Assembly: GCA_028279655.1 (NCBI GenBank)
Contig: JANQNH010000005.1
Location: 144,962-208,961, forward strand
Length of the DNA stretch: 64,000 nt
Source of the DNA: Candidatus Nanoarchaeia archaeon
GTDB taxonomy: Archaea > Nanobdellota > Nanobdellia > Woesearchaeales > JACPBV01
Direction of reading: 5' to 3'
The notes beneath the pieces are model-generated. The model saw only the letters and a list, made by a program, of their open reading frames with translations, was not told the origin of the DNA and ran no database searches. This document shows positions 1-64,000 of the stretch, piece by piece. The position numbers and the translations under genes are program-made. How positions within the stretch are numbered: position 1 is the stretch's first letter; every line of letters starts with the position of its first letter.

Positions 1-207
1 CTCCCTAATAGCTTGGCTTAGAGGCATTCCTTTCTCCTTTCTTGCTTCATCAATATCTCTTTTGGCCTGTTCAGTGAGTTTTGGTTCTACCATCTCCTTA
101 AACTTCATCAATTTATTAATAACTTCATTATAGCTTTCCCTATTATATTCCTTAAAGTTCCTCAATTTATTCAGGGTATCAGGTTCAACTTGTATAGTTG
201 TTGGCAT
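1..207 (-). CDS. Partial small antitoxin-like protein (start at 207, runs off the window edge)
   Basis: Minus-strand ATG at 207. The N-terminus MPTTIQVEPDTLNKLRNFKEYNRESYNEVINKLM is a clear paralog of the putative antitoxin at 44443..44688 (MIQIKKETASKLKDLKKYERETYDEIINTLI). Confidence 0.4.
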   Translation of the reverse strand, partial: MPTTIQVEPDTLNKLRNFKEYNRESYNEVINKLMKFKEMVEPKLTEQAKRDIDEARKEKGMPLSQAIRE

Positions 208-531
208 ATGTATCACCTATATAGTTAGTATATAGGTTGTTATATTCTCCTTATATATAAATATTTCGGAGAAAGATTTATGCTTAGAAAATGCCGAGCA
301 TTTTCTTTTGTATAAATGTTTGGTTAAACCTATCCCTCTTCCCCAGTTCCTCCTCCTTCGTATTACATACAAGAAAGAAGCAAGCTCTTTAAAATAAAAA
401 AATGCAGGGTGGGTGGAGGGCTATCAGTAAAAAGATAAAGAGCCAGGAGCGTTTCCCTCCCTTATTATTTATTACTGATTTAACTATAATTGATTCTCCT
501 CCTTATGAAAAATATTGATTAAATTGAATCT

Positions 532-1434
532 CTATCTTGAGAGAAAGATGAACCTTACATTACTCCCCATTGCCTCAAGTGCACCATTGATCACTACTTG
601 ACATGGCATGTATCCCTTGTTAAAACCTTTTGTAGCTAAATCCAAAGCTTCAGAAGGACACCCACAACGAAGAACATGTGCTCCTAATTCATAATAAGCT
701 GGTCCAAAGCCAGGTTCCAACTTAATAGCTTCTGTCAATAATGAATGTATCCTCTCATGAGCTTGCTCATCAGATATATGCCCCAGCGAAGCAATCTCAA
801 AGTATCTTTTAGCAGCCCAATAATTCTCTTCAACATTGCCTTTTACAGAAGCAAGCTCAGAAAGTTCCTTTTTAATAAGGGGTCTCCTTCCTTCTATTCT
901 TTTAGCATCTTCATCAATATAGTGCTCTCCTATAACATCATCAATACCACACTCTTCATGCGGAAAGAGTTTAGGGGTTGGAAAAGCCATTCCGTAGAAT
1001 CTTGCAGAATTCCTCATAAGTGTGGTGTAAAGAACTTTTTTGTCGCCACCGTTAGGAAACTTTATTTTTTGCCACGCCTCAACACATTTATAATCCATTC
1101 CCCCAGATGCTTTTATGATATCAGCTAACTTATCAGTATCATACTTCATATCAGGCTCTGCTATGAAGACCCATGAGCCATTTGCCCTTTCTATTAATTG
1201 GTTTTTTGCATTTGCAAAATCAGTGAAATGAAAATATCCAGGTTCACAATAGCTTTTAGCTATCTCAGCAGTATTGTCAGTTGTTTTTTTGTCTACCAAC
1301 ACAATTCGTTCAGTATCACGTTCTGACTTCCTTTCTATTTCCTTAAGCTGTTCAAAAAATACACTCAGGTCGCCTGCCCTTGTTGTTTCTGCATTGTAAA
1401 GTGAACAAGCTATTGTTAGATGTGTCATTTTCAA
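532..1434 (-). CDS. Hypothetical protein with GT2-like N-terminal region and helical/TPR-like C-terminal region
   Basis: 300-aa ORF. N-terminus (LTIACSLYNAE...IVLVDKKTTDNTAEIAK) resembles the family-2 glycosyltransferase signature. Confidence 0.4.
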   Translation of the reverse strand: MKMTHLTIACSLYNAETTRAGDLSVFFEQLKEIERKSERDTERIVLVDKKTTDNTAEIAKSYCEPGYFHFTDFANAKNQLIERANGSWVFIAEPDMKYDTDKLADIIKASGGMDYKCVEAWQKIKFPNGGDKKVLYTTLMRNSARFYGMAFPTPKLFPHEECGIDDVIGEHYIDEDAKRIEGRRPLIKKELSELASVKGNVEENYWAAKRYFEIASLGHISDEQAHERIHSLLTEAIKLEPGFGPAYYELGAHVLRCGCPSEALDLATKGFNKGYMPCQVVINGALEAMGSNVRFIFLSR

Positions 1435-1527
1435 CAGAGAAGAATGAATTTTTGTTTAAAAACCTATCCCAAAAGTACTAGAACTAAAACCAAAACATTT
1501 ATAAACTACAGCTAATATCCATTAACT

Positions 1528-2070
1528 ATGGTTAACAAATATAAACTAAAGTTATCAGTACTGCAACAAGAAATAGTGAAATTCTTGATAATGAAGGCAG
1601 AAAAGGCATTCACAGCACATGCTATAGCGAGATCATTAGAGGTATCTCAGCCAGGGATATCAAAAGCTCTACCCTTGCTCCAAAAGGAAAGGCTGATAAC
1701 CATAGAAAAAGACAGAGAGTCTAAAAGATTATCCATAAGGCTAAACCGGGATAATCCATATGTAATTCATACAAAAAGAGCAGAGAATCTTAAATATATA
1801 TACCCTCTAAAAGAATACCTGGAAGAATCCCTGCCAGGTGCTACAATAATCCTATTTGGCAGCTACGCAAGGGGGGAGGACACTACATCATCGGATATAG
1901 ATATAGCAATAATAGGAAGGAAAGAAAAAGAGCTTGATCTAGGCAGGTACGAATATATGCTAGAAAGAAAGATAATACTAAACTTCTACAGCGCATTAAA
2001 ACACATACATAAAGAATTAAGGGAAAATATCTGCAATGGAATACTCCTATCAGGAGGCATTGAATTATGA
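1528..2070 (+). CDS. Minimal nucleotidyltransferase (MNT-type) with N-terminal wHTH
   Basis: GSYARGEDTTSSDIDIAII matches the GS-x9-DxD polymerase-beta-like NTase motif. The stop overlaps the next ORF start (ATGA). Confidence 0.6.
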   Translation: MVNKYKLKLSVLQQEIVKFLIMKAEKAFTAHAIARSLEVSQPGISKALPLLQKERLITIEKDRESKRLSIRLNRDNPYVIHTKRAENLKYIYPLKEYLEESLPGATIILFGSYARGEDTTSSDIDIAIIGRKEKELDLGRYEYMLERKIILNFYSALKHIHKELRENICNGILLSGGIEL

Positions 2071-2498
2071 AAGATTTTGAAGAGTTCATAAGGGAAGGCA
2101 TAGTCAAGAAACAATCCCCTGACCTCTCCAGGGCAAACTTTCTAGAAAAGGAGTCACATAAATCATATTCTTTCCTAAAGAAGATGATAAGAGACCTGAA
2201 AATAAACGACGAGAATGCAAACAGTATAATAAAGCTAAGCTACGACATAATAATGGAGCTGATTAGATCAAAAATGCTTGAAAAAGGTCTGAATGCGTCT
2301 GGAAAAGGCGCTCATGAAGGGGAAGTTGCATACCTAAGGAATCTTGGATTCAAAGAAAACGAGATTGAATTTGCAAATAAGTTACGATATTTCAGAAATG
2401 GGATAATGTACTATGGAAAACAGCTTGACAAGGATTATGCCAAGGAGGTCTGTTCTTTCATGGACAAGATCTACATAAAACTGAAGTCAAAAGATTAA
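2067..2498 (+). CDS. HEPN-like partner of the MNT nucleotidyltransferase (putative TA pair)
   Basis: 4-nt overlap with the upstream NTase gene. 143-aa helical protein. The MNT/HEPN arrangement is common in archaea, but the canonical Rx4-6H motif is not clearly seen. Confidence 0.4.
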   Translation: MKDFEEFIREGIVKKQSPDLSRANFLEKESHKSYSFLKKMIRDLKINDENANSIIKLSYDIIMELIRSKMLEKGLNASGKGAHEGEVAYLRNLGFKENEIEFANKLRYFRNGIMYYGKQLDKDYAKEVCSFMDKIYIKLKSKD

Positions 2499-2542
2499 AC
2501 TGCCATATAATCTCTATTAAAAACCTTCCCGTCAAATCCCAA

Positions 2543-3187
2543 CTACATACTAGAACCCATAAAAAAACTCAATATCTTCTTCGCAATATACAATGGAACT
2601 TTGATACTATCAAGTTTAGAACGTCCATCAGCGTGATAATCAGTACCTCCACCAAAAAGAAGACCGTGTTCCTGCGCAATCTTCCGATAATGTGAATTTG
2701 CTTCATCCCTAAAACTGGGGTCATAGGCATATGCACCTATCATGTGAAGGCCTCTCTCGATCAAAGGAAACAAAACTTCATTATCATACTCTTCATAGGT
2801 ATCATACTTCTTACCTTTGCCATGATACACTGCAGGATGTTCACAGCTGATGACTGCACCTGCTTTCTTAAGAAGATCAAATCCTTTAAAAACACCCATA
2901 TAATCATCAACAGGCACCTCATTAGGCCCTAAAGCTTCATCCATCCTAGATAACATACCCTGTAATGAGGATGCTTTTTCTTTCGGATCTGATTTAATCC
3001 CCTTATCTGACCACACACCATAATTCCTATAGCTTTCTTCAAGCTTTTCTTTCTTCTCTCCGTCAGGTTTTGGGATATAGAGATTGATCCTTTCCTCCAA
3101 TACCTTGCCTATCGTATCTATATCTAAAGAACCTCCAAGCTTATCATAGACCTTATCCGTTAACAATTCAGCCCAATGCCGTGCCAT
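2543..3187 (-). CDS. PHP-domain C-terminal half (GGTDYH motif), translationally coupled to 3187..3825
   Basis: GGGTDYHADG resembles the distal PHP histidine motif. There is a 1-nt stop/start overlap (TAATG) with the upstream PHP ORF. Confidence 0.45.
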   Translation of the reverse strand: MARHWAELLTDKVYDKLGGSLDIDTIGKVLEERINLYIPKPDGEKKEKLEESYRNYGVWSDKGIKSDPKEKASSLQGMLSRMDEALGPNEVPVDDYMGVFKGFDLLKKAGAVISCEHPAVYHGKGKKYDTYEEYDNEVLFPLIERGLHMIGAYAYDPSFRDEANSHYRKIAQEHGLLFGGGTDYHADGRSKLDSIKVPLYIAKKILSFFMGSSM

Positions 3188-3825
3188 TATAGGATATTTA
3201 AAGGTATCTCGTGATCGACAATATCTCCCTCTTTACCGCACTCCTCCCATAGCTTTGCATTATCCTCAACGCCCCTATCCCTAAAATACTTGACAACATA
3301 GTCATAATCATAAAAGTCAGCGATACCATCCAGATTATGCTTAAAGGCTATCTTAACCCTTGCATCCAGCTTGTCCTCAGCGCTCCTTGCACACCTTTTC
3401 CTGCAGTAAGCATCAAGTTCAGGATTATCATCAAGTAATTTCTGAAGCTCTTCCCTATAATTATCCTTATTGATCCAGGGAAAATAACCTGTAAGATGCA
3501 CCAGATCACCACCCAAGCTTAGTTCAATACCTGGAATAAATTCTCTTCCAGACTCAAAGTAACCATGTTTTTCCAAAGCCCTAAACATAGGCTCTATCCC
3601 GGATAGTGTATCATGGTCAGTCAATGCAAATATGGAAAGATCATCTCTATTGAACTGATACTCAAATGCAAGCTGTTTCTGTATCTCACCAAAATGTTTG
3701 CCAGTGGCCCACAAATTTCTGTCATGAATACCCATCACATGCCTGACTATCTCATCGGGGGTCTTAGCTCCATCAGAAAACAATGTATGTATATGCAGGT
3801 TTGCAAACTTTTCTCCCATAGGCAA
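3187..3825 (-). CDS. PHP-domain (polymerase/histidinol-phosphatase-like) metal-dependent phosphoesterase, N-terminal half
   Basis: HIHTLFSDG and ALTDHDTLSG are PHP motifs I and II. Its stop overlaps the start of the downstream ORF as TAATG. Confidence 0.55.
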   Translation of the reverse strand: MPMGEKFANLHIHTLFSDGAKTPDEIVRHVMGIHDRNLWATGKHFGEIQKQLAFEYQFNRDDLSIFALTDHDTLSGIEPMFRALEKHGYFESGREFIPGIELSLGGDLVHLTGYFPWINKDNYREELQKLLDDNPELDAYCRKRCARSAEDKLDARVKIAFKHNLDGIADFYDYDYVVKYFRDRGVEDNAKLWEECGKEGDIVDHEIPLNIL

Positions 3826-4013
3826 TCTTATCTAAGAGAATCAATACACACTTAAAAACTTAATCCTCTATTTGTATAGTCAGCTTAAGTGACAATACTA
3901 TCTGGTGCAGTTAACAGTTTATCTATCCGCCTTGTGTGAGTACTCGGACACTTCAGAGATTATAGTAACCGCACGAAACGTAGTATTATCGCGAGTAACC
4001 TAATTGGCTATAT

Positions 4014-4499
4014 CTAATTTCTTAAGACATCCGGGAATCTTCTTAAGTAATCCTCCATAGCTTCTCTAATCTGCAGCAGGTACTGGGCTTTGAAATCCGG
4101 ATTGCCAGCTTCAAGCAGCTTCTTTTCATACTTAGGAGCAAGATGAGAACTCATTTTAATAAAACTAGCTGCCCCTTCATCTTCAATAGTTGTAATCCCA
4201 GTTTTCTTGATATAATCCGTAAGAACCCTCAATATTCCAGGCCCGTAAGAAGTGCCATTCACCCTAAAGAAAGGGCTTATTGAATTAAGGCTTATAGTTA
4301 TACTTGCAGCAAATGGCTCTTCTAGTATCCCTATGACCATCCTGTCATTCTTAGTTCTAAAAGGCCTGGAAAAATCAATATCAAATCTCCCATTTTCCTC
4401 ATATATTCTTATAGTCTCCTCTAACCCACATTCAGCCTTACCGGTAAAAGCAGCAAAGTGCAGAAACTCACCATTGGTTGCATATATTCTTTCAGACAT
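4014..4499 (-). CDS. Hypothetical protein
   Basis: 161-aa ORF with no recognisable motif. Preceded by the conserved promoter module at 4506..4532. Confidence 0.4.
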   Translation of the reverse strand: MSERIYATNGEFLHFAAFTGKAECGLEETIRIYEENGRFDIDFSRPFRTKNDRMVIGILEEPFAASITISLNSISPFFRVNGTSYGPGILRVLTDYIKKTGITTIEDEGAASFIKMSSHLAPKYEKKLLEAGNPDFKAQYLLQIREAMEDYLRRFPDVLRN

Positions 4500-4596
4500 T
4501 ACTGTCAGAAATGCAAATCCACTTAAAAATCTAACGCCAGATAGAATTTTTTTCCATTATGAAATATTTATAACTAGTGACTTAAAAAATTATCAT

Positions 4597-5004
4597 TTAT
4601 TGAATTGAAGCACAAAACTGTTTTGCTCCTAATGGCATTACCTCTATCTTTCTCTTCTTAACATTATGGGTAAATTCCTTAGGTATCCTAAAAGTGAAAT
4701 TATCTCCATCAAAACTTAAAGAGCGCTCCATCTTAAATTCATTCATCATAATCTTGCTTATTATTAAAGCCCTGTCTAGTTTCCTGGCTTCCTCTAATCC
4801 AAGATACCTCTTCTTGCATTTGGGACACTCAAAACCAGATAACTCGATATTGATACCTCCTGCCAGGTTAGTCTCTATCTCTGCTTTTTTCATCTTTATC
4901 TTGCATTTAGAGCAGGTTAAGGTCTTTGGTTTGAATGCTTCTTTATCTATCTTAAAGTTTGCATCTTCCAATTCATCCAGGTTTAATACTTTCATTTTTT
5001 TCAC
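4597..5004 (-). CDS. YgiT-type zinc-finger protein (MqsA-like antitoxin candidate)
   Basis: C-x2-C...ECPKCKK zinc-ribbon pattern like the MqsA N-terminal domain. Its start immediately follows the stop of the DUF4258/BrnT-like ORF. Confidence 0.45.
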   Translation of the reverse strand: MKKMKVLNLDELEDANFKIDKEAFKPKTLTCSKCKIKMKKAEIETNLAGGINIELSGFECPKCKKRYLGLEEARKLDRALIISKIMMNEFKMERSLSFDGDNFTFRIPKEFTHNVKKRKIEVMPLGAKQFCASIQ

Positions 5005-5328
5005 CTATTTCATCTTTTTATAAGACTTGATTTGGCCTCTGTCTGATGGGTAAGCGGTTGTTATTTCAGCTTCATTTCCATAATATCTGAAAAAGACTGT
5101 CAGATATCTGTTTTTGCTATATCCTATTGCTATGTATTGGTCACCACCAGCTTTCTTAAACTTTGGCTTATCATCCTTCAGCATATCAAAAATCTCTCCC
5201 GATAAGACATTATGCTTATCAAATATCTTAATGGCGATTTTTGGTTCAATCTTTATTGCCTTTATAATCATTTTATACCTTACGGAATTAGTAAGGTTAT
5301 CTTCTATATAAATTTTTCCATTTTCCAT
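5005..5328 (-). CDS. DUF4258/BrnT-like (RelE-fold) toxin candidate
   Basis: YIAIGYSKNRYLTVFFRYYGNEAEITTAYPSDRGQIKSY resembles the BrnT/DUF497 core (WIAIGRSNGRLLVVVFTERGD..IRIISARKAT). Confidence 0.45.
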   Translation of the reverse strand: MENGKIYIEDNLTNSVRYKMIIKAIKIEPKIAIKIFDKHNVLSGEIFDMLKDDKPKFKKAGGDQYIAIGYSKNRYLTVFFRYYGNEAEITTAYPSDRGQIKSYKKMK

Positions 5329-5374
5329 CTAAAAACCTTATCTAGAAAACAACCCTTAAGCAACACTCAAAAAG

Positions 5375-5560
5375 CTATCTTGGCATATCATAAGAATCAT
5401 AAACAAACCTTGTAACTAGTTTTACGCCCTGCTTTTGTGATCCAGATAGGGTTGTTCCTCTTTGTGCCTGTTCCATCAGTCTTTGAACTGTCTCTTTTGG
5501 ACCTTCAAAACGCACATCTATATGCTTAACACCTAACTCATTATCAATCGTAGCCTCCAC
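5375..5560 (-). CDS. Small hypothetical protein (61 aa)
   Basis: ORF is tightly packed within the minus-strand cluster. Confidence 0.25.
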   Translation of the reverse strand: MEATIDNELGVKHIDVRFEGPKETVQRLMEQAQRGTTLSGSQKQGVKLVTRFVYDSYDMPR

Positions 5561-5572
5561 ATCACTCCATTC

Positions 5573-6451
5573 TTAACCTGCATCTATATTCCCATGTACT
5601 GTTAAACAGCCAGCCGGAAGGACCATCCCTGGAATATCCCCGCCGCTATATTCTTGTTTTCCAGGATGAGTAACCCCCATCAGCAAACAACTCGGCCTCG
5701 TATAATATCCTGAATAATATTCTGCTTGATTACAAACATCTTCTTCACAATCAGGACATCCTTTTTCAAAAGGCATCAATGCAATAGAGCCATAGATTCC
5801 AGAAAGTACAGGTCCAGACAGATGATAAAGTGATACCCTTACCTTTTTGCCATCGATCTCCCCTTCTCTCCTCTGCAGGGATCTGATAGCATACATATTA
5901 CCAGGGTCAGGAGGTGCCAGGAGGCCCACATTAACATAATACCCAAGAATTAGTGTAAGCGGACCTAAAATAAGCTGCTTATCTTCCAGTGGTCTAGTCT
6001 CTGATAATCCACCAACCATCTTACAATATTGATCATAATACCTTTTCTCAGCCCCTAATATTTCAAACCTATTTTCAAAAATGCTTTTATACAATCCATT
6101 ATCATCTACATCCAGGCTCTCTGCTCCAGCCAATAGATCCTTAGCTTGATTGGCAACAGCTTCTGTTTCTTTTGATGTACCGGCAGCATATATATGCACC
6201 TCCTTATGGCCAGGAGGAATTGTACTGTTACATACCTCCAGGTCAGGGATCCTTGATCCAAGCATTATCGTGAGATTGACAAATCCATCATCATGTACTG
6301 AAAAAGAGTTCAATTCAACTGTATTCCCTCCGGACTGGTATGGAAAAAGATCAAGTTGTCCAACTAATGTGTCCAAGTCTAACGCATCAGGCACTGTCAA
6401 GTATCTGGATTGTAAGATGCATCCTTCCTTTTGTTCTTTCATAGCTTCCAT
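5573..6451 (-). CDS. Conserved hypothetical protein (292 aa), Gly/Cys-rich C-terminus
   Basis: Long ORF. Promoter module 6474..6500 lies directly upstream. No assignable family. Confidence 0.5.
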   Translation of the reverse strand: MEAMKEQKEGCILQSRYLTVPDALDLDTLVGQLDLFPYQSGGNTVELNSFSVHDDGFVNLTIMLGSRIPDLEVCNSTIPPGHKEVHIYAAGTSKETEAVANQAKDLLAGAESLDVDDNGLYKSIFENRFEILGAEKRYYDQYCKMVGGLSETRPLEDKQLILGPLTLILGYYVNVGLLAPPDPGNMYAIRSLQRREGEIDGKKVRVSLYHLSGPVLSGIYGSIALMPFEKGCPDCEEDVCNQAEYYSGYYTRPSCLLMGVTHPGKQEYSGGDIPGMVLPAGCLTVHGNIDAG

Positions 6452-6505
6452 ATTAAGAACCCATTTTAAGCTTCAAGAATGAATTTCTACTTAAAAATCT
6501 AACCT

Positions 6506-7300
6506 CTATGTGGATTCAACAACATATATTCCACCGCCTGTTTTGCGTATAGTAAATCCAGGTTGTCTTACAACACTAATTCTAAGGGGTATAGCCGCCA
6601 TCAACTGATTTTCTGCTTCATTAATCAAGTAATCTGAAACCGTAAGAACATTTATCTCCCTAAGCTCAGGATAAAGACGTTCTATATCCTTTACCTTATC
6701 TGCAAATTGTTCCTGTACTATCTTAAGATGTTTAAAGTCATCATAATTACTGACATAGCCGCATGTTTTTGTTATCTTGAATAATGGGCTGTTGGTGAAT
6801 AGGTCCCCAAAAACCTTTGTAAAAGGAGTTTCAAAACTCTTTTGTGTAAAATTCCTGCATAATGAATTACGGTTTTCCCACACGTATTCCTCAGCAGTCA
6901 GCTTTCCAAGATCATACTGGCTCTCAACAGCTTTTTTTACCTCCGGAGCCAACCACACTCCCTCTTCTTTATCAGGATCCTGCACCATCCCTTCAATACC
7001 CTCTGGTTTTACCTCATACTCACCTATATGCGCTGTAGCAAGGTTAATGGGTACATATACCTTCCAATCAATCCCTTCACAAGAATGATCTTTAGCTTCC
7101 TCATAAAACTTAGTAGGATGTTCTGGATTTGACCAAGTCTTCTCATCATCCCTTACCTCAGGCCTGAGACAATGGTTCTGGTCTATTACCTTCTTTACAG
7201 ATAAACAGTGAACTCCATTAGATGTCTCTATATCCAAAATCAATATTTTACCATCAGATGGATCACGATAAGTAACTGGGTTGATATATTCTAATGCCAT
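6506..7300 (-). CDS. Hypothetical protein (264 aa)
   Basis: Long ORF within a co-directional cluster. Confidence 0.5.
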   Translation of the reverse strand: MALEYINPVTYRDPSDGKILILDIETSNGVHCLSVKKVIDQNHCLRPEVRDDEKTWSNPEHPTKFYEEAKDHSCEGIDWKVYVPINLATAHIGEYEVKPEGIEGMVQDPDKEEGVWLAPEVKKAVESQYDLGKLTAEEYVWENRNSLCRNFTQKSFETPFTKVFGDLFTNSPLFKITKTCGYVSNYDDFKHLKIVQEQFADKVKDIERLYPELREINVLTVSDYLINEAENQLMAAIPLRISVVRQPGFTIRKTGGGIYVVEST

Positions 7301-7399
7301 GATAGTGGAGAATCATTTTTCATTTAAAAAATTAGTGGAAAAAAGATTAAAAATAGAAGACCCTAAAATCTACAATTATCTTAAAAAACAAGATAAAAA

Positions 7400-8263
7400 C
7401 TATTCAAAAAGATCATCAGTCAAATTACCAACATGAATTAGAACAATATCCTCCAGTAAGGATTCGTTATGCATCCAATGTGAAGCGCACCTTACACCCC
7501 CAAAGAAAGGCATTACCTGAAGCGGTTCTGAGGTTTCTATAACAGTTACCCCTAGATTCTTCAATTCTGCATTTACCCTAGTGGAAGCCTTATTATTGAT
7601 TACTGTCTTTTCAAGTTCACGGACGATCAGGTAATTATTGCCAAGAAGCTCATCACCACAGTCTATAGGGACCACTTCATATTTTGTACCTGCTTCAACT
7701 TCTTGGAAATATTCCTTATCTCTTTCATAATGCTTTTTATCAACAGTGACTAAACGTGCATCTGTGATACAGCCAACTGTAGTATCTATATCAGAATGGG
7801 GCATAAAAGTGTTATCACAAAATGGAGGGATTAGATAGATATCCACTGGCATTACCTTCTTTAACTCGCTTTTGATCTTCTCTTTAGCTCCTTTTATCTC
7901 AGGAGGGATATGGATGGATGACACCAATACAAAACCATCTCCGGGAATTACCCCCCCACCATTTCCCAAGAAAGCAAAACCAGGATATCTTTCATAAAAA
8001 TAATCAGGAGTATAGTATATCCTACCTAGTCTGACATAAGAGTTTCTTGGCCAGGAGACTGGAACTCGTTTTACATTGCACTCAGCTTCCTTTAATGCAT
8101 CTTCTATGTATATTGTTTCATCAGGAAATCCACTTCTGGCAAATCTCGTTATACTATGCCCTAGCAAGTAGGCAGGAGAAAGATCAACAGACCTTCTAAC
8201 AAGCCCTTCCTTATTTAATACAACTACATCGATAGGTTTTTTATCATCCATAATATCTGCCAA
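7400..8263 (-). CDS. Pentein-fold guanidino-group-modifying enzyme (amidinotransferase/deiminase/DDAH superfamily)
   Basis: C-terminal FFGGVRCASHW fits the catalytic-Cys motif of arginine deiminase-type enzymes (GGxRCMS). Size of about 290 aa is typical. Confidence 0.5.
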   Translation of the reverse strand: MADIMDDKKPIDVVVLNKEGLVRRSVDLSPAYLLGHSITRFARSGFPDETIYIEDALKEAECNVKRVPVSWPRNSYVRLGRIYYTPDYFYERYPGFAFLGNGGGVIPGDGFVLVSSIHIPPEIKGAKEKIKSELKKVMPVDIYLIPPFCDNTFMPHSDIDTTVGCITDARLVTVDKKHYERDKEYFQEVEAGTKYEVVPIDCGDELLGNNYLIVRELEKTVINNKASTRVNAELKNLGVTVIETSEPLQVMPFFGGVRCASHWMHNESLLEDIVLIHVGNLTDDLFE

Positions 8264-8325
8264 AGAACCTCTTTCAGCCTTCAGGAATCAATTTTTATTT
8301 AAAAAACTATCCTGCAAGAACTCTT

Positions 8326-8703
8326 CTAAGCATCAGGAGGTTTACGTATAGATGGTAGGGAATTCAGGCTTATATAGAAATCCTCATAACCTATCCCTCC
8401 ATAATCAGGGATTCCTACCTTTATGATATTTTTTCCTACAGTTATAAAAGACAGAGGTATCCTAACACCTCGATACTTGATTGATGGTTCGATCCCAGTC
8501 TCAGCTAGATCTATAGCCTTCCGGGTAACCTCTTCTGGATTCATAGGATCAGAGACAGTTGGAAACACATAATACTGGACAGAACTGCATAAACCATCCT
8601 TGGGCCCCCTTCTAACAGAAGACCTCCATGATTCTGTTCCCCATATAGTCTCATAGACACTCCATCCTTTCTCACTTATCCTTTCAAATATCTCATCCAG
8701 CAT
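8326..8703 (-). CDS. Hypothetical protein (125 aa)
   Basis: ORF in cluster. Promoter-like module upstream. Confidence 0.4.
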   Translation of the reverse strand: MLDEIFERISEKGWSVYETIWGTESWRSSVRRGPKDGLCSSVQYYVFPTVSDPMNPEEVTRKAIDLAETGIEPSIKYRGVRIPLSFITVGKNIIKVGIPDYGGIGYEDFYISLNSLPSIRKPPDA

Positions 8704-8760
8704 ATAGTTAAGAATACCACTCCGCTTATAAACCTATTCAAGTTACTGCATATATTAGTA

Positions 8761-9477
8761 TTACCTAAATGCCCCAGTCCCTTCTTCCAGAAAAGCCTTT
8801 ACTAGAACAGGCATTGGAGGAAAAACCAGAGGGCTGGCATCCAATCTCTTACTAAGAGACCTTATCAGGGAACTATCTCTTGGCAGAGTACAATGGCATC
8901 TATCATCCTCCACATACCTTTCATAATTAAAGACGCACTCATCGCTTGGTCCAGCAAAGTAGATCGCTCTGCATGTTATAGGTCTTACTTCATAGATACC
9001 GCAGGATGAATCTTCAAGAAAAGGGCATTCCACATCCCCATGTTTCTCCCTAAGCTGCCTTTTGAATCTGGGTTCTCCAATAAGATCAATAGACCTGATC
9101 AATTTCCCTACTTCCTCAACATCAACTTCACTACAATACCTTCTGATACTCTCCATAAAATCCTTGCCTTCGGTATTGATGTAATGGGCTATAAGGACAA
9201 CCTCTGGCCAGGAAGCCTTGACAGCCTGATAACAGCAATTGTCACATCCATCATAACAGCCTATTTCCCCGCTTCTTTTAGCCACCTCATTCTGCCGAAA
9301 AGCATTACTAAGGTCTATACCTTCATGCAATGTATCTACAGCAAGAGCAACCCTATACAAAACATCATCCACCCCCCCTTCAATCTCAGGCAGCTCCAGA
9401 TTACCACTATGAACATATTTCGCTACAGCATCTACTACCCTTTCTTCTAATTCATCCCTTGCCCTTAAGATAGTCAT
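8761..9477 (-). CDS. YkgJ/UPF0153 family putative Fe-S (zinc/iron-chelating) protein
   Basis: CYDGCDNCC (C-x3-C-x2-CC) and ECPFL...CGIYEVRPITCR match the COG0727 pattern. The track start at 9486 is TTG, so the likely ATG is at 9477. Confidence 0.6.
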   Translation of the reverse strand: MTILRARDELEERVVDAVAKYVHSGNLELPEIEGGVDDVLYRVALAVDTLHEGIDLSNAFRQNEVAKRSGEIGCYDGCDNCCYQAVKASWPEVVLIAHYINTEGKDFMESIRRYCSEVDVEEVGKLIRSIDLIGEPRFKRQLREKHGDVECPFLEDSSCGIYEVRPITCRAIYFAGPSDECVFNYERYVEDDRCHCTLPRDSSLIRSLSKRLDASPLVFPPMPVLVKAFLEEGTGAFR

Positions 9478-9483
9478 AACCCT

Positions 9484-9510
9484 CAAGAATCAACATCCAC
9501 TTAAAAACCT
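9484..9510 (-). promoter_or_regulatory. Conserved BRE/TATA promoter module (minus sense AGGTTTTTAAGTGGATGTTGATTCTTG)
   Basis: A near-identical copy lies at 10092..10119. Related copies are at 3835..3861, 6474..6500, 4506..4532, 1441..1465, 8282..8310 and 7307..7334. The TATA begins about 30 nt before each start codon. Confidence 0.5.
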
Positions 9511-9548
9511 ATTGAAAGGCTATCAAACCTAGTTAAAGTACGTTTGTA

Positions 9549-10109
9549 CTATATAATCTGCCTAAGATACCCTACTATAGATTTGACTGCCATAGCTGCC
9601 CAATGTTCAGAATACCAGAACTTCTGAATTCTATTCTTATAGATCGTGAAGTCCCTCAGGTTCTCCATATCTATCCAATCACTCCCTGAAAATCTATCAT
9701 ACCATAACTCTTCAAAATAGTTTGCTTCCTCGTTATTTTCAGGGGTCTCTCCTATGCCATTGTATCTCCGTGATCCATCATAGGTAACAAGTTCTGAGTT
9801 TAACACATGATTGAGCACAACATGGCCTATCTCATGCCCCAAGGTCCTTAATCTCTTGTCAGGAGACAACTTAGAATTAAGAACGATAGCATATCCTCCA
9901 TTGATAAATATAGTAATTCCATCGACATCCTCTAGAATACCTGAATCATCATCCCTTATCCTGTAGATTCTGTTATCCCTTGCAAAGTCCTCGAATGTGT
10001 AGCTATCGCTAGTTTTCTTATAGATATCTGATATAATATTCTCTATACGCTGTTTTTTCTCTGCTAACATTTCAAGAGAACCATTTTTCCTAAGAGAATC
10101 AACATCCAC
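9549..10109 (-). CDS. ImmA/IrrE-like HEXXH zinc metallopeptidase
   Basis: LRTLGHEIGHVVLNH carries the HExxH motif in the context typical of the ImmA/IrrE family. The track start is GTG, and an alternative ATG lies at 10070. Confidence 0.5.
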   Translation of the reverse strand: MDVDSLRKNGSLEMLAEKKQRIENIISDIYKKTSDSYTFEDFARDNRIYRIRDDDSGILEDVDGITIFINGGYAIVLNSKLSPDKRLRTLGHEIGHVVLNHVLNSELVTYDGSRRYNGIGETPENNEEANYFEELWYDRFSGSDWIDMENLRDFTIYKNRIQKFWYSEHWAAMAVKSIVGYLRQII

Positions 10110-10946
10110 TTAAAAACCTGTCTTTTTGAAGACATCCATATAAAATCTGACTTTCTCAGGAAGATGCTTAGCCATCATAGCCTTTCTTTTATCATTCATT
10201 TGCTTTGATTCATAATACTTTCCTTTAGAAGGGTTAAATGTAGAGATCCACTTCTCTCTTTCATGCTGCATACCCATCTGCAGATACAATTCCTTAAGTT
10301 CATCAGATATTGGCTTTCTATGCCCAGCCTGCACATATATCCCTCCTTCTTTCATCCTTTCTCTTATCCCTTCTATGGATCGCTGAGATCTCTCCACTCC
10401 CCCAGAAGTTAGAGAAGAATTAGCGTAGATCAGATCAGCCCTATTCAACTCTAATTCACCAGGCTTTTCATGATTTGAAACATAGAAATCCACATTAGCT
10501 AATCCAAGCCTCTCCTTCCTCCTATTAGCCTGAGCTATCATGCTTCTGCTCTTATCATAACCTATAAAATCCACAGCTTCATCTTCATAAAGCTTTGCAA
10601 GAAAACAAAGATCCAATCCAGTCCCACATCCAGCATCAACAACCACTGATTGTGGTTTTTTATCAATCATCCTTGCCAGTTCCGGTAGAAAACTCATCCT
10701 ATAATCATAATCCAGAGGAAACCCCTGGGATAGGTCATGATAATAAGGCATATTTGGAAATCGGATTCTCCATATAAGACCTGTACTTATCAAACGCCTA
10801 AGCCCCCTGCCAAAAACACCTTTACCCTTAGCTACAAACCTGTCAACAGATTCCTTATCAGCTAATCTTTCTATCCCTAGCTCATTGAGATAATCCACCA
10901 GCTGCCTTCTAGCACTTCTAGGTTTATCTTTTCTAGGCTTATTCAT
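10110..10946 (-). CDS. Class I SAM-dependent methyltransferase
   Basis: VVVDAGCGTGLDLCFLA is motif I (DxGxGxG). Its stop abuts the next gene. Confidence 0.65.
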   Translation of the reverse strand: MNKPRKDKPRSARRQLVDYLNELGIERLADKESVDRFVAKGKGVFGRGLRRLISTGLIWRIRFPNMPYYHDLSQGFPLDYDYRMSFLPELARMIDKKPQSVVVDAGCGTGLDLCFLAKLYEDEAVDFIGYDKSRSMIAQANRRKERLGLANVDFYVSNHEKPGELELNRADLIYANSSLTSGGVERSQRSIEGIRERMKEGGIYVQAGHRKPISDELKELYLQMGMQHEREKWISTFNPSKGKYYESKQMNDKRKAMMAKHLPEKVRFYMDVFKKTGF

Positions 10947-11049
10947 ATGCCCCTAAAAATCATACTATACTTAAAAATATATCTCAAAAATCCCTCCTGA
11001 AATCATTCAATCAGAAACCTTTATTAACCTTTCAACAATCACCAATTCC

Positions 11050-12012
11050 ATGCATAAACTATCGGCACTTTTCCTGATCATCCTTTTGACGAGTTGTTCC
11101 TCTATATATGATTCTCCTGATAAGACAGAGCAGACAAAAGAACTTATGGGAACCATAGTAACAATAACAGTTTATCATGAGAACAAGGAAGAAGCACATC
11201 AAGCTATAGGGGAAGCGTTCAATGAGATAGAAAGGATAGAAAACATACTCAGCAGCTATAAGAACACCTCTGAAGTCTATATATTAAACAGGGACAAGAA
11301 GGTAGAGGCAAGCAACGAACTGATATACACAATTGGAAAATCCCTAAGGTATGGAGACCTTTCCAGAGGGGCCTTTGACATTACAGTCCAGCCTATCTTA
11401 GACCTATACCAACATTCCTTCCAGGACCTGAAAAGACCACCGACAGATTCAGAGATAATACAGGCCTTAAGGCAGGTAGGCTATGAAAGGATATACATAA
11501 GAAACAACAACATACAGCTGGAGAAAGACACAAAGATAACCTTAGGAGGAATAGCAAAGGGATATATAATAGACAAGGCTATAATCACCTTAGAAAAGAA
11601 CAATATACAGCATGCATTGGTAAATGCAGGAGGAGACATGCGTGCAATAGGCTCTAAGCCAGATGGAAACTGGAACATAGCCCTTCAGAACCCCAGGAAA
11701 GAGCATGAACACATAGCCATAATACCCTTAAACAACACTGCAGTTGCAACCTCTGGAGACTATGAGAGATATTTTGATGATTCTAAGGAATTCCACCATA
11801 TAATAGACCCAAGGACAGGCTATTCAGCAACAGAACTTATCTCAGTAACAATAGTAACCCATAAGGCAATGGACGCAGACGCATTGGCTACATCAGTATT
11901 TGTCCTTGGAAAGGAAGAAGGGTTAGAGCTGATAGAAAGCCTAGATGGTGTTGAAGGCCTTTTGATAACAAAGGAGAAGGATCTTGTTAGAAGTACAGGA
12001 TTCATAAACTAA
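11050..12012 (+). CDS. apbE: FAD:protein FMN transferase ApbE family lipoprotein
   Basis: Lipobox LLTSCSS. ApbE signatures GTIVTITV, AFDITVQP, LGGIAKGY, VNAGGD, TSGDYERYF, HHIIDPRTG and ADALATS are present. Confidence 0.75.
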   Translation: MHKLSALFLIILLTSCSSIYDSPDKTEQTKELMGTIVTITVYHENKEEAHQAIGEAFNEIERIENILSSYKNTSEVYILNRDKKVEASNELIYTIGKSLRYGDLSRGAFDITVQPILDLYQHSFQDLKRPPTDSEIIQALRQVGYERIYIRNNNIQLEKDTKITLGGIAKGYIIDKAIITLEKNNIQHALVNAGGDMRAIGSKPDGNWNIALQNPRKEHEHIAIIPLNNTAVATSGDYERYFDDSKEFHHIIDPRTGYSATELISVTIVTHKAMDADALATSVFVLGKEEGLELIESLDGVEGLLITKEKDLVRSTGFIN

Positions 12013-12046
12013 ATATTTTTAAATAGAACCTAATTTTTCTCCTTTT

Positions 12047-12721
12047 ATGGCTGACGCAAAAAGAAAGGTAATTCCAAGGGGATCCTATGTTTTGAGAAGA
12101 GAATTCAATAAGCTTGCAGAATTTTCTAGAATTGACCAAAATGGCTTAAGAACACTATGGAACGAGTTCATGGCAACACTAGCTAATACTCCTGAGTATG
12201 ATCATATCCAAGCCTACTGCACAAAACCAAGTGATAATAATCTTCCTGTTTCTAAATTCAAAGGAGAACAAATAATTACGTACCAGAACTTGTATCGTGA
12301 ACTCCCTCCAGAATACAAGGTTCTTGCTGACAAGGTACTTGGGAATCCATCAGATCCCTCTGATCCTCAAGAATACAATCTTGAAGCAGTGACTATAAAC
12401 ATAAGTGAGACTAGGCGATATCTAAGGGGCATATACCGCAAATATATGATTCCTCAGGTCCTTAAGACCTTTGTAGATTACTCTCTTATAGAACTCGATG
12501 CAATGCTCCATGATGATAAACCAATAGGAATATCCACTAGCTTTGAAAAACCAAGCTTTGCATATAACATGGTACAGGACACAACTCTCGACCAACACCT
12601 AATATGGCTTCTGGAAGATGAAAAGATGCCTCAAAGTGCAAGAATCTTCATACAACATGCATTATTCGACATTGCTGCTATTAGAAGAGAGGGAAAAAAA
12701 GAATATAGGCAATTCTCCTAA
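12047..12721 (+). CDS. Hypothetical protein (224 aa)
   Basis: Long ORF. Composition (Q/P/H/W-richer) is atypical versus its K-rich neighbours. Confidence 0.45.
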   Translation: MADAKRKVIPRGSYVLRREFNKLAEFSRIDQNGLRTLWNEFMATLANTPEYDHIQAYCTKPSDNNLPVSKFKGEQIITYQNLYRELPPEYKVLADKVLGNPSDPSDPQEYNLEAVTINISETRRYLRGIYRKYMIPQVLKTFVDYSLIELDAMLHDDKPIGISTSFEKPSFAYNMVQDTTLDQHLIWLLEDEKMPQSARIFIQHALFDIAAIRREGKKEYRQFS

Positions 12722-12759
12722 CCGTAACCCATATAAATAAGCTATTTAAAGCAGAGTGG

Positions 12760-13242
12760 ATGGTTAGTTTTAAACCCCATTATGCAGGATTAGACCAATA
12801 TCTGAGAAATCATCCCTATGTAAGAGATAGATGGAAAGCGCTTAAGCATAGTATAGGAAATCTAATAGACGAGGCAGTAGATCGATATTCAAACAGAACG
12901 ACAGAGCCACCACCTGTTGTCCATTTCACAACAGAACAAAAAGAACTATATTCAGAAATATTCTATACTATTAGAAATAATCCTTATAGGATACTTGCTG
13001 CTTTGATACTAGGAGTGCCCCCTTTAGGGGAAGAGCAGAACCCAAAACTTACTGATTCCATTGATTCCCCTGTCCTTGAAAGAATCCTTAAGAATAATTT
13101 TGTGAATATACCTCAACACTTTATAGAACCGCCAAATCCTTCAGAACAAAACCATTCTCGAATATCAGAAGATAGGGATCTGCTATATGCTCCAGCCCTT
13201 TCAGCAAGATTAGTTCCTACTGATTCATGGAAATACAACTGA
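12760..13242 (+). CDS. Hypothetical protein (160 aa)
   Basis: ORF co-directional with 12047..12721 and shares the same atypical composition. Confidence 0.4.
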   Translation: MVSFKPHYAGLDQYLRNHPYVRDRWKALKHSIGNLIDEAVDRYSNRTTEPPPVVHFTTEQKELYSEIFYTIRNNPYRILAALILGVPPLGEEQNPKLTDSIDSPVLERILKNNFVNIPQHFIEPPNPSEQNHSRISEDRDLLYAPALSARLVPTDSWKYN

Positions 13243-14571
13243 TCATGTGCTGTCAAAATACTTCTCCAGTTCCCAACGAGTAACCTGTAATCTGTACTCA
13301 TCAAACTCAGCCTTCTTGGCAGCTATATATATCTCATATGTATGCTCCCCTAGAACACTCTTGATTACATCATCCTTCTTCAATTTCAAGACAGCCTGGC
13401 CCAGTGAAGCAGGAAGCTTCCCTATCTTTCTATCCTCCAGCATACTATCGTCAAACTTATACACATCTTCTTCTACAGGAGAAGGAGGCTCCATGTTGTT
13501 CTTTATACCATCAAGACCAGCCTTAAGCATTACAGCAAAAGCAAGATAAGGATTACAGGATGGATCAGGGCATCTTAATTCACATCTCGTTGCCTGCTCC
13601 TTTCCAGGGCTATATCTTGGTATCCTTATAAGAGCACTTCTATTAGTCTGCCCCCAACACACATATACAGGAGCCTCAAACCCAGGCACCAATCGTTTAT
13701 ATGAATTCACCTTTGGAGCGACAACAGCAGCCATAGCCTTTACATGAGACAACTGTCCTGCGATAAATCCTTTAGCCAGGGAACTCAACTTATACTTGTC
13801 CTTATCATCAAAAAAAGCATTCTTCCCATCCTTAAACAGGCTCTGATGGACATGCATCCCAGAGCCATTCTCACCATAGATCGGCTTAGGCATGAATGTA
13901 GCATACAACCCATGTGCCTGTGCTATAGATTTCACAACATGCTTGAATGTTATAGCCCTATCCGCCTGCAACAAAGCATCGCCATACTTAAAATCTATCT
14001 CGTGCTGTCCAGGAGCAACCTCATGGTGGGACATCTCAACCTCTAATCCCAAAGCCTGCAAGGCATTTATTATATCGTTCCTCACCTTTATTGCAAGGTC
14101 CTTTGGTGAAAAATCAAAATACCCTGCCCTGTCATGTGTTGTCGGTATCAGTTCTCCATTCTCCCTGGGTTTAAAAAGAAAGAACTCAAGCTCAGGCCCG
14201 ACGTTATACTCAAAGCCAAGATCAGCAGCTTCTTTCAGGACCTTTTTTAATATATACCTCGGATCACCTTCAAAGGGTTTTCCATCAGGCCTGAACACAT
14301 CACATATGAGCCTTGCGCTTGCTCCTTCTCCTGTTTCCCACGGCAGAACAGCATATGTTGAAGCATCAGGTTTAAGATACATATCTGATTCAGCTATCCT
14401 TGTAAATCCCTCTATAGAGCTACCGTCAAACCACGTACCTCTCTCTAAGCTTTCACCAAGCTTATCAACAGGTATTGTAACAGACTTAATCACACCATGC
14501 AGGTCTGTAAACTGCAATTGTACAAACTTAACTCCATCCTTCTCTACCCTTTCTAATAAATCTTCAGTCAT
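13243..14571 (-). CDS. glnA: Glutamine synthetase type I
   Basis: 442 aa. GS catalytic-domain and beta-grasp signatures present (e.g. GSGMHVHQS). SD-like AGGTGA lies 7 nt upstream of the ATG. Confidence 0.9.
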   Translation of the reverse strand: MTEDLLERVEKDGVKFVQLQFTDLHGVIKSVTIPVDKLGESLERGTWFDGSSIEGFTRIAESDMYLKPDASTYAVLPWETGEGASARLICDVFRPDGKPFEGDPRYILKKVLKEAADLGFEYNVGPELEFFLFKPRENGELIPTTHDRAGYFDFSPKDLAIKVRNDIINALQALGLEVEMSHHEVAPGQHEIDFKYGDALLQADRAITFKHVVKSIAQAHGLYATFMPKPIYGENGSGMHVHQSLFKDGKNAFFDDKDKYKLSSLAKGFIAGQLSHVKAMAAVVAPKVNSYKRLVPGFEAPVYVCWGQTNRSALIRIPRYSPGKEQATRCELRCPDPSCNPYLAFAVMLKAGLDGIKNNMEPPSPVEEDVYKFDDSMLEDRKIGKLPASLGQAVLKLKKDDVIKSVLGEHTYEIYIAAKKAEFDEYRLQVTRWELEKYFDST

Positions 14572-14612
14572 GTTATCACCTTCCTTCTTATTATGTTATC
14601 TCGATGCTATAA

Positions 14613-14755
14613 AATGATTTAGGCAAAAAATAACAACAAGGGTGAAAACACATCTGAAGAGGTAATTTCCACACAAAGTGTGGAAATTTCCTTTTGATGT
14701 AGGAATTTACATAGTAAAGTCCATGTTTGAATCCGATGTTGTTGTTATTTTTTGC
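14613..14755. promoter_or_regulatory. Nested inverted-repeat element in the glnA/lrp divergent intergenic region (candidate operator/activator site)
   Basis: The outer 17-bp inverted repeat is GCAAAAAATAACAACAA at 14613..14629, with its reverse complement at 14739..14755. The inner perfect palindrome is AATTTCCACAC-AAA-GTGTGGAAATT at 14664..14688. The glnA TATA (14598..14605) lies immediately beside the left arm. Confidence 0.5.
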
Positions 14756-14922
14756 TAAATATAATCAAGATTAATATCCAAATATTTTCTATAAATAAAA
14801 ACATTTATATACCTTTCTAAGAAAATATTAAACAAAAAATCAGAAAAAAGAGTAAGATTTAAATATATGTTTAATAATCAACCATTTTATTAAAAGAAGA
14901 CTAAACAATTGTATACGAAAAA

Positions 14923-15366
14923 ATGGACCTTGATAAAGTCGACAAGAGCATTATCAACACCCTGATAATAGACTCAACTCAATCCTACAGGGAAATTGCC
15001 AAAAAAGTGAAAGTATCCGTAGCTACAGTTATGCATAGGATAAACAAACTCAAGTCCGAAGGCATAATCAGGGGATTCACAACCGTGGTTGACTACGAAA
15101 AAGCAGGATTTGATGTTGAGATTCTGATAGAACTTAGAATCTCTAAGGGAAAATTATTACAGATAGAGAAAGAGATAGCCCACCATCCAAATGTTTTTGC
15201 AGTTTACGATCTCACAGGAGATTTTGATGCAGCTATAATGGCAAGGTTCAAAACACGAAGACAGATGGACAATTTCCTAAAGAAGATACAGACCTATGAT
15301 TTTATCGAAAGGACTAACTCCAGGATGATATTAAATACCATTAAAGAACAACAGATAGGGGTGTGA
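14923..15366 (+). CDS. lrp: Lrp/AsnC family transcriptional regulator
   Basis: HTH_AsnC N-terminus followed by a RAM domain. 147 aa. Confidence 0.85.
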   Translation: MDLDKVDKSIINTLIIDSTQSYREIAKKVKVSVATVMHRINKLKSEGIIRGFTTVVDYEKAGFDVEILIELRISKGKLLQIEKEIAHHPNVFAVYDLTGDFDAAIMARFKTRRQMDNFLKKIQTYDFIERTNSRMILNTIKEQQIGV

Positions 15367-15370
15367 TAAT

Positions 15371-15733
15371 ATGAAAAAGAAGGATGAAAAAAAATCAAAC
15401 CGTCTTCAGAGGATGACAGAATACAAGCTAAAAAAAGAGGATATACACCGTTTGATAAACTATGCTACAAAGGTCCCACAACAAGCAAGGGTCTTTAAGT
15501 CAGAGGTGAAAAAGAACATACTCAAGGCCATATTGGCAGCCTTCGCTTTTGTAATTGCTCTTGTCTGGAGGGATGCTATAAGGGCAGGAGTGGATGAACT
15601 TACTACAAGATTAGGCATAGAGGGAACAGGATACGTCTATCAGATCACCATGGCAGTATTAGTAACCCTGATCTGTGTTATAGGCATAATGATAGCCTCC
15701 AGAGTCAAAGGAAAAGAAGATGTAAAGAAATGA
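15371..15733 (+). CDS. Small membrane protein (2 TM)
   Basis: 120 aa with two hydrophobic helices and K-rich termini. Confidence 0.35.
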   Translation: MKKKDEKKSNRLQRMTEYKLKKEDIHRLINYATKVPQQARVFKSEVKKNILKAILAAFAFVIALVWRDAIRAGVDELTTRLGIEGTGYVYQITMAVLVTLICVIGIMIASRVKGKEDVKK

Positions 15734-15809
15734 GAAAACTTTTTTCTCTTCTTTGGATATCTCATTTTTCTTCCGATATATTTTTATATTACCATAAATA
15801 ACATATATC

Positions 15810-16457
15810 TTGATGAGATTTGAAAAAAAAGAGCTCCCACTCATTCTTATAATCCTTGCCATGTTCCTTTCATCATTCTTTCTCTACTCTCAGATGCCAG
15901 AAAGGATGCCGACTCACTGGAACTCTGAAGGAGAGGTAGATGGATACGGAAATAGGTTTATGGGTTTGTTTTTCATGCCCATCTTACTTTCAGCTATATA
16001 TCTACTCTTCCTTTTCCTTCCAAAGATGATGGTTTACAGGAAGAACTTTGAGGGATTCAGGGGTTACTTCTTTGGCTTTAAGGTAGTTTTTATCCTGTTT
16101 TTTGTTGTCATATACATATCCACATTACTCCCCAATCTTGGGATAGATGTTAATATGAACTATGTGATGATCCCTGCCTTAGCTGTACTGTTCTTCTATA
16201 TGGGCCACATGCTGAAGTATGTAAAAAGGAACTATTTCATAGGGATAAGGACCCCTTGGACAATGGCTAGCGAAGATGTATGGGATAAGACCCATATATT
16301 AGCTTCAAAGATGTTCAAGCTCTTCGCATTGATAATATTCTCTGCATTGTTCGTTCCGGATATGTTCGTTTGGTTCCTTCTAGCCCCATTAGGATTTATA
16401 GTGTTGTACCTGCTCACCTATTCATATCAGGAATATAAGAAGGAGGTCAAAAGATGA
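15810..16457 (+). CDS. SdpI/YhfL-family membrane protein (DUF1648 + SdpI domain)
   Basis: IGIRTPWTMASEDVWDKTH is the SdpI-family signature. Multi-TM. Confidence 0.55.
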   Translation: MMRFEKKELPLILIILAMFLSSFFLYSQMPERMPTHWNSEGEVDGYGNRFMGLFFMPILLSAIYLLFLFLPKMMVYRKNFEGFRGYFFGFKVVFILFFVVIYISTLLPNLGIDVNMNYVMIPALAVLFFYMGHMLKYVKRNYFIGIRTPWTMASEDVWDKTHILASKMFKLFALIIFSALFVPDMFVWFLLAPLGFIVLYLLTYSYQEYKKEVKR

Positions 16458-16753
16458 AATGCCCATACTGCAAAAGGAACCTAAGACAACACGAGAGATA
16501 CTGTGATTTTTGTGAACAAGACCTAACAGAAGTAGTAGAAAAGACTGTAAAGATAAGAAAGACAACAAAGAAGGCAATCAAGAAAATAAAGGAAAAGGTT
16601 CCAAAGATCTGGGCCTACTGCGTGAAATGCAGGAACAAGGTGATTGCCAAAGAACCAATGGATTACATCATGAAAAACAACAGGAAGGCTATAAAGGGCA
16701 TATGCCCTCATTGTTCTACTAAGGTGTTTAGGATTATTGGCATGAACAGATAA
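16454..16753 (+). CDS. Double zinc-ribbon small protein
   Basis: Carries CPYC...CDFC and CVKC...CPHC. 4-nt overlap with the upstream gene. Confidence 0.4.
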   Translation: MKCPYCKRNLRQHERYCDFCEQDLTEVVEKTVKIRKTTKKAIKKIKEKVPKIWAYCVKCRNKVIAKEPMDYIMKNNRKAIKGICPHCSTKVFRIIGMNR

Positions 16754-16754
16754 G

Positions 16755-17471
16755 ATGAATAGAAGAACAATTGATCTGATATCCTTAATTATAACAATAG
16801 TAATTCTAATAGCCTACACAACGCTTTTGATACCACGGCAGGTATACCATAGGTTAAGTTTCCTTTTCAGCAATCCATATTATTATCTGATATATCTGTC
16901 GTTGATAATTGCTTTCATAATGATATTCCTAAGATTACTGCATAAGACAGGTATAAAAGACAGGACCTTAAAGATCATCTACGGTATTCTTTTTCTTCCA
17001 GTTTTATATTTTCCAATAATCAGATGCTACTTCAAGGTTCCTTATGTATTCTGCAAGGCATGCCCTAGAAGATGCCCTTTTGGTGAGCTAAGGCCTTTCA
17101 TAATACCCTCCTTTCTTCTGCTCAACCTGGATAAGAGGTTTTGGTGTTTTAAGCTATGCCCTCTTGGAACTATCCAGGATTACCAGTGTAAAGCAACAAA
17201 GAAAAGGATACATGTTCCAAGATGGCTGATCAATGTTAGGTATATTTTCTTAGCACTAACCATACTCTCTGCCCTTGGCCTCATCTTCACCCAAGATTAT
17301 TTTTATTTCTTTTTCCGTGGAACCCATCACCTGTACGCATGGGGATTGACAATCTCATCTGTAATATTCATCCTTTCGTTCTTCATCCCAAGATTCTGGT
17401 GTAAATACTTCTGTCCTGTAGGAAGCTTTGGAGATATAGCCCTAAAGATAGGGAATAGGATGAATAGATAG
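16755..17471 (+). CDS. Integral membrane protein with ferredoxin-like Cys clusters
   Basis: Multi-TM. Motifs CKACPRRCP, CFKLCPLG and CKYFCPVG resemble 4Fe-4S CxxCxxxCP binding motifs. Confidence 0.45.
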   Translation: MNRRTIDLISLIITIVILIAYTTLLIPRQVYHRLSFLFSNPYYYLIYLSLIIAFIMIFLRLLHKTGIKDRTLKIIYGILFLPVLYFPIIRCYFKVPYVFCKACPRRCPFGELRPFIIPSFLLLNLDKRFWCFKLCPLGTIQDYQCKATKKRIHVPRWLINVRYIFLALTILSALGLIFTQDYFYFFFRGTHHLYAWGLTISSVIFILSFFIPRFWCKYFCPVGSFGDIALKIGNRMNR

Positions 17472-17519
17472 TTTCTAGTCTATATATATTTTTTATACTG
17501 ATGAATATTACCCACCTAT

Positions 17520-18395
17520 ATGAATGAGGATAGGTATGACAGTTTAGTAAGTGAGCTAAGAGATAATCTTGAATCCCTTCTCTTTTCCAGGTCTGCCCAT
17601 CAAGGAAGATTAAAGGCATTTTCAAATTTAGTAAGGATATTAAAAAGAAGAGGGATATACATAACCCCATATCTATGGAAGGTTAAGAAAAAATCTCATG
17701 GCTCTGATTCTTTTAAGGAGAGGACATTGAAGATACCTATGATACCTGGATTGACAGTTCCCTTTCTTACTGCCATTGCTCAAAGGCATGGTTCATTTAG
17801 ATACTGCTACTATCATGAGATGGGAGAACTTACATACCTGATACCATTTGTTTCTGTCCTTATTCATGATGACAAAGGACTTGTTTTTTCATGTGTTGGT
17901 CCCTCTGATATTTTCGGAGATTTATTAGCATCTGCCATGTCTCCAATCCCTCCAGGATCTCAGCTAGATTTGTTGGAAAAAAGATGGAGCTATAATCCAT
18001 ATATGTCAAGACAGGATAATGAATATGTTCAAACCCAAAAATCAACCTTTATGGATCTGCTTCACCGGGAGACTGCAGGGTACGGTTTTGGATTAGAAAT
18101 TCGAAGATTAGCAGACCTATCACCAGTGGGAGTTACTCTTACTGATCTTGAATATGACGCTCATGCGTATATATATGGTCCTCAACTTGCCGACTTCTAT
18201 AGGGATTTTCTCTTGTCTGAAGAAGAATTTAATACTGTCCAAAGAAAAGAACATCAGCTGCATCTGTTCGATATTGTTCAGGCAGATGTTAAGAAAGCAC
18301 TGATGGGTAGGGACTCGATTACACTTTCTGATATATGTGGTGCTTTTTTTAGTCCCAAGAGGATTCTTGATAGGCTTTCTTATCAATCACGATAA
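17520..18395 (+). CDS. Hypothetical protein (291 aa)
   Basis: Long ORF upstream of amrS. Confidence 0.45.
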   Translation: MNEDRYDSLVSELRDNLESLLFSRSAHQGRLKAFSNLVRILKRRGIYITPYLWKVKKKSHGSDSFKERTLKIPMIPGLTVPFLTAIAQRHGSFRYCYYHEMGELTYLIPFVSVLIHDDKGLVFSCVGPSDIFGDLLASAMSPIPPGSQLDLLEKRWSYNPYMSRQDNEYVQTQKSTFMDLLHRETAGYGFGLEIRRLADLSPVGVTLTDLEYDAHAYIYGPQLADFYRDFLLSEEEFNTVQRKEHQLHLFDIVQADVKKALMGRDSITLSDICGAFFSPKRILDRLSYQSR

Positions 18396-18456
18396 AAATC
18401 TAAGAGTTAATAGATAATCTAAAGATTTAAATAAATCAATAAGCTCTTTTTTTAGG

Positions 18457-19698
18457 ATGGGGGAAATAAAAGAGAATACTCAAGAACCTGAACAAAAACA
18501 AGAAAATAAAACCAAGATAGATAAGATCCTAGAGAAAAAGTTATCCAGGAGAGATTTCTTAAAATACGGGTTGATAGGCCTTGGAGGGTTGGCAACATCC
18601 ATCTACGGCTATAAACATATCTCTGGAAGAAGCCCCTCATCTCTGCCAAAGATATTTCCTAACTCAGCTCCTGAAAGCTTATGGAGATGGTCAAAAAAAG
18701 CTCTTTATTATAAAAAGATCCAGAAAAACATCCTCTGCCAGTTATGTCCTCATGAATGCACCTTAGAGCCAGAAGACAGGGGCATCTGCAGAACCAGAGT
18801 GAATAAGGATGGAAAACTCTACACCATTGCTTATGGCAATCCCTGCTCAGTACATATAGACCCTATAGAAAAAAAGCCTTTGTTTCATTTTCTTCCGGAG
18901 TCCCAGATATTTTCAATAGCAACCGCAGGATGCAATCTGAGATGCCTAAACTGCCAGAATTGGACAATCTCTCAGTTCCAGCCTGAAGAGACCACCAATT
19001 ATGATCTGCCACCGGAAAAGGTAGTCCTTGCAGCTCAAAAATACAACTGCCAGTCAATAGCCTATACCTACTCTGAACCAATTATCTTCTATGAGTATAT
19101 GTTTGACACATCAAAGATAGCAAAAGCACAAGGGATAGTGAATGTTATGGTGACCGCAGGCTACATAAATGAAAAGCCTTTTAGGGATCTGTGCAAGGTG
19201 ATAGATGCAGCAAACATCGATCTTAAAGGGTTTGATGAAAAAGTGTATAACAGGCTAAATGGCGCTACCCTAAAGCCAGTATTAGATACCTTAAAGATAG
19301 CAAAAGAAGAAGGCATATGGTTTGAGATCACCAACCTTGTTGTGCCAACATGGTCAGATGATCCTGGCATGATCAGGGAGATGTCCAGATGGCTGTACAA
19401 GAACAATATGCAGGATTACCCCATACACTTCTCAAGATTCCATCCCCAGTACAAGATGACCCATCTTCCACCAACCCCAACACAAAGGCTCAAACAAGCA
19501 AGAGAGATAGCTATGGATGAAGGCATAAAATTCGTCTACATAGGGAATGTTCCTGGAACAGATGCAGAGAATACCTATTGCCCAAAATGCGGGAAGATAG
19601 TAATTGGCAGAAAAGGATACAAGATCACAGAAAATAATTTAAATAATGGATCATGTAAATCTTGTGGAGAAAAAATCCCAGGGGTGTGGAAACTATGA
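18457..19698 (+). CDS. amrS: AmmeMemoRadiSam system radical SAM enzyme with Tat signal peptide
   Basis: N-terminal SRRDFLKYGLIGLGGLATSIYG is a twin-arginine signal. The radical SAM motif is CNLRCLNC (Cx3Cx2C). Similar overall to the AmrS/PflA-like family. Confidence 0.8.
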   Translation: MGEIKENTQEPEQKQENKTKIDKILEKKLSRRDFLKYGLIGLGGLATSIYGYKHISGRSPSSLPKIFPNSAPESLWRWSKKALYYKKIQKNILCQLCPHECTLEPEDRGICRTRVNKDGKLYTIAYGNPCSVHIDPIEKKPLFHFLPESQIFSIATAGCNLRCLNCQNWTISQFQPEETTNYDLPPEKVVLAAQKYNCQSIAYTYSEPIIFYEYMFDTSKIAKAQGIVNVMVTAGYINEKPFRDLCKVIDAANIDLKGFDEKVYNRLNGATLKPVLDTLKIAKEEGIWFEITNLVVPTWSDDPGMIREMSRWLYKNNMQDYPIHFSRFHPQYKMTHLPPTPTQRLKQAREIAMDEGIKFVYIGNVPGTDAENTYCPKCGKIVIGRKGYKITENNLNNGSCKSCGEKIPGVWKL

Positions 19699-21194
19699 AA
19701 AAGACAACCAGACACCTAATACTATTCACAACAATAGCCATGATCTTCTTATTGGTACTTGCATACCATTCTAACAACAATGAAAACAGCAATGAAAACA
19801 AAAAAGAGAAGAAAGTAGTAAGACCTGAAGCAGTGGCAGGCTCCTGGTATCCAGGAGATAAGGAGACTCTCGATACAGAGGTAAGCAGATACCTTGATAA
19901 TGTTCCAAAGCTCAACCTAAACGGAACAATCAAGGCCATCATTGTGCCTCATGCAGGCTATAGGTTCTCTGGACAGATTGCAGCCATAGCATTCAAGCAG
20001 CTGGATGACATATACAATAAGGTTATCCTTCTTGGGCCATCCCACCATTACCCTTTAGAGCAAGCCTCTATTATGGAAGTAACTCATTATCAGACACCTT
20101 TAGGAGAGATAGAACTTTCAAATGAGATAGATGAGCTGATGAAAGAGGATATGATCTCTTCTGTTCCAGAAGCCCATAAAAAAGAGCATTCCCTGGAGCT
20201 GGAGCTGCCTTTTATGCAGAAAACACTCAGTGATTTTAAGCTAATCCCTATATTGGTAGGAAAGATCGATCCAGAGGAGTTCAAGCAGATACTCCTAAAA
20301 TATATAGATGACAAAACCCTTATAGTGATAAGCGTTGATCTCTCCCATTATCATAGTTATGAAGGGGCCCTTCAATTAGACGCTTATTCGATAGAAAGGA
20401 TCCTAGCAATAGACTCAGAAGGGATATTCAATGCAGAGATAGATGCACCATGGGCAGTCTCTACCCTACTTAAGATTGCAGATGAAAAATCATGGAAACC
20501 TTCCCTTCTTTTCTATGCAAATTCGGGGGATGTTAGTGGAGATAAGAAGAGCGTTGTTGGATACTCTGCCATCGCTTTTCTCGAAGAGCAGGAACACACA
20601 TTAGAAGAAGAACCCCTGACAAAAGAAGAGCAGAAACTTCTTCTTCAACTAGCCAGATACACAGCAGAACAGTACCTGGAAACCGGAAAGACCATAAATA
20701 TCGACAGCACAAAGCTCTCACCCTCTCTTAAGAAGGTCCAGGGCTGCTTTACCACATTCAACAAGAATCACAACCTGAGAGGATGTATTGGCCACATCCT
20801 GCCCAAGGAAGAGCTATATAGGTGCGTCATGGATAATGCAGTAAATGCCGCTGTGAATGATCAAAGGTTCCCAAAGGTTTCAAAAGAAGAGATGAAAGAT
20901 ATAGCCATAGAGATATCAGTTCTCACTGTCCCTCAAAAACTGGATTTCGATTCAGGAAAAGAGCTTTCAGATAAGCTTAGGCCCATGATCGATGGGGTTG
21001 TGCTAAAGCAGGGATTTAAGCAGTCCACCTATCTCCCCCAGGTATGGACAAACTTCAAGTCCAAGGATGAATTCTTGACAAGCCTTTGCAGGAAAGGAGG
21101 AATGCCCCTCAACTGCTGGCAGGACACCCAGACAGAGGTTTTTACATATCAGGCCTTTGTTTTTGAGGAAACTAACGTACAAACCACAGGCTGA
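19695..21194 (+). CDS. Fusion of AmmeMemoRadiSam system protein B (MEMO1-like) and AMMECR1 domain (AmrA), N-terminal membrane anchor
   Basis: ATG at 19695 overlaps the amrS stop (ATGA). The Memo-like part has SWYPG and IVPHAGYRFSG. The C-terminal AMMECR1 domain has LRGCIGH. A hydrophobic segment follows MKKTTRHLILFTTIAMIFLLVLA. Confidence 0.8.
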   Translation: MKKTTRHLILFTTIAMIFLLVLAYHSNNNENSNENKKEKKVVRPEAVAGSWYPGDKETLDTEVSRYLDNVPKLNLNGTIKAIIVPHAGYRFSGQIAAIAFKQLDDIYNKVILLGPSHHYPLEQASIMEVTHYQTPLGEIELSNEIDELMKEDMISSVPEAHKKEHSLELELPFMQKTLSDFKLIPILVGKIDPEEFKQILLKYIDDKTLIVISVDLSHYHSYEGALQLDAYSIERILAIDSEGIFNAEIDAPWAVSTLLKIADEKSWKPSLLFYANSGDVSGDKKSVVGYSAIAFLEEQEHTLEEEPLTKEEQKLLLQLARYTAEQYLETGKTINIDSTKLSPSLKKVQGCFTTFNKNHNLRGCIGHILPKEELYRCVMDNAVNAAVNDQRFPKVSKEEMKDIAIEISVLTVPQKLDFDSGKELSDKLRPMIDGVVLKQGFKQSTYLPQVWTNFKSKDEFLTSLCRKGGMPLNCWQDTQTEVFTYQAFVFEETNVQTTG

Positions 21195-21876
21195 CCTCAT
21201 ACAACAACACCAAGGGCAACCCAATGATCAGCTGGGTTACAATATCAGGAGGGGTTATCAGGGCAGCCGCCAGGAAGATTATCACATATACATGAGCCCT
21301 GTACTTCTTCAATACCCAGACATTTACCACCCCTAGCTTGTTGAGTATTATCAGGAGCAACGGCATCTGAAAGACCAGCCCAAAAACAAGACAGCTCATA
21401 AGTACAAAATCTATAAACTTGCCGATAGACCACATATTCTCAACAATTCCCAAAGAAAGGTTTCCTAAAAAATATATAGCAATAGGCAGGAATATAAAAT
21501 ATGCAAACACAATCCCAATCATAAAGAGCAGAATAAATGATGGAAGCACCATCTTAATGCCTTCTTTTTCCTTCTTATTCAGCCCAGGTCGGATAAATAC
21601 AAGTATCTGATATATCAGCACAGGAAGACTGATTATAAATGCCGCGAGTAATCCGACCTTGATCTGTGTTAATATATACTCGACAGGACTCAGCCCTACA
21701 ACCTTCACATTTTCTAAGAAGATAAGGTCATTCATTATCCGTTTGATAAAAAAATCAGAAAACCCAAAGCCAGCTATAAAGCATAGGAAAAGAAACACCA
21801 GCACTACGATTAACCTCTTTCTCAATTCCCCAATATGCTCTTGTAGTGGTAGCTCCATCTTTCTCTCTACTACCAC
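21172..21876 (-). CDS. tatC: Sec-independent protein translocase TatC
   Basis: Six TM segments. LQEHIGELRKRL N-terminal motif, ITPPD and LYEVS motifs. Confidence 0.85.
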   Translation of the reverse strand: MVVERKMELPLQEHIGELRKRLIVVLVFLFLCFIAGFGFSDFFIKRIMNDLIFLENVKVVGLSPVEYILTQIKVGLLAAFIISLPVLIYQILVFIRPGLNKKEKEGIKMVLPSFILLFMIGIVFAYFIFLPIAIYFLGNLSLGIVENMWSIGKFIDFVLMSCLVFGLVFQMPLLLIILNKLGVVNVWVLKKYRAHVYVIIFLAAALITPPDIVTQLIIGLPLVLLYEVSLWFVR

Positions 21877-21906
21877 CTCCCTAAAGAAATTTTATCTCAA
21901 CTCCAT

Positions 21907-22013
21907 TGACAATGCTGCCAAGTGAAGTCCAAGCAAAACACGTTGCCCTACGAAAGTACTTGGCTGAATGTTCCATTACTAAACTTGCACGGAACGCAGC
22001 ATTGTCATGAATC
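21907..22013. repeat. 107-bp intergenic repeat, copy A (perfect 12-bp TIR: TGACAATGCTGC / GCAGCATTGTCA)
   Basis: Same length and termini as the copies at 31208..31314 and 32448..32554. Lies between tatA and tatC. Confidence 0.8.
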
Positions 22014-22025
22014 ATTAAAAATAAA

Positions 22026-22178
22026 CTAATCCCTAACCTTGCTCTTTTTGCCAGCCATACCTTCTCTGTAAGATTTTACGCTCTCTCCGATGCTTCTTGC
22101 CAGCTCAGGCAGTTTCTTTGGCCCAAAAAGAAGCAATATAATGAACAACACCACCAATATCTCAGGCATGCTTATCAT
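22026..22178 (-). CDS. tatA: Sec-independent translocase TatA/E (50 aa, not in ORF track)
   Basis: Translation MISMPEILVVLFIILLLFGPKKLPELARSIGESVKSYREG... has the TatA hallmark FG-x2-KLP followed by an amphipathic helix. Confidence 0.7.
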   Translation of the reverse strand: MISMPEILVVLFIILLLFGPKKLPELARSIGESVKSYREGMAGKKSKVRD

Positions 22179-22324
22179 ACGAATCACCCCAAAAACAGTA
22201 AAATAACAGAGAATATAAACTTTATGTTTTGCAGCGTTGTCCCTTAGATCTGCTATTTATAGTCACTTATCAATAGTAACAAATAGAAACATTTAAATAC
22301 TAGATATTATACTTTGATATCAGT

Positions 22325-22969
22325 ATGATGTTAGCTCTAAATAATGGTAATGGTAGGTGGATAGAACCAACTGATCCAAATACTATAGAAGAGATTGTGG
22401 AATCAGTTGTAAAAGCAGATGTTATTATATCAGATATAGACGGCACTGTAGCTCCAAATAATAAAATAGGAATATTATATTCTGAAATAGCTAGGAGAAA
22501 GCTTGCAGGCCATTCTTTAAGGTGGTTTGATAAGGGGGTTGGTTTTAGTAAATTTTGGTATACTAAGGAATATGCTAAAGGGAAAGCATTCCCAGGAGTT
22601 TTGGATTTTTACCAGGATTTGTCAAAATTAAACCCAGATCAAAAGAAGATAATGGTTAGTAGAAATGCTAGAATCGTATTAAATGCATATCAGCAAGCAT
22701 TGTGTTTCACTGATATCCTTCCAAGGGAGTTTGATAAAAAGGAAGCTGTTGATAAGATAATTGATATGTATCCCAACGCAAGAAATTTCGTAGTCTTTGG
22801 TAATGATTCATCAGATCAAGAGATGCTGGATCACCTTAGGGCTAAAAAAGATGAAAGATATAGTGTTAAAGGAATTTATGTAGCTAGTTCAAGACCTGCT
22901 ATCAATAAAGGTTTTGATGCCAACATTGGTAGACACTACGGTGCATTAAGAGATAAACTACCTATATAA
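22325..22969 (+). CDS. HAD-superfamily hydrolase
   Basis: ISDIDGT (DxDGT motif I) and a distal FGNDSSD motif. Confidence 0.55.
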   Translation: MMLALNNGNGRWIEPTDPNTIEEIVESVVKADVIISDIDGTVAPNNKIGILYSEIARRKLAGHSLRWFDKGVGFSKFWYTKEYAKGKAFPGVLDFYQDLSKLNPDQKKIMVSRNARIVLNAYQQALCFTDILPREFDKKEAVDKIIDMYPNARNFVVFGNDSSDQEMLDHLRAKKDERYSVKGIYVASSRPAINKGFDANIGRHYGALRDKLPI

Positions 22970-25159
22970 CGTTTTTGACTTAACAATCAACCCACCAATT
23001 AAATTCAAAATCCCGACTAAAAAACACACCTTAAATATGCCTATTAAGGGTATCAAAAGTGAACTGACGAGCAGAGCACCTATAGCAGCCCCGATAAGAT
23101 CAGCATTATAAAGTCTGCCTGCTGTTTCTCCTATCTTCCCTTTAAATGACAGTTTGGAGGCCAGGGGAAATTCCATCCCTACCAGTGCAGCGATCAAGAA
23201 AGTAAACAGCGGCATAATTAATCTTGATAAGAAGTAGACCAGTACCACATTTCCTGCTTTACTCAGAAAAATAAAGACAAAAGGAAGCATGATAGAGTAG
23301 AAGGATATAGAATACTCTATATTTACAAGCTCTTTCTTTCCCATATCCTCTAGCCTCCTGTTCATATAATAGGAACCAGTTGCAAGACCCATCATGAAAG
23401 CTGTTATTATTATAGCTATCTGATGGTAGGCATATCCATAAAGAACCTGAAATCCTATCAATATAACTACTTCAAGTGAAGATGCTGCAAAGCCAGAGCT
23501 AAAGACAGCAAATGATATGGCTTTTAACCTGCTTAGATAGAAGACAAGAAGACCTATCAAGGTAATAAAAAACAATGTGCTGTCAAGTCTAAAATGTCTG
23601 ACCCAATACAGAAGATGGTAATAATAGCTTATTGGGTTAAAGTCCTTATTTACCTCAGCACCAGGGTCCAGGGATTTCTTTACATAGTTTATTCTGTCAT
23701 TAGTCAATCTTCCTTTCAGGTAAAAACCATTGACATAGCTTGTTTCAATCCCCTTATCCTCAATCAAACCTGCAATATTGTAGCTCAAGCCTGATTCAGA
23801 GGCAATGAATATGTTCCTTTCACCAGGGATCACAATTACTTTACCAAAATGTTCAGACAATGAATTATAAAGCACAGAGTTTAGCTTACGAACCTCAGCA
23901 CCAAGGTAATTTACACCCCCGCTCATGCTTAAGGAGAATATCCCATTTTTCTTCAATATCCTCTTGATCTCTTTAAAAAATTCAACAGTATAGAACCTGT
24001 TTAGCTGTGCAGTGCTTGGATCAGGAAGATCCACTATTACCGCATCATACCTATCCTTAGTATTCCTTACAAATAACCTTCCATCCATATTGATAATCCT
24101 CACCCTTGGATCATCTAGATTCTTAGTATATCTTCTGCCAAGTTCAACAATCAATTGGTCCAGCTCAACATAATCCAAAGAAACATTATATTTCAGTATC
24201 TCATCAATAGTTCCTGAGACACCTCCGGAAATCAACAATACCCTGCTTGCATTCTCTACCTGTACCATAGCATAATGAACAGTCTCTTCATTTCTAATGA
24301 CATCCTCTGTAGTGAAAAGCGTAATACCATTCTCATAAAAATTATACTGATCAAGGGTCTTAGTTACAACAAGATTACCATAAGGCGTATCTCTCTGAAA
24401 AACCAATTCCTGGCCAATATACTGCCTTTCCCTGCTAACCTTATTCAAATCAAAGGAAAAGAATCCAGCAAGAACCACAAAAGCCAACAAGAAGATAGCA
24501 ACAACCATCATCTTTTTCTTAATAAAGAAAGCTAAAGCCATTGAAGCAATAATGTTAACTACAAAAAGAAAGAATACTATCTGAAACACATTAAGGAGAT
24601 ATACAAAAACAAAGCTGAATAGTATCCCCCCTAGTATATCGCCAATGCTATCCATGAAATAGACCTTTCCAATAGCAGAAGAATCCTTCTTCAGGGAATA
24701 AAGATGGCATGCCAATGTCAAGAGAAAACCCGATACAAGGCAGTATGGCATAAGTATGAACAGGGATGAAAAGAAGATCTCAACAATTCCAATCAGCTCC
24801 CCAGATAAGAATATGGTGTTTCTCAACTCCCTTATAACAATGATATGGAAGAAAGGAAGGACAGAGATAAGAAGCTGAGATATGATCAGCCAGGATATCT
24901 TTCCTTTTTTCATATACTTTCCAAGATATGCCCCTATCCCAGTTAGCAATAGCCAGTTTGCAAGTATAATTCCAAACACCAGCTCATTCCCATAGAACAC
25001 ACCAAAGAATTCTCGTATTGCAATAATCTGGGTAATTATAGATGATATCCCTAATGCAGTTATTGAAAAGAACAATAACCGTTGTCTCTTGCCTTTTATA
25101 ACACCCATAAAAAAAGAGAATTCAGATATATATTTAATTATTTCCTCCAAACATTCCAA
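22958..25159 (-). CDS. Polytopic membrane protein fused to spermidine-synthase-like (aminopropyltransferase-fold) domain
   Basis: 733 aa. Central LLISGGVSGT...VDLPDP region resembles the spermine/spermidine synthase fold. It is flanked by many TM helices. Confidence 0.6.
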   Translation of the reverse strand: MECLEEIIKYISEFSFFMGVIKGKRQRLLFFSITALGISSIITQIIAIREFFGVFYGNELVFGIILANWLLLTGIGAYLGKYMKKGKISWLIISQLLISVLPFFHIIVIRELRNTIFLSGELIGIVEIFFSSLFILMPYCLVSGFLLTLACHLYSLKKDSSAIGKVYFMDSIGDILGGILFSFVFVYLLNVFQIVFFLFVVNIIASMALAFFIKKKMMVVAIFLLAFVVLAGFFSFDLNKVSRERQYIGQELVFQRDTPYGNLVVTKTLDQYNFYENGITLFTTEDVIRNEETVHYAMVQVENASRVLLISGGVSGTIDEILKYNVSLDYVELDQLIVELGRRYTKNLDDPRVRIINMDGRLFVRNTKDRYDAVIVDLPDPSTAQLNRFYTVEFFKEIKRILKKNGIFSLSMSGGVNYLGAEVRKLNSVLYNSLSEHFGKVIVIPGERNIFIASESGLSYNIAGLIEDKGIETSYVNGFYLKGRLTNDRINYVKKSLDPGAEVNKDFNPISYYYHLLYWVRHFRLDSTLFFITLIGLLVFYLSRLKAISFAVFSSGFAASSLEVVILIGFQVLYGYAYHQIAIIITAFMMGLATGSYYMNRRLEDMGKKELVNIEYSISFYSIMLPFVFIFLSKAGNVVLVYFLSRLIMPLFTFLIAALVGMEFPLASKLSFKGKIGETAGRLYNADLIGAAIGALLVSSLLIPLIGIFKVCFLVGILNLIGGLIVKSKTLYR

Positions 25160-25281
25160 CTATCTCTCTGGCAGCAGCCTGTATGCTCCATTCATTCTTT
25201 ATAAGGAAAACAAGCAGGATTACAACTAGAATAATTATAATAACGGAAATTATCTTTATCCTTCCATTCTTAAACTTCATA

Positions 25282-25662
25282 CTATCCCCTTTTTTCAAGA
25301 ACCCTTGCACTGTTCTCAAAATTTACAAACGTAACACTATCTCCTTCATTCAATTCCTCTAATAAAGAACCATCTATATCAGCATCAACAGTCTCAAAAC
25401 TCACATTATCCATCACCTGCACCTTATCAGACAGCTTTGAAATTACCTGCCCTTCCTTTCTTATGATATCCAATACCTCAACATTATCATGGTGGTTTAG
25501 GTTAAGGCTCTTCTCTCCTTTGGAAAACAGGCCCTGTACAAACAGTTTTGTCTTAGAATGCGAATGCGTGCCATAAGCAACTACCTCTTTTCTTATGACC
25601 TTCATTATCTCATTTCCTATCTTCACATAGTTTCCGGTCTTAAGCTCTTTTGCTTCAGTCAT
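25282..25662 (-). CDS. Translation initiation factor 5A (aIF5A) with Thr at the hypusine position
   Basis: Aligns ungapped with archaeal aIF5A (LKxGxY...G-[K]-HG.AK...QVMDNVSFETVDADID). The GKHGSAK hypusine loop reads GTHSHSK here. Confidence 0.7.
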   Translation of the reverse strand: MTEAKELKTGNYVKIGNEIMKVIRKEVVAYGTHSHSKTKLFVQGLFSKGEKSLNLNHHDNVEVLDIIRKEGQVISKLSDKVQVMDNVSFETVDADIDGSLLEELNEGDSVTFVNFENSARVLEKRG

Positions 25663-25894
25663 CTTCCTCCCCCAAAAACCTATAATTCTTATTGTTTATA
25701 AATTTTTTGTGTTAGATCCCCTCTATCGACAAATTAGTTATATATTTTATATAATTATCTCAAAAAAAGCACAAGGTTTATAAATAGATTTGTGCCCCCA
25801 AAGTAATGAATTATTACATATTAGTAGATATCATTAGAATGATTCCCAAGGACAGGGGTGGTTTTGGGAGAATATATCAATTTTGGTGTAGGAT

Positions 25895-27643
25895 ATGATA
25901 GGAGCTAAAAGAGAAAAAAGATTAAAGCCAGCACTATTATTAGTAGGAAGAAAAGCAAGAAATATTGCTACCCAGCTACGAAAACAAAGATATCTAACAT
26001 ACGTTTGCGATTCCCCGAATATGGCCTCCAGTGAAAATAACCCTACAGCTACCTTGGATAAGATACTCCAGAGAGACCATCCGGATATTGTGGTTTTGAC
26101 TGACAGAAAGGAAAAACTTAAAAGACAAGAAGCCCTTTATCGTTATATCAAAGAAAGCACCAAGACAAACAATTCTAGTGGTATAAGGGTGATAGTTCCA
26201 GAACAACTGACACCAACTATAAAAGAAGTTGATTCTGATGATAGCTACCTCCCAAATCCAGCAAACCTTGTTCAACTTGTCCGAAATGCAGGTGTTGTAT
26301 GGGCAAGAATGCTTAAATCAAGAGATATTCCAGATAGGGAGACAACACCTAAGATTTTTGTTGCTACAGGACCAACATGTGCAGGTAAGACAACAGTGAG
26401 TGACAGAGTTGCCAAGTTATATGAGAATGGAAGGCTTGTAATCAAGCATAGAGCAGGCATACTAAGACCTACTGATAGCAATGGGGTTGATTACATCGTA
26501 AGACCCGTATCCAGAATTCGAAAGGATATATCATTAGGAGTACTGCTAGGATATAGACACTATGGAAGAGAGTACGGAATACCTGTTATTGATATAAATA
26601 ATATTCGAAGCAGAGGAGAAGACGCAATGGTTGTTGTCGCAGAGACTGATGCAGTTGCAAAGATAATAAATCATTTCGGAGAAGATATTGTAAGGCCCAT
26701 CTATCTATATACCACAGCAGACGCACTAGAGACCCGCCTCTATAAAGAATTGGGACATAGAAGGTCTCCAGATGAGATAAAGCAAAGAATGAGAGAGATC
26801 AGAGAGCAGGAACTTGAATCGTTCTATGCGCATCCAGAGATGTTTGCATGGTGGGTCCCTAACCACAACCCATACTGCCCTGAAGATAGCAGAGACTTTG
26901 CAAAAGCCAGACAGAAATATTGGGATGATAGGGAGATAGCAAGATGTGTAAATTGGGTTGATACCATTATGAGATGGGAATATAATCATGATTGCGGTCA
27001 GATCCCTCAACATGAATGTGAGAGGCAATATGTAGATCATTTGGTCACTAGCTTATTTGGATACAATTCTGATGAATTGATTGAAAGGCTTAATGGAGGT
27101 AAAGATGTACACCTTGTTTCAAATGGACAATTGACCGATTATGTGAGATGGCTGCGTGAAGAACAGAACCAGCGTCATGTAGATACTGATCATGTTAGAC
27201 AAATTATAGACAAAAAGGTATTGCATGCATCTGACGACTCTACACTTACACTATTCTTTGAACCTTATATGGATATAAATAAGGACTCAGGAACGTGGTC
27301 AGACAAGGAAATTATTTTAGGTTATATTGAGGCCCTTGCTGGACCATCTGTCCACCGGAACAATATGCTGACGAAACTTGGTTCTTCTGCCTTTGGTAAT
27401 TGTGGATTGTCCAATGATGGAAGTTTTGTATTAGTAGATGATGGACTATTCTATGCCTTAAGCTTGCCCCCTTCATCTGTAAAGCAGGCTGGAAAAAGAA
27501 AAAGGTTAGCCATATCATTCCTTAGAGAACCAGTTAGGGATCCTGCAAGATTACAAAGCAGGACCTTCACACCTGAAGAAAGAGAGCATATGAGACATGC
27601 ACAGTATTCACTGATGAGTGCTCTAGCAATGCATAGATACTAA
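25895..27643 (+). CDS. Large P-loop (kinase-like) domain protein of unknown function
   Basis: Walker A is ATGPTCAGKTTV. 582 aa with a R/H/W/D-rich composition unlike its neighbours. Confidence 0.45.
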   Translation: MIGAKREKRLKPALLLVGRKARNIATQLRKQRYLTYVCDSPNMASSENNPTATLDKILQRDHPDIVVLTDRKEKLKRQEALYRYIKESTKTNNSSGIRVIVPEQLTPTIKEVDSDDSYLPNPANLVQLVRNAGVVWARMLKSRDIPDRETTPKIFVATGPTCAGKTTVSDRVAKLYENGRLVIKHRAGILRPTDSNGVDYIVRPVSRIRKDISLGVLLGYRHYGREYGIPVIDINNIRSRGEDAMVVVAETDAVAKIINHFGEDIVRPIYLYTTADALETRLYKELGHRRSPDEIKQRMREIREQELESFYAHPEMFAWWVPNHNPYCPEDSRDFAKARQKYWDDREIARCVNWVDTIMRWEYNHDCGQIPQHECERQYVDHLVTSLFGYNSDELIERLNGGKDVHLVSNGQLTDYVRWLREEQNQRHVDTDHVRQIIDKKVLHASDDSTLTLFFEPYMDINKDSGTWSDKEIILGYIEALAGPSVHRNNMLTKLGSSAFGNCGLSNDGSFVLVDDGLFYALSLPPSSVKQAGKRKRLAISFLREPVRDPARLQSRTFTPEEREHMRHAQYSLMSALAMHRY

Positions 27644-28593
27644 TACTCCAGCCCCCATCTCGCTTCTGTCAGATCAAGTATTATCTCCAGAGATGATCTC
27701 ATATCACTAAGGAACAAGAGCTCATCCTTAGAAAGTTTCTTTGACAATTTCCTAAGGTTTTTTATTACATTATCCCTGTTCTCGCTTAGGTCTGTAATCG
27801 TATCCACATTGAATTTATAGAATAACTGGTAATAGAGCTCCAGGGATTTCTGGATCATCTCTAGCAGAAGAGCGCTTTCCTTGGAAAGCTTAAATCTATA
27901 TTTTAGGTAATCCCTGCTCGCATACTTCAGTATATCTACTATCTTGTCCAGGTTAGAGATTATATGGTACAAAGCGAACATCTTCCTGTACTCAGGATAC
28001 CCTATCTTGTTCAATGTCCTTAGGCAATAGCTGATGAACTTAGTGATATTGTCATGCTTCTCTTCAGTAGACTCCACAAGGACAGAATTACCTGTCCTCA
28101 CCCCTTCAACCAGGTCCTTGTACATGTCAATGATCAGTATGAATACTCTTCTATAGACATTCTCAAATTCCTTAGAAGTGCATTCCTGGAGGCTTTTGAT
28201 TGTACATGATTTTTCACCCTGCTGTACTATCTCAAAACCAATCAGGCGATTGACAGTATAGTTTACTATGGAGATTACCTTAACATCCTTGCTCAGCCTT
28301 AGATGAGGTATCTGCTCTTCATTAAACTTTATCAGGACCTCATCATAACCCAACCTATATAGGCTTTGGATACAGTACAGTATAGATGTCCTGTCCAGTC
28401 CGGTAATATCGACCTCAATTTTCTTAAGCTCAAGGCTTCTCTCAGTGCTGATTACGATCTTATCCCCTTGTTCCAGGAGATTGAGTTCATCCCCTTTCCT
28501 GATCCCATGCTGTAAAGCCCATTTCCTAGGTAAGGAGATCAGCTGAGTACTATCTGCTATCTGTATAACCCTTCTCTTCATTATAAAATTCAC
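27640..28593 (-). CDS. AbrB/SpoVT-type DNA-binding domain fused to PhoU-like helical domain (archaeal phosphate-uptake-regulator-like)
   Basis: N-terminus VIQIADSTQLISLPRKWALQHGIRKGDELNL is a swapped-hairpin AbrB motif, followed by about 260 aa of helical repeats. Confidence 0.5.
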   Translation of the reverse strand: MNFIMKRRVIQIADSTQLISLPRKWALQHGIRKGDELNLLEQGDKIVISTERSLELKKIEVDITGLDRTSILYCIQSLYRLGYDEVLIKFNEEQIPHLRLSKDVKVISIVNYTVNRLIGFEIVQQGEKSCTIKSLQECTSKEFENVYRRVFILIIDMYKDLVEGVRTGNSVLVESTEEKHDNITKFISYCLRTLNKIGYPEYRKMFALYHIISNLDKIVDILKYASRDYLKYRFKLSKESALLLEMIQKSLELYYQLFYKFNVDTITDLSENRDNVIKNLRKLSKKLSKDELLFLSDMRSSLEIILDLTEARWGLEY

Positions 28594-28706
28594 CCCACAA
28601 ATTATAATACTTAAAAATAATCTGATTCTAATAGAGAAAATCCAGACAATATATAAATCTTTCTATTTATATAAAGATTATAAAATTTAAGCGATAGTTA
28701 TATAAA

Positions 28707-28892
28707 ATGACAAATACCCCCCTTATTAATATAAATACGAATAGGGGATTTCAGATGAATGCACTATGGAATGAAGACAGGTACAATGAAGAAGAAGACG
28801 TCTACGGAGAGTCATCAAGGCATGAGCTTGTAGAAGACGACGAGATGTCTGCAGAAGAAGCAGGTTTCATGCAGGGCTATATGGAGGCTTAA
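28707..28892 (+). CDS. Small acidic protein (61 aa)
   Basis: ORF with an E/D-rich C-terminus. Confidence 0.25.
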   Translation: MTNTPLININTNRGFQMNALWNEDRYNEEEDVYGESSRHELVEDDEMSAEEAGFMQGYMEA

Positions 28893-29055
28893 GATGGACA
28901 ACTATACCTTTTTCGAGGCAAGAAAAAAGAAGGATTTCGATCTAAGCTATGGGATGGTCTTTATGAATACCACCGATAAGATGAATGACTTCGTAGATAA
29001 ATAATCTTTTTTTTATTTTTAATACCCTATATTTTTATTTTTCTGAAAAAAAGAG

Positions 29056-29226
29056 ATGTTTAACAGACCCATGTACGATAAAATGTGGATGTCAGACCCA
29101 GGAGCAGAACCTATAATTCTAGATAAGGTAGAGACTAAGATGTACTGCTCTACATGTAAGATGGAGATGGTAGGGCACGGAGGTTCATTCGAATGCCCCA
29201 TATGCCATCAGAAATACAAAGAATGA
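29056..29226 (+). CDS. Small zinc-ribbon protein (56 aa, not in ORF track)
   Basis: MFNRPMYDKMWMSDPGAEPIILDKVETKMYCSTCKMEMVGHGGSFECPICHQKYKE with CxxC...CxxC. More plausible than the antisense track ORF 29019..29201. Confidence 0.35.
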   Translation: MFNRPMYDKMWMSDPGAEPIILDKVETKMYCSTCKMEMVGHGGSFECPICHQKYKE

Positions 29227-29315
29227 TATACTATAAGAATAGAGTACAAAAAGAACATAGTACCAGAATACCACCTACTATGACAACACCATAAAAAACA
29301 CAGAATACTACAAAG

Positions 29316-30566
29316 CTAGTCCTTGATGATCCCATATCCTATAAGCCTGAATCTGTTGCCGATCATTCTTGACATAGTCACTCTTGATCCGATCTCTGCA
29401 CAGACAGGAAGCTTGAGCTTGCATCTGACAATATTCTTTTTCAGTTCAATAACCACTCCAACAGTAGCAGCAGAATTGACATTCAGCATCAGTGCTTCTT
29501 TTAGTTTTACAGGTTCAACATTAAGGTCCTGTTTGGATCCAACAACCCTGTCTAATAGGTGAAGCTCAAGATTAAGCTCGTCAAATACAGGCGGCATCTT
29601 CCCAGGAAGTCCGGCAATAGAGCCTGCAAGCTTGTCAGAAAAAACAATCGCAGGGTCCAGGGAGGTAAGTACCCCTATAGAGCCGCCAGGACCAACCTCC
29701 TTCAAGGAAGCACCTCCTGACCTAAGCCCGGTTATCTTAGTACTTAATGGTTTCCAAACCTTCTTGTTCTTTTCTTCAACCTCATATCCTGGTTTGATCT
29801 CTATCTCATCTCCATCTTTTAATATCCCTTGTTTCAGGGCACCACCAAGAACCCCCCCATTTATCTTCTCTATCTCCATACCAGGCTTATTGACATCAAA
29901 AGACCTGGCAACAAGCATCAAAGGATCCTTCTTAAGGTCCCTTTGAGGGGTCTTGATCGTATTCTCTATTAGTTCTATCATGACAGAGATCCCAACATTA
30001 TGCTGGGCTGATATGGGCATTATAGGAGCATCCTTATACTTAGTAGTCTTTATGAATTTCTTGATCTGTTCGTAATTCTTTACAGCTTGTTCCTCACTCA
30101 CAAGATCGATCTTGTTCTGAAGTATCACTATCTGTTCTATGCCCATGATCTCCAGCGCCATGATATGTTCCCTTGTCTGCGGCTGAGGGCAGTCCTCATT
30201 TGCAGATATCAGCAGCAATGCACCATCCATGATCGTAGCACCCGCCAGCATTGTAGCCATAAGGCTCTCATGACCAGGAGCATCTACAAAACTAACCTTC
30301 CTTAGTTCCTTAGTGTCTTCTTTGCATTCCAGACATTTCTTCTGTACAGTAAACTTATCGCATTTCTCACATTTCCTGAAAGTAACATCAGCATACCCTA
30401 ATCTGATTGTGATCCCTCTTTTCATCTCTTCAGAATGAGTGTCAGCCCACTTCCCGCTCAATCTCTCAAGCAGAGTTGTCTTGCCATGATCCACATGACC
30501 TACGATACCTAGGTTTAGCTCAGGTTGTTTACCTTCTTCCTTCTTCAAAGCTTTTTTCTTAGGCAT
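29316..30566 (-). CDS. Translation initiation factor 2 gamma subunit (aIF2-gamma)
   Basis: GHVDHGKTTL G1 motif, zinc knuckle CEKCDKFTVQKKCLECK, DAPGH. 416 aa. Confidence 0.9.
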   Translation of the reverse strand: MPKKKALKKEEGKQPELNLGIVGHVDHGKTTLLERLSGKWADTHSEEMKRGITIRLGYADVTFRKCEKCDKFTVQKKCLECKEDTKELRKVSFVDAPGHESLMATMLAGATIMDGALLLISANEDCPQPQTREHIMALEIMGIEQIVILQNKIDLVSEEQAVKNYEQIKKFIKTTKYKDAPIMPISAQHNVGISVMIELIENTIKTPQRDLKKDPLMLVARSFDVNKPGMEIEKINGGVLGGALKQGILKDGDEIEIKPGYEVEEKNKKVWKPLSTKITGLRSGGASLKEVGPGGSIGVLTSLDPAIVFSDKLAGSIAGLPGKMPPVFDELNLELHLLDRVVGSKQDLNVEPVKLKEALMLNVNSAATVGVVIELKKNIVRCKLKLPVCAEIGSRVTMSRMIGNRFRLIGYGIIKD

Positions 30567-30569
30567 GAT

Positions 30570-31127
30570 TTATTCCTTTTTCTCCTCGGAACTATTCTTA
30601 GCCGGCTTCTCTTCCTTGGGCTTTTCTTCAGCTTTTGGTGCCTCTTTAGGCTTATCTGCTGGCTTTTCCTCTTTCTTCTCCTCTGCTTTCTTAGGCTCCT
30701 CTGCCTTTGCTTCTGCCTTCTTCCCTTCTTCAGCACCCTCTTCCTTCTTCTCACCAGCAAATAGGTCATCTATCTTCTTAGCACCTTCCTTCACGATCTT
30801 TAGGTTGATCTGTGTAATCTTGTCATTGATCTTATGCCCGCAAACGGTCTTTCTTGTCTTCTGACCTTTCTTAAGCTTTGGAAAACCAACTCCGCCATAG
30901 GAGTATATCTTTTTCCTTATACCCTGTATTCCATGCCTCATAGGAAAACCGCAGAAATCACTCCCGCCTGTGATCTGGAACTCATAACCGTTCATACCAA
31001 AGGAATCTCCACCTATCTTCTCACCGACATTCTGCCCGACAAGAGCAGATGCCTCCTGGTCCTTGACCTCCTTCTGATAGCATTTCCCTGTCTTTGGATT
31101 AGCTATACATAGTTTGAATTGTGCCAT
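30570..31127 (-). CDS. rps6e: 30S ribosomal protein S6e with Lys/Glu-rich C-terminal tail
   Basis: MAQFKLCIANPKTGKCYQKEV...ITGGSDFCGFPMR aligns with archaeal S6e. The C-terminal 60 aa or so is a KE-rich low-complexity tail. GGAGGT lies 9 nt upstream. Confidence 0.85.
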   Translation of the reverse strand: MAQFKLCIANPKTGKCYQKEVKDQEASALVGQNVGEKIGGDSFGMNGYEFQITGGSDFCGFPMRHGIQGIRKKIYSYGGVGFPKLKKGQKTRKTVCGHKINDKITQINLKIVKEGAKKIDDLFAGEKKEEGAEEGKKAEAKAEEPKKAEEKKEEKPADKPKEAPKAEEKPKEEKPAKNSSEEKKE

Positions 31128-31207
31128 TATAAATAACCTCCATAACTCTTTATAGGAAGAAATTATTCACTATTTAAAAAGGTTTATGTTTTAAGCATCA
31201 ACTTCAG

Positions 31208-31314
31208 TGACAGTGCTGCCAAGCGAAGTCAACACAAAACACTTCAATCTGCGAAAGTATTTGGTTGAATCATATAAAAAATTATTCGCACGAAGCGCAG
31301 CACTGTCATTGATC
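31208..31314. repeat. 107-bp intergenic repeat, copy B (TIR TGACAGTGCTGC / GCAGCACTGTCA)
   Basis: Perfect 12-bp terminal inverted repeats with a compensatory A-to-G / T-to-C change relative to copy A. Its TCA supplies the stop codon of the 31306..31626 gene. Confidence 0.8.
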
Positions 31315-31626
31315 CCTTGACTTTTTCATCAACTTAGGCTTACAGCTCTCCACTTTATCATACTCAACAAAAGGATACCTCTTACATACAGTAGGCCTGA
31401 AATCATATATCTTACAGCAAGAACCACCATCAAAGAAAACACACCCTTTATCATCTCTCTTTAAGACCTCGCTCTTTATAAAATCATCAAAAACAACGAA
31501 GAAACCCTCCTCAAAACCCTTCTCTTTGATAGCAGAGATATCCTCCTTAGAAAGCTTCACCGTAAGATACCTACAACAATCACCACACCTTTCACACCTG
31601 AAGTTCGAAAGAGTTAGCATGATCAC
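31306..31626 (-). CDS. YkgJ/UPF0153 family small Cys-rich protein
   Basis: CERCGDCC (CxxCGxCC) and C...CKIYDFRPTVCKRYP match the family pattern. Confidence 0.6.
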   Translation of the reverse strand: MIMLTLSNFRCERCGDCCRYLTVKLSKEDISAIKEKGFEEGFFVVFDDFIKSEVLKRDDKGCVFFDGGSCCKIYDFRPTVCKRYPFVEYDKVESCKPKLMKKSRDQ

Positions 31627-32378
31627 TTGTTGCTTAACTTCTTTATATATTCAATAAGTTCAGTAGGTACTGGTAATATTATCGTGCTGTTTTTCTCAGA
31701 AGCGATCTCACCCATGGTCTGGAACAGCCTAAGCTGAAGCCCGGCAGGCTCTTTTCCAATAACCTTTGCAGCCTGTGCTAATTTCTCTGCAGCCTGTGAC
31801 TCCCCTAAAGCCAATGTTATTCTTGCCCTTCTGTCTCTTTCAGCCTCAGCTTGATGAGCCATCGCCCTCTTCATAGTATCTGGCAGTTCGATATCCTTGA
31901 TCTCTATCTTATCTACCTTGATCCCCCATGGATCAGTGTCCTTGTCAACAATAGCCTGTATCTTCTGAGATATCTCCTCTCTCTTCTGCAGGATATCATC
32001 AAGTTCAAACTCACCTACAATGTTCCTCATGGTTGTTTGAGCCAGTTGAGAGACAGCATAACCAAAAGTCTCTACCTCAAGTATTGCTTTATTTGCAGCA
32101 CTCACCTTATAGTAAAGCACCGCATTAACCTTTAAGCTGACATTGTCCTTGCTTACACATTCCTGGGAAGGGACATCCACAGCCTTCACCCTTAGGTCAA
32201 CTCTCTCCCATGTCTGTATGAGAGGAACAATCAACCTGAGTCCAGGTTCCATCATCCCTGTATACTTTCCAAGGGTAAACCTTACCCCTCGCTCGTATTG
32301 CCTTACAACCTTAAGGCTGCTTATCAAAATTACTATCAACCAAAAAATAACGATATTTACTGCACTAAATAATGCCAT
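31623..32378 (-). CDS. SPFH/band-7 (stomatin-like) protein
   Basis: N-terminal TM, followed by VVRQYERGVRFTLGK and a PHB-domain core. Confidence 0.8.
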   Translation of the reverse strand: MALFSAVNIVIFWLIVILISSLKVVRQYERGVRFTLGKYTGMMEPGLRLIVPLIQTWERVDLRVKAVDVPSQECVSKDNVSLKVNAVLYYKVSAANKAILEVETFGYAVSQLAQTTMRNIVGEFELDDILQKREEISQKIQAIVDKDTDPWGIKVDKIEIKDIELPDTMKRAMAHQAEAERDRRARITLALGESQAAEKLAQAAKVIGKEPAGLQLRLFQTMGEIASEKNSTIILPVPTELIEYIKKLSNK

Positions 32379-32447
32379 TCAAACCACCTCTTATGAAATC
32401 AACTAATCTTGATTTAAATACTTTTCTATAGCAGGTATGGACTTAAT

Positions 32448-32554
32448 TGAAAATGCTGCCAAGCGAAGTTCACGCTAGAGCCTATCCATATGCGACAATC
32501 CTTTCTTGAAATATCAACAAGTAATTAGCACGAAGCGCAGCATTTTCACGAATC
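32448..32554. repeat. 107-bp intergenic repeat, copy C (TIR TGAAAATGCTGC / GCAGCATTTTCA)
   Basis: Perfect 12-bp terminal inverted repeats with a compensatory C-to-A / G-to-T change. Its TCA supplies the aminotransferase stop codon. Confidence 0.8.
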
Positions 32555-33595
32555 CAAATACTTTTCTATCCTGCTTAATCCTTCCTCAATCTTGTCTACA
32601 TCCAGGGCATAGCTCAACCTGATCCTGTCAGGTGCCCCGAACCACTCTCCAAGATATGTTATCACCTTGTGTTTCTTAAACAAATCCCACACCATCTTTC
32701 TAGGATCCTTCACCTTAGGTAATACATAAAAAGCCCCTTCAGGATTCCAAAGTTCAAGCCCTAGGTCCATCAACCCCTTGTAGACCACATCCCTTCTCTC
32801 TTTCCAGATTGCAACCTGGTTATCTACATAAGCAGACGGAACCTTGGTCGCCTCATAGGCCATCTCCTGCCCAAGGATATTTGTATTCATTGAAGAATGA
32901 GTCTTTATCTCTATAACATCATCAACTATACTCCTATCATTAGAATAAAGATAGCCTATCCTAAGTCCGCACATTGCAAAGGTCTTTGAGAAACTGTTTA
33001 TTGTTACCACCTGTGGCCCCTTGAGCATATAGTTCTCCCTCACATATATGAGGTCTTTGTAAACCTCATCAGATATTATGGTTATATCAAGGTCTGAACA
33101 TAACCTCTCTATCTCCTTAAGTGTACTGACCTCCTGTACCCTGCCTGTAGGATTAGAAGGGGAATTGATCAATACTGCTTTGCATCCCCTTACCTTGTTG
33201 TCAAAGTCCGAAATATCAATCTTTCCCCTTATAGTCTCTGTAAAAACAGGCTCCAGATTATTGAAATTTATCATAGGCAGATATGAATAGTAATATGGCT
33301 TATGAAGCAGGATCTTATCTCCTGGCTTGCATATCGATCTGAATGTAAGGTCAAGAGCCTCAGAAGCACCATTCGTTATGACAAAATCATCAGCCGTACC
33401 CCCATACTGCTTTGCCAATGCCTTTCTTAGGTTTACCTGTCCAGGTATCAGCCCATACTTGAACTGCCTGTACTTAGGCAATATCCTAAACACCCTTTCC
33501 GGGGGTGGAAGATCTGGTTGTCCGCTTCCGAAACTTATCATTCCATCTCCTTGGACACCGATGAATATTGATGGACTTAGTAGTTTGTCTTTCAT
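32546..33595 (-). CDS. Class I/II PLP-dependent aminotransferase (aspartate aminotransferase-like)
   Basis: ITNGASEALD and SFSKTFAMCGLRIGYLYS (PLP-lysine region). 349 aa. Confidence 0.8.
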   Translation of the reverse strand: MKDKLLSPSIFIGVQGDGMISFGSGQPDLPPPERVFRILPKYRQFKYGLIPGQVNLRKALAKQYGGTADDFVITNGASEALDLTFRSICKPGDKILLHKPYYYSYLPMINFNNLEPVFTETIRGKIDISDFDNKVRGCKAVLINSPSNPTGRVQEVSTLKEIERLCSDLDITIISDEVYKDLIYVRENYMLKGPQVVTINSFSKTFAMCGLRIGYLYSNDRSIVDDVIEIKTHSSMNTNILGQEMAYEATKVPSAYVDNQVAIWKERRDVVYKGLMDLGLELWNPEGAFYVLPKVKDPRKMVWDLFKKHKVITYLGEWFGAPDRIRLSYALDVDKIEEGLSRIEKYLDS

Positions 33596-33763
33596 ATTCT
33601 GTGATAAACCCTATTAAGTATATAAAAATAACTATAAATTAGGAAGCCAGATACCTCTATCATTCAGGGTTGAGGTAGGGACTGACTAAAAATTTTTTGA
33701 ATCTAAGCCTTGACGTCATATTTTTGGTAAGGTTTATATATTTTAAAATAAATGGTTTAAAAA

Positions 33764-34837
33764 ATGTCTTTGGGTAACTTTGTAAAGATTCTAATCTTTT
33801 TATTTGTTCTAATCCTCTTGATAATACCAGTATCCGCTAGATGGATCCAGTGGGTCAATTGCGATGATCTGTTTTTAAGAAAAAGAATAACCCCTCAACA
33901 AACCTTTAATAGTACTGAAAAGATTTGTTTTTATGGTTCTGGTTTCAGCGGTGAGACCTATACTATCAGGCTTAGAGAGACTGTTAAGAATCTAACAAGA
34001 ATCTTAACCGTACCGGTCAATAATGAGGTAATAAGTTCTGTAGAAGGATACTCCTTAAGCTCGATTGAGCCAGGCGTGTACACCTTGATGGGTTTGTATG
34101 AAAGTAACTATGTATGTAGCAACCAGGATGGGCAGACCCATTGTATCCCTGAGGATAAAAACTGTACCTTTTGGAAGTTCAAGGGAGATACTGGAAGATG
34201 CGGGAGAGGTAGATCAAGAAACTGCGAGATCGATTTTGAATTTGTTGATCCTGACACCGATGGAGATTCTTGGTCTGATAGCTGTGATGCATTCCCAAAC
34301 GATGCTTCTGATTGGATTGATATCGATGGAGATGGTTCTGGTAATAATAAGGATGTTGATGACTTTAATATCTTGATTATCAGTGAACCGATCATACCAG
34401 GAAACAATGAGTCAGGAGAATCAGGAACTGGCAACGGGGCTGGTGGAGGCTCTGGTTCAGGAGGAAACGCCAGAAAATGTGCACCAGAGTATGAATGTAC
34501 AGATTGGAGCGTTTGCATCAATGGAAGGCAGATAAGGGAATGTTGGATTATTAATGACTGCATCGGGGAACCAGCCCCTTTGGAAAGAAACTGCATTGAA
34601 AACACCCAAGAACCTGCTGAAAATGAGGAACCCTATAGCATGACACAAGAGGAATCTGTTCCAGATTCCCAATCACAGGAACCCCCTACTACGGATGAAA
34701 GTGAAGGTATGTCTCTTATTACAGGTGCTGCTGTAGTTAATCTTACAGAACCTAGGTTCTATACAGGCGTTAGTGCAATTTTCATAATTATAAGTATTAT
34801 GCTGCTTTGGATAAAATTGAGAAAATCCAGATCATAG
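33764..34837 (+). CDS. Secreted Cys-rich surface protein with calcium-binding Asp-rich (TSP3-like) repeats and C-terminal TM anchor
   Basis: Signal peptide present. Acidic repeat region DPDTDGDSWSDSCD...DIDGDGSGNN, then a Gly-rich linker and a C-terminal hydrophobic helix with KLRKSRS. Confidence 0.5.
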   Translation: MSLGNFVKILIFLFVLILLIIPVSARWIQWVNCDDLFLRKRITPQQTFNSTEKICFYGSGFSGETYTIRLRETVKNLTRILTVPVNNEVISSVEGYSLSSIEPGVYTLMGLYESNYVCSNQDGQTHCIPEDKNCTFWKFKGDTGRCGRGRSRNCEIDFEFVDPDTDGDSWSDSCDAFPNDASDWIDIDGDGSGNNKDVDDFNILIISEPIIPGNNESGESGTGNGAGGGSGSGGNARKCAPEYECTDWSVCINGRQIRECWIINDCIGEPAPLERNCIENTQEPAENEEPYSMTQEESVPDSQSQEPPTTDESEGMSLITGAAVVNLTEPRFYTGVSAIFIIISIMLLWIKLRKSRS

Positions 34838-34855
34838 ACTAGATATTAAGTTAGT

Positions 34856-35914
34856 CTATTTCTTAACATGCACATCCATCTGGGGGAATGGGATATTTAT
34901 CTTATTCTTGTTCAATGTATTATAGATCATGCATGTAAGCTTCTCCTTTGTAGAGAACCTGTCCTTATATGACCTTAGCCACACATAAGCCTTGAAGTTA
35001 AGGGCACTGTCTCCCATCTGAAGAAACATAACCATAGGTTCATGGTTCTTATCCAGCTTTTCCAATTTCATTACCTCTTTCATGACTATCTTCTTTACCT
35101 TGTCAACATTTGAACCATAAGCAACAGAAAAAGGAACTGTTATCCTGGCAGTCGGATTTGGAAGTACATAATTGGTGATATTAACACCGGCAAGCTTGCC
35201 GTTTGGTATTATGACAACCTCGTTATCCCAGCTTTTCACTCTTGTTGCCCTTATCCCTACATCCACAACCTGACCATAGGTCTGCTCGTCTATCTTCACA
35301 ATATCACCGACCTTTATGCTTCTGTCCATCAATAAAGATATGCCTCCAAATATATTCCCCAATGTATTCTGCAATCCAAATGCGACAGCTATACCTACAA
35401 TCCCTAAAGAAGCTAAAAGGGGCCCTAACTCAATATTCCATACCCTTAGTATAAACAAAAAACCGATCATTAGCACAACTACCCTTGCTGTCTTTGTGCC
35501 TATCTTCATAAGGTTCTCATCAACATCCTTATCCTTCCTTTTTGCCCTGCTTTTTATCCAGGCAGATATTATTATATCTGCAACAACAATAAGTGTATAT
35601 AAAGCGACAAGTATAGATAATGTTGAGTCGATTCTATTGAGTATTATCTTGATATTCTCTTCTAATTTCAGAGGAATGAGGGCTAGTTTAATGCCTATAA
35701 GGAAAAATAATAACGATATTGGACCATGTGTCTTCTGAACCAACAGATCATCCACATCTGTTTTCGTTTTTGCCGTAAGCTTCATTATGTATTTCTCTGC
35801 AATGAATGTAAGAAGCTTAGCTCCAGAAAAGAACGCAACCAATATCAATATGGAATGAAAATATGGATTAACCATGACCTCACTGAAAGAAACGCTCAAA
35901 ATCTCAAATAGCAT
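34856..35914 (-). CDS. mscS: Small-conductance mechanosensitive channel MscS family
   Basis: TM region followed by the conserved GNIFGGISLLMDRSIKVGDIV...VIIPNGKL beta-domain. Confidence 0.8.
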   Translation of the reverse strand: MLFEILSVSFSEVMVNPYFHSILILVAFFSGAKLLTFIAEKYIMKLTAKTKTDVDDLLVQKTHGPISLLFFLIGIKLALIPLKLEENIKIILNRIDSTLSILVALYTLIVVADIIISAWIKSRAKRKDKDVDENLMKIGTKTARVVVLMIGFLFILRVWNIELGPLLASLGIVGIAVAFGLQNTLGNIFGGISLLMDRSIKVGDIVKIDEQTYGQVVDVGIRATRVKSWDNEVVIIPNGKLAGVNITNYVLPNPTARITVPFSVAYGSNVDKVKKIVMKEVMKLEKLDKNHEPMVMFLQMGDSALNFKAYVWLRSYKDRFSTKEKLTCMIYNTLNKNKINIPFPQMDVHVKK

Positions 35915-35967
35915 ACAAGAATATGTATATCCATAGTTTAAATAACTTTCGGACTAACCAAGAGTGA

Positions 35968-36492
35968 TTACTTCCTTTCCTCTATCTCAACAAGATAAGA
36001 ACCAGGTATCTTCTTCCTGAACCTGTCCAATGCCTTTCTTGCAAGAACAACATCCTTCTTGTTCACAGCAACAGTGACTATCTTCTGTCCTTCCTTTAGC
36101 CTTACAGCAGAGCCTATCGGCTTTCCAAAAGATTTCTGCATTCCTGTAGAAAATCTGTCTGCACCAGCACCAGCTGCAAGAGGATTCTCTCTTAGTACAT
36201 GAAAAGGATACTTCCTTAGCTGCATGAAATAACCGCCAGCCCCAAGTGTAGATTCCATCAATCTGTTACAGGTGATCCTGGCGCTCTCCAGAGCATTATC
36301 CCTTATCTGCAATCCCTGCTTTGACACAAGATGCAGGTTATACGGAAACTTCTTTATAAGGTTTCCAGTACAGAACCTCACTATCTTTGTATTAGCAGTA
36401 GTCTTGATAAAAGATTTCTTCTTATACTTAGACCTCCGGGTATAAGGCCTTTCCAGTTTTCGGTATGCAACGAATTTCCTTAATTTTGCCAT
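35968..36492 (-). CDS. rpl10e: 50S ribosomal protein L10e (uL16)
   Basis: PFHVLRENPLAAGAGADRFSTGMQKSFGKPIG aligns with archaeal/eukaryotic L10e. Confidence 0.9.
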   Translation of the reverse strand: MAKLRKFVAYRKLERPYTRRSKYKKKSFIKTTANTKIVRFCTGNLIKKFPYNLHLVSKQGLQIRDNALESARITCNRLMESTLGAGGYFMQLRKYPFHVLRENPLAAGAGADRFSTGMQKSFGKPIGSAVRLKEGQKIVTVAVNKKDVVLARKALDRFRKKIPGSYLVEIEERK

Positions 36493-36766
36493 TTTATCTC
36501 CTTATTAATTTTAGTTATGCTCCACCAATAATCGAATGTGGGGGTGGGACATCCACCTTAGTTGTTCAATGATGGGGAGGATATAATATTTAGCGTAGCT
36601 AAATACCTGCTTTATCTAAAAGAATCAATAAGCCATTTTTAAATGTTTTGTTTTCTTCAATATCATTTCCTCATAAAACCAATCGAAAGATTTATAAATT
36701 AGCTATTCAGTAATTGATATATATTAGTCATTTTAGTAAAATTAGAACTAAAAGAGGTGTTTTATT

Positions 36767-37228
36767 ATGAAAAAAAAGGGTTCATTGAGTCTGTCTGTTA
36801 ATGCTATAGTGGTATTGATTCTTGCGATCGTTATGTTGGGTCTCGGCCTGGGTTTTATAAGAGGTATGTTCGGTAAGGTCTCCACACAGGTTGAACAGCA
36901 GATATCTTCCGAGAGAGAGCCAGCAATCCCAACAGCCTCTCAACCACTGACTCTATCTAGAGAGATGATCATAACCCTTTCAGATCAGGACCAGGTAGTC
37001 AAGGCAAGTCTTTTTAATCCAACTAATGCTGTGATCACAGCAATCCCTTCAGTTACCTGTAGTGCTTTGGCAGTAACTGAGAAGGCAAACGAACGAACAA
37101 TAAACCAGGGAGAATTCAAGACATATGATATCCTTCTTGATATACCGGTGTCTGCCCCTACTACAGACCTTTGCGAGATAACTATCGATGCTTATAAGAA
37201 AGATATAACCATCAAAATAACAGAGTGA
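36767..37228 (+). CDS. Archaeal type IV pilin-like protein (class III signal peptide)
   Basis: MKKKGSLSLSVNAIVVLILAIVMLGLGLGF: a positively charged N-terminus, a G/S cleavage context and a hydrophobic stretch. Paralogous to the next ORF. Confidence 0.55.
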   Translation: MKKKGSLSLSVNAIVVLILAIVMLGLGLGFIRGMFGKVSTQVEQQISSEREPAIPTASQPLTLSREMIITLSDQDQVVKASLFNPTNAVITAIPSVTCSALAVTEKANERTINQGEFKTYDILLDIPVSAPTTDLCEITIDAYKKDITIKITE

Positions 37229-37238
37229 GGTATTTAAA

Positions 37239-37715
37239 ATGAAGAACAAAAAAGCAGCACTTGAATTATCAGTCACTGCCATAGTCGTATTGATTCTTGC
37301 AATAGTTATGTTGGGCCTGGGCCTTGGATTTGTAAGGGGTATGTTCGGTAAGGTAACCACAACCTTTGAGGAACAGATCGCTACAGAACCAGAACCACCG
37401 AAACCATCTGCCTCAGATCCTATCACATTGTCAAAGGGAAGGGTAATAGTGCATCCAGGAGACACTGCTGTAGTAAAGGTTTCTCTCTACAATCCAACTA
37501 ATGCAGCTTATGCAGCCTTTGTTCCAGCAACTACCTGCACTGGTATAACTATTAACACTATAGCTGCTGCTTCTAGAGCCGTACCTGTTGCTGAATTCAG
37601 GACATGGAGCATGGTCTTTACAGTACCATCCACCCAAGCAGCTGCTACTGCTTTATGCCAGGTTACCCTTGGAACACACGGTTCTATCGATTTTACTACA
37701 GTTGTAAAAGACTAA
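37239..37715 (+). CDS. Archaeal type IV pilin-like protein, paralog
   Basis: The N-terminus is nearly identical to 36767..37228 (IVVLILAIVMLGLGLGFVRGMFGKV). Confidence 0.55.
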   Translation: MKNKKAALELSVTAIVVLILAIVMLGLGLGFVRGMFGKVTTTFEEQIATEPEPPKPSASDPITLSKGRVIVHPGDTAVVKVSLYNPTNAAYAAFVPATTCTGITINTIAAASRAVPVAEFRTWSMVFTVPSTQAAATALCQVTLGTHGSIDFTTVVKD

Positions 37716-37731
37716 AAAAGAGGTAATTCAA

Positions 37732-37944
37732 ATGAAAAAGAGGCTTACTCCTGCTGAAGAGTTTGAGATAATGAAGCTTGTTCTGGACAAGTTCCTATGG
37801 TTAGGAATTCTGATTATGGCTTATGGATTGTACAAGATATTTATCGGAACAAGCCTGAATGGGTTATCCCTGATAATAGTAGGGGCTATAATACTCATAA
37901 TATTCCTCATACTTGTTGTAAAGGAATATGAGATAGCGAAGTAA
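37732..37944 (+). CDS. Small membrane protein (70 aa)
   Basis: Two hydrophobic helices. Sits in the pilin cluster. Confidence 0.35.
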   Translation: MKKRLTPAEEFEIMKLVLDKFLWLGILIMAYGLYKIFIGTSLNGLSLIIVGAIILIIFLILVVKEYEIAK

Positions 37945-37957
37945 TTGTCCTTCTAAA

Positions 37958-38527
37958 ATGGAATCACCTCTTGCCGAGATAAAGCCAAATATAAAAAAAG
38001 CCTTTCTTTCCAATATCCTATTTGTTTCTATGATAGTGGCCTTTTTGATAGGAACACTGATATACCTTAATAACATAGTAGGTCTGGACATATTTGTCAC
38101 TTCATTCAAAGAGATAGGCATAACCCTGTCTCCCACAAAACTTCTTACATGGTCTATCCTGTTAATACTGTTTTTTACAGGATTAACGCTTTTCCTGAAC
38201 TATATAGTGCTTGCTAACCTCACCTATACCCTCTATCCTGACAGGATGGTCTTTGCAAGGACCTTTTTCATAGTCCAGCTCTCTGACGAAGAGATCCCTT
38301 ATTCAAATATCTCAAAGATTTCCTATGAAAGCAAGGCTATCCTGGATACCTCAAAGGTCATTCTGGACCTTACAGGCATGAAAAGGTCACAGATGGTGAT
38401 AGATTTCATTGACCAGGCCCCAGAGTTAGTAAATCAGCTGCAACAGGCAATAAGCAGCTTCAGGGCAAACTACTACGCCAAATACGCACAAGACTACAGA
38501 TACCAGAATATCATGGACCAGATGTAG
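37958..38527 (+). CDS. Membrane protein (189 aa)
   Basis: Two to three TM segments. Sits in the pilin cluster. Confidence 0.4.
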   Translation: MESPLAEIKPNIKKAFLSNILFVSMIVAFLIGTLIYLNNIVGLDIFVTSFKEIGITLSPTKLLTWSILLILFFTGLTLFLNYIVLANLTYTLYPDRMVFARTFFIVQLSDEEIPYSNISKISYESKAILDTSKVILDLTGMKRSQMVIDFIDQAPELVNQLQQAISSFRANYYAKYAQDYRYQNIMDQM

Positions 38528-38588
38528 TGATATAGATCAAATAAAAAGATATAAATAATACCCAAACAATTAATAATTTTGAACAAAG

Positions 38589-39221
38589 ATGAATAAGAAA
38601 GCTGCAATCCAACTGTCCGTTAATTTCCTTGTAATCCTGATAATCTGCATAGTTATATTCGGCTCAAGCATCTTTGTTTTGAGGAAATTCTTCTCTCATG
38701 CAGGGACTATCAAAGGAACCTATGATGAGAGGGTGGAGAAGCAGATTGAGGCATTGCTGGATGACGGAAGCAGAGTGGCAATACCCTTTGACCGGAAAAA
38801 AATCCCTAACGGAGAATTTGAGACATTTGGCATAGGTGTCCTAAATATGCTCGGTACTCATGCGCAGAATTCATTCGAAGTAACTATCAAGTTTAGCAAG
38901 GCGTTTAATAAGGATGATTCGCTGATGTGCGAAAAGCCCCATACATGTCCTCCAAATTTTATAAATCCTGGCCTATGGCTTAAGGCCAGCACTGGATTCT
39001 CTGATAATCAGGGCATTACCCTAAACCCTGTAATACTCAACAATAAACAGAAGAAGTTTCTGATAGGAGCAGAAGTTAGTGATGCCAGGGAAGGAACCTA
39101 CATATTCGACGTCATGGTATGCTATGATGATGGAGATCCTACTACTGATCATCCCCTTTGTACAGGAGGCCTGGAAGATAACTACGATAACCTGCACAAG
39201 ATATACATAGAAGTACCTTAG
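38589..39221 (+). CDS. Pilin-like protein with class III signal-peptide-like N-terminus
   Basis: MNKKAAIQLSVNFLVILIICIVIFG resembles the N-termini of the two upstream pilins. Confidence 0.45.
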   Translation: MNKKAAIQLSVNFLVILIICIVIFGSSIFVLRKFFSHAGTIKGTYDERVEKQIEALLDDGSRVAIPFDRKKIPNGEFETFGIGVLNMLGTHAQNSFEVTIKFSKAFNKDDSLMCEKPHTCPPNFINPGLWLKASTGFSDNQGITLNPVILNNKQKKFLIGAEVSDAREGTYIFDVMVCYDDGDPTTDHPLCTGGLEDNYDNLHKIYIEVP

Positions 39222-39423
39222 GGGATTTCAACTTAGCTGAATCTTTCAAAAAACCTATTTACAGGATTTATTATGAGTTCCTGGCGATTTATATATAAGT
39301 AGTAAACACCAGCCAAGATTACCAAGATTAGAATAATCTTAAATATCCATGCCTTGCTTTTCTTTGGAACATCCAGAGTATTCTCCGCCATCAACAAACC
39401 AGGTTTGCCCGATCCACCTTTCT

Positions 39424-40167
39424 CTAGCATTTGACGATCTCCGAGAAGCTCTTAGCATCCAAAGAAGCCCCCCCCACTAAAACACCGTCTATGTTGTCCT
39501 GAGATATCAGTTCCTTTATATTCCCTGGTTTTACAGAACCCCCATACAATATACTGATACCTTCAGATATCTCATCATCAAAAATAGCCCCCAACACCTT
39601 TCTGATAAGCACATGTACCTCTTCTGCTTGTGAAGGAGTCGCAGTCTTACCGGTCCCTATCGCCCAGACAGGCTCATATGCAATGACTAGGTTCTTTATA
39701 TCCTCAATCCCGCCAAGACCATCACTCAGCTGTGTAGATACAACATCCTCCATCCTGCCGTTCTCCCTCTCCTCCAGGGTCTCTCCTACACATAATATAG
39801 GTTTTAATCCGCTTGATATAGCTGTCTTAACCTTTTTATTGATCAAAGAATCATCCTCTTCAAAGACATGTCTTCTCTCAGAATGTCCCAATATCACATA
39901 CTCAACCCCGATCTCCTTTAGCATACCAGCAGAGATCTCACCAGTAAAAGCACCATTTTCCTCAAAATGCATGTTTTGAGCTCCAAGAGAGATATTGCTT
40001 CCCTTTAGCTCAGCCCCTACAGAACTAAGTGCAGTAGCAGGAGGACACACCAAGATGGCTCTATCCCCTATATCTCTAACCAGTGTTTTAAGTTCTTTCA
40101 CCATTGAGATAGATTCCCCTATGGTCTTGTTCATCTTCCAGTTTCCCGCAATTATTATACTCCTCAT
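39424..40167 (-). CDS. tpiA: Triosephosphate isomerase, bacterial/eukaryotic type
   Basis: AGNWKMN, GHSERR, VIAYEPVWAIGTG and YGGSV motifs. The sequence is unlike the short archaeal-type TIM. Confidence 0.9.
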   Translation of the reverse strand: MRSIIIAGNWKMNKTIGESISMVKELKTLVRDIGDRAILVCPPATALSSVGAELKGSNISLGAQNMHFEENGAFTGEISAGMLKEIGVEYVILGHSERRHVFEEDDSLINKKVKTAISSGLKPILCVGETLEERENGRMEDVVSTQLSDGLGGIEDIKNLVIAYEPVWAIGTGKTATPSQAEEVHVLIRKVLGAIFDDEISEGISILYGGSVKPGNIKELISQDNIDGVLVGGASLDAKSFSEIVKC

Positions 40168-40218
40168 ACTGATTACCTTTAGATTACTTCTATAAATAAT
40201 TTATTATTTTATCCATGA

Positions 40219-40569
40219 TCATAAAACAAGTCCTACAAAGAACAGGCTGATAGACACAATGATAAAAACAAACAGATACTGTAGCACCCAGGCCAAAAAG
40301 GCCCTGAACAGGGATATCTTAAAAGCAATCTGATATACAAACAATGTCCCGATAAGCATAAACAGGCCTGCAAACACACCTATAAACCTTGCAGCTCCTA
40401 CAGAAGCAAAAGAGAGCAGTATCCCTACCATTATTATCTTGACAATGCCTGCTTCTCCCTTGACAAACTTAATTGCCAGGTAAAGAGGAATAGCAGATAC
40501 TATCAATGCCAGGATTATGATAAGCATATGTGCTGCCAGTATTGCTGCTATATCAATCATTTTTAACAA
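40219..40569 (-). CDS. Small membrane protein (116 aa)
   Basis: Four hydrophobic segments. Overlaps the upstream ORF. Confidence 0.4.
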   Translation of the reverse strand: MLKMIDIAAILAAHMLIIILALIVSAIPLYLAIKFVKGEAGIVKIIMVGILLSFASVGAARFIGVFAGLFMLIGTLFVYQIAFKISLFRAFLAWVLQYLFVFIIVSISLFFVGLVL

Positions 40570-41206
40570 ATATCAAAACACCCACTAATATTAAAATGTT
40601 TGCATATAGCAAAGAATCAAGGAATATCCTTTTGGCCATATCATAGAAGAATCCTGAAGGATATAGCTTGATTATATTATCAGATGCGCTGAAAAGCCAA
40701 CCTCCTTGCGGAAATGCAACCTTATGAAAAAAACTGAAGAAACCGCTAAAATCAAAGGCAACCAGTAAAAGCACAACTATTCCAAAAAGGACCCCCAGCA
40801 CACCGCTGAAAAACAAGATTCTTGCCAGATTCTTAACAAATCTATTTTTATCCAGAAAAAACAGGCTAAAAAATAGGAAAACAGAGAAAATAACTGCAAA
40901 ATAGAAATACACATCCAGTTTCTGTATCAAATGCTTTACATCCCTAAAATGGTCCACCTCTTTTTTTTTAAACAAAACATCATCAAAATCATCACGACGA
41001 TCCTGAAGATAATCTAATATCTCAGAGTTAATCCTATCAACATCATGTAGGGGGAACTCACCATAGACGTTGTACTTCTCAAACTTCTTGGAATATAAAT
41101 CCCGATCAAAGGCATTAATCTTAAAGGCAAGGATATAGGTAATATCAGCAATAAAGATTACCAAAAAAACCATGATGCCTATTAACACTATCCTTTTACG
41201 ATCCAT
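40553..41206 (-). CDS. Membrane protein (217 aa)
   Basis: Multi-TM protein overlapping the downstream small membrane ORF by 17 nt. Confidence 0.4.
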   Translation of the reverse strand: MDRKRIVLIGIMVFLVIFIADITYILAFKINAFDRDLYSKKFEKYNVYGEFPLHDVDRINSEILDYLQDRRDDFDDVLFKKKEVDHFRDVKHLIQKLDVYFYFAVIFSVFLFFSLFFLDKNRFVKNLARILFFSGVLGVLFGIVVLLLVAFDFSGFFSFFHKVAFPQGGWLFSASDNIIKLYPSGFFYDMAKRIFLDSLLYANILILVGVLIFVKND

Positions 41207-41267
41207 AGCTTATAAAAAGATCTACATCTTTATATTATTTATCATAGAAGATCAATAGACTAACCAG

Positions 41268-41777
41268 TTAGTTATCTGGTTCTCCTTTATCTTTTATCTT
41301 AACTTCTCTTTTCCTGATCCTTCTCTGTTTGATAACAATCTCCTCAACTTCAACCTGCCTAAGGACAATCTCCTGCCCTGTAACCTCTTTCTGCGCCTTT
41401 AATATCTCATCAACCACCTTTTTGTCAGGATCCTTGATAACAATAGGTTCTATAACCCCTGTTTTTGGTATCCCAGAACCGCTATCTTCTACAAATCCAG
41501 AACTTGGCGTATACATCTCTAGCGGTACTCCATCCAGAGCCCTCTTCATCTCTCTCAGACTGTTGTCATAGCCAATCTCTGTCCTGCTGTACCTTAGCTC
41601 TGAAACAGCCTCAAACTCGCTCTGAGAATAAAAACCATGCGCATATGCAGGTATATCGGCATTAGTCATAGAATCATAGGTAGCTGAAGCGCTTCCATGG
41701 CTCTCTATATTGTATTCACAATTGCAGCCGAGTGCAACATTTCCTAATGCATAAGGATTTTCACATGCCATCTTCAA
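41268..41777 (-). CDS. Hypothetical protein (169 aa)
   Basis: Last ORF of a co-directional five-gene operon-like array. Confidence 0.4.
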   Translation of the reverse strand: MKMACENPYALGNVALGCNCEYNIESHGSASATYDSMTNADIPAYAHGFYSQSEFEAVSELRYSRTEIGYDNSLREMKRALDGVPLEMYTPSSGFVEDSGSGIPKTGVIEPIVIKDPDKKVVDEILKAQKEVTGQEIVLRQVEVEEIVIKQRRIRKREVKIKDKGEPDN

Positions 41778-42166
41778 TCATCAACATATATTAGTTCCTT
41801 CTCCTCCTTCATAGCTTTATTTATAGCATCCTCTATTGACTTATGGTCTTTCTTCTTTTTCTTCTTATCATCAGGGCTGCTTACGCTTCCTCCATGCACC
41901 TCAGAGGCAGCAGTCTTCTTGATATCCTCATCCGTTGCCTCTCCGTTCTTTTCATATTTCTTTTCCTGGTCAACAACATCCTTCTCTATTCCAGTAGCCT
42001 CCTCCTTATCCTTGTCCTCTCCTCCGGCAGTTTCTGAGTTATACACTTCACCTCCAGAGCTGTAATCGGTCTGGCTCTTATAGACACGATCATCCTCTTC
42101 AGAGCCCGCTACATAATCGTCTTGCCTCTCCTGTTCCTCATCCCACAATGAATGTGTTTTGTACAT
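41774..42166 (-). CDS. Acidic low-complexity protein (130 aa)
   Basis: D/E/K-rich. 4-nt overlap with the downstream ORF. Confidence 0.35.
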   Translation of the reverse strand: MYKTHSLWDEEQERQDDYVAGSEEDDRVYKSQTDYSSGGEVYNSETAGGEDKDKEEATGIEKDVVDQEKKYEKNGEATDEDIKKTAASEVHGGSVSSPDDKKKKKKDHKSIEDAINKAMKEEKELIYVDD

Positions 42167-42176
42167 TTAAGTCACC

Positions 42177-43076
42177 TTAATTTGGATTTACCTTAATAGG
42201 TCTGTTGAGCATAACTATCTTATCCAGATGCAAGTAAGCATCTGCCATCTTTTCAAGTTCATAATCCTGAAGGACATTTTCAAAGCCTAATTGCTTAATC
42301 TCATTATAAAGGGTAAACATCCTTCGTAATCTAGATCTATATTCTCGTGCAAATCTAAGTTCATCTAAACTTTGTACCTCATTATGAACACGCATAATAG
42401 CGTCACAATCCTCAGAAAAATCACTATAAAGCGCATCCAGGATCTGGTATGATAGCCTAACCTCAATATTCTTTGCCATTTTAACTAAACTCCTGTATTT
42501 TTTCAGATCATACCCCCCAGCACCACTAAGTATTGAATACGTTTTTCGAATTGCCTTAGCTTCTGTTCTATATATATCAGCAACCTCCAAATCTATTGGT
42601 TTAGAATCTCCATCAAGAATTAATGCTGCAATCTCAAATCCCATCACCTCCATATCATTAGCAGCATTCTCCAGGGATATCATCGAAGTAAGACCTTTAT
42701 AGATAAAAGGTTGATAATTATCATTTCTTTTTGTATCTGCCTCAGGGATTATTTGATCTGCATCTTCAATTCGCCACTGGTTCCTTAGCAAGTATTCTGC
42801 AAGACCTATCTCTGTTTTCCGTATTTTTCCGATCGCTTCCCTATATTTCCATTCTAAGATAGCTCCAGCACTATTGAGTATCTTATAAAGTTTTATAATC
42901 TCTGAAGCAGCCTTTTGGTAGATCTCTGCTGTTTTAACGCTTGTTCTTGTAGGTGTATTTCTCAATATAACACTAGCAACAAATGAATCCAGTTCCCCAT
43001 AATCTTTAATCCTTGAATCTAGGTTACCTATAACTTCATTTCCGCTGATTACAACTGAACTACCCAAATCAATCAC
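42177..43076 (-). CDS. Hypothetical helical protein (299 aa, GTG start)
   Basis: Its GTG start overlaps the stop of the small AbrB-like ORF (GTGATTGA). Confidence 0.45.
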   Translation of the reverse strand: MIDLGSSVVISGNEVIGNLDSRIKDYGELDSFVASVILRNTPTRTSVKTAEIYQKAASEIIKLYKILNSAGAILEWKYREAIGKIRKTEIGLAEYLLRNQWRIEDADQIIPEADTKRNDNYQPFIYKGLTSMISLENAANDMEVMGFEIAALILDGDSKPIDLEVADIYRTEAKAIRKTYSILSGAGGYDLKKYRSLVKMAKNIEVRLSYQILDALYSDFSEDCDAIMRVHNEVQSLDELRFAREYRSRLRRMFTLYNEIKQLGFENVLQDYELEKMADAYLHLDKIVMLNRPIKVNPN

Positions 43077-43212
43077 TCTCCTCCAATACGTCTATAGTAA
43101 CCTGTGCAATAGTTCCAGGTTTTAAATCTTTTTCTATTATTCTGGGTATGACTATGATAGACTGTGAGCCATGTTTTGCTATTCTTTTTGTTATTGTGTA
43201 TTGTTTGATCAT
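43069..43212 (-). CDS. Small AbrB/SpoVT-like swapped-hairpin DNA-binding protein (47 aa, not in ORF track)
   Basis: MIKQYTITKRIAKHGSQSIIVIPRIIEKDLKPGTIAQVTIDVLEESD fits the AbrB/MazE pattern (K.G...I.IPK.I...L..G). Lies between two coupled genes. Confidence 0.5.
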   Translation of the reverse strand: MIKQYTITKRIAKHGSQSIIVIPRIIEKDLKPGTIAQVTIDVLEESD

Positions 43213-43213
43213 G

Positions 43214-44293
43214 CTAAATCCCCTTTCCTGTATTAATTATAAGAGGTCTTGCTCCAGGATCAATTTTTCCTTCGTCATACCTCTGCAAATATAATGCAAG
43301 ACCTGCACAAGCTGAGGGCTCTACATTAAGGTATCTGCTTAGTATATTATAAGCCTGCTTAATTCTGTCTTCTGAAACATGATAAATACCAGTGTCATTT
43401 CCAGTAAACGCCAGTCTTTCCAAAGCTGATATGTCCTGATTACCATACAATACAAATGGATTATGATCTTTCATAAGCTTGTCAGCCAAACTTATCCGCT
43501 GTTCTGGCTCTACACCCAAGATGCTAATATCAACCAACTCTTCTACTGGTATCATCAGCCTAGGATCCTTTTTTCTGGAATTTCTTGCCTGCCATGTGAG
43601 ATAATTTTCCATCAATCTTCCAGAACCGTAAGGCATATATATCTCAGTTGGTCTCTCGTTAAATGCTTCATGAACATGCCAATCATAGAAAACAGCATGG
43701 GGTTCTATTATCATGGCCGAGGTTATATCTATTCCTCCACGATTATTTGTCATCTCATTAATATCCTTAGCTGATAATTCACTTCCGCTTAGATCAGTCA
43801 AATAGATATCAGTATGCAATCTCTTAAGTTGCTCCAATCTTTCAGGAGGTATAGATTTATCTAGTAAAATTTTCATAGGAGGTAATCCATGTCTTTCTAA
43901 TCTATGAGCAAAAGCCCTGCCCATATTGCCAGCACTAACATACGTTACTCTTGGAACAGTTAAATTTCCAACATTTCCATTAAGAATACCTTCTCTCTTT
44001 TTTGAAAATAACAATTTTGCATAATCTCTAAATAATGCCGCGCATTCCCATGCAGGTCTATCCTTGATTGTTCCTGTAGGGTTGCTTCTTATGTCAGATT
44101 CATCCTTTACAGATACTACACCATAACCCAAAGCACTCAGATCAATCTGAAAAGTAGGTGTTGCCATCCATTCGGGATTCATAGGATCATTCTCACTAAA
44201 TTCTGGTATTCCATCTACCCATTTTTCAGCAAGATCCCAACTCATGCAATCTGGATACTCGATTTCCTTTATTGCTGTGCTTTCTCTAACCAT
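43214..44293 (-). CDS. PLP-dependent enzyme of the tryptophan-synthase-beta/threonine-synthase fold (fold type II)
   Basis: NPTGTIKDR matches the PLP-lysine motif of the PALP family (xPTGSFKDR). 359 aa. Confidence 0.55.
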   Translation of the reverse strand: MVRESTAIKEIEYPDCMSWDLAEKWVDGIPEFSENDPMNPEWMATPTFQIDLSALGYGVVSVKDESDIRSNPTGTIKDRPAWECAALFRDYAKLLFSKKREGILNGNVGNLTVPRVTYVSAGNMGRAFAHRLERHGLPPMKILLDKSIPPERLEQLKRLHTDIYLTDLSGSELSAKDINEMTNNRGGIDITSAMIIEPHAVFYDWHVHEAFNERPTEIYMPYGSGRLMENYLTWQARNSRKKDPRLMIPVEELVDISILGVEPEQRISLADKLMKDHNPFVLYGNQDISALERLAFTGNDTGIYHVSEDRIKQAYNILSRYLNVEPSACAGLALYLQRYDEGKIDPGARPLIINTGKGI

Positions 44294-44442
44294 CTTAATT
44301 ATCTATGAAATATACATATTCTATACATAAAAACCAAGAACTAGTATATAAATCTTTCTATATGTAACTACTATAAAGTAATTATTAAAAAAACAAACCT
44401 TTATATATCAATTATAAATACGTTTATAACATATTATAAAAG

Positions 44443-44688
44443 GTGATAATTATGGAAAACACTATGATACAGATTAAGAAGGAGACTGCAAGCAAATTAA
44501 AAGACCTAAAGAAATATGAAAGAGAGACTTATGACGAAATAATAAACACCCTGATAACAGAGCTTAAGGAGCATATACAGGAGCAGAATCTTGAACTAAA
44601 TGAAGAGACGAGGATGAAACTGGATGATAAAACACCAATTTCTAAATATATAGATCAAGAAACAGTCAGAAAAGAACTCTTAACATGA
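44443..44688 (+). CDS. Putative antitoxin (81 aa)
   Basis: Overlaps the RelE/ParE-like ORF by 4 nt (ATGA). Paralog of the partial ORF at 1..207. Confidence 0.5.
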   Translation: MIIMENTMIQIKKETASKLKDLKKYERETYDEIINTLITELKEHIQEQNLELNEETRMKLDDKTPISKYIDQETVRKELLT

Positions 44689-44939
44689 GTTACAGCATCA
44701 AGTGGCACCCTCAAGCATATAGGGTGCTAAAGAAATTACCTAAACATCTGATAAAGAGGGTGCTTGATAAATTAGATTTTATAAGCAAAGATCCTTTTAG
44801 ATTTCTTGAACATTTTGAAGGAGAGAATTACTATAAATTAAGGATTGGAAATTATAGGGTACTAATAGAGATAGAACTTAAGGAATTGATTTTATTAGTT
44901 AAGGTATTTGACCATAGGAGCAAGATATATAATAGATGA
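44685..44939 (+). CDS. RelE/ParE-family toxin
   Basis: YKLRIGNYRVLIEI matches the core beta-strand motif of RelE/ParE (YRLRVGDYRIIY). Confidence 0.6.
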   Translation: MSYSIKWHPQAYRVLKKLPKHLIKRVLDKLDFISKDPFRFLEHFEGENYYKLRIGNYRVLIEIELKELILLVKVFDHRSKIYNR

Positions 44940-46325
44940 TTATTCTTCCAAAAGCTTCTCCTGCTTCACCCAGAACTCGATAGCAGAAGCAGCCATTTTT
45001 CCAGCACCCATAGCATGTATCACAGTAGCTCCTACCCCTTCACTTCCACCGATGATGTCCCCACCTGCAAAAACCCCTGGTATAGAAGTCATAAGGTTCT
45101 CATCAACCATAAGATATCCTCTTTCGTTGTGAGCTATGTTAACAGTCTTGGTCAAAAGAGGATTAGGTCCCTGACCTATGGCTATGATTACCTGGTCACA
45201 GTCTATCATGAATTGAGAATCTTCAATAGGAACAGGCTTTCTTCTCCCAGATGCATCCTCTTCACCCAACATCATCTGCATGCATTCAATTCCCTCTACT
45301 ACAGAACTACCTATAATCCTGTTCGGATTAGTAAGAAGCATGAAGTGTATACCCTCTTCCTGAGCATGCTTAATCTCTTCCTTTCTTGCAGGCATCTCAT
45401 CAAGGGATCTCCTGTATACCACTGTAACGTCCGCTCCAAGCCTTTTTGCACTCCTTGCTGCATCCATAGCAACATTCCCTCCACCAATGACCACCACCTT
45501 CTTACCTCTCTTAATAGGAGTGGAATAGTCTGGGAATTTATAGGCTTTCATCAGGTTTACCCTGGTCAAAAACTCATTAGCAGAGTACACCCCATTGAGG
45601 TTCTCTCCGGAAATACCTAAAAAACTAGGCAGTCCTGCACCTACACCAATAAAGACAGCATCATACTTCCTTCTAAGCTCATCCAGAGTGAAAGTGCGGC
45701 CAATTACCGAATTCATTCTTATCTCAACACCAAGCTCCTTGATATATTCGACCTCTGATTTGACAATATCCTTTGGCAGCCTGAATTCCGGAATACCATA
45801 CATGAGTACTCCCCCAGAATCATGAAGTGCCTCGTATATCACCACCTTATGGCCTTTCAATGCAAGATCAGAAGAGCATGTTAGTCCTGCAGGCCCGCTC
45901 CCGATCACAGCTATCTTTTTCTTATCAGGATTAGGTGCAACAGCTTTAACATCCCTCTCCTCCATATCAGCAGCAAACCTTTCCAGCTTGCCTATATTCA
46001 CAGGTTCGTTCTTTATCCCCAATATACATTCCTTTTCACACTGGTTCTCCTGAGGACATACCCTCCCGCATACCCCTGGTAGGTTATTGGTCCTCTTGAT
46101 AGTTTTGATAGCCATATAGTATTTCCCGTCTTTTATATATCTGATAAACTTAGGGATATCTACAGAAACAGGGCATCCGGAAACACATTTAGGATTCTTA
46201 CATTGCAGACATCTTGAAGCCTCTTTTTGCGCTCCTTCCTCATTATACCCTAGGTTAACTTCATCGAAGTTCTTCACTCTTTTTTCAGGCTCCTGTTCGG
46301 TTGTAGGAACTTGTTTACTTTTCAT
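44940..46325 (-). CDS. GltD-like NADPH-dependent FAD/[4Fe-4S] oxidoreductase (NfnB/SudA-like)
   Basis: N-terminal Cys clusters CLQCKNPKCVSGCP and CGRVCPQENQCEKEC, and FAD GSGPAG. The first 28 codons of the track ORF read through a structured intergenic element, so the likely ATG is at 46325. Confidence 0.75.
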   Translation of the reverse strand: MKSKQVPTTEQEPEKRVKNFDEVNLGYNEEGAQKEASRCLQCKNPKCVSGCPVSVDIPKFIRYIKDGKYYMAIKTIKRTNNLPGVCGRVCPQENQCEKECILGIKNEPVNIGKLERFAADMEERDVKAVAPNPDKKKIAVIGSGPAGLTCSSDLALKGHKVVIYEALHDSGGVLMYGIPEFRLPKDIVKSEVEYIKELGVEIRMNSVIGRTFTLDELRRKYDAVFIGVGAGLPSFLGISGENLNGVYSANEFLTRVNLMKAYKFPDYSTPIKRGKKVVVIGGGNVAMDAARSAKRLGADVTVVYRRSLDEMPARKEEIKHAQEEGIHFMLLTNPNRIIGSSVVEGIECMQMMLGEEDASGRRKPVPIEDSQFMIDCDQVIIAIGQGPNPLLTKTVNIAHNERGYLMVDENLMTSIPGVFAGGDIIGGSEGVGATVIHAMGAGKMAASAIEFWVKQEKLLEE

Positions 46326-46377
46326 CCTCCTAAAAATGGAAAGTATAAGCATATATAAAAGTTGAGGTTTTAAAAAG

Positions 46378-46508
46378 TATGTAGTTAGCATCCTAAGGTC
46401 AAAACTCAAACAAATAGGACATCAAGCTCGTTGCAGGGGGTTGGCCCCGTAGGGGATGCAGAGCCTACAAACCAAAGGTAAAGAGTTTTGAAGATGCTAA
46501 CTACATAC
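46378..46508. other. 131-bp structured inverted-repeat element with GC-rich core (candidate ncRNA or regulatory element)
   Basis: Arms: GTATGTAGTTAGCATC at 46378..46393, with its perfect reverse complement GATGCTAACTACATAC at 46493..46508. The core is CTCGTTGCAGGGGGTTGGCCCCGTAGGGGATGCAGAGCC in an otherwise AT-rich spacer. Confidence 0.5.
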
Positions 46509-46554
46509 ATAAAAAACAAAACTTTATAAATAAAAGATTCCAAAAACAAATTAT

Positions 46555-48339
46555 ATGAAAAAAGAGGAGGTCAAAGCAGATTATTTTTTTGAAGTAAGTT
46601 GGGAGATATGCCATCAGGTTGGAGGCATATACACAGTGATTAAGTCCAAAGCAGGCAAGCTATATCAGCTATATAAGGAAAAATATTTCTTGATAGGTCC
46701 GTATTATGCCAAAGAAGCAGCTATCAAGTTTGAAGCTAGGAAGCCTCCAAAAGAGATAGAAAGGATATTCAGCGAACTTAAGAAAAACAAGATAGAATGT
46801 TATTTCGGTAAATGGAACATTGAAGGAGTAAAAGTAAATACCATATTGATAGATTTCTCTAAATATATGATCAAGGCAAATGAGATAAAGAGCAGGCTGT
46901 GGAAGGATTTCAAGATAGATTCCTTTAATTCAGGTGAAGAGTTTAACACATGGGTTACATGGGGAACTACAGCAGGTATGCTGTTAGAAGGCCTCAGAAA
47001 AAAACTTAAGGGAAAGATAGTTGCTCAGTTTCACGAGTATCTGACAGGAGCTGCCCTGCTGCACCTAAAGAAGAACAAGGTCAAGATTGCTACTGTCTTC
47101 ACAACGCATGCAACCTATCTAGGCAGGACGCTGGCAAGTGCAGGAATACCTCTTTATGAGGTCATAAAGAAGATCAAGCCAAAGGAGAATGCATATAAGT
47201 ATAAGATTCCAGACAGATATTCTTTGGAGAAAGCAGCAGCACTAAACGCAAACGTCTTCACAACAGTGTCCGATATAACTGCACTTGAAGCAACCAATCT
47301 TGTAGGCAGAAGACCAGATATCGTGCTCCCAAACGGTCTTGATATATCCAAATTCCCAGCATTGGAACAAAGGGCTATCAGCCATTCAAAGTTCAAGACA
47401 CAGATACTTGACTTTGCAAAGGTTTTCTTCTTTCCTTATTACAGGTTTGACCTGGATAATACCCTCCTATACTTCATAGCAGGCAGATATGAGTTCAAGA
47501 ATAAGGGGGTTGACATATTCATTAAGTCATTGGGACAACTGAACAAAAAGTTGATAATGGAAAAGAGCGATAGGAACATCATAGCGTTGATATGGGTGCC
47601 TTCTAAAGTAGAGGGGATAGACAAGACCTTATTGCAGAATAAGATCAATTATGAGGGTGTGGAGAACTTCATGGACCGCTCCCTTGATGATATAAAGGCG
47701 AACATAATAGACTCCATTGTCAACCAGAAGCTCCCTACAACAAGAGAACTATTCAGCGGAACTTTCTACTATCAGATGAAGAAGAAGATGATGGAATTCA
47801 AGAAAAAAGGAAAGCCGCTTGTAGTAACCCATAACCTTGCTGACAAAAATGACATCATAATTAAAGCCTTAAAAAAAGCCGGCCTTAACAATTCCATAAG
47901 GGATAAGGTAAAGGTCATATACTATCCTGTATACCTTACAGGGGCTGACGGACTGATAGATCTCAGCTATTACGATGCAATTATGGGGTGTCACTTAGGT
48001 ATCTTCCCTTCTTATTATGAACCATGGGGATATACCCCTTTAGAGACCGGCGCATTAGGCGTCTCCGCCTTAACAACAGATCTTAGTGGATTTGGAAAGT
48101 ATCTTCTGAAGAAGCATAAGAAATGCAAAGGTATCTGGGTCCTGAAAAGGCAGAACACAAAGGAAGAACTATCCATAGCAAGACTAACAAGTATTATGTA
48201 TGATTATGCAAAGTTAACCCAGAGGCAGAGGATACAAAAGAAATTGGAGGCAAAGAGCGTATCCAATCTGGCTGATTGGGAAAATATGGTTAACTATTAC
48301 ATCAAGGCACATAATATGGCCTTAAAAAAGGTAAGATAG
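46555..48339 (+). CDS. GT3-family (eukaryote-type) glycogen synthase-like glycosyltransferase
   Basis: N-terminal FFEVSWEICHQVGGIYTVIKSKA matches the GT3 Glycogen_syn signature (FEVAWEVANKVGGIYTV). 594 aa. Confidence 0.6.
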   Translation: MKKEEVKADYFFEVSWEICHQVGGIYTVIKSKAGKLYQLYKEKYFLIGPYYAKEAAIKFEARKPPKEIERIFSELKKNKIECYFGKWNIEGVKVNTILIDFSKYMIKANEIKSRLWKDFKIDSFNSGEEFNTWVTWGTTAGMLLEGLRKKLKGKIVAQFHEYLTGAALLHLKKNKVKIATVFTTHATYLGRTLASAGIPLYEVIKKIKPKENAYKYKIPDRYSLEKAAALNANVFTTVSDITALEATNLVGRRPDIVLPNGLDISKFPALEQRAISHSKFKTQILDFAKVFFFPYYRFDLDNTLLYFIAGRYEFKNKGVDIFIKSLGQLNKKLIMEKSDRNIIALIWVPSKVEGIDKTLLQNKINYEGVENFMDRSLDDIKANIIDSIVNQKLPTTRELFSGTFYYQMKKKMMEFKKKGKPLVVTHNLADKNDIIIKALKKAGLNNSIRDKVKVIYYPVYLTGADGLIDLSYYDAIMGCHLGIFPSYYEPWGYTPLETGALGVSALTTDLSGFGKYLLKKHKKCKGIWVLKRQNTKEELSIARLTSIMYDYAKLTQRQRIQKKLEAKSVSNLADWENMVNYYIKAHNMALKKVR

Positions 48340-48376
48340 AAAAATATAAAAAGGCTAGTTCTAAACATAACTCACT

Positions 48377-49162
48377 ATGAAAGCAATAATACTAGCAGGG
48401 GGATACGCAAAAAGGCTCTGGCCCGTTACCAAAAACATGCCAAAGCAGCTATTACCAGTAGCTGGAAAGCCAATAATTGAGTATCCGATTGAGAATATTG
48501 AACTAACAAAAAGGATAAAAGAACTCATAATCTCTATAAATGCCTATTTTGAGTTCAATTTTAGAGAATGGTTTACAAAATATCAATTCAGAAAAAAGAC
48601 TAAGTTGGTGATAGAGAAAACATTTTCAGAAGAGGAGAAACTTGGTTCTATTGGGGCCCTTCATTACCTGATTGACAAGCTAGGGATAAAAGATGACATA
48701 CTTATCATAGGAGGGGATAACCTGTTTGAATTTTCTCTTAGGAAATTTATCAATTACTACAAGCAACAAAAGACCAGCGTTGTAGGATTATACGATATAA
48801 AGGACAAAGCAAAGGTTAAAGGAAGGTATGGTATAGTAGAGCTTGACAATAATGATAAAATTACAAGCTTCCAGGAGAAGCCACAAAACCCAAAAACATC
48901 GCTTGTAAATACTGCATGCACGATATTATCAAAAGAAGACATTAAGTTGATACCTCAATACATAGAGGAAGGTAACAATAAAGATGCCTTTGGATATCTT
49001 ATTGAATGGATAGCAAAGAAAAAACCAGTACATGGATTTACCTTTGACTCATCATGGTTTGATATAGGTTCCTTTGAGGCATATGATGAAGCCAACCTCT
49101 ACTATAGGCAAAAAAGGATATCAGCTATGAGGGAAAGAAAGGTGATTGTTAACCTAGAATAG
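48377..49162 (+). CDS. Sugar-1-phosphate nucleotidyltransferase (glucose-1-phosphate NDP-transferase-like)
   Basis: MKAIILAGGYAKRLWPVT is the G-x-G-T-R-L motif of NTP_transferase. 261 aa. Confidence 0.7.
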   Translation: MKAIILAGGYAKRLWPVTKNMPKQLLPVAGKPIIEYPIENIELTKRIKELIISINAYFEFNFREWFTKYQFRKKTKLVIEKTFSEEEKLGSIGALHYLIDKLGIKDDILIIGGDNLFEFSLRKFINYYKQQKTSVVGLYDIKDKAKVKGRYGIVELDNNDKITSFQEKPQNPKTSLVNTACTILSKEDIKLIPQYIEEGNNKDAFGYLIEWIAKKKPVHGFTFDSSWFDIGSFEAYDEANLYYRQKRISAMRERKVIVNLE

Positions 49163-49165
49163 AAA

Positions 49166-50308
49166 ATGAGATCAGATCCCAGGATTAAAGTTCTTATGTT
49201 CGGGTGGGAGTTCCCACCATACGTTACTGGGGGTCTTGGCACCCACTGTTGGAACCTCACAAAATCATTATCTAGTCTAGATACAAAAATTTTTTTTGTA
49301 ACTCCTCATCCAATCTCTAAAGATACGCATAACTTTATTGATATTGTAAGCTTGAATATAAGCCAAAGATTCAAAGGAAAAGGAAAAATCCTCAGCTATG
49401 GTAAATTCTATGAGAACAAAATAAGATTATATAATCGGTACAGTAAAGATATCTTGGATAAATATGATTTCGATATTATCCATTGTCAGGATAGGATGCC
49501 GATAAAAGCAGCCATAGCTGCAAAGAAAATATCTAAAAAACCCCTGGTTCTTACAGTGCACTCAACAGAATTTGACAAAACAGATAGGCCAAGGAAGAAG
49601 TGGATTGAGATTGAAAAGAAAGGTATGCAGTCTGCAGATAGGATAATTGCAGTATCTAATTACACAAAAGGTATCATAGTAAAGAAGTATGGCATAGATC
49701 CAAAAAAGATAGTTGCCATACCTAATGGGGTAGAGTCAAAGAAGACCCCTTCTAAGAAGAAGCTTGGGAAGACCAGAAACATATTCTATCTGGGCAGGAT
49801 AGCCTACCAAAAAGGCCTTCCTTACCTTATAGAGGCAGCAGCAAAAGTATTGAAAAAAGAGAAGAATGTTAAGTTTCTGATTGCAGGTGCAGGCAAGGAA
49901 AAGTACAAGAAGAAGTTAGAGAAAAAAATAGAGGAGTTAGGCCTTACAAAAGATGTGGTCTTCTTAGGTTACGTAAAAGATAGGAACTATTATTACAAAA
50001 AAGCTTATCTCTTTGTGATGCCTTCTGTTTCAGAGCCCTTTGGGATAACGCCTTTGGAGGCTATATCTAATGGAACCCCTGCAATAATATCTAAGCAGTC
50101 AGGCATTGCAGAGGTATTGAATAATTGCATTAAGGTAGATTACTTTGATACAGAAAAGATGGCAAAAAGCATTTTAATGCTCATAAAGGACAAAAAACGA
50201 TACGAAAAACTTCGCAAAGATTCTATAAGAGAGATAAATAATTTCTTTAGCTGGGATTATGTTGCAAAGCAGACAGTGGATGTATACAAGAGCCTATCGA
50301 AGAACTAG
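49166..50308 (+). CDS. GT4-family glycosyltransferase
   Basis: Carries the EPFGITPLEAISNGTPAI E-x7-E motif. 380 aa. Confidence 0.75.
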   Translation: MRSDPRIKVLMFGWEFPPYVTGGLGTHCWNLTKSLSSLDTKIFFVTPHPISKDTHNFIDIVSLNISQRFKGKGKILSYGKFYENKIRLYNRYSKDILDKYDFDIIHCQDRMPIKAAIAAKKISKKPLVLTVHSTEFDKTDRPRKKWIEIEKKGMQSADRIIAVSNYTKGIIVKKYGIDPKKIVAIPNGVESKKTPSKKKLGKTRNIFYLGRIAYQKGLPYLIEAAAKVLKKEKNVKFLIAGAGKEKYKKKLEKKIEELGLTKDVVFLGYVKDRNYYYKKAYLFVMPSVSEPFGITPLEAISNGTPAIISKQSGIAEVLNNCIKVDYFDTEKMAKSILMLIKDKKRYEKLRKDSIREINNFFSWDYVAKQTVDVYKSLSKN

Positions 50309-51642
50309 AATGAATTCTTTATCAAACGATTATAATTAAGAGAAATCTTCTTGCTGCTATACCACTTCCTTACATACTTCCTTCCTTCCATATTTATCTT
50401 CTTAGCCAATTTTTTGTTATCAACCACAATCCTGATAGCTTCAGCAATAGAGTCAGGATTCTTCTGTTCTACCAGTAATCCCCTGTTGTTTGCATTACAT
50501 ACCATAACATTCTTATTCTTGGATATATTCCTAAATCTTGGTTTGGAAGGCGTTCTGCATCCCAATTTAGAACACTTTTCAAACCACTTCTCCATATTGA
50601 ATTTCCATGCAGTTCCACCAGAGTCAGAGGCTATAACAACATTCTTTCCTAAGATTCCTGCAGCAAGAGCATCAACAACAGTTCTGGGACCTGTCTCTCC
50701 AAAATAAATCTCTCCTTTCTTCCAGATTTCAAAAGAAGAGGCTACAAAAGCCAAGGAATTGGCAATCAAAGGATAGAAATCACTGAAAGGGACCTTTCCG
50801 ATGATCTTGATCCTTTTCTCTTTTCCTATCAGCTTCTTAACCTGGTCTATAGTTCCATCTCCGCTTCCCCCTAAAAGGAAATAAAGATTTGGATAATCCT
50901 TCAATAGCTTTTTAGCTGCAATCACAAACTCTCTATGCCCTTTCTCAGGCTGGAACCTTCCTATGGTAAGTATAAACTCAGAACCCTTAGGTATCTTATA
51001 TCTCCTGTAATACCTCTCCTTGATATCCTTCAGCACCCTAACATCCCTCTTCAGCTCGCCTATTATATACTCCCATAGAACTACAGTAGGGCATACAACC
51101 ATATTCTTTGTTGGAAATTTCTCTTTATCAAAAAGCATCTTTGCAAATGGGGTCTCTTCTAATATAACAAGATCTGCCTTTTTGTACAGGTTTTTATATA
51201 GGTCCTCGAATGACCTTAATTGATACCCGCAAACATCGCTTCCATGCCCCTCTACTATTAATTTACATTTCCTTCCATAGTTTGATCTAAGTATGCTGCA
51301 GAACTGCTCTGCCTGAGGGGAATATCTGCCGCTTACAGCAACAACAACCACCTTTTTCTTAAGCTTGGGAACAATCTTCAGGGCTTCATTTACACTGTTG
51401 AAATGGGGCTGCAGAGGCATTCTAGAAGATACTTCTTTACTTTGCTCCAAACTTACCTCTTGGATCTTCAAATCCTTAGGATATCTCTTCCCTTTGAACT
51501 TCTCAGTATATGTTACAAAGTACGTATCTCCCAATATCCCCATCTCTCCTTGCTTTGTCAACAAGTCCCAATTAGAAACAGACGGACCTGTAATTACATT
51601 ATTGACAGAGTCCCCGAATCTTACTATTGAATAATTCACCAT
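50305..51642 (-). CDS. GT1/GT4-like glycosyltransferase
   Basis: C-terminal GT-B half contains LLGGSGDG and FGETGPRTVVDALAAG. 445 aa. Confidence 0.55.
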   Translation of the reverse strand: MVNYSIVRFGDSVNNVITGPSVSNWDLLTKQGEMGILGDTYFVTYTEKFKGKRYPKDLKIQEVSLEQSKEVSSRMPLQPHFNSVNEALKIVPKLKKKVVVVAVSGRYSPQAEQFCSILRSNYGRKCKLIVEGHGSDVCGYQLRSFEDLYKNLYKKADLVILEETPFAKMLFDKEKFPTKNMVVCPTVVLWEYIIGELKRDVRVLKDIKERYYRRYKIPKGSEFILTIGRFQPEKGHREFVIAAKKLLKDYPNLYFLLGGSGDGTIDQVKKLIGKEKRIKIIGKVPFSDFYPLIANSLAFVASSFEIWKKGEIYFGETGPRTVVDALAAGILGKNVVIASDSGGTAWKFNMEKWFEKCSKLGCRTPSKPRFRNISKNKNVMVCNANNRGLLVEQKNPDSIAEAIRIVVDNKKLAKKINMEGRKYVRKWYSSKKISLNYNRLIKNSF

Positions 51643-51691
51643 GCATAAAACCTATAGAGAATTTGGAATATCTCATATAAATAGTTATTGG

Positions 51692-52777
51692 TTATATCTT
51701 TCTGGCAACAAACCTAAGATGGTGCCAATCGTAAGTAACTCCCCTTTTGCCAGCCTCTTTAATCCTAAAAGCACTTTTAATGTGATCATTTGCCCCCAAT
51801 AATAAATTTTCAATTTCTGTTAATTGCCAATCTTCCTTTATCCCTAGCCTATTAGGGATGTAGATTCGAGTATCATTTGCAGGGGGCGTAGGAGGTTTTA
51901 AACTATGGTCTAAGGTAAACTCAACCTTTAATCCTGCTCTTTTCATAAGGGAGGCTAGCTTTGCTTGTGTTGGATACCATCTTTTGGGGTGTTTTTTGCC
52001 TATCAAAAAATCGTCAGCCTTATTATAAAATTTATTCATGAATCTGGCCAAGCTTCTATCTGGGGCAGCCATCTCAAGCCCAGTATATACTCCTCCTACC
52101 CTTAAGGATTCATTTATTTTAGATAGTATTGGTAAATACTTGCTTTTGGGATTATAATGAAGAACAGCCCTCGTAGTAATTCCATCTAACATATCTCTAA
52201 ACCTAACACTAACCAAATCTGATTGCAATGTTCCTACTCTATTTGGAGGTACCCCTACTTTCCTAGCTTCAGCTGGAACCTGAGCTAGATTATCTGGATT
52301 AAAATCAACTACTGTAAGATAAGCATTGTAGCCCCATTTCAATAGCCACCTCAGGACAGCAGTTCCTACTATCCCGCTTCCTCCACCAAAATCAGCTATC
52401 TTAAACTGCCCGGAGTAGCCAGTCCTAGCCCTATTTAGAATTGGAGTTACAAAGGCCTTCAATCCTCGGTAATATCCAGGATTTTGGTCTCCAAGCATTA
52501 CAGTAGCTGACAAAGGATCATAATTTGCCTGACCGTCTTTCAAACTTGTTCTTGAAATAGGTTTAACCTTAAAATTTGCAGAAGAAAAAATCTCAGCTAC
52601 TCTTCGTATCCTTACTATCTGAGCCCTACCAAAACCATGCTTAGTTATAAGTTCATTTTCAAATCCACCTAAATTTTCAAGGAAAGGTCCAAGATTACTA
52701 GTTTCTTTTAAAAAGTCCCTTACAAAAGGATAACCTAAAAATATCTTCAATTTACTTTTACGTAAAAATTCAAACAT
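51692..52777 (-). CDS. Putative SAM-dependent methyltransferase-fold protein
   Basis: KIADFGGGSGIVG resembles motif I (DxGxGxG). 361 aa. Confidence 0.4.
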   Translation of the reverse strand: MFEFLRKSKLKIFLGYPFVRDFLKETSNLGPFLENLGGFENELITKHGFGRAQIVRIRRVAEIFSSANFKVKPISRTSLKDGQANYDPLSATVMLGDQNPGYYRGLKAFVTPILNRARTGYSGQFKIADFGGGSGIVGTAVLRWLLKWGYNAYLTVVDFNPDNLAQVPAEARKVGVPPNRVGTLQSDLVSVRFRDMLDGITTRAVLHYNPKSKYLPILSKINESLRVGGVYTGLEMAAPDRSLARFMNKFYNKADDFLIGKKHPKRWYPTQAKLASLMKRAGLKVEFTLDHSLKPPTPPANDTRIYIPNRLGIKEDWQLTEIENLLLGANDHIKSAFRIKEAGKRGVTYDWHHLRFVARKI

Positions 52778-52874
52778 AAAACACCTACCGGATAATGATT
52801 ATATATATTTTTTGGTTATTCCTCCTTCTGATTTCAGAAACATATAAAAACTCCCACAACAATAAACCTAATAT

Positions 52875-54596
52875 GTGAAACAGATAAAACCAAAAGCAGA
52901 TGTTCTTATTGAAGTATCTTATGAGATAGTTGCAAAGCTAGGAGGGATACACACAGTAATAAAGACAAAAGCCCCTTTCATGAAAGATTACTACAAGGAT
53001 AACTATATTGTAATAGGGATATACACAAAAAAGGACGCAAGAAAGAAATTCAAGAGAAAAGAGCCGAATAAAGAGCTTAAGAACCTTTTCCAAAAGCTAA
53101 AGAAAGAAAAAATTAATTGCCATTATGGTATATGGAAAGCAAAATCAAGCCCAAAAGCGATACTCATAGACATCTCAAAGCTAAAAAGGGACAGGGCCAC
53201 TAAGAATGAGATATATAAGGATTACTGGATCGACCTCTCGCCAAGAAGGCTGAGCAAGCCAAAACTATATTCTGATGCCCTGATATGGAGCTTCGCAACC
53301 GGAAAGCTGCTCTCTGAGATGGTTAAATTACGACAGTTTAAGAAGAAAAAAGTAGTGGTTAATATCCACGAATATATGAGTGGGTTAACCTTATTATACC
53401 TAAGAAAGCACAAGACAAACATCCCCATAGTGTTTACCACTCATGCGACAGTCCTTGGCAGGGCAGTTACTTTTGGAGGGGTTAATCTTCCAAAAGATAT
53501 GATAATCTATAAGAAAAAAGACAAGGCACAGTACAAGAAGGTTATAGATTCTTATAGGTATAGGGTAGGTCAGATAATATACGACAGGCACCTTTACGAG
53601 AAGGCTTGCGCAAAGAAAGCCGACGTCTTTACAACAGTTTCTGAAACTCTATCCAAGGAGGCAGCATTCGTCCTAGACAAACCGGCAGACATCATTACCC
53701 CTAATGGGTTGGATATGGTAACCCCTCCATCTATCGAAGAGCAGCTTGCAATAAACTACAGGGCAAAAAAGAAAGTTAGTAAATTTCTTGAGTCTTATTT
53801 CCATAAGTTTTACCAAATAAAGACTGATAACTCTATTTTTTTCTACACAGCAGGAAGATATGAGATCATTACAAAAGGATATGATCTTCTGATAGAATCC
53901 CTGGGCAAGCTTAATCTAAGGTTAAAGAAAGAAAGATGTAAAAACCAAGTATTCGTTTTTCTCTTTATCATGACCCAGAAAAAAAGGAAAGTCACCGATG
54001 AGGTTCTAGAGATTGTAAACTCAAAATCCACAAAATTAACTGCAAAAAATCCACCTAACTGTCTCTTCAAAGGAAAACACGATATGATCCACTTCCTTCT
54101 TGAAAAGAACAAGCTTCTTAATAGACGCTGTGATAAGGTAAAGGTTCTTTACTATCCAGCCCCTGTAAAAAGAAAAGATAAGCTATTATCAATGCACTAC
54201 AAAGAAGCAATATCAGCAATGGATCTTGGAATTTTCCCTTCTTTGTATGAACCATGGGGATATACACCTTTAGAGACAGCAGCCATGGGCACTTTAGCTA
54301 TCACAACAGATATAGCTGGATTCGGTAAATTCATCCAGAAAAGAACAGATCAAAGAGGAACCAAAGGAATAGCTGTCTTAACAACCAAAGCACAAACCAA
54401 GGATCAAATGGCACAACGACTTTCAAACATGATGCATGAGATAGTTTCTATGCCTAAAGAAAGAAGACTTGAAAAAAGGATAGAAGCAAACAAGTTATCA
54501 GAAGTGGCCAATTGGGATGACTTCTCTAAGGAATACATAAAAGCACACAACCTAGCTATTGAAAAGCATAAAAGCAATAAAAGAGAAAAAAGGTAA
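52875..54596 (+). CDS. GT3-family glycogen synthase-like glycosyltransferase, second paralog
   Basis: VLIEVSYEIVAKLGGIHTVIKTKA N-terminal signature. C-terminal YEPWGYTPLE is shared with 46555..48339. Confidence 0.6.
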   Translation: MKQIKPKADVLIEVSYEIVAKLGGIHTVIKTKAPFMKDYYKDNYIVIGIYTKKDARKKFKRKEPNKELKNLFQKLKKEKINCHYGIWKAKSSPKAILIDISKLKRDRATKNEIYKDYWIDLSPRRLSKPKLYSDALIWSFATGKLLSEMVKLRQFKKKKVVVNIHEYMSGLTLLYLRKHKTNIPIVFTTHATVLGRAVTFGGVNLPKDMIIYKKKDKAQYKKVIDSYRYRVGQIIYDRHLYEKACAKKADVFTTVSETLSKEAAFVLDKPADIITPNGLDMVTPPSIEEQLAINYRAKKKVSKFLESYFHKFYQIKTDNSIFFYTAGRYEIITKGYDLLIESLGKLNLRLKKERCKNQVFVFLFIMTQKKRKVTDEVLEIVNSKSTKLTAKNPPNCLFKGKHDMIHFLLEKNKLLNRRCDKVKVLYYPAPVKRKDKLLSMHYKEAISAMDLGIFPSLYEPWGYTPLETAAMGTLAITTDIAGFGKFIQKRTDQRGTKGIAVLTTKAQTKDQMAQRLSNMMHEIVSMPKERRLEKRIEANKLSEVANWDDFSKEYIKAHNLAIEKHKSNKREKR

Positions 54597-54598
54597 TA

Positions 54599-54859
54599 TC
54601 ACTTTATCTTATTAGCTTTAAGAAACTCTGAGGCAGACAGGGTTTTCTTGCAATCATTACACTGAAAAGCCGCTTCACCATTTGGAGCAGGAAAATCTGA
54701 CTTTACAATATTTGAAGATTCACACTTAGGGCACTTAAGTTCTATCTCCTTCAGTTCAAAAAACTTAGAGCACTCCTTGCAAAAAAACACATCTCCTTTA
54801 CACAATAATATCTTGTGCTGCGGTGCATCACAAAAAGGACAAAAGTTTATCTCTCTCAT
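54599..54859 (-). CDS. Multi zinc-ribbon small protein
   Basis: Carries CPFC, CKEC, CPKC and CNDC pairs. 4-nt overlap with the upstream NfnA-like gene. Confidence 0.4.
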   Translation of the reverse strand: MREINFCPFCDAPQHKILLCKGDVFFCKECSKFFELKEIELKCPKCESSNIVKSDFPAPNGEAAFQCNDCKKTLSASEFLKANKIK

Positions 54860-55671
54860 TTTTCCCTCCGTGCCTTACACGTACATTTTTTCTCTTCATC
54901 AGCATAAGACTCGTTTCTGTTCATAAGCTCCTCCCAGTCTATCTGGTGTGCGTTGAACTCAGGACCATCGCAACATGCAAACTTGACCTCGTTCTTTACC
55001 ATGACTCTGCATCCTCCGCACATACCCATACCATCTATCATTATAGGATTAAGGGAGACTATTGTTTTTATCCTGCCTTTTGTTAATTCAGCTACAACCT
55101 TCATCATTATTGGTGGCCCAATAGCAATTACAAGGTCTATCTTCTCTCTTCTCATCAGGTCCCTTAAAACATCACTCACAAATCCTTTCTGTCCCTTGCT
55201 TCCGTCATCTGTAGCAACCAGCACCTTATCGCATGTCTGCTTGAACCTGTCCTCCCAGAAAAGGGTTTTCTTGCTTTTAGCCCCTAGAATAGCAGTGACC
55301 TTGTTCTTAGCCTCCTTCAATGCATTGGCTATAGGGAATATGGGTGCTATTCCCAATCCTCCTCCAATAAGGACCACATGTCCAAAAGTATCAATCCTTG
55401 AGGGATTTCCCAAAGGACCTACAACATCTATCAATGTATCCCCTTTTTTCAGTAATGCCAGCTCTCCAGTAGTCTTTCCAACAACCAAAAAGACTATGCT
55501 TATTGTCTTCTTTGAAGAATCAGCGATTGTTAATGGGATCCTCTCTCCTTTCTCATCTATCCTAAGTATGATGAACTGCCCCGCCTTTGCCTTCTTGGCA
55601 ATATCGGGTGCCTCGATCTCTGTAAGATAGGTATTCTCTGCCAGTTTTCTTTTCTGAAGTATTGCATACAT
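54856..55671 (-). CDS. Ferredoxin-NADP+ reductase-like FAD/[2Fe-2S] subunit (NfnA/SudB/PyrK family)
   Basis: FAD/NAD-binding FNR fold (GQFIILRI, LIGGGLGIAP) and a C-terminal MCGGCRV...CCDGP cluster. Confidence 0.7.
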   Translation of the reverse strand: MYAILQKRKLAENTYLTEIEAPDIAKKAKAGQFIILRIDEKGERIPLTIADSSKKTISIVFLVVGKTTGELALLKKGDTLIDVVGPLGNPSRIDTFGHVVLIGGGLGIAPIFPIANALKEAKNKVTAILGAKSKKTLFWEDRFKQTCDKVLVATDDGSKGQKGFVSDVLRDLMRREKIDLVIAIGPPIMMKVVAELTKGRIKTIVSLNPIMIDGMGMCGGCRVMVKNEVKFACCDGPEFNAHQIDWEELMNRNESYADEEKKCTCKARREK

Positions 55672-55684
55672 ATTATCCTACCTC

Positions 55685-56236
55685 TTAGGGTGCCTTCTTG
55701 GATAATGAAGGTTTATCCTTCCTTGGTTTTATAGATCTCATAAGATACTTCCTTGGTGCTTCATCGAGATCAGTAAACGAATCTGCAGCTTCTTTCAGTT
55801 TTGAACTGCTGGATTTTCCAAAAGCGATTACCTCTACTCTTACTCCCATTGCATGCTTCAGATGCCTTACAAGCTCTGCAAAATCTCCATCCCCGCTTAC
55901 CAGTACTGCTGTATCAAGCTTAGGTGCCAGTTCTATCATATCCATCGCTATTCCGATATCCCAGTCTCCCTTCTTATGCCCCCCATGGAATACCTGAAGA
56001 TCCTTTGACTTAACCTCAAAGCCTATCTTTTCCAAAGCATCAAAAAAATTCTTCTCATCCTTGATAACTGTAGTCTTGATTACATAAGCTATAGCCCTTA
56101 TCAGTGCCCTTCCATTAACACCTTGTCTTAATATCTGCACAAAATCGACCTTTGCATTATACATGGTTTTCGCAGAATAATACATGTTCTGTACATCTAC
56201 AAAAATCCCAACACGTTGCGCTTTGTTTATTACCAT
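55685..56236 (-). CDS. NYN-domain (LabA-like) protein
   Basis: VGIFVDVQNMYY and LVSGDGDF are typical of the NYN/LabA family. The track start at 56272 is TTG, so the likely ATG is at 56236. Confidence 0.6.
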   Translation of the reverse strand: MVINKAQRVGIFVDVQNMYYSAKTMYNAKVDFVQILRQGVNGRALIRAIAYVIKTTVIKDEKNFFDALEKIGFEVKSKDLQVFHGGHKKGDWDIGIAMDMIELAPKLDTAVLVSGDGDFAELVRHLKHAMGVRVEVIAFGKSSSSKLKEAADSFTDLDEAPRKYLMRSIKPRKDKPSLSKKAP

Positions 56237-56257
56237 TTTAAACCTCTTTTGTTTAAA

Positions 56258-56277
56258 TGAAAATGCTGCCAAGCGAG
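56258..56277. repeat. Truncated copy (left terminus only) of the 107-bp repeat family
   Basis: TGAAAATGCTGCCAAGCGAG is identical to the copy C left end. The sequence then diverges into the end of the mdh gene. Confidence 0.6.
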
Positions 56278-56293
56278 TTCTTCATAACCCAAT

Positions 56294-57208
56294 CTATCTT
56301 ATTATATCGATATTCTTCCTAGTAATCTCAGCACTGTTGTCCAATGCCTTTTTAGTCTCCTCGCCAAGATCTATCTTAATTATCTCCTCAACACCTTCTT
56401 TACCTAATTTTACAGGAACTCCCAGATATATATCGTTATACCCATACTCCCCTTCCAATAGGACAGAGCAAGGCAATACCTTTTTACTGTCTGTTACAAT
56501 TGCCTCAACCATCTCTGCAATAGAAAAACCAGGAGCGACCCATGCTGTTGTATTTAAAAGGGGCAAAAACTCTCCCCCTCCTTTTCTTGTCCTCTGAACT
56601 AATTCCTCAACCTTTTTCTTACCAAGGACATCAACTATCTTCTTTCCATTTATCTTTGTTTCCTCTAAAACAGGGACCATGCTGTCCCCATGAGCACCTA
56701 AGGTCATTGCCACTATATCCTTTACAGAAGCTCCACTCTCAGAAGCGATAAAGGTCCTGAATCTTGCAGAATCCAGGACACCAGCCATACCTATAACCTT
56801 CTCCTTTGAAAATCCAGTAGCTTTCAAGGCAGCATAAGACATTATATCCAGTGGATTTGTAACAACAATAATGATAGAGGTAGGTGCAGACTTCTTTATC
56901 TCCCCACATACAGAGTTGATTATGCATACATTCTTATTTATTAGGTCTTCCCTGTCCATTCCTGGCTTCCTGGGAAAACCTGCCGTTATAACTACAATGT
57001 CAGAATCCTTTATCTCACTAAAATCATTAGTTCCTGTTATCTTCTTATCAGTTCCTATCAACGGAGCTGATTCCAGTATATCCAGTGCCTTGCCCTGAGG
57101 TATCCCCTCACATATGTCAACCAAGACAACATCCGCTAAGCCCATATCAATTATCCGTAATGCAGCTGTTGCGCCTACATTTCCTGCTCCTATTATGCTT
57201 ACTTTCAT
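56294..57208 (-). CDS. mdh: Malate dehydrogenase (LDH-like family)
   Basis: MKVSIIGAGNVGATAALRIIDMGLADVVLVDI Rossmann N-terminus, and overall LDH/MDH-family similarity. 304 aa. Confidence 0.85.
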   Translation of the reverse strand: MKVSIIGAGNVGATAALRIIDMGLADVVLVDICEGIPQGKALDILESAPLIGTDKKITGTNDFSEIKDSDIVVITAGFPRKPGMDREDLINKNVCIINSVCGEIKKSAPTSIIIVVTNPLDIMSYAALKATGFSKEKVIGMAGVLDSARFRTFIASESGASVKDIVAMTLGAHGDSMVPVLEETKINGKKIVDVLGKKKVEELVQRTRKGGGEFLPLLNTTAWVAPGFSIAEMVEAIVTDSKKVLPCSVLLEGEYGYNDIYLGVPVKLGKEGVEEIIKIDLGEETKKALDNSAEITRKNIDIIR

Positions 57209-57277
57209 ATCAATCCCCTTTATAAGTTATTTTAAGTTATTTTTTAAGTAAAAGGTATTTATTTATAAAGTTTATTG

Positions 57278-57775
57278 CTAGCTTAGCAATCGGTCTAACC
57301 TCTTGCCAGACATCCTAAGAACCACCTCATAGAGATTATCTCCTTTTGCATCCATCGCTACCATCAGGGGCATATCCTCGATCTCTATCTCATAGATGGC
57401 TTCAGGCATCCCAAACTCTTCCTTATACACTCCCTTGACCCCCTTAACCGATGCAGCAATCAAAGCACCTATACCTCCTATTGCTGAAAAATAAACACAC
57501 CCATACTTCTTCATAGCCATCAAGGTCTTTTTGTCCATTCCTCCTTTTCCGATTATTCCCCTCACCCTATACTTCCTGATTACATCAGGAGCATACAAGC
57601 TTAATCTTTCTGAAGTAGTGGGCCCTGCTGATATCACCTTGGTTCCATGATCATCCTTCATCACTATAGGACCGCAGTGGTATATTACTCCATCCTTCAA
57701 CCTATGTAAAAACTCCTTGGATTCCAACAGGTAGACATGGGCCTTATCCCTTGCAGTAAATATTGTACCACTCAA
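57278..57775 (-). CDS. Class I fumarate hydratase beta subunit (Fe-S hydro-lyase, TtdB/FumB C-terminal domain type)
   Basis: GIIGKGGMDKKTLMAMKKYGCVYFSAIGG motif. 165 aa. Adjacent to the alpha subunit. Confidence 0.85.
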   Translation of the reverse strand: MSGTIFTARDKAHVYLLESKEFLHRLKDGVIYHCGPIVMKDDHGTKVISAGPTTSERLSLYAPDVIRKYRVRGIIGKGGMDKKTLMAMKKYGCVYFSAIGGIGALIAASVKGVKGVYKEEFGMPEAIYEIEIEDMPLMVAMDAKGDNLYEVVLRMSGKRLDRLLS

Positions 57776-57831
57776 CTCTACCTTATCACCTACCTTTAAC
57801 TTCCTGATATCCTTATAAGATAATGGTGTCC

Positions 57832-58719
57832 TTAGCTGAATTCTGCATCACCGTTTCTATAGACTAGCCTTCCTCTTCTGCATACCCAGCACATAAAGCT
57901 TATATCAACAAAGTACGAAGGAGGATTCCTGTATAATGCCTTGATCTTAACACCAAGTGTAGTTACCTCGCCTCCTAACCCCATTGCGCCAATACCCAAA
58001 GAGTTTATTTCTCTCTTAAGCTCCATCTCAATCTTAGCTAATCTATCGTCTGGATTAAAATCTCCAATCTTCCGAAGCAGTTGCTTCTTACTTTCTATGG
58101 CCAGTAGGTCCTTGCTTCCTCCTATAGCCACCCCAAGGATATATGGGGGACAACCCCTGCCCTGAGCCCTAAAAACAGCATCAATTACGCATTTTTTTAC
58201 TCCTTCAATACACCTATCAGCCTTCAACATTTTATCAGGCAGCTTATACTGCATTCCAATATTCTCAGAACCGCCTCCCTTCAGCATAAGATCTATCATG
58301 ATGTCTTTTTTATCCCACTGCTCAATGTGGATCACAGGCTGATGTATCTCTTCTTTAAACCCATCAAGACCGACATTGTCTCCTGTATTTAACTCATCAA
58401 CAACCCTTACAGAATTTGGCCTTAAGGGAACTGTTTTGGTAGCTTTTCTTGTGGCATTTACAATAGCCTGCTTAAGTCTATGGTGAGACTCACCCATAGG
58501 CGCTTTTATGTACATTACAGGAGTGCCTGTATCTTGGCAGATAGGTAAAGAATCCCTCCTGGCTATCTCTATATTCTCCAATATCTTTGAAATAGTGTGT
58601 TTTGCTATAGAACCTTTCTTTTCTTTCTTTAAAGAATCCTTTAGGCTATGCTCCACATCTGCTGGAATACTAGTAGCAGTTTTCCTATACAACTTGATTA
58701 TCGCTTTTTCTAGGTCCAT
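57832..58719 (-). CDS. Class I fumarate hydratase alpha subunit (Fe-S hydro-lyase, TtdA/FumA N-terminal domain type)
   Basis: PICQDTGTPV Fe-S ligand motif. 295 aa. Confidence 0.85.
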   Translation of the reverse strand: MDLEKAIIKLYRKTATSIPADVEHSLKDSLKKEKKGSIAKHTISKILENIEIARRDSLPICQDTGTPVMYIKAPMGESHHRLKQAIVNATRKATKTVPLRPNSVRVVDELNTGDNVGLDGFKEEIHQPVIHIEQWDKKDIMIDLMLKGGGSENIGMQYKLPDKMLKADRCIEGVKKCVIDAVFRAQGRGCPPYILGVAIGGSKDLLAIESKKQLLRKIGDFNPDDRLAKIEMELKREINSLGIGAMGLGGEVTTLGVKIKALYRNPPSYFVDISFMCWVCRRGRLVYRNGDAEFS

Positions 58720-58737
58720 TTCTTCAATACCAGATTA

Positions 58738-59460
58738 TTAGGTATATTTAAAAAATTTCCTCAGCTCTCCAAAACTATAAACCTTATCCCCCACTATATA
58801 ACATTCGAATCCACTAAGATCCTGTTTTAAAAAAGGGCTTAGCAGATCTTCCTTGATAACATCAGTGCCCTCAGTTACTAGATTAAAGGAAGGCTGAACT
58901 ATTAGTTCTCTACCAAGGAATTTTCCTTTCAGGAAACACTTGTACATCTCTTCCCTCACTCCATCTTCAACAGTAACAGCAGGATGTTCATGGCCTATGA
59001 TCATAGTCTTAATCCCTTTCAGATCTTTTTCATCAACGATCTTATCTCCATGAACAATCAAGATATCCTGAAGCTTGAGTTCTGGAACAACCTTCACTTC
59101 TCTTTTTCTGGCAATAGGTCCCAGGATAGTATCATGATTGCCTTTGATAAGTATTATCTGCTTGGATTTTTCTTCTAGAAAGTCCAACAACCTTATGGTG
59201 TGCCTCCATTCCAGCTCTGAGATGGTTCCAAACTCATGCTTTATATCGCCATTGATGACTATCCTGTCAACATCTTTGACATTCCCTATTATCTTTCTTA
59301 ATCGTTCCATAGTCTCCTTGAACTGGAACCTTGGTATCAGAACCCCTCCTTTGTTAAGTGCTTCCTCATAGCCTATATGTGTATCTGCAAGTATCAATGT
59401 TCTGTGTTTTCTGAGGTACAGGCATAGGTCTACTATCTCGATGTCCTTCGCAATTTCCAT
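58738..59460 (-). CDS. Calcineurin-like metallophosphoesterase
   Basis: ILADTHIG, GDIKHEF and GNHD motifs. Confidence 0.65.
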   Translation of the reverse strand: MEIAKDIEIVDLCLYLRKHRTLILADTHIGYEEALNKGGVLIPRFQFKETMERLRKIIGNVKDVDRIVINGDIKHEFGTISELEWRHTIRLLDFLEEKSKQIILIKGNHDTILGPIARKREVKVVPELKLQDILIVHGDKIVDEKDLKGIKTMIIGHEHPAVTVEDGVREEMYKCFLKGKFLGRELIVQPSFNLVTEGTDVIKEDLLSPFLKQDLSGFECYIVGDKVYSFGELRKFFKYT

Positions 59461-59465
59461 AGAAT

Positions 59466-59530
59466 AATAGAGAAGAATAGTCTTTTAAATAATTATTGTT
59501 AATAAAAAACAATAAAAAAAATAAAAATTC
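59466..59530 (-). terminator. Hairpin plus oligo-T terminator-like sequence downstream of 59534..59884
   Basis: On the minus strand, TTATTGTT-N-AACAATAA is embedded in T-runs (TTTTTATTTTTTTT). Confidence 0.35.
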
Positions 59531-59533
59531 AGT

Positions 59534-59884
59534 TTATGCGCCTTGTCCTAAGCCCCATATGTCCTTTAGAGCAACAACAACTGTTGCAGGGACAACAAAA
59601 GCCAAAATCTGAGTGAATATACCGCTTAGATATTGTCCGATATATTGGACGCCTCCTAATGTGGCACTAGCACCTCCCATGCTTGCAGCAATCACAAGAA
59701 CAACTGCAACCAATAGGAACTCTTTGGTTTCTTTGCCTGTAACATTAAGGAATCCTACAATCAACCCTAAAACCACCAGCAATGATGCCAGTATAGGGGT
59801 GATGGTCCCTAATGAGAAGACACCTAGGACAATTGCTATGATCACTCCGATTATAAAGGAGTAATTTCCTACTCTTTTGTCCAT
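59534..59884 (-). CDS. Small membrane protein (116 aa)
   Basis: Three to four hydrophobic helices. Confidence 0.4.
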   Translation of the reverse strand: MDKRVGNYSFIIGVIIAIVLGVFSLGTITPILASLLVVLGLIVGFLNVTGKETKEFLLVAVVLVIAASMGGASATLGGVQYIGQYLSGIFTQILAFVVPATVVVALKDIWGLGQGA

Positions 59885-60044
59885 CGTCTTTTCACCTCGC
59901 TTCTTTTACCTATATTAAAGGTATTGATTATCAATAGTGCATATCAACTATATAAACCTTTCGTTTTTATTGCTAATCAATGAGCGTAACTTTTAAATAT
60001 TAGCAATCTCTCCACTACTTATAGCAAAAAAGAGTGGGGAAAAG

Positions 60045-60716
60045 ATGTTCAATTCAGAGACAGAAAAGAAAATAGTTAATTTTATCAAAAACAGCCCTTT
60101 AGGAGTAACTTCTTCTGATATAGCTCACTATTTGGGCCTTAACAGGATGACTATTGCCAAATATCTTGCCATTATCAAAGAAAAGGCCTTGGTTGACTTT
60201 AAACAGCTTGGCATGGCTAAACTATGGTACGTACCTGTTACCCTTAACAGAGAAACCTATTTTAATGAGGTTATCCTAAATCTTGCTGCTGAGCTAAACG
60301 ATGCAGCTCTGCAAAAAAGGGTTAAAAAATCAGCAATAGCCAATGCCAAAAAGATCGAGCGCCAATACAAGCAGTTCCATGGTACTGATAAGCTTAACTA
60401 CCTCCAGGTCCTGGATTCTTTGGTGGATGCACAAAAAAAGATGGGTGGTAACTTTGTAGTGCTGGAAAGGACAGAAGATATAATTATTCTTAAGAATACC
60501 AAATGTCCCTTTGGAGAGAAGGTAAAGAAAGCCCCTTGCCTATGTGCTACGACATCGGCCCTATGCGGGGTGATGGCAGCAAAAAATCTTGGATATAGCA
60601 AGGTGATTATGAAAAAGACAATAGCCAAAGGAGCCAGTGAATGCTTGATTTACATATATCTGAAAAAAACAGAGAAAGAATTAGGAAAAGAAACAGATGA
60701 ATATGCTAGTGTTTGA
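60045..60716 (+). CDS. wHTH transcriptional regulator with C-terminal Cys-containing ligand-binding-like domain
   Basis: N-terminus SDIAHYLGLNRMTIAKYLAIIKEK is a winged helix. C-terminus KCPFGE...PCLCATTSALCG is reminiscent of the V4R domain. Confidence 0.45.
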   Translation: MFNSETEKKIVNFIKNSPLGVTSSDIAHYLGLNRMTIAKYLAIIKEKALVDFKQLGMAKLWYVPVTLNRETYFNEVILNLAAELNDAALQKRVKKSAIANAKKIERQYKQFHGTDKLNYLQVLDSLVDAQKKMGGNFVVLERTEDIIILKNTKCPFGEKVKKAPCLCATTSALCGVMAAKNLGYSKVIMKKTIAKGASECLIYIYLKKTEKELGKETDEYASV

Positions 60717-61185
60717 ATTTCTTCTTAAGCTTTTCTTCAACATAATCCGGGACCATCCCGTTTAGGTTGGCACCCAAAGAAGCAGCCTCCTTGACAATAG
60801 ATGCACTAAGATAGGAATACATCCCACGAGTCATTATAAAGATAGTCTCAATTCTGCTGTCAAGCTTCCTGTTCATCAGGGCAGTCTGGAACTCATAGTC
60901 AAAGTCACTAACTGCCCTTAAACCTCTAACTATTGCATTAGCCTTTTTCTTCTTAGCATAGTCTATCAACAATCCTGAGAAATGATCCACCTCTACATTC
61001 AGGCCCTTGGTAACATTCCCCAACATATCCTTTCTTTCTTTCACAGTAAAAAGGTATTTCTTGTTCGGATTCTCACCAACTGCAACAACAACCTTATCAA
61101 ATATCTTCAGTGCCCTCTTAATCACATCCAGATGCCCGTTTGTTATTGGATCAAACGAACCAGGATAAATAGCAAGCTTTGTCAT
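60706..61185 (-). CDS. coaD: Phosphopantetheine adenylyltransferase, bacterial type
   Basis: AIYPGSFDPITNGHLDVIKRA signature. 159 aa. Confidence 0.85.
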   Translation of the reverse strand: MTKLAIYPGSFDPITNGHLDVIKRALKIFDKVVVAVGENPNKKYLFTVKERKDMLGNVTKGLNVEVDHFSGLLIDYAKKKKANAIVRGLRAVSDFDYEFQTALMNRKLDSRIETIFIMTRGMYSYLSASIVKEAASLGANLNGMVPDYVEEKLKKKFKH

Positions 61186-61187
61186 TT

Positions 61188-61763
61188 TTACCCCTCAAAT
61201 CTATTAACTATCTCATTAACCTGTTTTTTTGTACAAATCAAACTCTTTGAATTATCTAAAGTTATATCTGCGTATTTAAGCTTTTCCTTCTGGCTTAGCT
61301 GTGATTTTAATATGTTCTGAATCTCTTCTATAGTATATTTGCCCTTCCTTAAAACCCTATTCAGCTGCTCTTTCTTGCTTACCTTAGCAACAATGAGCTT
61401 ATCAAACATCCCTGTGCATCTTGTCTCTATCAATAATGCTCCATCAACGATTATTTTCTTATTCTTTGAACTCTTTACTACAGCTCTGATCTCCTTTATT
61501 ATCAGCGGATGTATTATTCTATTTAATCTTATTAATGATTTATGATCATAAAAAACAATATCCTTTAGTTTTCTCCTGTCGATCTTACCTTTTCTAATTA
61601 TTGAAGTGCCAAATTCCTTGATGATCTTTTTCTTTACTGGCCCACCATCAAGTAACCTATGCCCGACAAGATCTGTATTGATGTGTCTATAGCCATATCT
61701 TGCAAACATCCTTGCTACTGTAGTTTTCCCAGAGCCAAATACCCCTGTTATGCCCAGTATCAT
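61188..61763 (-). CDS. coaE: Dephospho-CoA kinase, bacterial type
   Basis: ILGITGVFGSGKTTVARMF P-loop. LNRIIHPLI and VVDGALLIE match CoaE conserved blocks. Confidence 0.75.
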   Translation of the reverse strand: MILGITGVFGSGKTTVARMFARYGYRHINTDLVGHRLLDGGPVKKKIIKEFGTSIIRKGKIDRRKLKDIVFYDHKSLIRLNRIIHPLIIKEIRAVVKSSKNKKIIVDGALLIETRCTGMFDKLIVAKVSKKEQLNRVLRKGKYTIEEIQNILKSQLSQKEKLKYADITLDNSKSLICTKKQVNEIVNRFEG

Positions 61764-61809
61764 ATTACAGGATCAATTGAAAGAAATATAAAAAATTACC
61801 TATTTTAGA

Positions 61810-64000
61810 CTAAAGAACCTTACCAAAAACAAACTCTTTTATCTCTTTTGGCCATTCCTTCTCGATCTCTTTTTTGTACTTATGTACAGCATCGATAAAG
61901 CTCTGGCTGAACTCCCCTATACCGTCAATAACATCAGCTATCTCCATTTTGACAAACCTAGGTACCTTTTTCAGGTTCAAAGCCTGCAGCCTAAGATTCT
62001 CTCTTTTAGAATCCTTTTCATCAAGCATCTTTTTCTCTGCCTTATCCCACTCATCAGAATAGTTAAACTCCTCAAGGTCCCCTTTCTTAACATCTTTCTT
62101 AGAGCCTATCTTAGCCAGTATCTGATTATGCATCCTCCTAAGGAAGTCCATCTTGTCCTCGATCTTCATGATATCCGTCTTCCCCTGCGTAATCAGGTTG
62201 AGTGCAAAAGGAGAAGGCAGAGAAACATGTATCTCCTCAACCTTTATCTTCTTTTCCTCTACTCTTTCAATAACCTTACGTGTATTCTCAATATCCATAA
62301 GGTCCTCCAAAACCTCTCTGCGTGCCTCCTTAAGTATAGAGAAATGCGGGGATATACGGCGAACAGCACTAAGTAAGATCATAGAACTAACCTGCTGCCT
62401 TCCTACCCGTTTCTTCCTGCCCTTATAGCTCCTTAGGATCATTAGGGCTCTTGCAGCACAGTGCCTGAACCGTCTTTTCAGGACCTCCGCCTTATCGATA
62501 GCCATATCCATAACTTTATACAGGTCTTTGCTCTTTAGCATCTTGAAGGCCTTCAACACATCAACCTTTCCCTTAGTGCTGACATAGAATCCATTATCGC
62601 TTATCCCGATCTCAACATCCTTATGCTGCGTCCTACCGATTGCAAACCCAACTGCCCTGGAAAGACAATCATTAACACGCCTGCCATAAAGAGAATGGAA
62701 AACAACATACCTCAAACCTCTTTCATCAGTATAATGCTCAACAATAATACGTGTATCAGAAGGGATGGTTGCATAATGGTGCTGCTCATAGAAATAGTTA
62801 TACAATGATTCAGCAGCTTTCTTATCAACATACAGGTATTCATTGATAAACTCCAAAATCTCCTTTTTAGTCCTATTATAACAGAACTTTTGTCCCAACA
62901 ACTTACGGAACTTCCCGATATCAATCGCCAGATCATAACTCAAAGGAAGCATCTCTGAAAACCACGATGGGATGGTTGGAGGCCTAGAAACAGAAGACTT
63001 GACTTGAGCTACCATACCGCGGGAAAATCTAAATTCATAGACATTCCCACCTAAGGTAAATATATCCCCTGTTCTCATCTTCTCTAAAAAACCTTCCTGG
63101 ATATATCCCACAGTCTGCTCGCCTACCTTGACAGCAACCCTCACTTCTTCAGGTATTGTCCCTATATTAGTCATATATATTACTCTGCCCATCTTTCCAC
63201 GACGACCGATCATTCCACTTTCTTCATCATACCATATCTTAGCATAGACATGCCTGTCTTCCAAGGAAATATACTTCCCAGAGAGATAATCAATCACCTC
63301 CATAAAATCCGCACGAGGAAGATCCCTATAACAATAAGAACCAGTAACCAATTTAAACAAGTCATCGATATGTATCTTTTCCTGTATTGCAATACCGTCT
63401 ATCTGCTGTGCAAGTACATCCAGGCAGTTAGTAGGTATATGTATTCTGTCAATCTTTCTTTCGATAGCATCCTTAAGCAAAACAGCACATTCTACAAGAT
63501 CATCCCTATCAAGGACAATAATCCTCCCCTTTGTTTTTTCATGCATCTTATGTCCAGAACGACCTATTCTTTGTAAAGCACGAGCAACAGACTTTGGAGA
63601 ACCTAAACAGATGACCAGATCAATATAACCGATATCGATACCTAACTCCAAGCTAGTACTGCACACAACAACTTTTAATTTACCTTCACGAAGCCGCGTC
63701 TCAATATCCAATCTTGAACCCTTGCTCAAAGAACCATGATGTGCACCGATATTCTCAACATAATTTTTAGGAAACTTCTCTTTAAGGTGATGGACGACCC
63801 TTTCAGTAGCAGCCCGAGTATTAGTAAAGATGAGTGTTGTCTTATGGTCTTGTATCAGCTTGTCCATCAACACATACATAGAGTGGTGCATCAGACCATG
63901 CTCCTCTCCGATAAGATTCTTGACAGGAGACAACACCTTAAGGTCCATCTCTTTGATAAACTGCACATCAATCACCTTACATGACCTTGGCTTACCTTCA
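61810..64000 (-). CDS. lhr: Lhr-like large ATP-dependent helicase (N-terminus beyond window end)
   Basis: Helicase C-terminal motifs (IFTNTRAATERV, VCSTSLELGIDIG, QRIGRSGH) plus the long Lhr-specific C-terminal extension. The ORF is open to the window edge. Confidence 0.8.
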   Translation of the reverse strand, partial: EGKPRSCKVIDVQFIKEMDLKVLSPVKNLIGEEHGLMHHSMYVLMDKLIQDHKTTLIFTNTRAATERVVHHLKEKFPKNYVENIGAHHGSLSKGSRLDIETRLREGKLKVVVCSTSLELGIDIGYIDLVICLGSPKSVARALQRIGRSGHKMHEKTKGRIIVLDRDDLVECAVLLKDAIERKIDRIHIPTNCLDVLAQQIDGIAIQEKIHIDDLFKLVTGSYCYRDLPRADFMEVIDYLSGKYISLEDRHVYAKIWYDEESGMIGRRGKMGRVIYMTNIGTIPEEVRVAVKVGEQTVGYIQEGFLEKMRTGDIFTLGGNVYEFRFSRGMVAQVKSSVSRPPTIPSWFSEMLPLSYDLAIDIGKFRKLLGQKFCYNRTKKEILEFINEYLYVDKKAAESLYNYFYEQHHYATIPSDTRIIVEHYTDERGLRYVVFHSLYGRRVNDCLSRAVGFAIGRTQHKDVEIGISDNGFYVSTKGKVDVLKAFKMLKSKDLYKVMDMAIDKAEVLKRRFRHCAARALMILRSYKGRKKRVGRQQVSSMILLSAVRRISPHFSILKEARREVLEDLMDIENTRKVIERVEEKKIKVEEIHVSLPSPFALNLITQGKTDIMKIEDKMDFLRRMHNQILAKIGSKKDVKKGDLEEFNYSDEWDKAEKKMLDEKDSKRENLRLQALNLKKVPRFVKMEIADVIDGIGEFSQSFIDAVHKYKKEIEKEWPKEIKEFVFGKVL

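Follow-up and report, generated by a model that had tools for sequence, protein, structure and literature searches.

We analyzed a 64-kb stretch of DNA from a DPANN archaeon (referred to here as the window), with attention to the nested inverted repeat that lies between its divergent glnA and lrp genes. Judged by its distribution among relatives, this unit is a lineage-specific insertion and not a conserved control element of the lrp-glnA spacer. The reading that we favor, with somewhat better than even confidence, is that the nested repeat is a relocatable, structured mobile module of the MITE/ERIC-like kind, belonging to a small family, which inserted into the glnA leader. Its mobility presumably involved transposition or a related cut or copy mechanism. 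For annotation, this means that the true conserved lrp-glnA control region is 14799-14912 and that the striking palindrome is a recent passenger. It is of interest in its own right that, in a reduced DPANN genome, a palindromic insertion has come between a nitrogen-assimilation gene and its highly conserved promoter. Moreover, selection appears to have kept the fold of this module rather than the sequences of its stems between species, which is unusual for a MITE-like repeat and makes the module a candidate, readily tested, for a new family of archaeal RNA or structured DNA.

The gene setting is a familiar one. The window GlnA has its closest relatives among proteins annotated as Woesearchaeota or Nanoarchaeota, and the top NCBIfam match of the window Lrp is the haloarchaeal Lrp model NF041396, at a score below the model cutoff; a DUF5654 gene comes after lrp. 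Divergent pairing of lrp with glnA, or of lrp with amtB-glnK-glnA, also was found in the related loci L004, L053, L055, and L056. In Halobacterium, glnA is among the targets of Lrp (PMC2995911), and Sa-Lrp binds glnA promoters (PMC6801745). Given that the divergent pair recurs in relatives and that these two regulators have glnA as a target, it is plausible that lrp and glnA are linked in their regulation, a link that is already known in kind. The functional pairing of the two genes is real, clade conserved, and already known from Halobacterium (PMC2995911). Gene order near glnA is otherwise fluid in the clade: amtB-glnK precedes glnA in L002 and L055 and not in the window, and aconitase lies beside the glnA region in L001, L002, L004, and L053, with none in the whole 64-kb window. 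As a side note on annotation, the database GlnA calls P0121 (469 aa) and P0004 (458 aa) begin upstream of the conserved TATA box or Shine-Dalgarno (SD) sequence (L004 4001-4081; L001 3001-3037) and probably are overextended at the N terminus.

A sequence-only reading of this DNA had described outer 17-bp arms enclosing a perfect 11-3-11 palindrome. Both were confirmed, and both are above chance. The 3' arm is the exact reverse complement of GCAAAAAATAACAACAA, the two arms being separated by 99 nt, and the inner palindrome (14664-14688) reads AATTTCCACAC-AAA-GTGTGGAAATT. That reading had started the left arm at 14613 and given the unit 143 bp; the arms are real, and the left arm starts at 14623, so that the unit measures 133 bp between the outer arm ends. 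If one bulged G (14622) is allowed, the outer stem reaches 14617-14760. Similarly, the TATA-like sequence that had been noted near glnA exists (TTTTATAG), at 14607-14614 and not at 14598-14605. The window contains two perfect inverted repeats of at least 16 nt within 400 nt, compared with none in 100 dinucleotide shuffles, and the 25-mer palindrome had no occurrence in the shuffles. The region folds at -56.8 kcal/mol (z -9.4) on the + strand and at -49.1 kcal/mol (z -8.6) on the - strand. Neither the outer arm nor the inner palindrome has a second copy in the 64-kb window. Coordinates of all features are collected in Table 1.

Table 1. Features of the glnA-lrp region (positions are those of the window)
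Feature	Position	Strand	Details
glnA, type I glutamine synthetase, 442 aa	13243..14571	-	ATG at 14571
glnA SD, AGGTGA	14576-14581	-	From the sequence
Direct repeat CTATAAA (7 bp), left copy	14607..14613	+	Possible target-site duplication
Segment without counterpart in the sister-species lrp-glnA spacer	14614..14788		175 bp between the direct repeats
Whole structured module	14617..14760	+	Core homologous to L004 6783-6911; + strand folds better as a single strand
P1 outer stem, 5' arm	14623..14639	+	GCAAAAAATAACAACAA; kept in the L004 copy as AGTAAAAAATAACA
P2/P2b 5' strand, conserved motif GGTGAAAAC	14641..14649	+	Pairs with 14725-14733 (GTTTGAATC); GA/GA internal loop
P3 long hairpin arm	14651..14699	+	CATC/GATG, AAGAGG/CCTTTT, then the 11-3-11 palindrome; 6 double-changed pairs, none broken
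P4 second hairpin	14702..14722	+	GGA.TTTAC-ATA-GTAAA.TCC; 2 compensatory pairs
P1 outer stem, 3' arm	14739..14755	+	TTGTTGTTATTTTTTGC; includes the T6 run; extends to 14760
Direct repeat CTATAAA (7 bp), right copy	14789..14795	+	Possible target-site duplication
Conserved glnA/amtB promoter box AAGGTATATAAATGTTT	14799..14815	-	16/17 identical to relatives
Conserved lrp-glnA spacer core common to relatives	14816..14922		From alignment with relatives
Invariant block TTTTGTTTAA	14828-14837		From spacer alignment
Invariant block TAAACATATATTTAAAT	14857-14873		Holds the palindrome ATTTAAAT; from spacer alignment
Invariant block ACAATTGTTTAG	14901-14912		Beside the lrp start; from spacer alignment
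Lrp/AsnC-family regulator, 147 aa, full-length	14923..15366	+	Divergent from glnA

That the unit was inserted is seen most directly by comparison with the sister-species contigs L004-L007, whose GlnA falls in the same 90% cluster as the window GlnA, whose glnA is ~79% identical to the window glnA at the nucleotide level, and which carry the same divergent lrp/glnA pair. Their spacer aligns with that of the window on both sides (flanks 79 to 80% identical) except for a single MAFFT gap of ~189 nt (window 14599-14787), which takes in the whole unit along with the TATA of the sequence-only reading. When the gap is placed at the CTATAAA repeats, the extra DNA amounts to 182 bp, that is, the 175-bp insert plus one copy of the repeat. 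The module may have arrived with ~40 nt of flanking sequence, as a segment of ~182 bp in total bounded by the 7-bp CTATAAA. The lrp-glnA spacer is 351 bp long in the window, versus 162 bp in L004 (counted from the true ATG), 196 bp in L053, 218 bp in L055, and 150 bp in L056, and the unit is absent from the orthologous spacers of L004-L007, L053, L055, and L056. Since every outgroup has a short spacer, the window state is the derived one, i.e., an insertion. On the minus strand, the left CTATAAA gives a TATA-like sequence, TTTTATAG, which precedes the glnA ATG by 38 nt.

The sister species carries a homologue of the unit at another, unrelated locus. In a BLAST search of the insert against the loci of relatives, L004 6774-6908 (also present in L005) matched with 73% identity over 139 nt (E=3.6e-16), and the covariance-model score of the L004 copy was 156 bits. 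This copy lies 1.4 kb past the 3' end of glnA, in the 373-bp spacer that separates a 154-aa gene from aconitase, and its end comes ~15 nt before the aconitase TATA. The homology is limited to the core (window 14625-14755 corresponds to L004 6911-6783), and the flanks are unrelated. On both sides, at 54 nt, the L004 core is flanked by a 9-bp direct repeat, AATTCTTAA, together with an imperfect outer inverted repeat. The core there lies inside a 246-bp unit (L004 6720-6974) bounded by AATTCTTAA, with a tandem repeat, GAAACTACTACACA, present twice on one side. At the aconitase site, L001 and L002 read CAAAAG(G/C)TTTATAAAA and have no element; likewise, no element precedes the window homologue of the 154-aa gene (12760-13242). 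Because L004 lacks the unit at glnA and the window lacks it at the 154-aa-gene homologue, the two species have reciprocal filled and empty sites. Covariance model R1 found only these copies in 149 kb of sequence (the 64-kb window and ~85 kb of clade loci). We suggest that they may represent a small family of relocatable elements, the sister-species member of which is positioned just upstream of the aconitase promoter.

The module itself would be a noncoding, strongly structured palindrome of ~133 to 144 nt, with a long A/T-rich outer stem, a three-way junction, and one long and one short hairpin. The consensus fold comprises 51 pairs in four helices, with all 102 of the 102 cells paired in a two-sequence alignment from which the structure itself was derived; in slid controls, where the partners were shifted by 1 to 3 columns, 42 to 56% of the cells were paired. 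Between the window and L004 copies there are 13 double-changed pairs, 8 of which belong to the inner helices, and no broken ones, although this basis for covariation is two sequences only and the outer-stem double changes are in part a 3-nt register shift. The inner-helix changes, from the window to L004, include CATC/GATG to CGCC/GGCG and TTTAC/GTAAA to TTTTC/GAAAA. The palindrome arms change from AATTTCCACAC/GTGTGGAAATT to GAAAAACCC/GGGTTTTTT, and the inner palindrome is in fact the least conserved part of the module. Stretches that are conserved between the two copies are GGTGAAAAC, CTGAAGAGG, TTCCTTTTG, GTAGGA, and TGTTTGAAYCCKATG, and each copy has a T6 tract at the outer-stem 3' end. When the opposite strand is read instead, 5 cells turn into A·C, leaving 97/102 (95%) paired, and the 5 G·U pairs all favor the + strand. 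Given these A·C cells, the better of the two single strands is the window + strand, which has the sense of lrp and is antisense to glnA. The strand bias of the G·U pairs suggests that what is constrained is one strand, as RNA or as single-stranded DNA. Taken together with the compensatory changes, the one-strand G·U pairs suggest that an RNA-level constraint fits better than a plain transposon with terminal inverted repeats (TIRs).

Once the operator reading has failed (see below), the evidence fits a relocatable, noncoding, palindromic module. Filled and empty sites, direct repeats at the gap boundaries, the absence of coding capacity, and the kept structure all favor this. As a fallback, the sequence-only reading had proposed a small structured RNA or a MITE, and that suggestion is supported by the insertion pattern, the second copy, and the kept fold. 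MITEs are small noncoding elements (~50 to 800 bp) that lack a transposase and have TIRs of at least 10 to 15 bp. The module has such dimensions (core of 133 to 144 bp; insert of ~182 bp), and its TIRs are perfect over 17 bp in the window and over 14 bp in L004, with the arm AAAAAATAACA conserved. Counting against a mobile module, only two copies are known, in two genomes, with no more in the 64-kb window or in the ~85 kb of clade loci. Nor does a direct repeat abut the outer arms in either copy, where a MITE would have a target-site duplication of 2 to 10 bp. The repeat-to-arm distances are 9 and 33 nt for CTATAAA in the window and 54 and 54 nt for AATTCTTAA in L004, and what lies between repeat and core shows no relation from one copy to the other. 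In the data examined, no insertion sequence with matching ends was seen. Finally, neither copy is more than 2 kb from glnA, a placement to be expected only rarely of a multicopy element that hops at random.

The glnA element is not the only palindromic insert in the window. A second one (46377-46508, 132 bp) has 16-bp perfect arms, GTATGTAGTTAGCATC/GATGCTAACTACATAC, with 100 nt between them, and is located between an NADPH-glutamate synthase gene (44940-46352, - strand) and a glycogen synthase gene (46555-48339, + strand). L061 provides an empty site, in which GTTTTGTTTTC is joined directly to TAAAACC, versus GTTTTGTTTTTTAT, the insert, and then TTTTTAAAACC in the window, with a TTTTTA-like duplication. 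The geometry of this second insert (fold z -6.8 and -8.0) is nearly identical to that of the glnA element, with no sequence similarity, and its clean empty site lends support to the relocatable-module reading. The GC-rich core of the second insert, GTTGCAGGGGGTTGGCCCCGTAGGGGATGC (46430-46459), gave a subthreshold Rfam match to CRISPR-DR36 (22 bits; E=0.007 in a 221-nt search); this CRISPR-DR36-like core is a lone copy, with no array. In L058 (2078-2925), a relative of window 46373-46505, the palindromic insert is replaced by a PIN/RHH toxin-antitoxin pair and a 56-aa ORF. The spacer between the glutamate synthase and glycogen synthase genes is an insertion hot spot. A third inverted repeat (31204-31219/31297-31312; 16 nt with one mismatch, 77 nt between the arms) lies in the 495-bp spacer between the genes for ribosomal protein S6e (30570-31127, - strand) and an SPFH/Band 7 protein (31623-32378, - strand). 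No sequence relation was found among the three inverted-repeat units of the window.

Searches for known families returned no convincing relatives of the module. No Rfam 15 family reached its gathering score anywhere in the 64-kb window, and at a permissive threshold the two copies gave chance-level hits only (E of ~1 or more), which differed between the copies; the Rfam families covered include the glnA/glutamine riboswitch, 5S, C/D, H/ACA, and ribozymes. ARAGORN found no tRNA gene in the 64-kb window. Inspected by eye, the defining motifs of the hammerhead, K-turn, C/D, H/ACA, 5S, tRNA T-arm, attC, and ORB elements were either missing or not conserved in the second copy. The module has no coding capacity, the only ORFs that overlap it in the window being of 27 aa or less; the L004 copy has one uncalled 60-aa ORF. 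When the inner palindrome, ATTTCCACACNNNGTGTGGAAAT, was used as the query, the matches were unrelated hairpins only, namely, one Saccharibacteria terminator in genome contigs and 9 unrelated contigs in metagenomes; both are weak negatives, and a poor guide to copy number, in that the query is the least conserved part of the module. Among viral contigs, neither the palindrome nor TGTTTGAAYCCKATGTTGTT had a match; the arm alone produced 36 single chance hits and GGTGAAAACNNNNCTGAAGAGG 2 chance matches in coding sequence. The phage and plasmid collections gave no match. Exact matching of the window GlnA and Lrp proteins turned up no record of either. As for a partner enzyme, no transposase domain was present among the 15 ORFs scanned (10 + 5). 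Neighboring genes considered as transposases, namely, the 160-aa and 224-aa ORFs of the window and the 154-aa and 172-aa ORFs of L004, had no Pfam or NCBIfam match.

The main rival to a mobile module is a small structured RNA gene of ~130 nt on the window + strand, antisense to glnA, present in a single copy or a few copies and moved by local rearrangement. We consider this a serious alternative, if a distinctly less probable one. Such a gene would stay in the glnA/aconitase neighborhood and act either in trans or as a promoter-proximal antisense RNA; by analogy with the nitrogen-regulated small RNAs of methanogens, its targets might be nitrogen and carbon assimilation genes. The structural record speaks for it, in that all four helices have survived 27% divergence, through 13 double changes and without a broken pair, and so does the strand bias, both in pairing (102/102 on the + strand versus 97/102 on the - strand) and in folding energy (-56.8 versus -49.1 kcal/mol). 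The T6 that both copies have at the outer-stem 3' end, the low copy number, and the location of both copies less than 2 kb from glnA and beside the glnA or aconitase promoters also are in keeping with an RNA gene. However, no TATA/BRE is conserved at a fixed upstream distance in either orientation, neither copy belongs to an Rfam family, and the module is absent from the glnA neighborhoods of more distant relatives. It also is nonsyntenic, and its flanking direct repeats and empty sites indicate insertion. Two sequences are, moreover, too few for robust covariation statistics, the structure having been derived from them.

A related possibility, to which we give slightly less credence than to the RNA gene, is that the module would be the founding member of an undescribed structured-RNA family of DPANN (Woesearchaeota-like) archaea that travels as a mobile cassette beside nitrogen and carbon promoters (glnA and aconitase). 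Members of that family would exert their effect as RNA, whether by regulating in trans or as antisense close to a promoter or, to give another example, by binding protein, and would carry the motifs GGUGAAAAC/CUGAAGAGG/GUAGGA/UGUUUGAAYCC.

The location of the insert relative to the glnA promoter bears on what it might do in cis. The box GAAAAGTATATAAATG is near-invariant in the spacers of relatives. Its TATA center lies 25 to 47 nt before the start codon in L001, L002, L004, and L056, which have the exact GTATATAAATG core; L053 and L055 have close variants of that core. The box core is identical before glnA in L001 and before amtB-glnK-glnA in L002. From GTATATAAATG to the end of the extracted region is 37 to 68 nt in relatives versus 245 nt in the window, where the insert separates the box from glnA and leaves it on the side toward lrp, ~232 nt away from the glnA ATG. 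The window box is the sole match in the 64 kb at one mismatch or fewer, the other near-matches having 3 mismatches. Since the spacing in relatives is that expected of a promoter and the window box lies beyond the insert, the insert sits at about the ancestral transcription start. The TATA that the sequence-only reading had assigned to glnA is not the conserved promoter; the latter (14799-14815) is across the unit from it. We also note that the 17-nt box, AAAGTATATAAATGTTT, is nearly identical across lineages in which GlnA is only 77 to 87% identical (window 14799-14815; L001 ~2990-3006; L002 ~92-108; L004 ~4028-4044; L056). Its conservation far exceeds that of a generic TATA box, and a site for the regulator of a nitrogen regulon may lie within it.

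The module is proposed to have landed in the glnA leader, with the conserved TATA box (14799-14815) on one side and the SD of glnA on the other, and the insertion presumably must have altered glnA expression, through either a long structured leader or a promoter born at the junction. One possibility, suggested by the intactness of the conserved promoter, is that the old promoter would still be used, yielding a glnA leader of ~205 nt that carries the module in antisense, with a hairpin of -49 kcal/mol and a T6. A T6 tract is an archaeal termination signal. With such a leader, glnA expression likely would be dampened or made conditional by attenuation. Alternatively, glnA may be read from the junction-made TATA-like TTTTATAG, 38 nt before the ATG, a geometry that would resemble that of L056.

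A stronger version of the former idea, which we regard as improbable, is that the module is a cis-regulatory glnA leader, i.e., an attenuator or translational switch within the ~205-nt leader that starts at the conserved promoter, acting via the hairpin and T6 tract or via pairing of the CACC-containing strand with the glnA SD. The module does lie between an intact TATA box (16/17) and the SD, the predicted folding energy of the minus-strand transcript, which would include a T6, is -49 kcal/mol (z -8.6), and a 32-nt stretch at 14629-14660 is 75% complementary to the SD/start region (14561-14592). This complementarity includes the conserved GGTGAAAAC (CACC on the glnA strand) and may possibly be due to chance; in a long-leader mRNA, the pairing of 14629-14660 could mask the glnA SD. 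However, it is the opposite strand that folds better, the glnA leaders of relatives are 0 to 50 nt long, and the complementarity to the SD is of low purine/pyrimidine complexity and is not conserved. The L004 copy, in addition, is upstream of the aconitase transcript and not inside it, and it is unlinked to the glnA leader.

If regulator sites are to be sought in this spacer, they are better sought elsewhere than in the palindrome. The spacers of relatives have a common architecture consisting of the blocks ACAATTGTTTAG, TAAACATATATTTAAAT, and TTTTGTTTA and the box GAAAAGTATATAAATG. The blocks at 14828-14912 are invariant across four lineages and share TGTTTA/TAAACA half-sites. They, rather than the palindrome, are the better candidate sites for Lrp or another nitrogen regulator (for Lrp autoregulation and glnA control). 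The NrpR operator of methanogens is GGAA-N6-TTCC, placed so as to overlap the TATA box or transcription start or to follow it closely. This sequence is matched at only 2 places in the 64 kb (980 and 63265), no more than expected by chance; the spacer holds no match, and its GGAA/TTCC tetramers in the palindrome are spaced by N2 or N11. The sequence-only reading had proposed that the nested repeats bind the divergently encoded Lrp-family protein, or an NrpR-like repressor, and thereby control glnA; we consider this very improbable, for although the divergent pairing is clade conserved, the window Lrp is most like haloarchaeal NF041396 and Halobacterium Lrp targets glnA (PMC2995911), and the module adjoins a TATA-like sequence, the unit is missing from all orthologous spacers examined (L004-L007, L053, L055, and L056), its homologue stands at an unrelated locus (the aconitase spacer) in the sister species, its palindrome differs even in that copy (AATTTCCACAC to GAAAAACCC), the spacer lacks GGAA-N6-TTCC, and the invariant blocks that are possible operators sit elsewhere (14828-14912). 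Both the absence from those spacers and the homologue elsewhere are outcomes that the sequence-only reading had itself named as refuting it. The unit is not a dedicated Lrp or NrpR operator.

With the Lrp/AsnC operators (Halobacterium Lrp-glnA, Sa-Lrp at glnA, Ss-LrpB, and BarR [PMC2995911, PMC6801745]), the locus shares the divergent lrp/glnA arrangement and an AT-rich control region common to both genes. Unlike those operators, the nested repeat is outside the conserved control region, the conserved blocks being at 14828-14912. With the NrpR system of methanogens (PMC6801745), the likeness is confined to the GGAA/TTCC tetramers of the palindrome; the spacing differs, and the tetramers are not conserved in the homologous copy. 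Prokaryotic MITEs, including those of DPANN and Woesearchaeal genomes (PMC11602168), are closer in kind: the module is 133 to 182 bp long, noncoding, AT-rich, and intergenic, and it has inverted arms of 14 to 17 bp. In one survey, the archaeal genomes of highest MITE density included a Woesearchaeal one, at 105 per Mb (PMC11602168). As with MITEs, presence or absence differs between the sister species at two loci, short direct repeats mark the indel boundaries, and the insertions are beside promoters. Unlike MITEs, the direct repeats are set off from the arms, only two copies are known, and no partner transposase is known; and unlike a plain TIR-dependent element, the interior structure is conserved by compensatory changes.

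The ERIC/IRU sequences of enterobacteria and the Correia/NEMIS elements of Neisseria are imperfect palindromes of ~105 to 155 bp that are intergenic and often transcribed. Their positions vary between related species while the fold is conserved, and they can generate or separate promoters and furnish mRNAs with hairpins. Both are bacterial and occur in tens to hundreds of copies. By analogy with these elements as generally described, the module would appear to be closer to ERIC and Correia than to MITEs, in that its position shifts between species and its fold is conserved. It differs from them in having no sequence similarity and in its host, a DPANN archaeon with TATA/BRE promoters.

Follow-up and report, generated by a model that had tools for sequence, protein, structure and literature searches.

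IF5A/EF-P belongs to the few translation factors common to all cells, and the archaeal and eukaryotic IF5A proteins are believed to require a single modified lysine for their activity. The locus considered here raises the question of what the presence of an archaeal IF5A-like gene signifies whose loop carries a threonine in place of this lysine; a preliminary description of the gene had taken it to imply loss of the deoxyhypusine synthase (DHS) pathway or else a different modification or mechanism. The gene is situated on the minus strand at 25282..25662 of the 64-kb stretch of Candidatus Nanoarchaeia DNA that was analysed (hereafter the window), opens with an ATG start codon and encodes a protein of 126 aa, beginning with MTEAKELKTGNYVKIGNEIMKVIRKEVVAYGTHSHSKTKLF..., with a predicted two-domain IF5A fold. 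It represents a lysine-less aIF5A paralog, termed T-type in the following. Upstream of the gene, and on the same strand, a putative Shine-Dalgarno-like GGGGGAGG read from the sequence (25666..25673) precedes the ATG by 3 nt, while a TATA-box-like TTTATAAA (25695..25702) and a further TATAAA (25746..25751) are candidate promoter elements by resemblance to the consensus only.

The T-type protein scores below the curated thresholds of all IF5A models considered. The NCBIfam IF-5A models NF003076 (E=2.4e-21, 75.7 bits, cut-off 138) and TIGR00037 (E=1.8e-12, 47.2 bits, cut-off 75.45) yield sub-threshold matches, and no Pfam IF5A domain (PF21485 and PF01287, with cut-offs of 27.1 and 24.2 bits, respectively) is detected in the window protein at E<0.01. 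The family members P0085, P0121, P0142 and P0153 likewise fall below the curated IF5A thresholds, whereas the canonical aIF5A of the related genome MP5_5_87 attains 61.7 bits on PF21485 and thus exceeds the threshold. Moreover, the window protein does not qualify as a bacterial EF-P, as NF001810 and TIGR00038 give 30.3 bits (cut-off 161) and 29.3 bits (cut-off 185.8), and the match to the EF-P model is limited to profile positions 1-116 of about 185, devoid of domain III. Because T-type proteins reach none of the TIGR00037, NF003076 or Pfam cut-offs, they are annotated as "hypothetical protein", which is the NCBI label of the relatives, or loosely as "EF-P/IF5A".

Structural comparison nevertheless places the protein within the IF5A family. 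Its AlphaFold2 model, with a mean pLDDT of 91.6, is all-beta with 11 elements, among them strands 18-30 and 35-44, which form a hairpin with residues 31-34 at its tip. The best Foldseek matches of the model are archaeal aIF5A structures (E=1e-11 to 1e-9, TM 0.62-0.71; for 1bkb, E=1e-11 and TM 0.69). As modelled, the window protein has the IF5A fold, i.e., an N-terminal SH3/KOW-like barrel followed by a C-terminal OB fold.

The identity of the residue at the hypusine position is decisive for the interpretation of the locus. A profile built from 64 family members matches the structures 1iz6 (P. horikoshii), 8put_E and 1bkb with E=3e-19 to 1e-15 (HMMER), and the alignment is free of gaps from residue 3 through the QVMD..ET..DA block, the loop included, which bears out the ungapped correspondence with archaeal aIF5A that had been proposed initially. 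In this alignment, 'ayGThshsK' is placed on 'spGKHGSAK' or 'ktGKHGSAK', so that Thr32 (codon at 25567..25569, minus strand) occupies the column of the hypusine lysine, and a MAFFT alignment with 118 canonical Woesearchaeota aIF5As assigns it to the same column. Accordingly, the substitution of threonine for the hypusine lysine, which the preliminary description had read from a single sequence, holds against many aIF5A orthologs and is moreover invariant in the family. A gapped alignment with Lys37 as the hypusine site had been named as the alternative and was rejected, since Lys37 pairs with the second lysine of G-K-H-G-x-A-K in every alignment. The codons of loop residues 31-37, G-T-H-S-H-S-K, extend over 25552..25572 (minus strand) and are the counterpart of the hypusine loop G-K-H-G-H-A-K of canonical Woesearchaeota aIF5A. 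With regard to the consensus sequences, tSKSGKHGHAKvR of the canonical and vayGTHsHSKtK of the paralogous proteins, G, H, H and K are kept, while K is changed to T, G to S and A to S, the first of these being the sole radical conserved change. Residues G10, G31, H33, H35, K37, Q72, M84, D85, E90 and T91 are invariant in both families. Threonine lacks an epsilon-amino group, which renders the canonical (deoxy)hypusine reaction impossible at residue 32. Since the lysine at the hypusine site is replaced by a conserved threonine, T-type proteins cannot receive (deoxy)hypusine at the canonical site.

The T-type gene of the window is one of many. A search of 5.8 billion proteins returned 181 clusters at 90% identity, the source names of which comprise Woesearchaeota or Nanoarchaeota and no others; relatives were further found in 311 stretches from GTDB species genomes and at least 255 times in JGI metagenomes. 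By the provenance of these sequences, the family is confined to Woesearchaeota/Nanoarchaeota (DPANN). A viral origin of the gene was considered and dismissed, as no family member was found in the viral contigs of IMG/VR. The motif GTH[SC]H[ST]K is present in 120/120 sequences among the matches listed, and the loop GTHxHxK in 157/167 fetched loci. In an alignment of 64 diverse members, which reaches down to 52% identity to the window protein, G10, K25, E26, G31, T32, H33, H35, K37, Q82, M84, D85 and T91 are invariant. Given the invariance of the loop residues in these 64 members and the recurrence of GTHxHxK among the fetched loci, the threonine is, on comparative grounds, neither a one-off nor a sequencing error. 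Comparison of the window gene with its relatives yielded a dN of 0.07-0.26 at saturated dS and a dN/dS of 0.02-0.13; judged by this substitution pattern, T-type is a functional gene under strong purifying constraint.

When 1.84 billion representatives were searched exhaustively with HMMER, further branches of the family emerged, in which the tip is S, R or K, as in the loops S-S-H-S-G-T-K, S-R-H-T-H-T-K and S-K-H-S-H-S-K, or in which part or all of the loop is missing. Canonical PGKHGxAK proteins rank only below these variant branches. Proteins with a variant tip or with a shortened or deleted loop include P0137, P0141-P0143, P0148, P0149, P0153, P0154, P0158, P0166, P0189, P0220 and P0269, and the sister-branch protein P0149 originates from a Woesearchaeota MAG. 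As regards the provenance of individual records, many 'binchicken' TPA MAG records that carry T-type (L013, L015, L017, L021, L025 and others) are titled 'uncultured Methanosarcinales archaeon', and a T-type gene is also found in L060, titled 'uncultured Gammaproteobacteria bacterium'; the organism names of these records look like placeholders or mislabels.

Whether T-type genes replace the canonical factor or accompany it can be read from related genomes. In L038 (contig JBBSVT010000041.1), T-type at 10001-10375 and a canonical aIF5A (...VEISKPGKHGHSKVRISAVG...), truncated by the edge of the locus, are about 9.7 kb apart on one contig. In MP5_5_87 (GCA_019323195.1), T-type is located on JAHWHQ010000033.1 (L010; MBW2974528) and the canonical gene on JAHWHQ010000065.1 (MBW2975112), and in YT1_182 (GCA_019322485.1) the two are found on JAHWIK010000025.1 (MBW2980747) and JAHWIK010000021.1 (MBW2980543), respectively, the accessions of each genome belonging to one accession block. 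In Yap2000.bin4.8, the T-type gene (L012) is accompanied by the canonical aIF5A block ...TQTSRPGKHGHAKVRLSAVG... in the marker alignment of Huang et al. 2021 (PMC8421398), and the same alignment contains the canonical block ...TQVSRPGKHGHAKVRLTAVG... of MP5_5_87 (source data of Fig. 5a). Among the approximately 39 rows of this alignment covered here, GKHG occurs in about 36 and GTHSH in none. The canonical loop reads S[KR]xGKHGHAK in the four genomes with both copies. A binning artefact is argued against by the same-contig case L038 together with the CheckM contamination of 1-4% for these MAGs. Searches with canonical proteins returned more than 1000 proteins for P0167, the closest representative of the L038 copy, and more than 3500 for the MP5_5_87 copy, with many of the matches carrying PF21485/PF01287.

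The aIF2-gamma encoded in the window shares 82% identity with its MP5_5_87 counterpart and 75% with the one from Yap2000.bin4.8, which assigns the window organism to the same group (subgroup J of PMC8421398), with MP5_5_87 as its closest available relative. By extension from these relatives, the window's own genome would be expected to contain a canonical copy, and the canonical aIF5A P0436 may be this copy. A second canonical aIF5A had been stated in advance as the observation that would overturn the initial interpretation, and it is present in every related genome examined (n=4). From comparison of these genomes, T-type is a paralog and not the organism's ortholog of aIF5A. Hence, of the two parts of the earlier claim, that an IF5A of this kind cannot be hypusinated and that DHS has therefore been lost, the former stands insofar as no (deoxy)hypusine can be formed at Thr32, whereas the latter does not follow: the related genomes keep a lysine-bearing aIF5A, and T-type consequently does not imply loss of hypusination. 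The other option named at the outset, a different mechanism, may still apply to the paralog itself.

In a neighbour-joining tree, the Woesearchaeota canonical copies are monophyletic in 99/100 replicates, the paralog family is set apart from all canonical aIF5As in 73/100, and a sister position of the family to the Woesearchaeota canonical clade is recovered in 0/100. Built on 128 columns with a simple distance model, this topology would indicate that the family arose by an ancient duplication or was acquired, and that it then diverged rapidly.

The gene neighbourhoods of the two copies differ as well. Canonical aIF5A resides in a conserved context of histone, aIF5A, a 53-aa L40e-like protein and an M50 protease. 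This arrangement is seen in the canonical loci L090, L191 and L194, which encode a histone-fold protein, aIF5A, the 53-aa zinc-ribbon L40e-like protein and an M50 site-2 protease, with eRF1, L37ae and prefoldin upstream in 2/3 of them. T-type does not occupy this conserved single-copy position, as the lysine-bearing copy holds the site between the histone, L40e-like and M50 genes. Genes that recur near T-type encode a pseudouridine synthase, RNase HII or a transglutaminase-like protein; none of the three occurs in more than about 20% of the loci. The pseudouridine synthase (S4 + PseudoU_synth_2) follows about 14 nt 3' of T-type on the same strand in 33/157 loci, and RNase HII is encoded downstream in 30/157; T-type, pseudouridine synthase and RNase HII possibly constitute an operon (L004-L006, L050 and 30 other loci). 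Taken with caution, this context hints that some members of the family may have a role connected with RNA or the ribosome. Across the 157 loci, no modifying enzyme, such as a glycosyltransferase, a kinase or a radical-SAM protein, is conserved beside T-type.

Two neighbours in the window itself deserve separate mention. Directly downstream of T-type and a small membrane ORF, the gene at 22958..25159 (minus strand) encodes a protein of 733 aa that combines a polytopic membrane domain with a spermidine/spermine-synthase domain (PF01564; NCBIfam fused MFS/spermidine synthase). This adjacency is found in the window, L001/L003 and L093 only, the gene being 8 kb off in L149, and the spermidine-synthase-like protein was rejected as a functional partner because its adjacency is limited to the close relatives of the window. 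On the other side, a 582-aa ORF (25895..27643, plus strand) resembles guanylate-kinase-like P-loop proteins only weakly (NCBIfam E~4e-11, well under the cut-off), has no Pfam match and lacks a counterpart in any of the more than 160 related loci; it has the appearance of a lineage-specific insertion between an AbrB/PhoU-like gene (27640..28593) and T-type.

Searches for the modifying enzyme and for additional aIF5A genes near T-type have to be read against the size of the sequence covered. With human, haloarchaeal and Nostoc DHS as tblastn queries, no DHS was found in the 64-kb window or in the 1.89 Mb flanking T-type genes. The window contains no second aIF5A, and canonical aIF5A occurs a single time, in L038, in the approximately 1.9 Mb of T-type flanks. 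A single-copy gene in genomes of roughly 1 Mb is expected by chance once or twice in 1.89 Mb, and the single occurrence thus fits a randomly placed single-copy gene. With respect to DHS itself, the gene-gain tables for Woesearchaeota in PMC8421398 list a 'dys' orthogroup (PF01916/TIGR00321/K00809), which constitutes the only positive sign of DHS for Woesearchaeota. In plasmid and viral collections, DHS-like genes are solely of haloarchaeal, cyanobacterial, Sphingomonas-plasmid or phage origin; they comprise annotated DHS genes on haloarchaeal megaplasmids and on Nostoc, Trichormus and Sphingomonas plasmids (H1-H39), as well as DHS-like proteins with 26-30% identity to human DHS on 18 viral contigs of IMG/VR (L173-L190).

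The reading that we favour, and hold to be likely as a whole, is that T-type is an unhypusinatable aIF5A paralog that exists alongside the canonical copy and probably serves as a hypusine-independent accessory factor. T-type would probably dock near the ribosomal E site and the peptidyl-tRNA, as aIF5A and EF-P do, and its influence on the peptidyl-transferase centre would be changed or diminished; docking of the aIF5A kind without the long cationic side chain is proposed because the invariant residues shared by both families coincide while K is changed to T in the loop. Both the binding to the ribosome, which we infer from the predicted fold and from residue conservation, and the presumed absence of another modification are parts of this reading. 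T-type might relieve stalls at motifs other than those served by the canonical factor, or stand in when spermidine or hypusination becomes limiting. The sister branches with a shortened or deleted loop suggest that contact with the peptidyl-transferase centre is perhaps not what selection maintains.

Canonical aIF5A (NF003076/TIGR00037; PF21485 + PF01287; 1iz6, 1bkb, 2eif, 8put) shares the two-domain fold, the length and the loop length with T-type. T-type differs from it in the threonine that takes the place of the hypusine lysine, the sub-threshold scores, the separate clade, the other genomic context, its coexistence with the canonical gene and an identity of about 23-37% to canonical copies. 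The favoured analogy for an accessory role is bacterial EfpL (YeiP; PMC11611912; PDB 8s8u) beside EF-P, which it complements in bacteria. Like T-type, EfpL is a diverged second copy that co-occurs with the canonical modified factor, does not carry a modified lysine at its loop tip and was long annotated without a function. However, EfpL comprises three domains and a loop extended by 2 residues with an unmodified Arg at the tip (PMC11611912), whereas in T-type there are two domains, the loop is not extended and Thr stands at the tip. The two have independent origins, and the likeness therefore concerns the logic and not family membership; in the Foldseek comparison with the window protein, the EfpL structure 8s8u ranks 47th. 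A further parallel is provided by the actinobacterial PGKGP-type EF-P and the EF-P subfamilies with N, Q, M, S or G at the tip, whose activity, established or presumed, does not require a long modified side chain at the tip. These proteins are, however, the sole EF-P of their bacteria, whereas T-type is an extra archaeal copy, and the PGKGP-type EF-P keeps the lysine that T-type has exchanged for Thr.

Several other explanations of the gene have to be weighed against the favoured one. We give next to no credence to T-type being a decaying duplicate or a mis-called ORF: although the scores under the curated family thresholds and the annotation of the relatives as hypothetical proteins by NCBI would be expected in that case, the ORF is intact in more than 160 loci, 12 columns are invariant in 64 sequences down to 52% identity, dN/dS is at most 0.13 with saturated dS, the fold is predicted with confidence and a putative ribosome-binding site is placed 3 nt upstream. 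That T-type is the organism's sole aIF5A, with the DHS/hypusine pathway lost or bypassed, would agree with the reduced genomes of DPANN archaea and with the fact that, L038 excepted, neither the 64-kb window nor the 1.89 Mb of flanks contains a second aIF5A or a DHS. This proposition is nonetheless very improbable, since a canonical lysine-bearing aIF5A is encoded in four related T-type genomes, including the closest relative MP5_5_87, the canonical Woesearchaeota copy with its loop S[KR]xGKHGHAK is strongly conserved, one canonical copy in approximately 1.9 Mb of flanks is what a randomly placed single-copy gene would give, and a DHS orthogroup is listed for Woesearchaeota in PMC8421398.

The remaining alternatives accept the coexistence of both copies and concern the mode of action. 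A different modification of the loop tip, with T32 O-glycosylated or phosphorylated or with H33 or H35 modified, might take the place of hypusine; the invariance of these three residues is what a modification site would show, and the tip chemistry of bacterial EF-P is known to be swappable (lysylation, rhamnosylation or none). Yet no modifying enzyme is kept beside the gene across 157 loci, and H33 and H35 are, like K37, equally invariant in canonical aIF5A, so that their conservation needs no new cause, which makes this alternative improbable. Some, albeit low, likelihood is left for a T-type protein that no longer acts at the peptidyl-transferase centre and instead functions as an E-site regulator, as a pseudo-substrate decoy of DHS or as a non-translational RNA binder. 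The short and uncharged tip residue, the sister branches that dispense with the loop but keep the remaining protein, and the retention of the G-x-H-x-H-x-K scaffold with which the loop enters DHS are compatible with such roles, and non-translational RNA-related activities of aIF5A have been proposed (PMC9599864). A conserved link to DHS or polyamine genes is, however, missing, the spermidine-synthase-like neighbour being restricted to close relatives of the window.

The favoured reading, a hypusine-independent accessory paralog next to a canonical aIF5A, can be extended to the proposal that two IF5A systems operate in parallel in Woesearchaeota and related Nanoarchaeota, namely hypusinated aIF5A and a ribosome-acting paralog with a threonine loop, which would either be dedicated to distinct stalls or sustain translation while spermidine from the host, and with it hypusination, is in short supply. 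We put this extension forward tentatively, as possible rather than probable. If it were true, archaea would for the first time be seen to possess an equivalent of the EF-P/EfpL pair of bacteria, and the paralog would be a natural exception to an IF5A loop tip that is always lysine.

In the literature searched, we found neither an archaeal paralog of IF5A nor an IF5A loop with a tip other than lysine described, nor anything linking hypusine, DHS or aIF5A with DPANN lineages, and neither the supplements of DPANN papers nor a 2026 Nanobdellota preprint held a relevant entry. In eukaryotes and archaea, according to a 2024 study of EfpL (PMC11611912), the residue at the tip is "restricted to lysine". 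What is new about the locus is an undescribed and widespread family of lysine-less IF5A paralogs in DPANN; a loss of hypusination is unsupported. The T-type family shows the IF5A scaffold reused without hypusine in archaea too and offers a natural system in which to ask what the loop does besides carrying hypusine. Moreover, it carries a caution for annotation, as a T-type gene seen alone can lead to the false conclusion that hypusination has been lost in a DPANN genome.

Beyond the T-type gene, the window encodes an AmmeMemoRadiSam-type cluster at 18457..21194 (plus strand), consisting of a radical SAM protein and a fused Memo-AMMECR1 protein, two glycogen-synthase (PF05693) genes at 46555..48339 and 52875..54596 (both plus strand), a glutamine synthetase at 13243..14571 (minus strand), a malate/lactate dehydrogenase and a class I fumarase. 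For a DPANN archaeon, the metabolism represented in the window is unusually rich, and it agrees with Woesearchaeota 'subgroup J'.

Follow-up and report, generated by a model that had tools for sequence, protein, structure and literature searches.

Are the hairpin repeats that lie at gene ends in this DPANN contig a structured RNA, or are they mobile DNA? The question is raised by three repeats, starting at positions 21907, 31208 and 32448 of the window (the whole 64-kb stretch of DNA analysed), whose terminal inverted repeats (TIRs) differ from copy to copy in a compensated fashion. The original prediction took this covariation as a sign of selection for a base-paired stem and as an argument against a decaying MITE, and proposed that the repeat serves as a 3' UTR stabiliser, terminator, processing site or sRNA.

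All three copies exist and are co-oriented (Table 1). Their perfect 12-bp TIRs, TGACAATGCTGC/GCAGCATTGTCA in copy A, TGACAGTGCTGC/GCAGCACTGTCA in copy B and TGAAAATGCTGC/GCAGCATTTTCA in copy C, and the compensated differences between them are exactly as first stated. The length is not: the element measures 101 bp from TIR to TIR, and the 107 bp first reported counts 6 flanking nucleotides. The claim that interiors are alike in A and B and diverged in C holds weakly, with identities of 72% between A and B, 71% between B and C, and 64% between A and C. The termini of the element are TGACAATGCTGCC...GGCAGCATTGTCA, and exact matches to both occur three times in the window, where about 0.8-1.0 are expected by chance even allowing 3 mismatches.

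Table 1. Copies of the repeat, their derivatives and associated features in the 64-kb window
Feature	Position	Strand	Description
Copy A, core	21907..22007	+	101 bp TIR to TIR; 105 bits with the covariance model
Copy A, context	TatC start 21876, TatA stop 22026		copy A lies between
Copy A, inserted block	about 21897-22014	+	TCAACTCCAT + core + TGAATCA
Copy B, core	31208..31308	+	101 bp; 117 bits with the covariance model
Copy B, left direct duplication	31196..31207	+	CATCAACTTCAG
Copy B, right direct duplication	31327..31338	+	CATCAACTTAGG
Copy C, core	32448..32548	+	101 bp; 94.5 bits with the covariance model
Copy C, inserted block	32420-32555	+	AGCAGGTATGGACTTAAT + core + CGAATCC
Copy C, left target duplication	32406..32419	+	AAATACTTTTCTAT, perfect 14 bp
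Copy C, right target duplication	32556..32569	+	encodes the last retained codons of the aminotransferase
Copy D	3890..3991	+	degenerate full copy; 55 bits, E about 1e-13, with the covariance model
Copy E	56258..56280	+	left-end remnant TGAAAATGCTGCCAAGCGAGTT; 13 bits with the covariance model, filters off
Mini-hairpin	281..303	.	AGAAAATGC-CGA-GCATTTTCT

Several features of the window had been overlooked in the first reading, namely copy D, the remnant called copy E, the mini-hairpin and the direct duplications that flank B and C. The stem of copy D carries compensated changes, TGACAATACTAT/GTAGTATTATCG (TACTAT/GTAGTA), and remnants of an outer stem, AGTCAGCTT/AATTGGCTA. Copy E lies between the stop codon of a malate/lactate dehydrogenase gene and an NYN-domain gene, and the mini-hairpin is an internally deleted derivative of a C-type copy with the stem alone remaining. 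All told, there are four full copies and two derivatives in 64 kb. The genomes of DPANN archaea are tiny and densely packed, and selfish DNA is commonly supposed to find little room in them; in this DPANN window a hairpin repeat reaches a density of about 70 copies per Mb, rewriting gene ends and supplying stop codons.

Further copies, about 30 in number, are found in metagenome contigs, and none was found in viral contigs and plasmids; the copies stem from related populations, and counts across the family are only partly independent. The core of the element spans about 101 bp, which the outer stem borne by many metagenome copies extends to about 140 bp. From the 5' end it consists of a 12-bp terminal stem, a 3-nt bulge and a 2-bp helix that includes a covarying Y-R pair. 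Inward of the helices lie two subterminal blocks, CCAAGYGAAGT on the left and TCGCACGRARC on the right, which are strongly conserved and mutually different. The remaining parts are a moderately conserved centre and two spacers. Conservation runs at 81-89% and 85-86% in the subterminal blocks, 72-82% in the stem and 45-52% in the spacers, which carry local neutral skew and appear to evolve neutrally.

The covariation seen in the window extends to the wider family. In 27 copies from the window and the metagenomes, the terminal stem is paired at 94%, with two-sided changes at 8 of its 12 pairs, and none of 500 shuffles attains the observed values. The inner pair (columns 17 and 93 of the alignment) is CG in 17 copies, UA in 5 and UG in 5, is never unpaired, and also covaries (one-sided Fisher test by hand, C(10,5)/C(27,5), p = 0.003). 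As judged from this alignment, pairing of the terminal stem is conserved and its sequence is free to covary. The original proposals that base pairing of the ends is maintained, and that the family is not simply passively decaying, are both upheld by the significance of the stem covariation. Within the interior, the motif TGTGA has two competing pairings, with the adjacent CTCGCA or the distal TCGCA, and two-sided covariation was found for neither.

Evidence for movement comes from the comparison of filled and empty sites. The closest syntenic relative, L020 (S6e 90% identical), has no copies in 20.5 kb; the sites of A, B and C are all empty there, the spacers measuring 23, 56 and 33 bp and that between TatA and TatC (site A) 33 bp. 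Sites B and C are also without copies in five other relatives, while L022, L026, L028 and L029 have copies at other sites or none, and the occupied sites differ in every relative examined. Within the segments read, L026 and L028 are free of the family, as is L020; L018/L022 and L029 carry it, as does the window. The reverse case is found as well: L018 is filled at 3854-3954, and the orthologous site of the window (48339-48377) is empty. Between copies lie syntenic housekeeping genes, in the same order as in relatives without any element; therefore, the unit that moved is the repeat alone and not a cassette.

Target duplications accompany several of these insertions. A single CACCAACTCAGG stands at the empty L020 site where copy B is flanked by the left and right halves of a direct duplication, and the 14-mer that brackets copy C is present once in the empty L020 site. 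Across the family, the flanking duplications of 5 of 23 copies lie above the 95th percentile of mismatched-flank controls. Two of the duplications are perfect, an 18-mer in L019 and the 14-mer of copy C; others match at 15/17 positions (L002) or span about 20 nt (L011) and 9-12 nt (copy B). Not only do the lengths vary, from 9 to about 20 bp, the distance from the TIR varies too, with 0-29 nt between duplication and core on the left and 1-23 nt on the right, and the ends of the mobile unit are therefore not sharply defined.

The insertions have a close relationship with the ends of genes. About 19 of 25 copies sit 0-22 nt past a stop codon; copy A, for example, ends 18 nt from the TatA stop codon. 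As originally noted, the terminal TCA of the element is itself the stop codon in B and C, where the minus-strand ORFs of a CxxCxxCC-domain gene (31306-31626) and an aminotransferase gene (32546-33595) end at 31306 and 32546. The 18 nt that follow the core of copy B (31309-31326) encode a replaced C-terminus, KSRDQ-stop versus FKT-stop in L020, and at copy C the C-terminus of the aminotransferase has changed from YLNQG-stop to YLDS-stop. The left 14-bp duplication at C holds the TATA box of the downstream Band_7/SPFH gene. The genome is compact, and the element goes into its short spacers, mostly no more than about 20 nt from a stop codon and ahead of the promoter that follows. Insertion leaves 9-18 bp of target in duplicate, and in some cases a gene receives new final codons and its stop codon from the element. 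Its survival is owed to the long target duplication, which rebuilds the promoter next to it.

The element also inserts in or beside other copies, makes tandem dimers and decays to solo hairpins. Nested copies are seen in L011 and L005; L011, L013 and L015 hold tandem dimers joined at an overlapping palindrome. A mini-hairpin at L009 5071-5092 occupies the site orthologous to the L015 dimer, and the same kind of internally deleted derivative forms the outer shell in L005. Compared in this way across genomes, the repeats are insertions, mobile DNA and not a conserved 3' UTR RNA. The argument that covariation excludes a mobile element does not withstand the empty sites, the target duplications and the nested, tandem and deleted copies, all of which show insertion.

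The orientation of the element is fixed relative to the strand compositional asymmetry of the chromosome, not to genes or transcription. Skew was measured at fourfold-degenerate sites split by gene strand, in place of whole-sequence GC skew, which as a replication proxy is confounded by gene orientation. Copies that share a contig are co-oriented in 11 of 11 comparisons, and in all 15 AT-rich contigs the strand with C>G and A>T is the one that bears the top strand of the element, as it is in 15 of 17 contigs overall (sign test p = 0.002). In L022 and L029 the gene order is shared and the skew polarity reversed, and the orientation of the element reverses with the skew. Relative to the gene whose stop codon is abutted, sense copies number about 13 and antisense copies about 9, while 3-4 copies lie between divergent genes, and the flanking genes are unrelated housekeeping genes. 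The original prediction that every copy sits 3' of a minus-strand gene is correct for the window (4/4) and fails in the wider family; the antisense pattern of the window arises because all copies are on the plus strand and the neighbouring genes happen to be minus-strand. The search of further copies for orientation bias relative to gene ends, proposed with that prediction, found both orientations, and together with the dependence of orientation on strand composition and the unrelated flanking genes this counts against the suggested 3' UTR, terminator or sRNA role. An RNA-level effect may exist as a secondary matter, on mRNAs that read through the element.

Taken as a whole, the repeats are probably a non-autonomous, hairpin-forming mobile element of the REPIN/MITE-like kind, hosted by DPANN (Woesearchaeota-like) archaea and linked to replication in its spread or survival. 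Much of what has been described would also be expected of a classical MITE, that is, a deletion derivative of a TIR-bounded IS which a DDE transposase acting in trans cuts and pastes as duplex DNA: the TIRs have mostly conserved TG...CA ends, direct duplications are present, there is no ORF, copies are many and sometimes nested, and presence or absence differs among relatives. A MITE census also gives 105 MITEs per Mb for one Woesearchaea genome (PMC11602168), against about 70 copies per Mb in the window. For a classical MITE, the covariation would have to come from subfamilies and the orientation bias from selection after insertion, such as orientation-dependent instability of the hairpin at the fork. 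However, compensated changes at 8 of 12 stem positions are not expected from a transposase that reads duplex TIRs, nor is it expected that the strongest conservation should fall in two different unpaired subterminal blocks. Duplications of 9 to about 20 bp at varying distances from the TIR are unlike the fixed stagger of a DDE enzyme, and strict coupling of orientation to strand skew is, to our knowledge, no property of DDE MITEs. No transposase was seen in the window ORFs tested or beside the copies. On balance, this origin seems rather unlikely.

The proposal of a structured RNA module in 3' UTRs, selected by the host and merely distributed by mobility, draws on the position of most copies just past stop codons, on the strong conservation of unpaired motifs and on a covarying inner pair that accepts U.G and never C.A. 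Shuffled sequence also folds significantly less well than the copies do (z = -2 to -5 for the copies), and bcr1 and ERIC-type bacterial repeats act in this manner on mRNA (PMC3184786). A protein could perhaps be bound at the GA-rich internal loop GCGAAG/GGAGC, which is reminiscent of the K-turn Kt-7, but the register of a K-turn does not fit. Moreover, the two orientations relative to the transcribed gene would give rise to different RNAs, orientation tracks a replication-type skew and not transcription, and occupancy of a gene's 3' end is not kept even among close relatives. No conserved promoter of its own is evident in the element, and the neutral-looking spacers are unlikely guides. The Rfam search suggested with the original prediction matched no family: nothing in the window passed the gathering thresholds, and one full-length copy gave chance-level matches alone (E above 2). 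A host-selected RNA module is, all told, improbable. Least probable by far is that the copies are integron-type attC dispersed along the chromosome, or sites of some other tyrosine recombinase that works on folded single strands. Chromosomal integron attC (e.g. the Vibrio cholerae repeats) are likewise imperfect palindromes, about 60-140 bp long, that lie directly after ORFs in a common orientation, conserve structure above sequence and act as folded single strands. The outer stem AGTCAAC...GTTGACT of many metagenome copies is in addition one mismatch from RYYYAAC...GTTRRRY. That said, window copies A-C are without outer core sites, and no integrase gene was seen near copies. Whereas attC bound mobile gene cassettes beside an integrase gene, here a lone repeat with a target duplication was inserted between syntenic housekeeping genes, and the attC reading is largely refuted by the empty-site comparisons.

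Several other identities were considered and rejected. In an L7Ae-binding K-turn, tandem G.A/A.G pairs directly follow the 3-nt bulge; here G18.A92 and A19.G91 come after two intervening Watson-Crick pairs (alignment and pair counts), and in the alternative register position 2b is U, which limits the likeness to GCGAAG/GGAGC. An H/ACA-like or other guide RNA, with two variable blocks around a conserved hairpin, was set aside on the local neutral skew of those blocks, the independence of orientation from transcription and the lack of a conserved promoter. The bulge-helix-bulge splicing motif has an inter-bulge helix of 4 bp, not 12 as here. A casposon-derived element, brought to mind by the 14-bp duplication at C, does not accord with the variable duplication length and scattered sites, and no Cas1 was seen. 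Two window-specific genes considered as transposases (25895-27643 and 33764-34837) encode a P-loop kinase-like protein and a secreted/membrane protein.

The replication-coupled mobile element favored here has its closest likenesses among bacterial repeats. Like the REPINs of the REPIN/RAYT system (PMC3116915), it is a non-coding extragenic hairpin of about 100 bp with two highly conserved ends around a poorly conserved spacer, present in many copies per genome, in tandem clusters and as singlet remnants. Compensatory changes that keep the hairpin, and a proposed movement as folded single strands, are further points in common with REPINs (PMC3116915). Strict coupling of orientation to strand skew is no part of the available description of REPINs (PMC3116915). 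Another contrast with REPINs is that, past the 12-bp stem, the two ends of the element cease to be inverted copies of a single REP. Beyond 12+2 bp the ends differ in sequence (CCAAGYGAAGT versus the reverse complement GCTCCGTGCGA), and the element is therefore not a REP doublet. Flanking target duplications and an archaeal host set it further apart, and no RAYT-like gene was found in about 330 kb of loci, in which Pfam annotation covered part of the genes.

IS200/IS605 elements and their MITE derivatives (PATEs) resemble the archaeal repeat in being polar elements with structure-recognised hairpins, whose stems are free to covary. Their orientation is tied to replication, to be compared here with the co-orientation of copies within contigs and their placement on the C/A-rich strand of every AT-rich contig. 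Ton-Hoang et al. in 2010 reportedly found that insertion and excision of IS200/IS605 elements occur on the lagging-strand template, with orientation tied to the fork. By the usual skew convention, the sole basis of the leading and lagging assignment, the top strand of the present element would be on the leading-strand template, maybe the opposite arrangement. IS200/IS605 elements also have a separate subterminal hairpin at each end, versus one long-range terminal stem here, and they insert 3' of a fixed 4-5 nt target. Neither they nor REPINs make a target duplication, unlike the perfect 14-bp (copy C) and 18-bp (L019) duplications of this family.

The bcr1 repeats of the Bacillus cereus group, along with ERIC and Correia-type repeats, all of them MITE-like, share another set of features. 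These TIR repeats of 100-155 bp sit at the ends of genes between direct repeats (PMC3184786), with a distribution that is not conserved among related strains and compensatory changes that maintain the fold, as specifically reported for bcr1; co-transcription with neighbours is possible and gene ends can be changed. They differ in being bacterial, in having short, fixed duplications of 2-5 bp and in a documented effect at the RNA level; no replication-strand bias is noted in the available portion of the source (PMC3184786).

How might such an element move? The folded single strand would be what the mobilising or processing machinery recognises, and the stem would covary for that reason, while the asymmetric subterminal blocks would provide sequence-specific contacts with the same machinery. 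By analogy with IS200/IS605-type single-strand transposition and REPIN/RAYT, insertion, or survival afterwards, may be coupled to replication. The long, variable duplications do not fit the IS200/IS605-REPIN enzyme family, and therefore the actual pathway may differ. Among the window ORFs tested and the genes adjoining copies, no HUH/Y1 enzyme, transposase, Cas1 or integrase came to light. One tentative possibility is that the element spreads by an undescribed archaeal route, in which a single-strand fold and two asymmetric motifs would direct insertion in one orientation at the fork and repair would leave duplications of 9-20 bp. If so, archaea would have their own equivalent of REPIN/RAYT or IS200-type systems, working by a different chemistry. 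The element may also be a lasting genomic 'symbiont' that highly reduced DPANN genomes pass on by vertical inheritance.

Should the coupling to skew hold genome-wide, it would offer a simple marker of replication direction in uncultured archaea with unknown replication origins and would point to single-strand, replication-coupled mobility in archaea. The family also holds a caution for the discovery of RNA motifs, in that covarying stems alone cannot tell a functional RNA from a mobile hairpin DNA.

With regard to which strand folds, the bottom strand is slightly more stable than the top, and folding energies do not single out one of the two. The G.T wobbles of the terminal stem show no strand asymmetry (4:5); in the inner helices their counts (5:0 and 24:2) speak for the top strand.

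The three repeats predicted in the window, copies A, B and C, start where they were originally placed. Their 12-bp terminal inverted repeats (TIRs) are perfect, and the changes that separate the copies at stem positions 4 and 6 are compensated exactly as claimed. The predicted length of 107 bp had counted in 6 flanking bases; without them the element, TIR to TIR, spans 101 bp. Each terminal motif has 3 exact matches in the whole window, where only about 1 would be expected by chance with 3 mismatches allowed. A covariance model of the family, used to seek further copies, added a degenerate fourth, in which TGCTGC/GCAGCA has become TACTAT/GTAGTA, another compensated change, as well as two shorter derivatives. 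All of the window copies and derivatives lie on the plus strand.

Coordinates of the element copies, their derivatives and a promoter-like motif in the window
Feature	Position	Strand	Remarks
Copy A	21907-22007	+	TIR to TIR, 101 bp
Copy B	31208-31308	+	TIR to TIR, 101 bp
Copy C	32448-32548	+	TIR to TIR, 101 bp
Fourth copy, degenerate	3890-3991	+	covariance model
Left-end remnant	56258-56280	+	covariance model, filters off
Mini-hairpin, 23 nt	281-303	+	C-type stem alone retained; covariance model, filters off
Promoter-like motif	1440-1469	-	
Promoter-like motif	3825-3859	-	
Promoter-like motif	4494-4533	-	
Promoter-like motif	6475-6504	-	
Promoter-like motif	8283-8312	-	
Promoter-like motif	9472-9511	-	
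Promoter-like motif	10083-10117	-	

The neighbouring genes include those for ribosomal protein S6e and eIF2-gamma, along with TatA/TatC and others, so the host is an archaeon; because the nearest named S6e homologues are labelled Woesearchaeota or Nanoarchaeota, it is, judged by these genes, a DPANN archaeon (about 39% G+C). Searched with the combined pattern of both termini, the genome collection yielded 1 contig and the metagenomes 18 loci; the covariance model recovered additional copies outside the fixed pattern. Many metagenome copies carry an outer stem, AGTCAACTT...AAGTTGACT, joined to the 12-bp stem through an asymmetric loop to give a unit of about 140 bp; most of this outer stem is absent from copies A-C. 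Distant relatives were seen on a GC-richer contig, WOR8 (L017 4252-4450, two inverted units between convergent genes), and on a 2-kb contig binned as Methanosarcinales (L001 1905-2008). Both keep TGCTGCCAAGCGAAGT and GCACGNAGCGCAGCA, which the search pattern itself demands, their interiors are unrelated, and they depart from the skew rule described below.

The history of the window copies can be read from the closest syntenic relative, L020, a JGI contig with a 90% identical S6e that is syntenic with window positions 19.6-42 kb and has no element copy in the 20.5 kb examined. Its spacers measure 23 bp (aminotransferase|Band_7), 56 bp (CxxCxxCC gene|S6e) and 33 bp (TatA|TatC), and the filled sites were aligned against these empty ones. 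At site C, a 126-bp block is flanked by two perfect copies of AAATACTTTTCTAT, which is single in L020. This 14-mer covers the last aminotransferase codons and the Band_7 TATA box, both of which are preserved because they lie within the duplicated sequence; the aminotransferase C-terminus has nonetheless been rewritten from YLNQG* to YLDS*, with a stop codon now derived from the element. Site B has a duplication of CATCAACTT(C)AG, and the C-terminus of the CxxCxxCC protein has changed from FKT* to KSRDQ*, encoded by sequence adjoining the element. The predicted use of the element's TCA as stop codon at B and C holds, with ORF ends on the minus strand at 31306 and 32546. Site A shows a short or degenerate duplication, and its copy lies 18 nt from the stop of the TatA gene (53 aa).

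The converse case is also found: L018 is filled where window 48339-48377 is empty. Five more relatives of the S6e region have a copy at another site (L022, L029) or none (L026, L028). Flank-to-flank direct repeats exceeded the 95th percentile of mismatched-flank controls in 5 of 23 copies; a perfect 18-mer (L019) and a 15/17 match (L002) are among them. The element has therefore inserted with duplication of its target, and the sequence between duplication and core (TIR to TIR) varies, at 0-29 nt and 1-23 nt. Mobility and decay are also visible in nested, tandem and solo-hairpin copies. In L011, the left end of one unit is interrupted by another, whose stem is GGGGAATGTTGC/GCAACATTCCCC, with about 15 nt duplicated, and in L005 a gutted unit encloses a full one; tandem dimers exist whose junction is the palindrome GCAGCATTGaCAATGCTGC, and a solo hairpin (L009 5071-5092) has a dimer at the orthologous L015 locus. 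In L026 (9860-9935), the CxxCxxCC|S6e spacer, the position of copy B, is filled by a palindromic element of another kind, CAAGAACCACC ... GGTGGTTCTTG, its loop about 50 nt long, and several hairpin elements seem to reuse these short spacers. Repeated ACCGTAAAGTTT / ACCGTTACGGTTTCG motifs lie in the spacer adjoining the copy in L022 (3760-3880).

Pairing within the element has been maintained through compensated change. Base pairs were counted on a curated alignment of 27 copies, in which the terminal stem is paired at 94% and 8 of its 12 pairs show two-sided changes, values reached by none of 500 shuffles and by no slid register. Column 17 (Y of CCAAGYGAAGT) and column 93 (R of GCACGRARCGC) combine as C-G in 17 copies, U-A in 5 and U.G in 5, with none unpaired (p = 0.003, one-sided Fisher, by hand from pair counts); the helix therefore runs on for two more pairs beyond a 3-nt bulge. 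Of all regions, the two unpaired subterminal blocks are the best conserved (81-89% and 85-86%); the stem follows at 72-82%, and the two spacers, at 45-52%, are close to random. Since the conserved subterminal blocks are not inverted copies of one another, the element has polarity. In the interior, TGTGA has two candidate partners, adjacent CTCGCA and distal TCGCA, and two-sided covariation is absent for both pairings. Lines of evidence on the folding strand disagree: G.T wobbles in the inner helices favour the top strand (the strand as written; 5:0 and 24:2), those in the terminal stem are symmetric (4:5), and folding energy is marginally better for the bottom strand. In one tandem dimer (L015 8990-9045), the second unit has gained about 54 nt in its 3' spacer, so the spacers tolerate large indels.

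The original prediction read the covariation as selection for a paired stem, in RNA or as a cruciform, and thought it fitting for a 3' UTR stability, terminator, processing or sRNA role. The constraint on the stem is real, but it acts on a mobile hairpin element and not on a dedicated 3' UTR RNA. Relative to the gene whose stop codon is abutted, about 13 copies run sense and about 9 antisense, a split that speaks against a directional 3' UTR role under the refuting condition set by the prediction. Three or four copies lie between divergent genes, and the flanking genes are functionally unrelated (P-type ATPase, SecD/F, HisRS, NurA, PfkB kinase and others).

What orientation does follow is strand asymmetry, independently of transcription. 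Wherever a contig holds more than one copy, they lie on one strand (11 of 11 comparisons, six contigs). Because gene orientation dominates raw GC skew, skew was computed at fourfold-degenerate third positions for each gene strand separately. For genes on the element's strand, GC4 skew lies between about -0.2 and -0.55 and AT4 skew is positive, and those on the opposite strand show the mirror image, which is the signature of replication-type strand asymmetry. The element's strand has C>G and A>T in 15 of 15 AT-rich contigs, so the coupling is complete in every one examined; over all contigs the count is 15 of 17 (sign test p = 0.002), the exceptions being the distant outliers L001 and L017. A natural experiment separating skew from gene direction is provided by L022 and L029, where gene order and direction are the same, skew polarity is opposite and element orientation tracks skew. 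The element's own spacers carry the same skew and so look neutral, a point against guide functions. More broadly, the window and L003-L029 have strong mirror-symmetric fourfold-site asymmetry (GC4 about -0.2 to -0.5 on one gene strand, +0.1 to +0.5 on the other). Polarity is constant over the whole 64-kb window, and syntenic regions of opposite polarity occur (L020, L022, L028 and the window versus L026 and L029).

These properties suggest that the recognised form may be a folded single strand, with insertion or survival tied to the replication fork. Alternatively, one hairpin orientation might be preferentially deleted at the fork, and mini-hairpins are the type of product expected under such biased deletion. 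For fork-linked insertion, elements of the IS200/IS605 type offer a precedent in replication-linked polarity; Ton-Hoang 2010, a study that PMC3116915 and PMC6006769 cite, is reported to have found the lagging-strand template to be where they insert. Under the customary skew convention, the present element would have its top strand on the leading-strand template. The length and variability of the duplications do not fit known pathways, nor do the variable distance from duplication to core and the absence of an enzyme among the tested genes, no mobilising enzyme having been found among the window ORFs tested or the genes beside copies. Two window genes missing from the syntenic L020 look for that reason like window-lineage insertions: one (25895-27643, +) encodes a P-loop protein of 582 aa that weakly resembles guanylate kinases, the other (33764-34837, +) a Cys-rich protein of 357 aa, secreted or in the membrane, that matches no family.

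Among known systems, the closest analogues in behaviour include bacterial REPINs, hairpins with two conserved ends and a loose spacer in which "compensatory changes ... are common" (PMC3116915), and the MITE-like repeats of bcr1 and ERIC type, for which PMC3184786 also describes such changes. The target duplications and the lack of a REP doublet speak against membership of REPINs and PATEs, as do movement of the repeat alone and core sites missing from the window copies against that of attC; tests for membership of an Rfam family and of the K-turns were negative. A published census left uncharacterised the MITEs of a Woesearchaea genome that has 105 per Mb (PMC11602168), and the present family may be part of these. 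The element brings together a DPANN host among the archaea, target duplications that are long and of variable length, altered gene ends and promoters, and skew-coupled orientation; its main interest lies in the replication-linked polarity and in the machinery that mobilises it.

Two other features of the window were observed. A promoter-like motif, AGGTTTTTAAGTGGAT-N4-GATTCTT (read on the minus strand), stands just before the start of at least 7 minus-strand genes in the first 11 kb, among them genes for a GT2 glycosyltransferase, a CxxCxxCC protein, an M78 peptidase-like protein and several proteins of unknown function; it may serve apparently leaderless genes as a shared TATA/initiator module or as the signal of a regulon. 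A 176-nt direct repeat of 72% identity (36764-36939 and 37239-37414) reflects a pair of neighbouring paralogues, the genes at 36752-37225 and 37221-37712.
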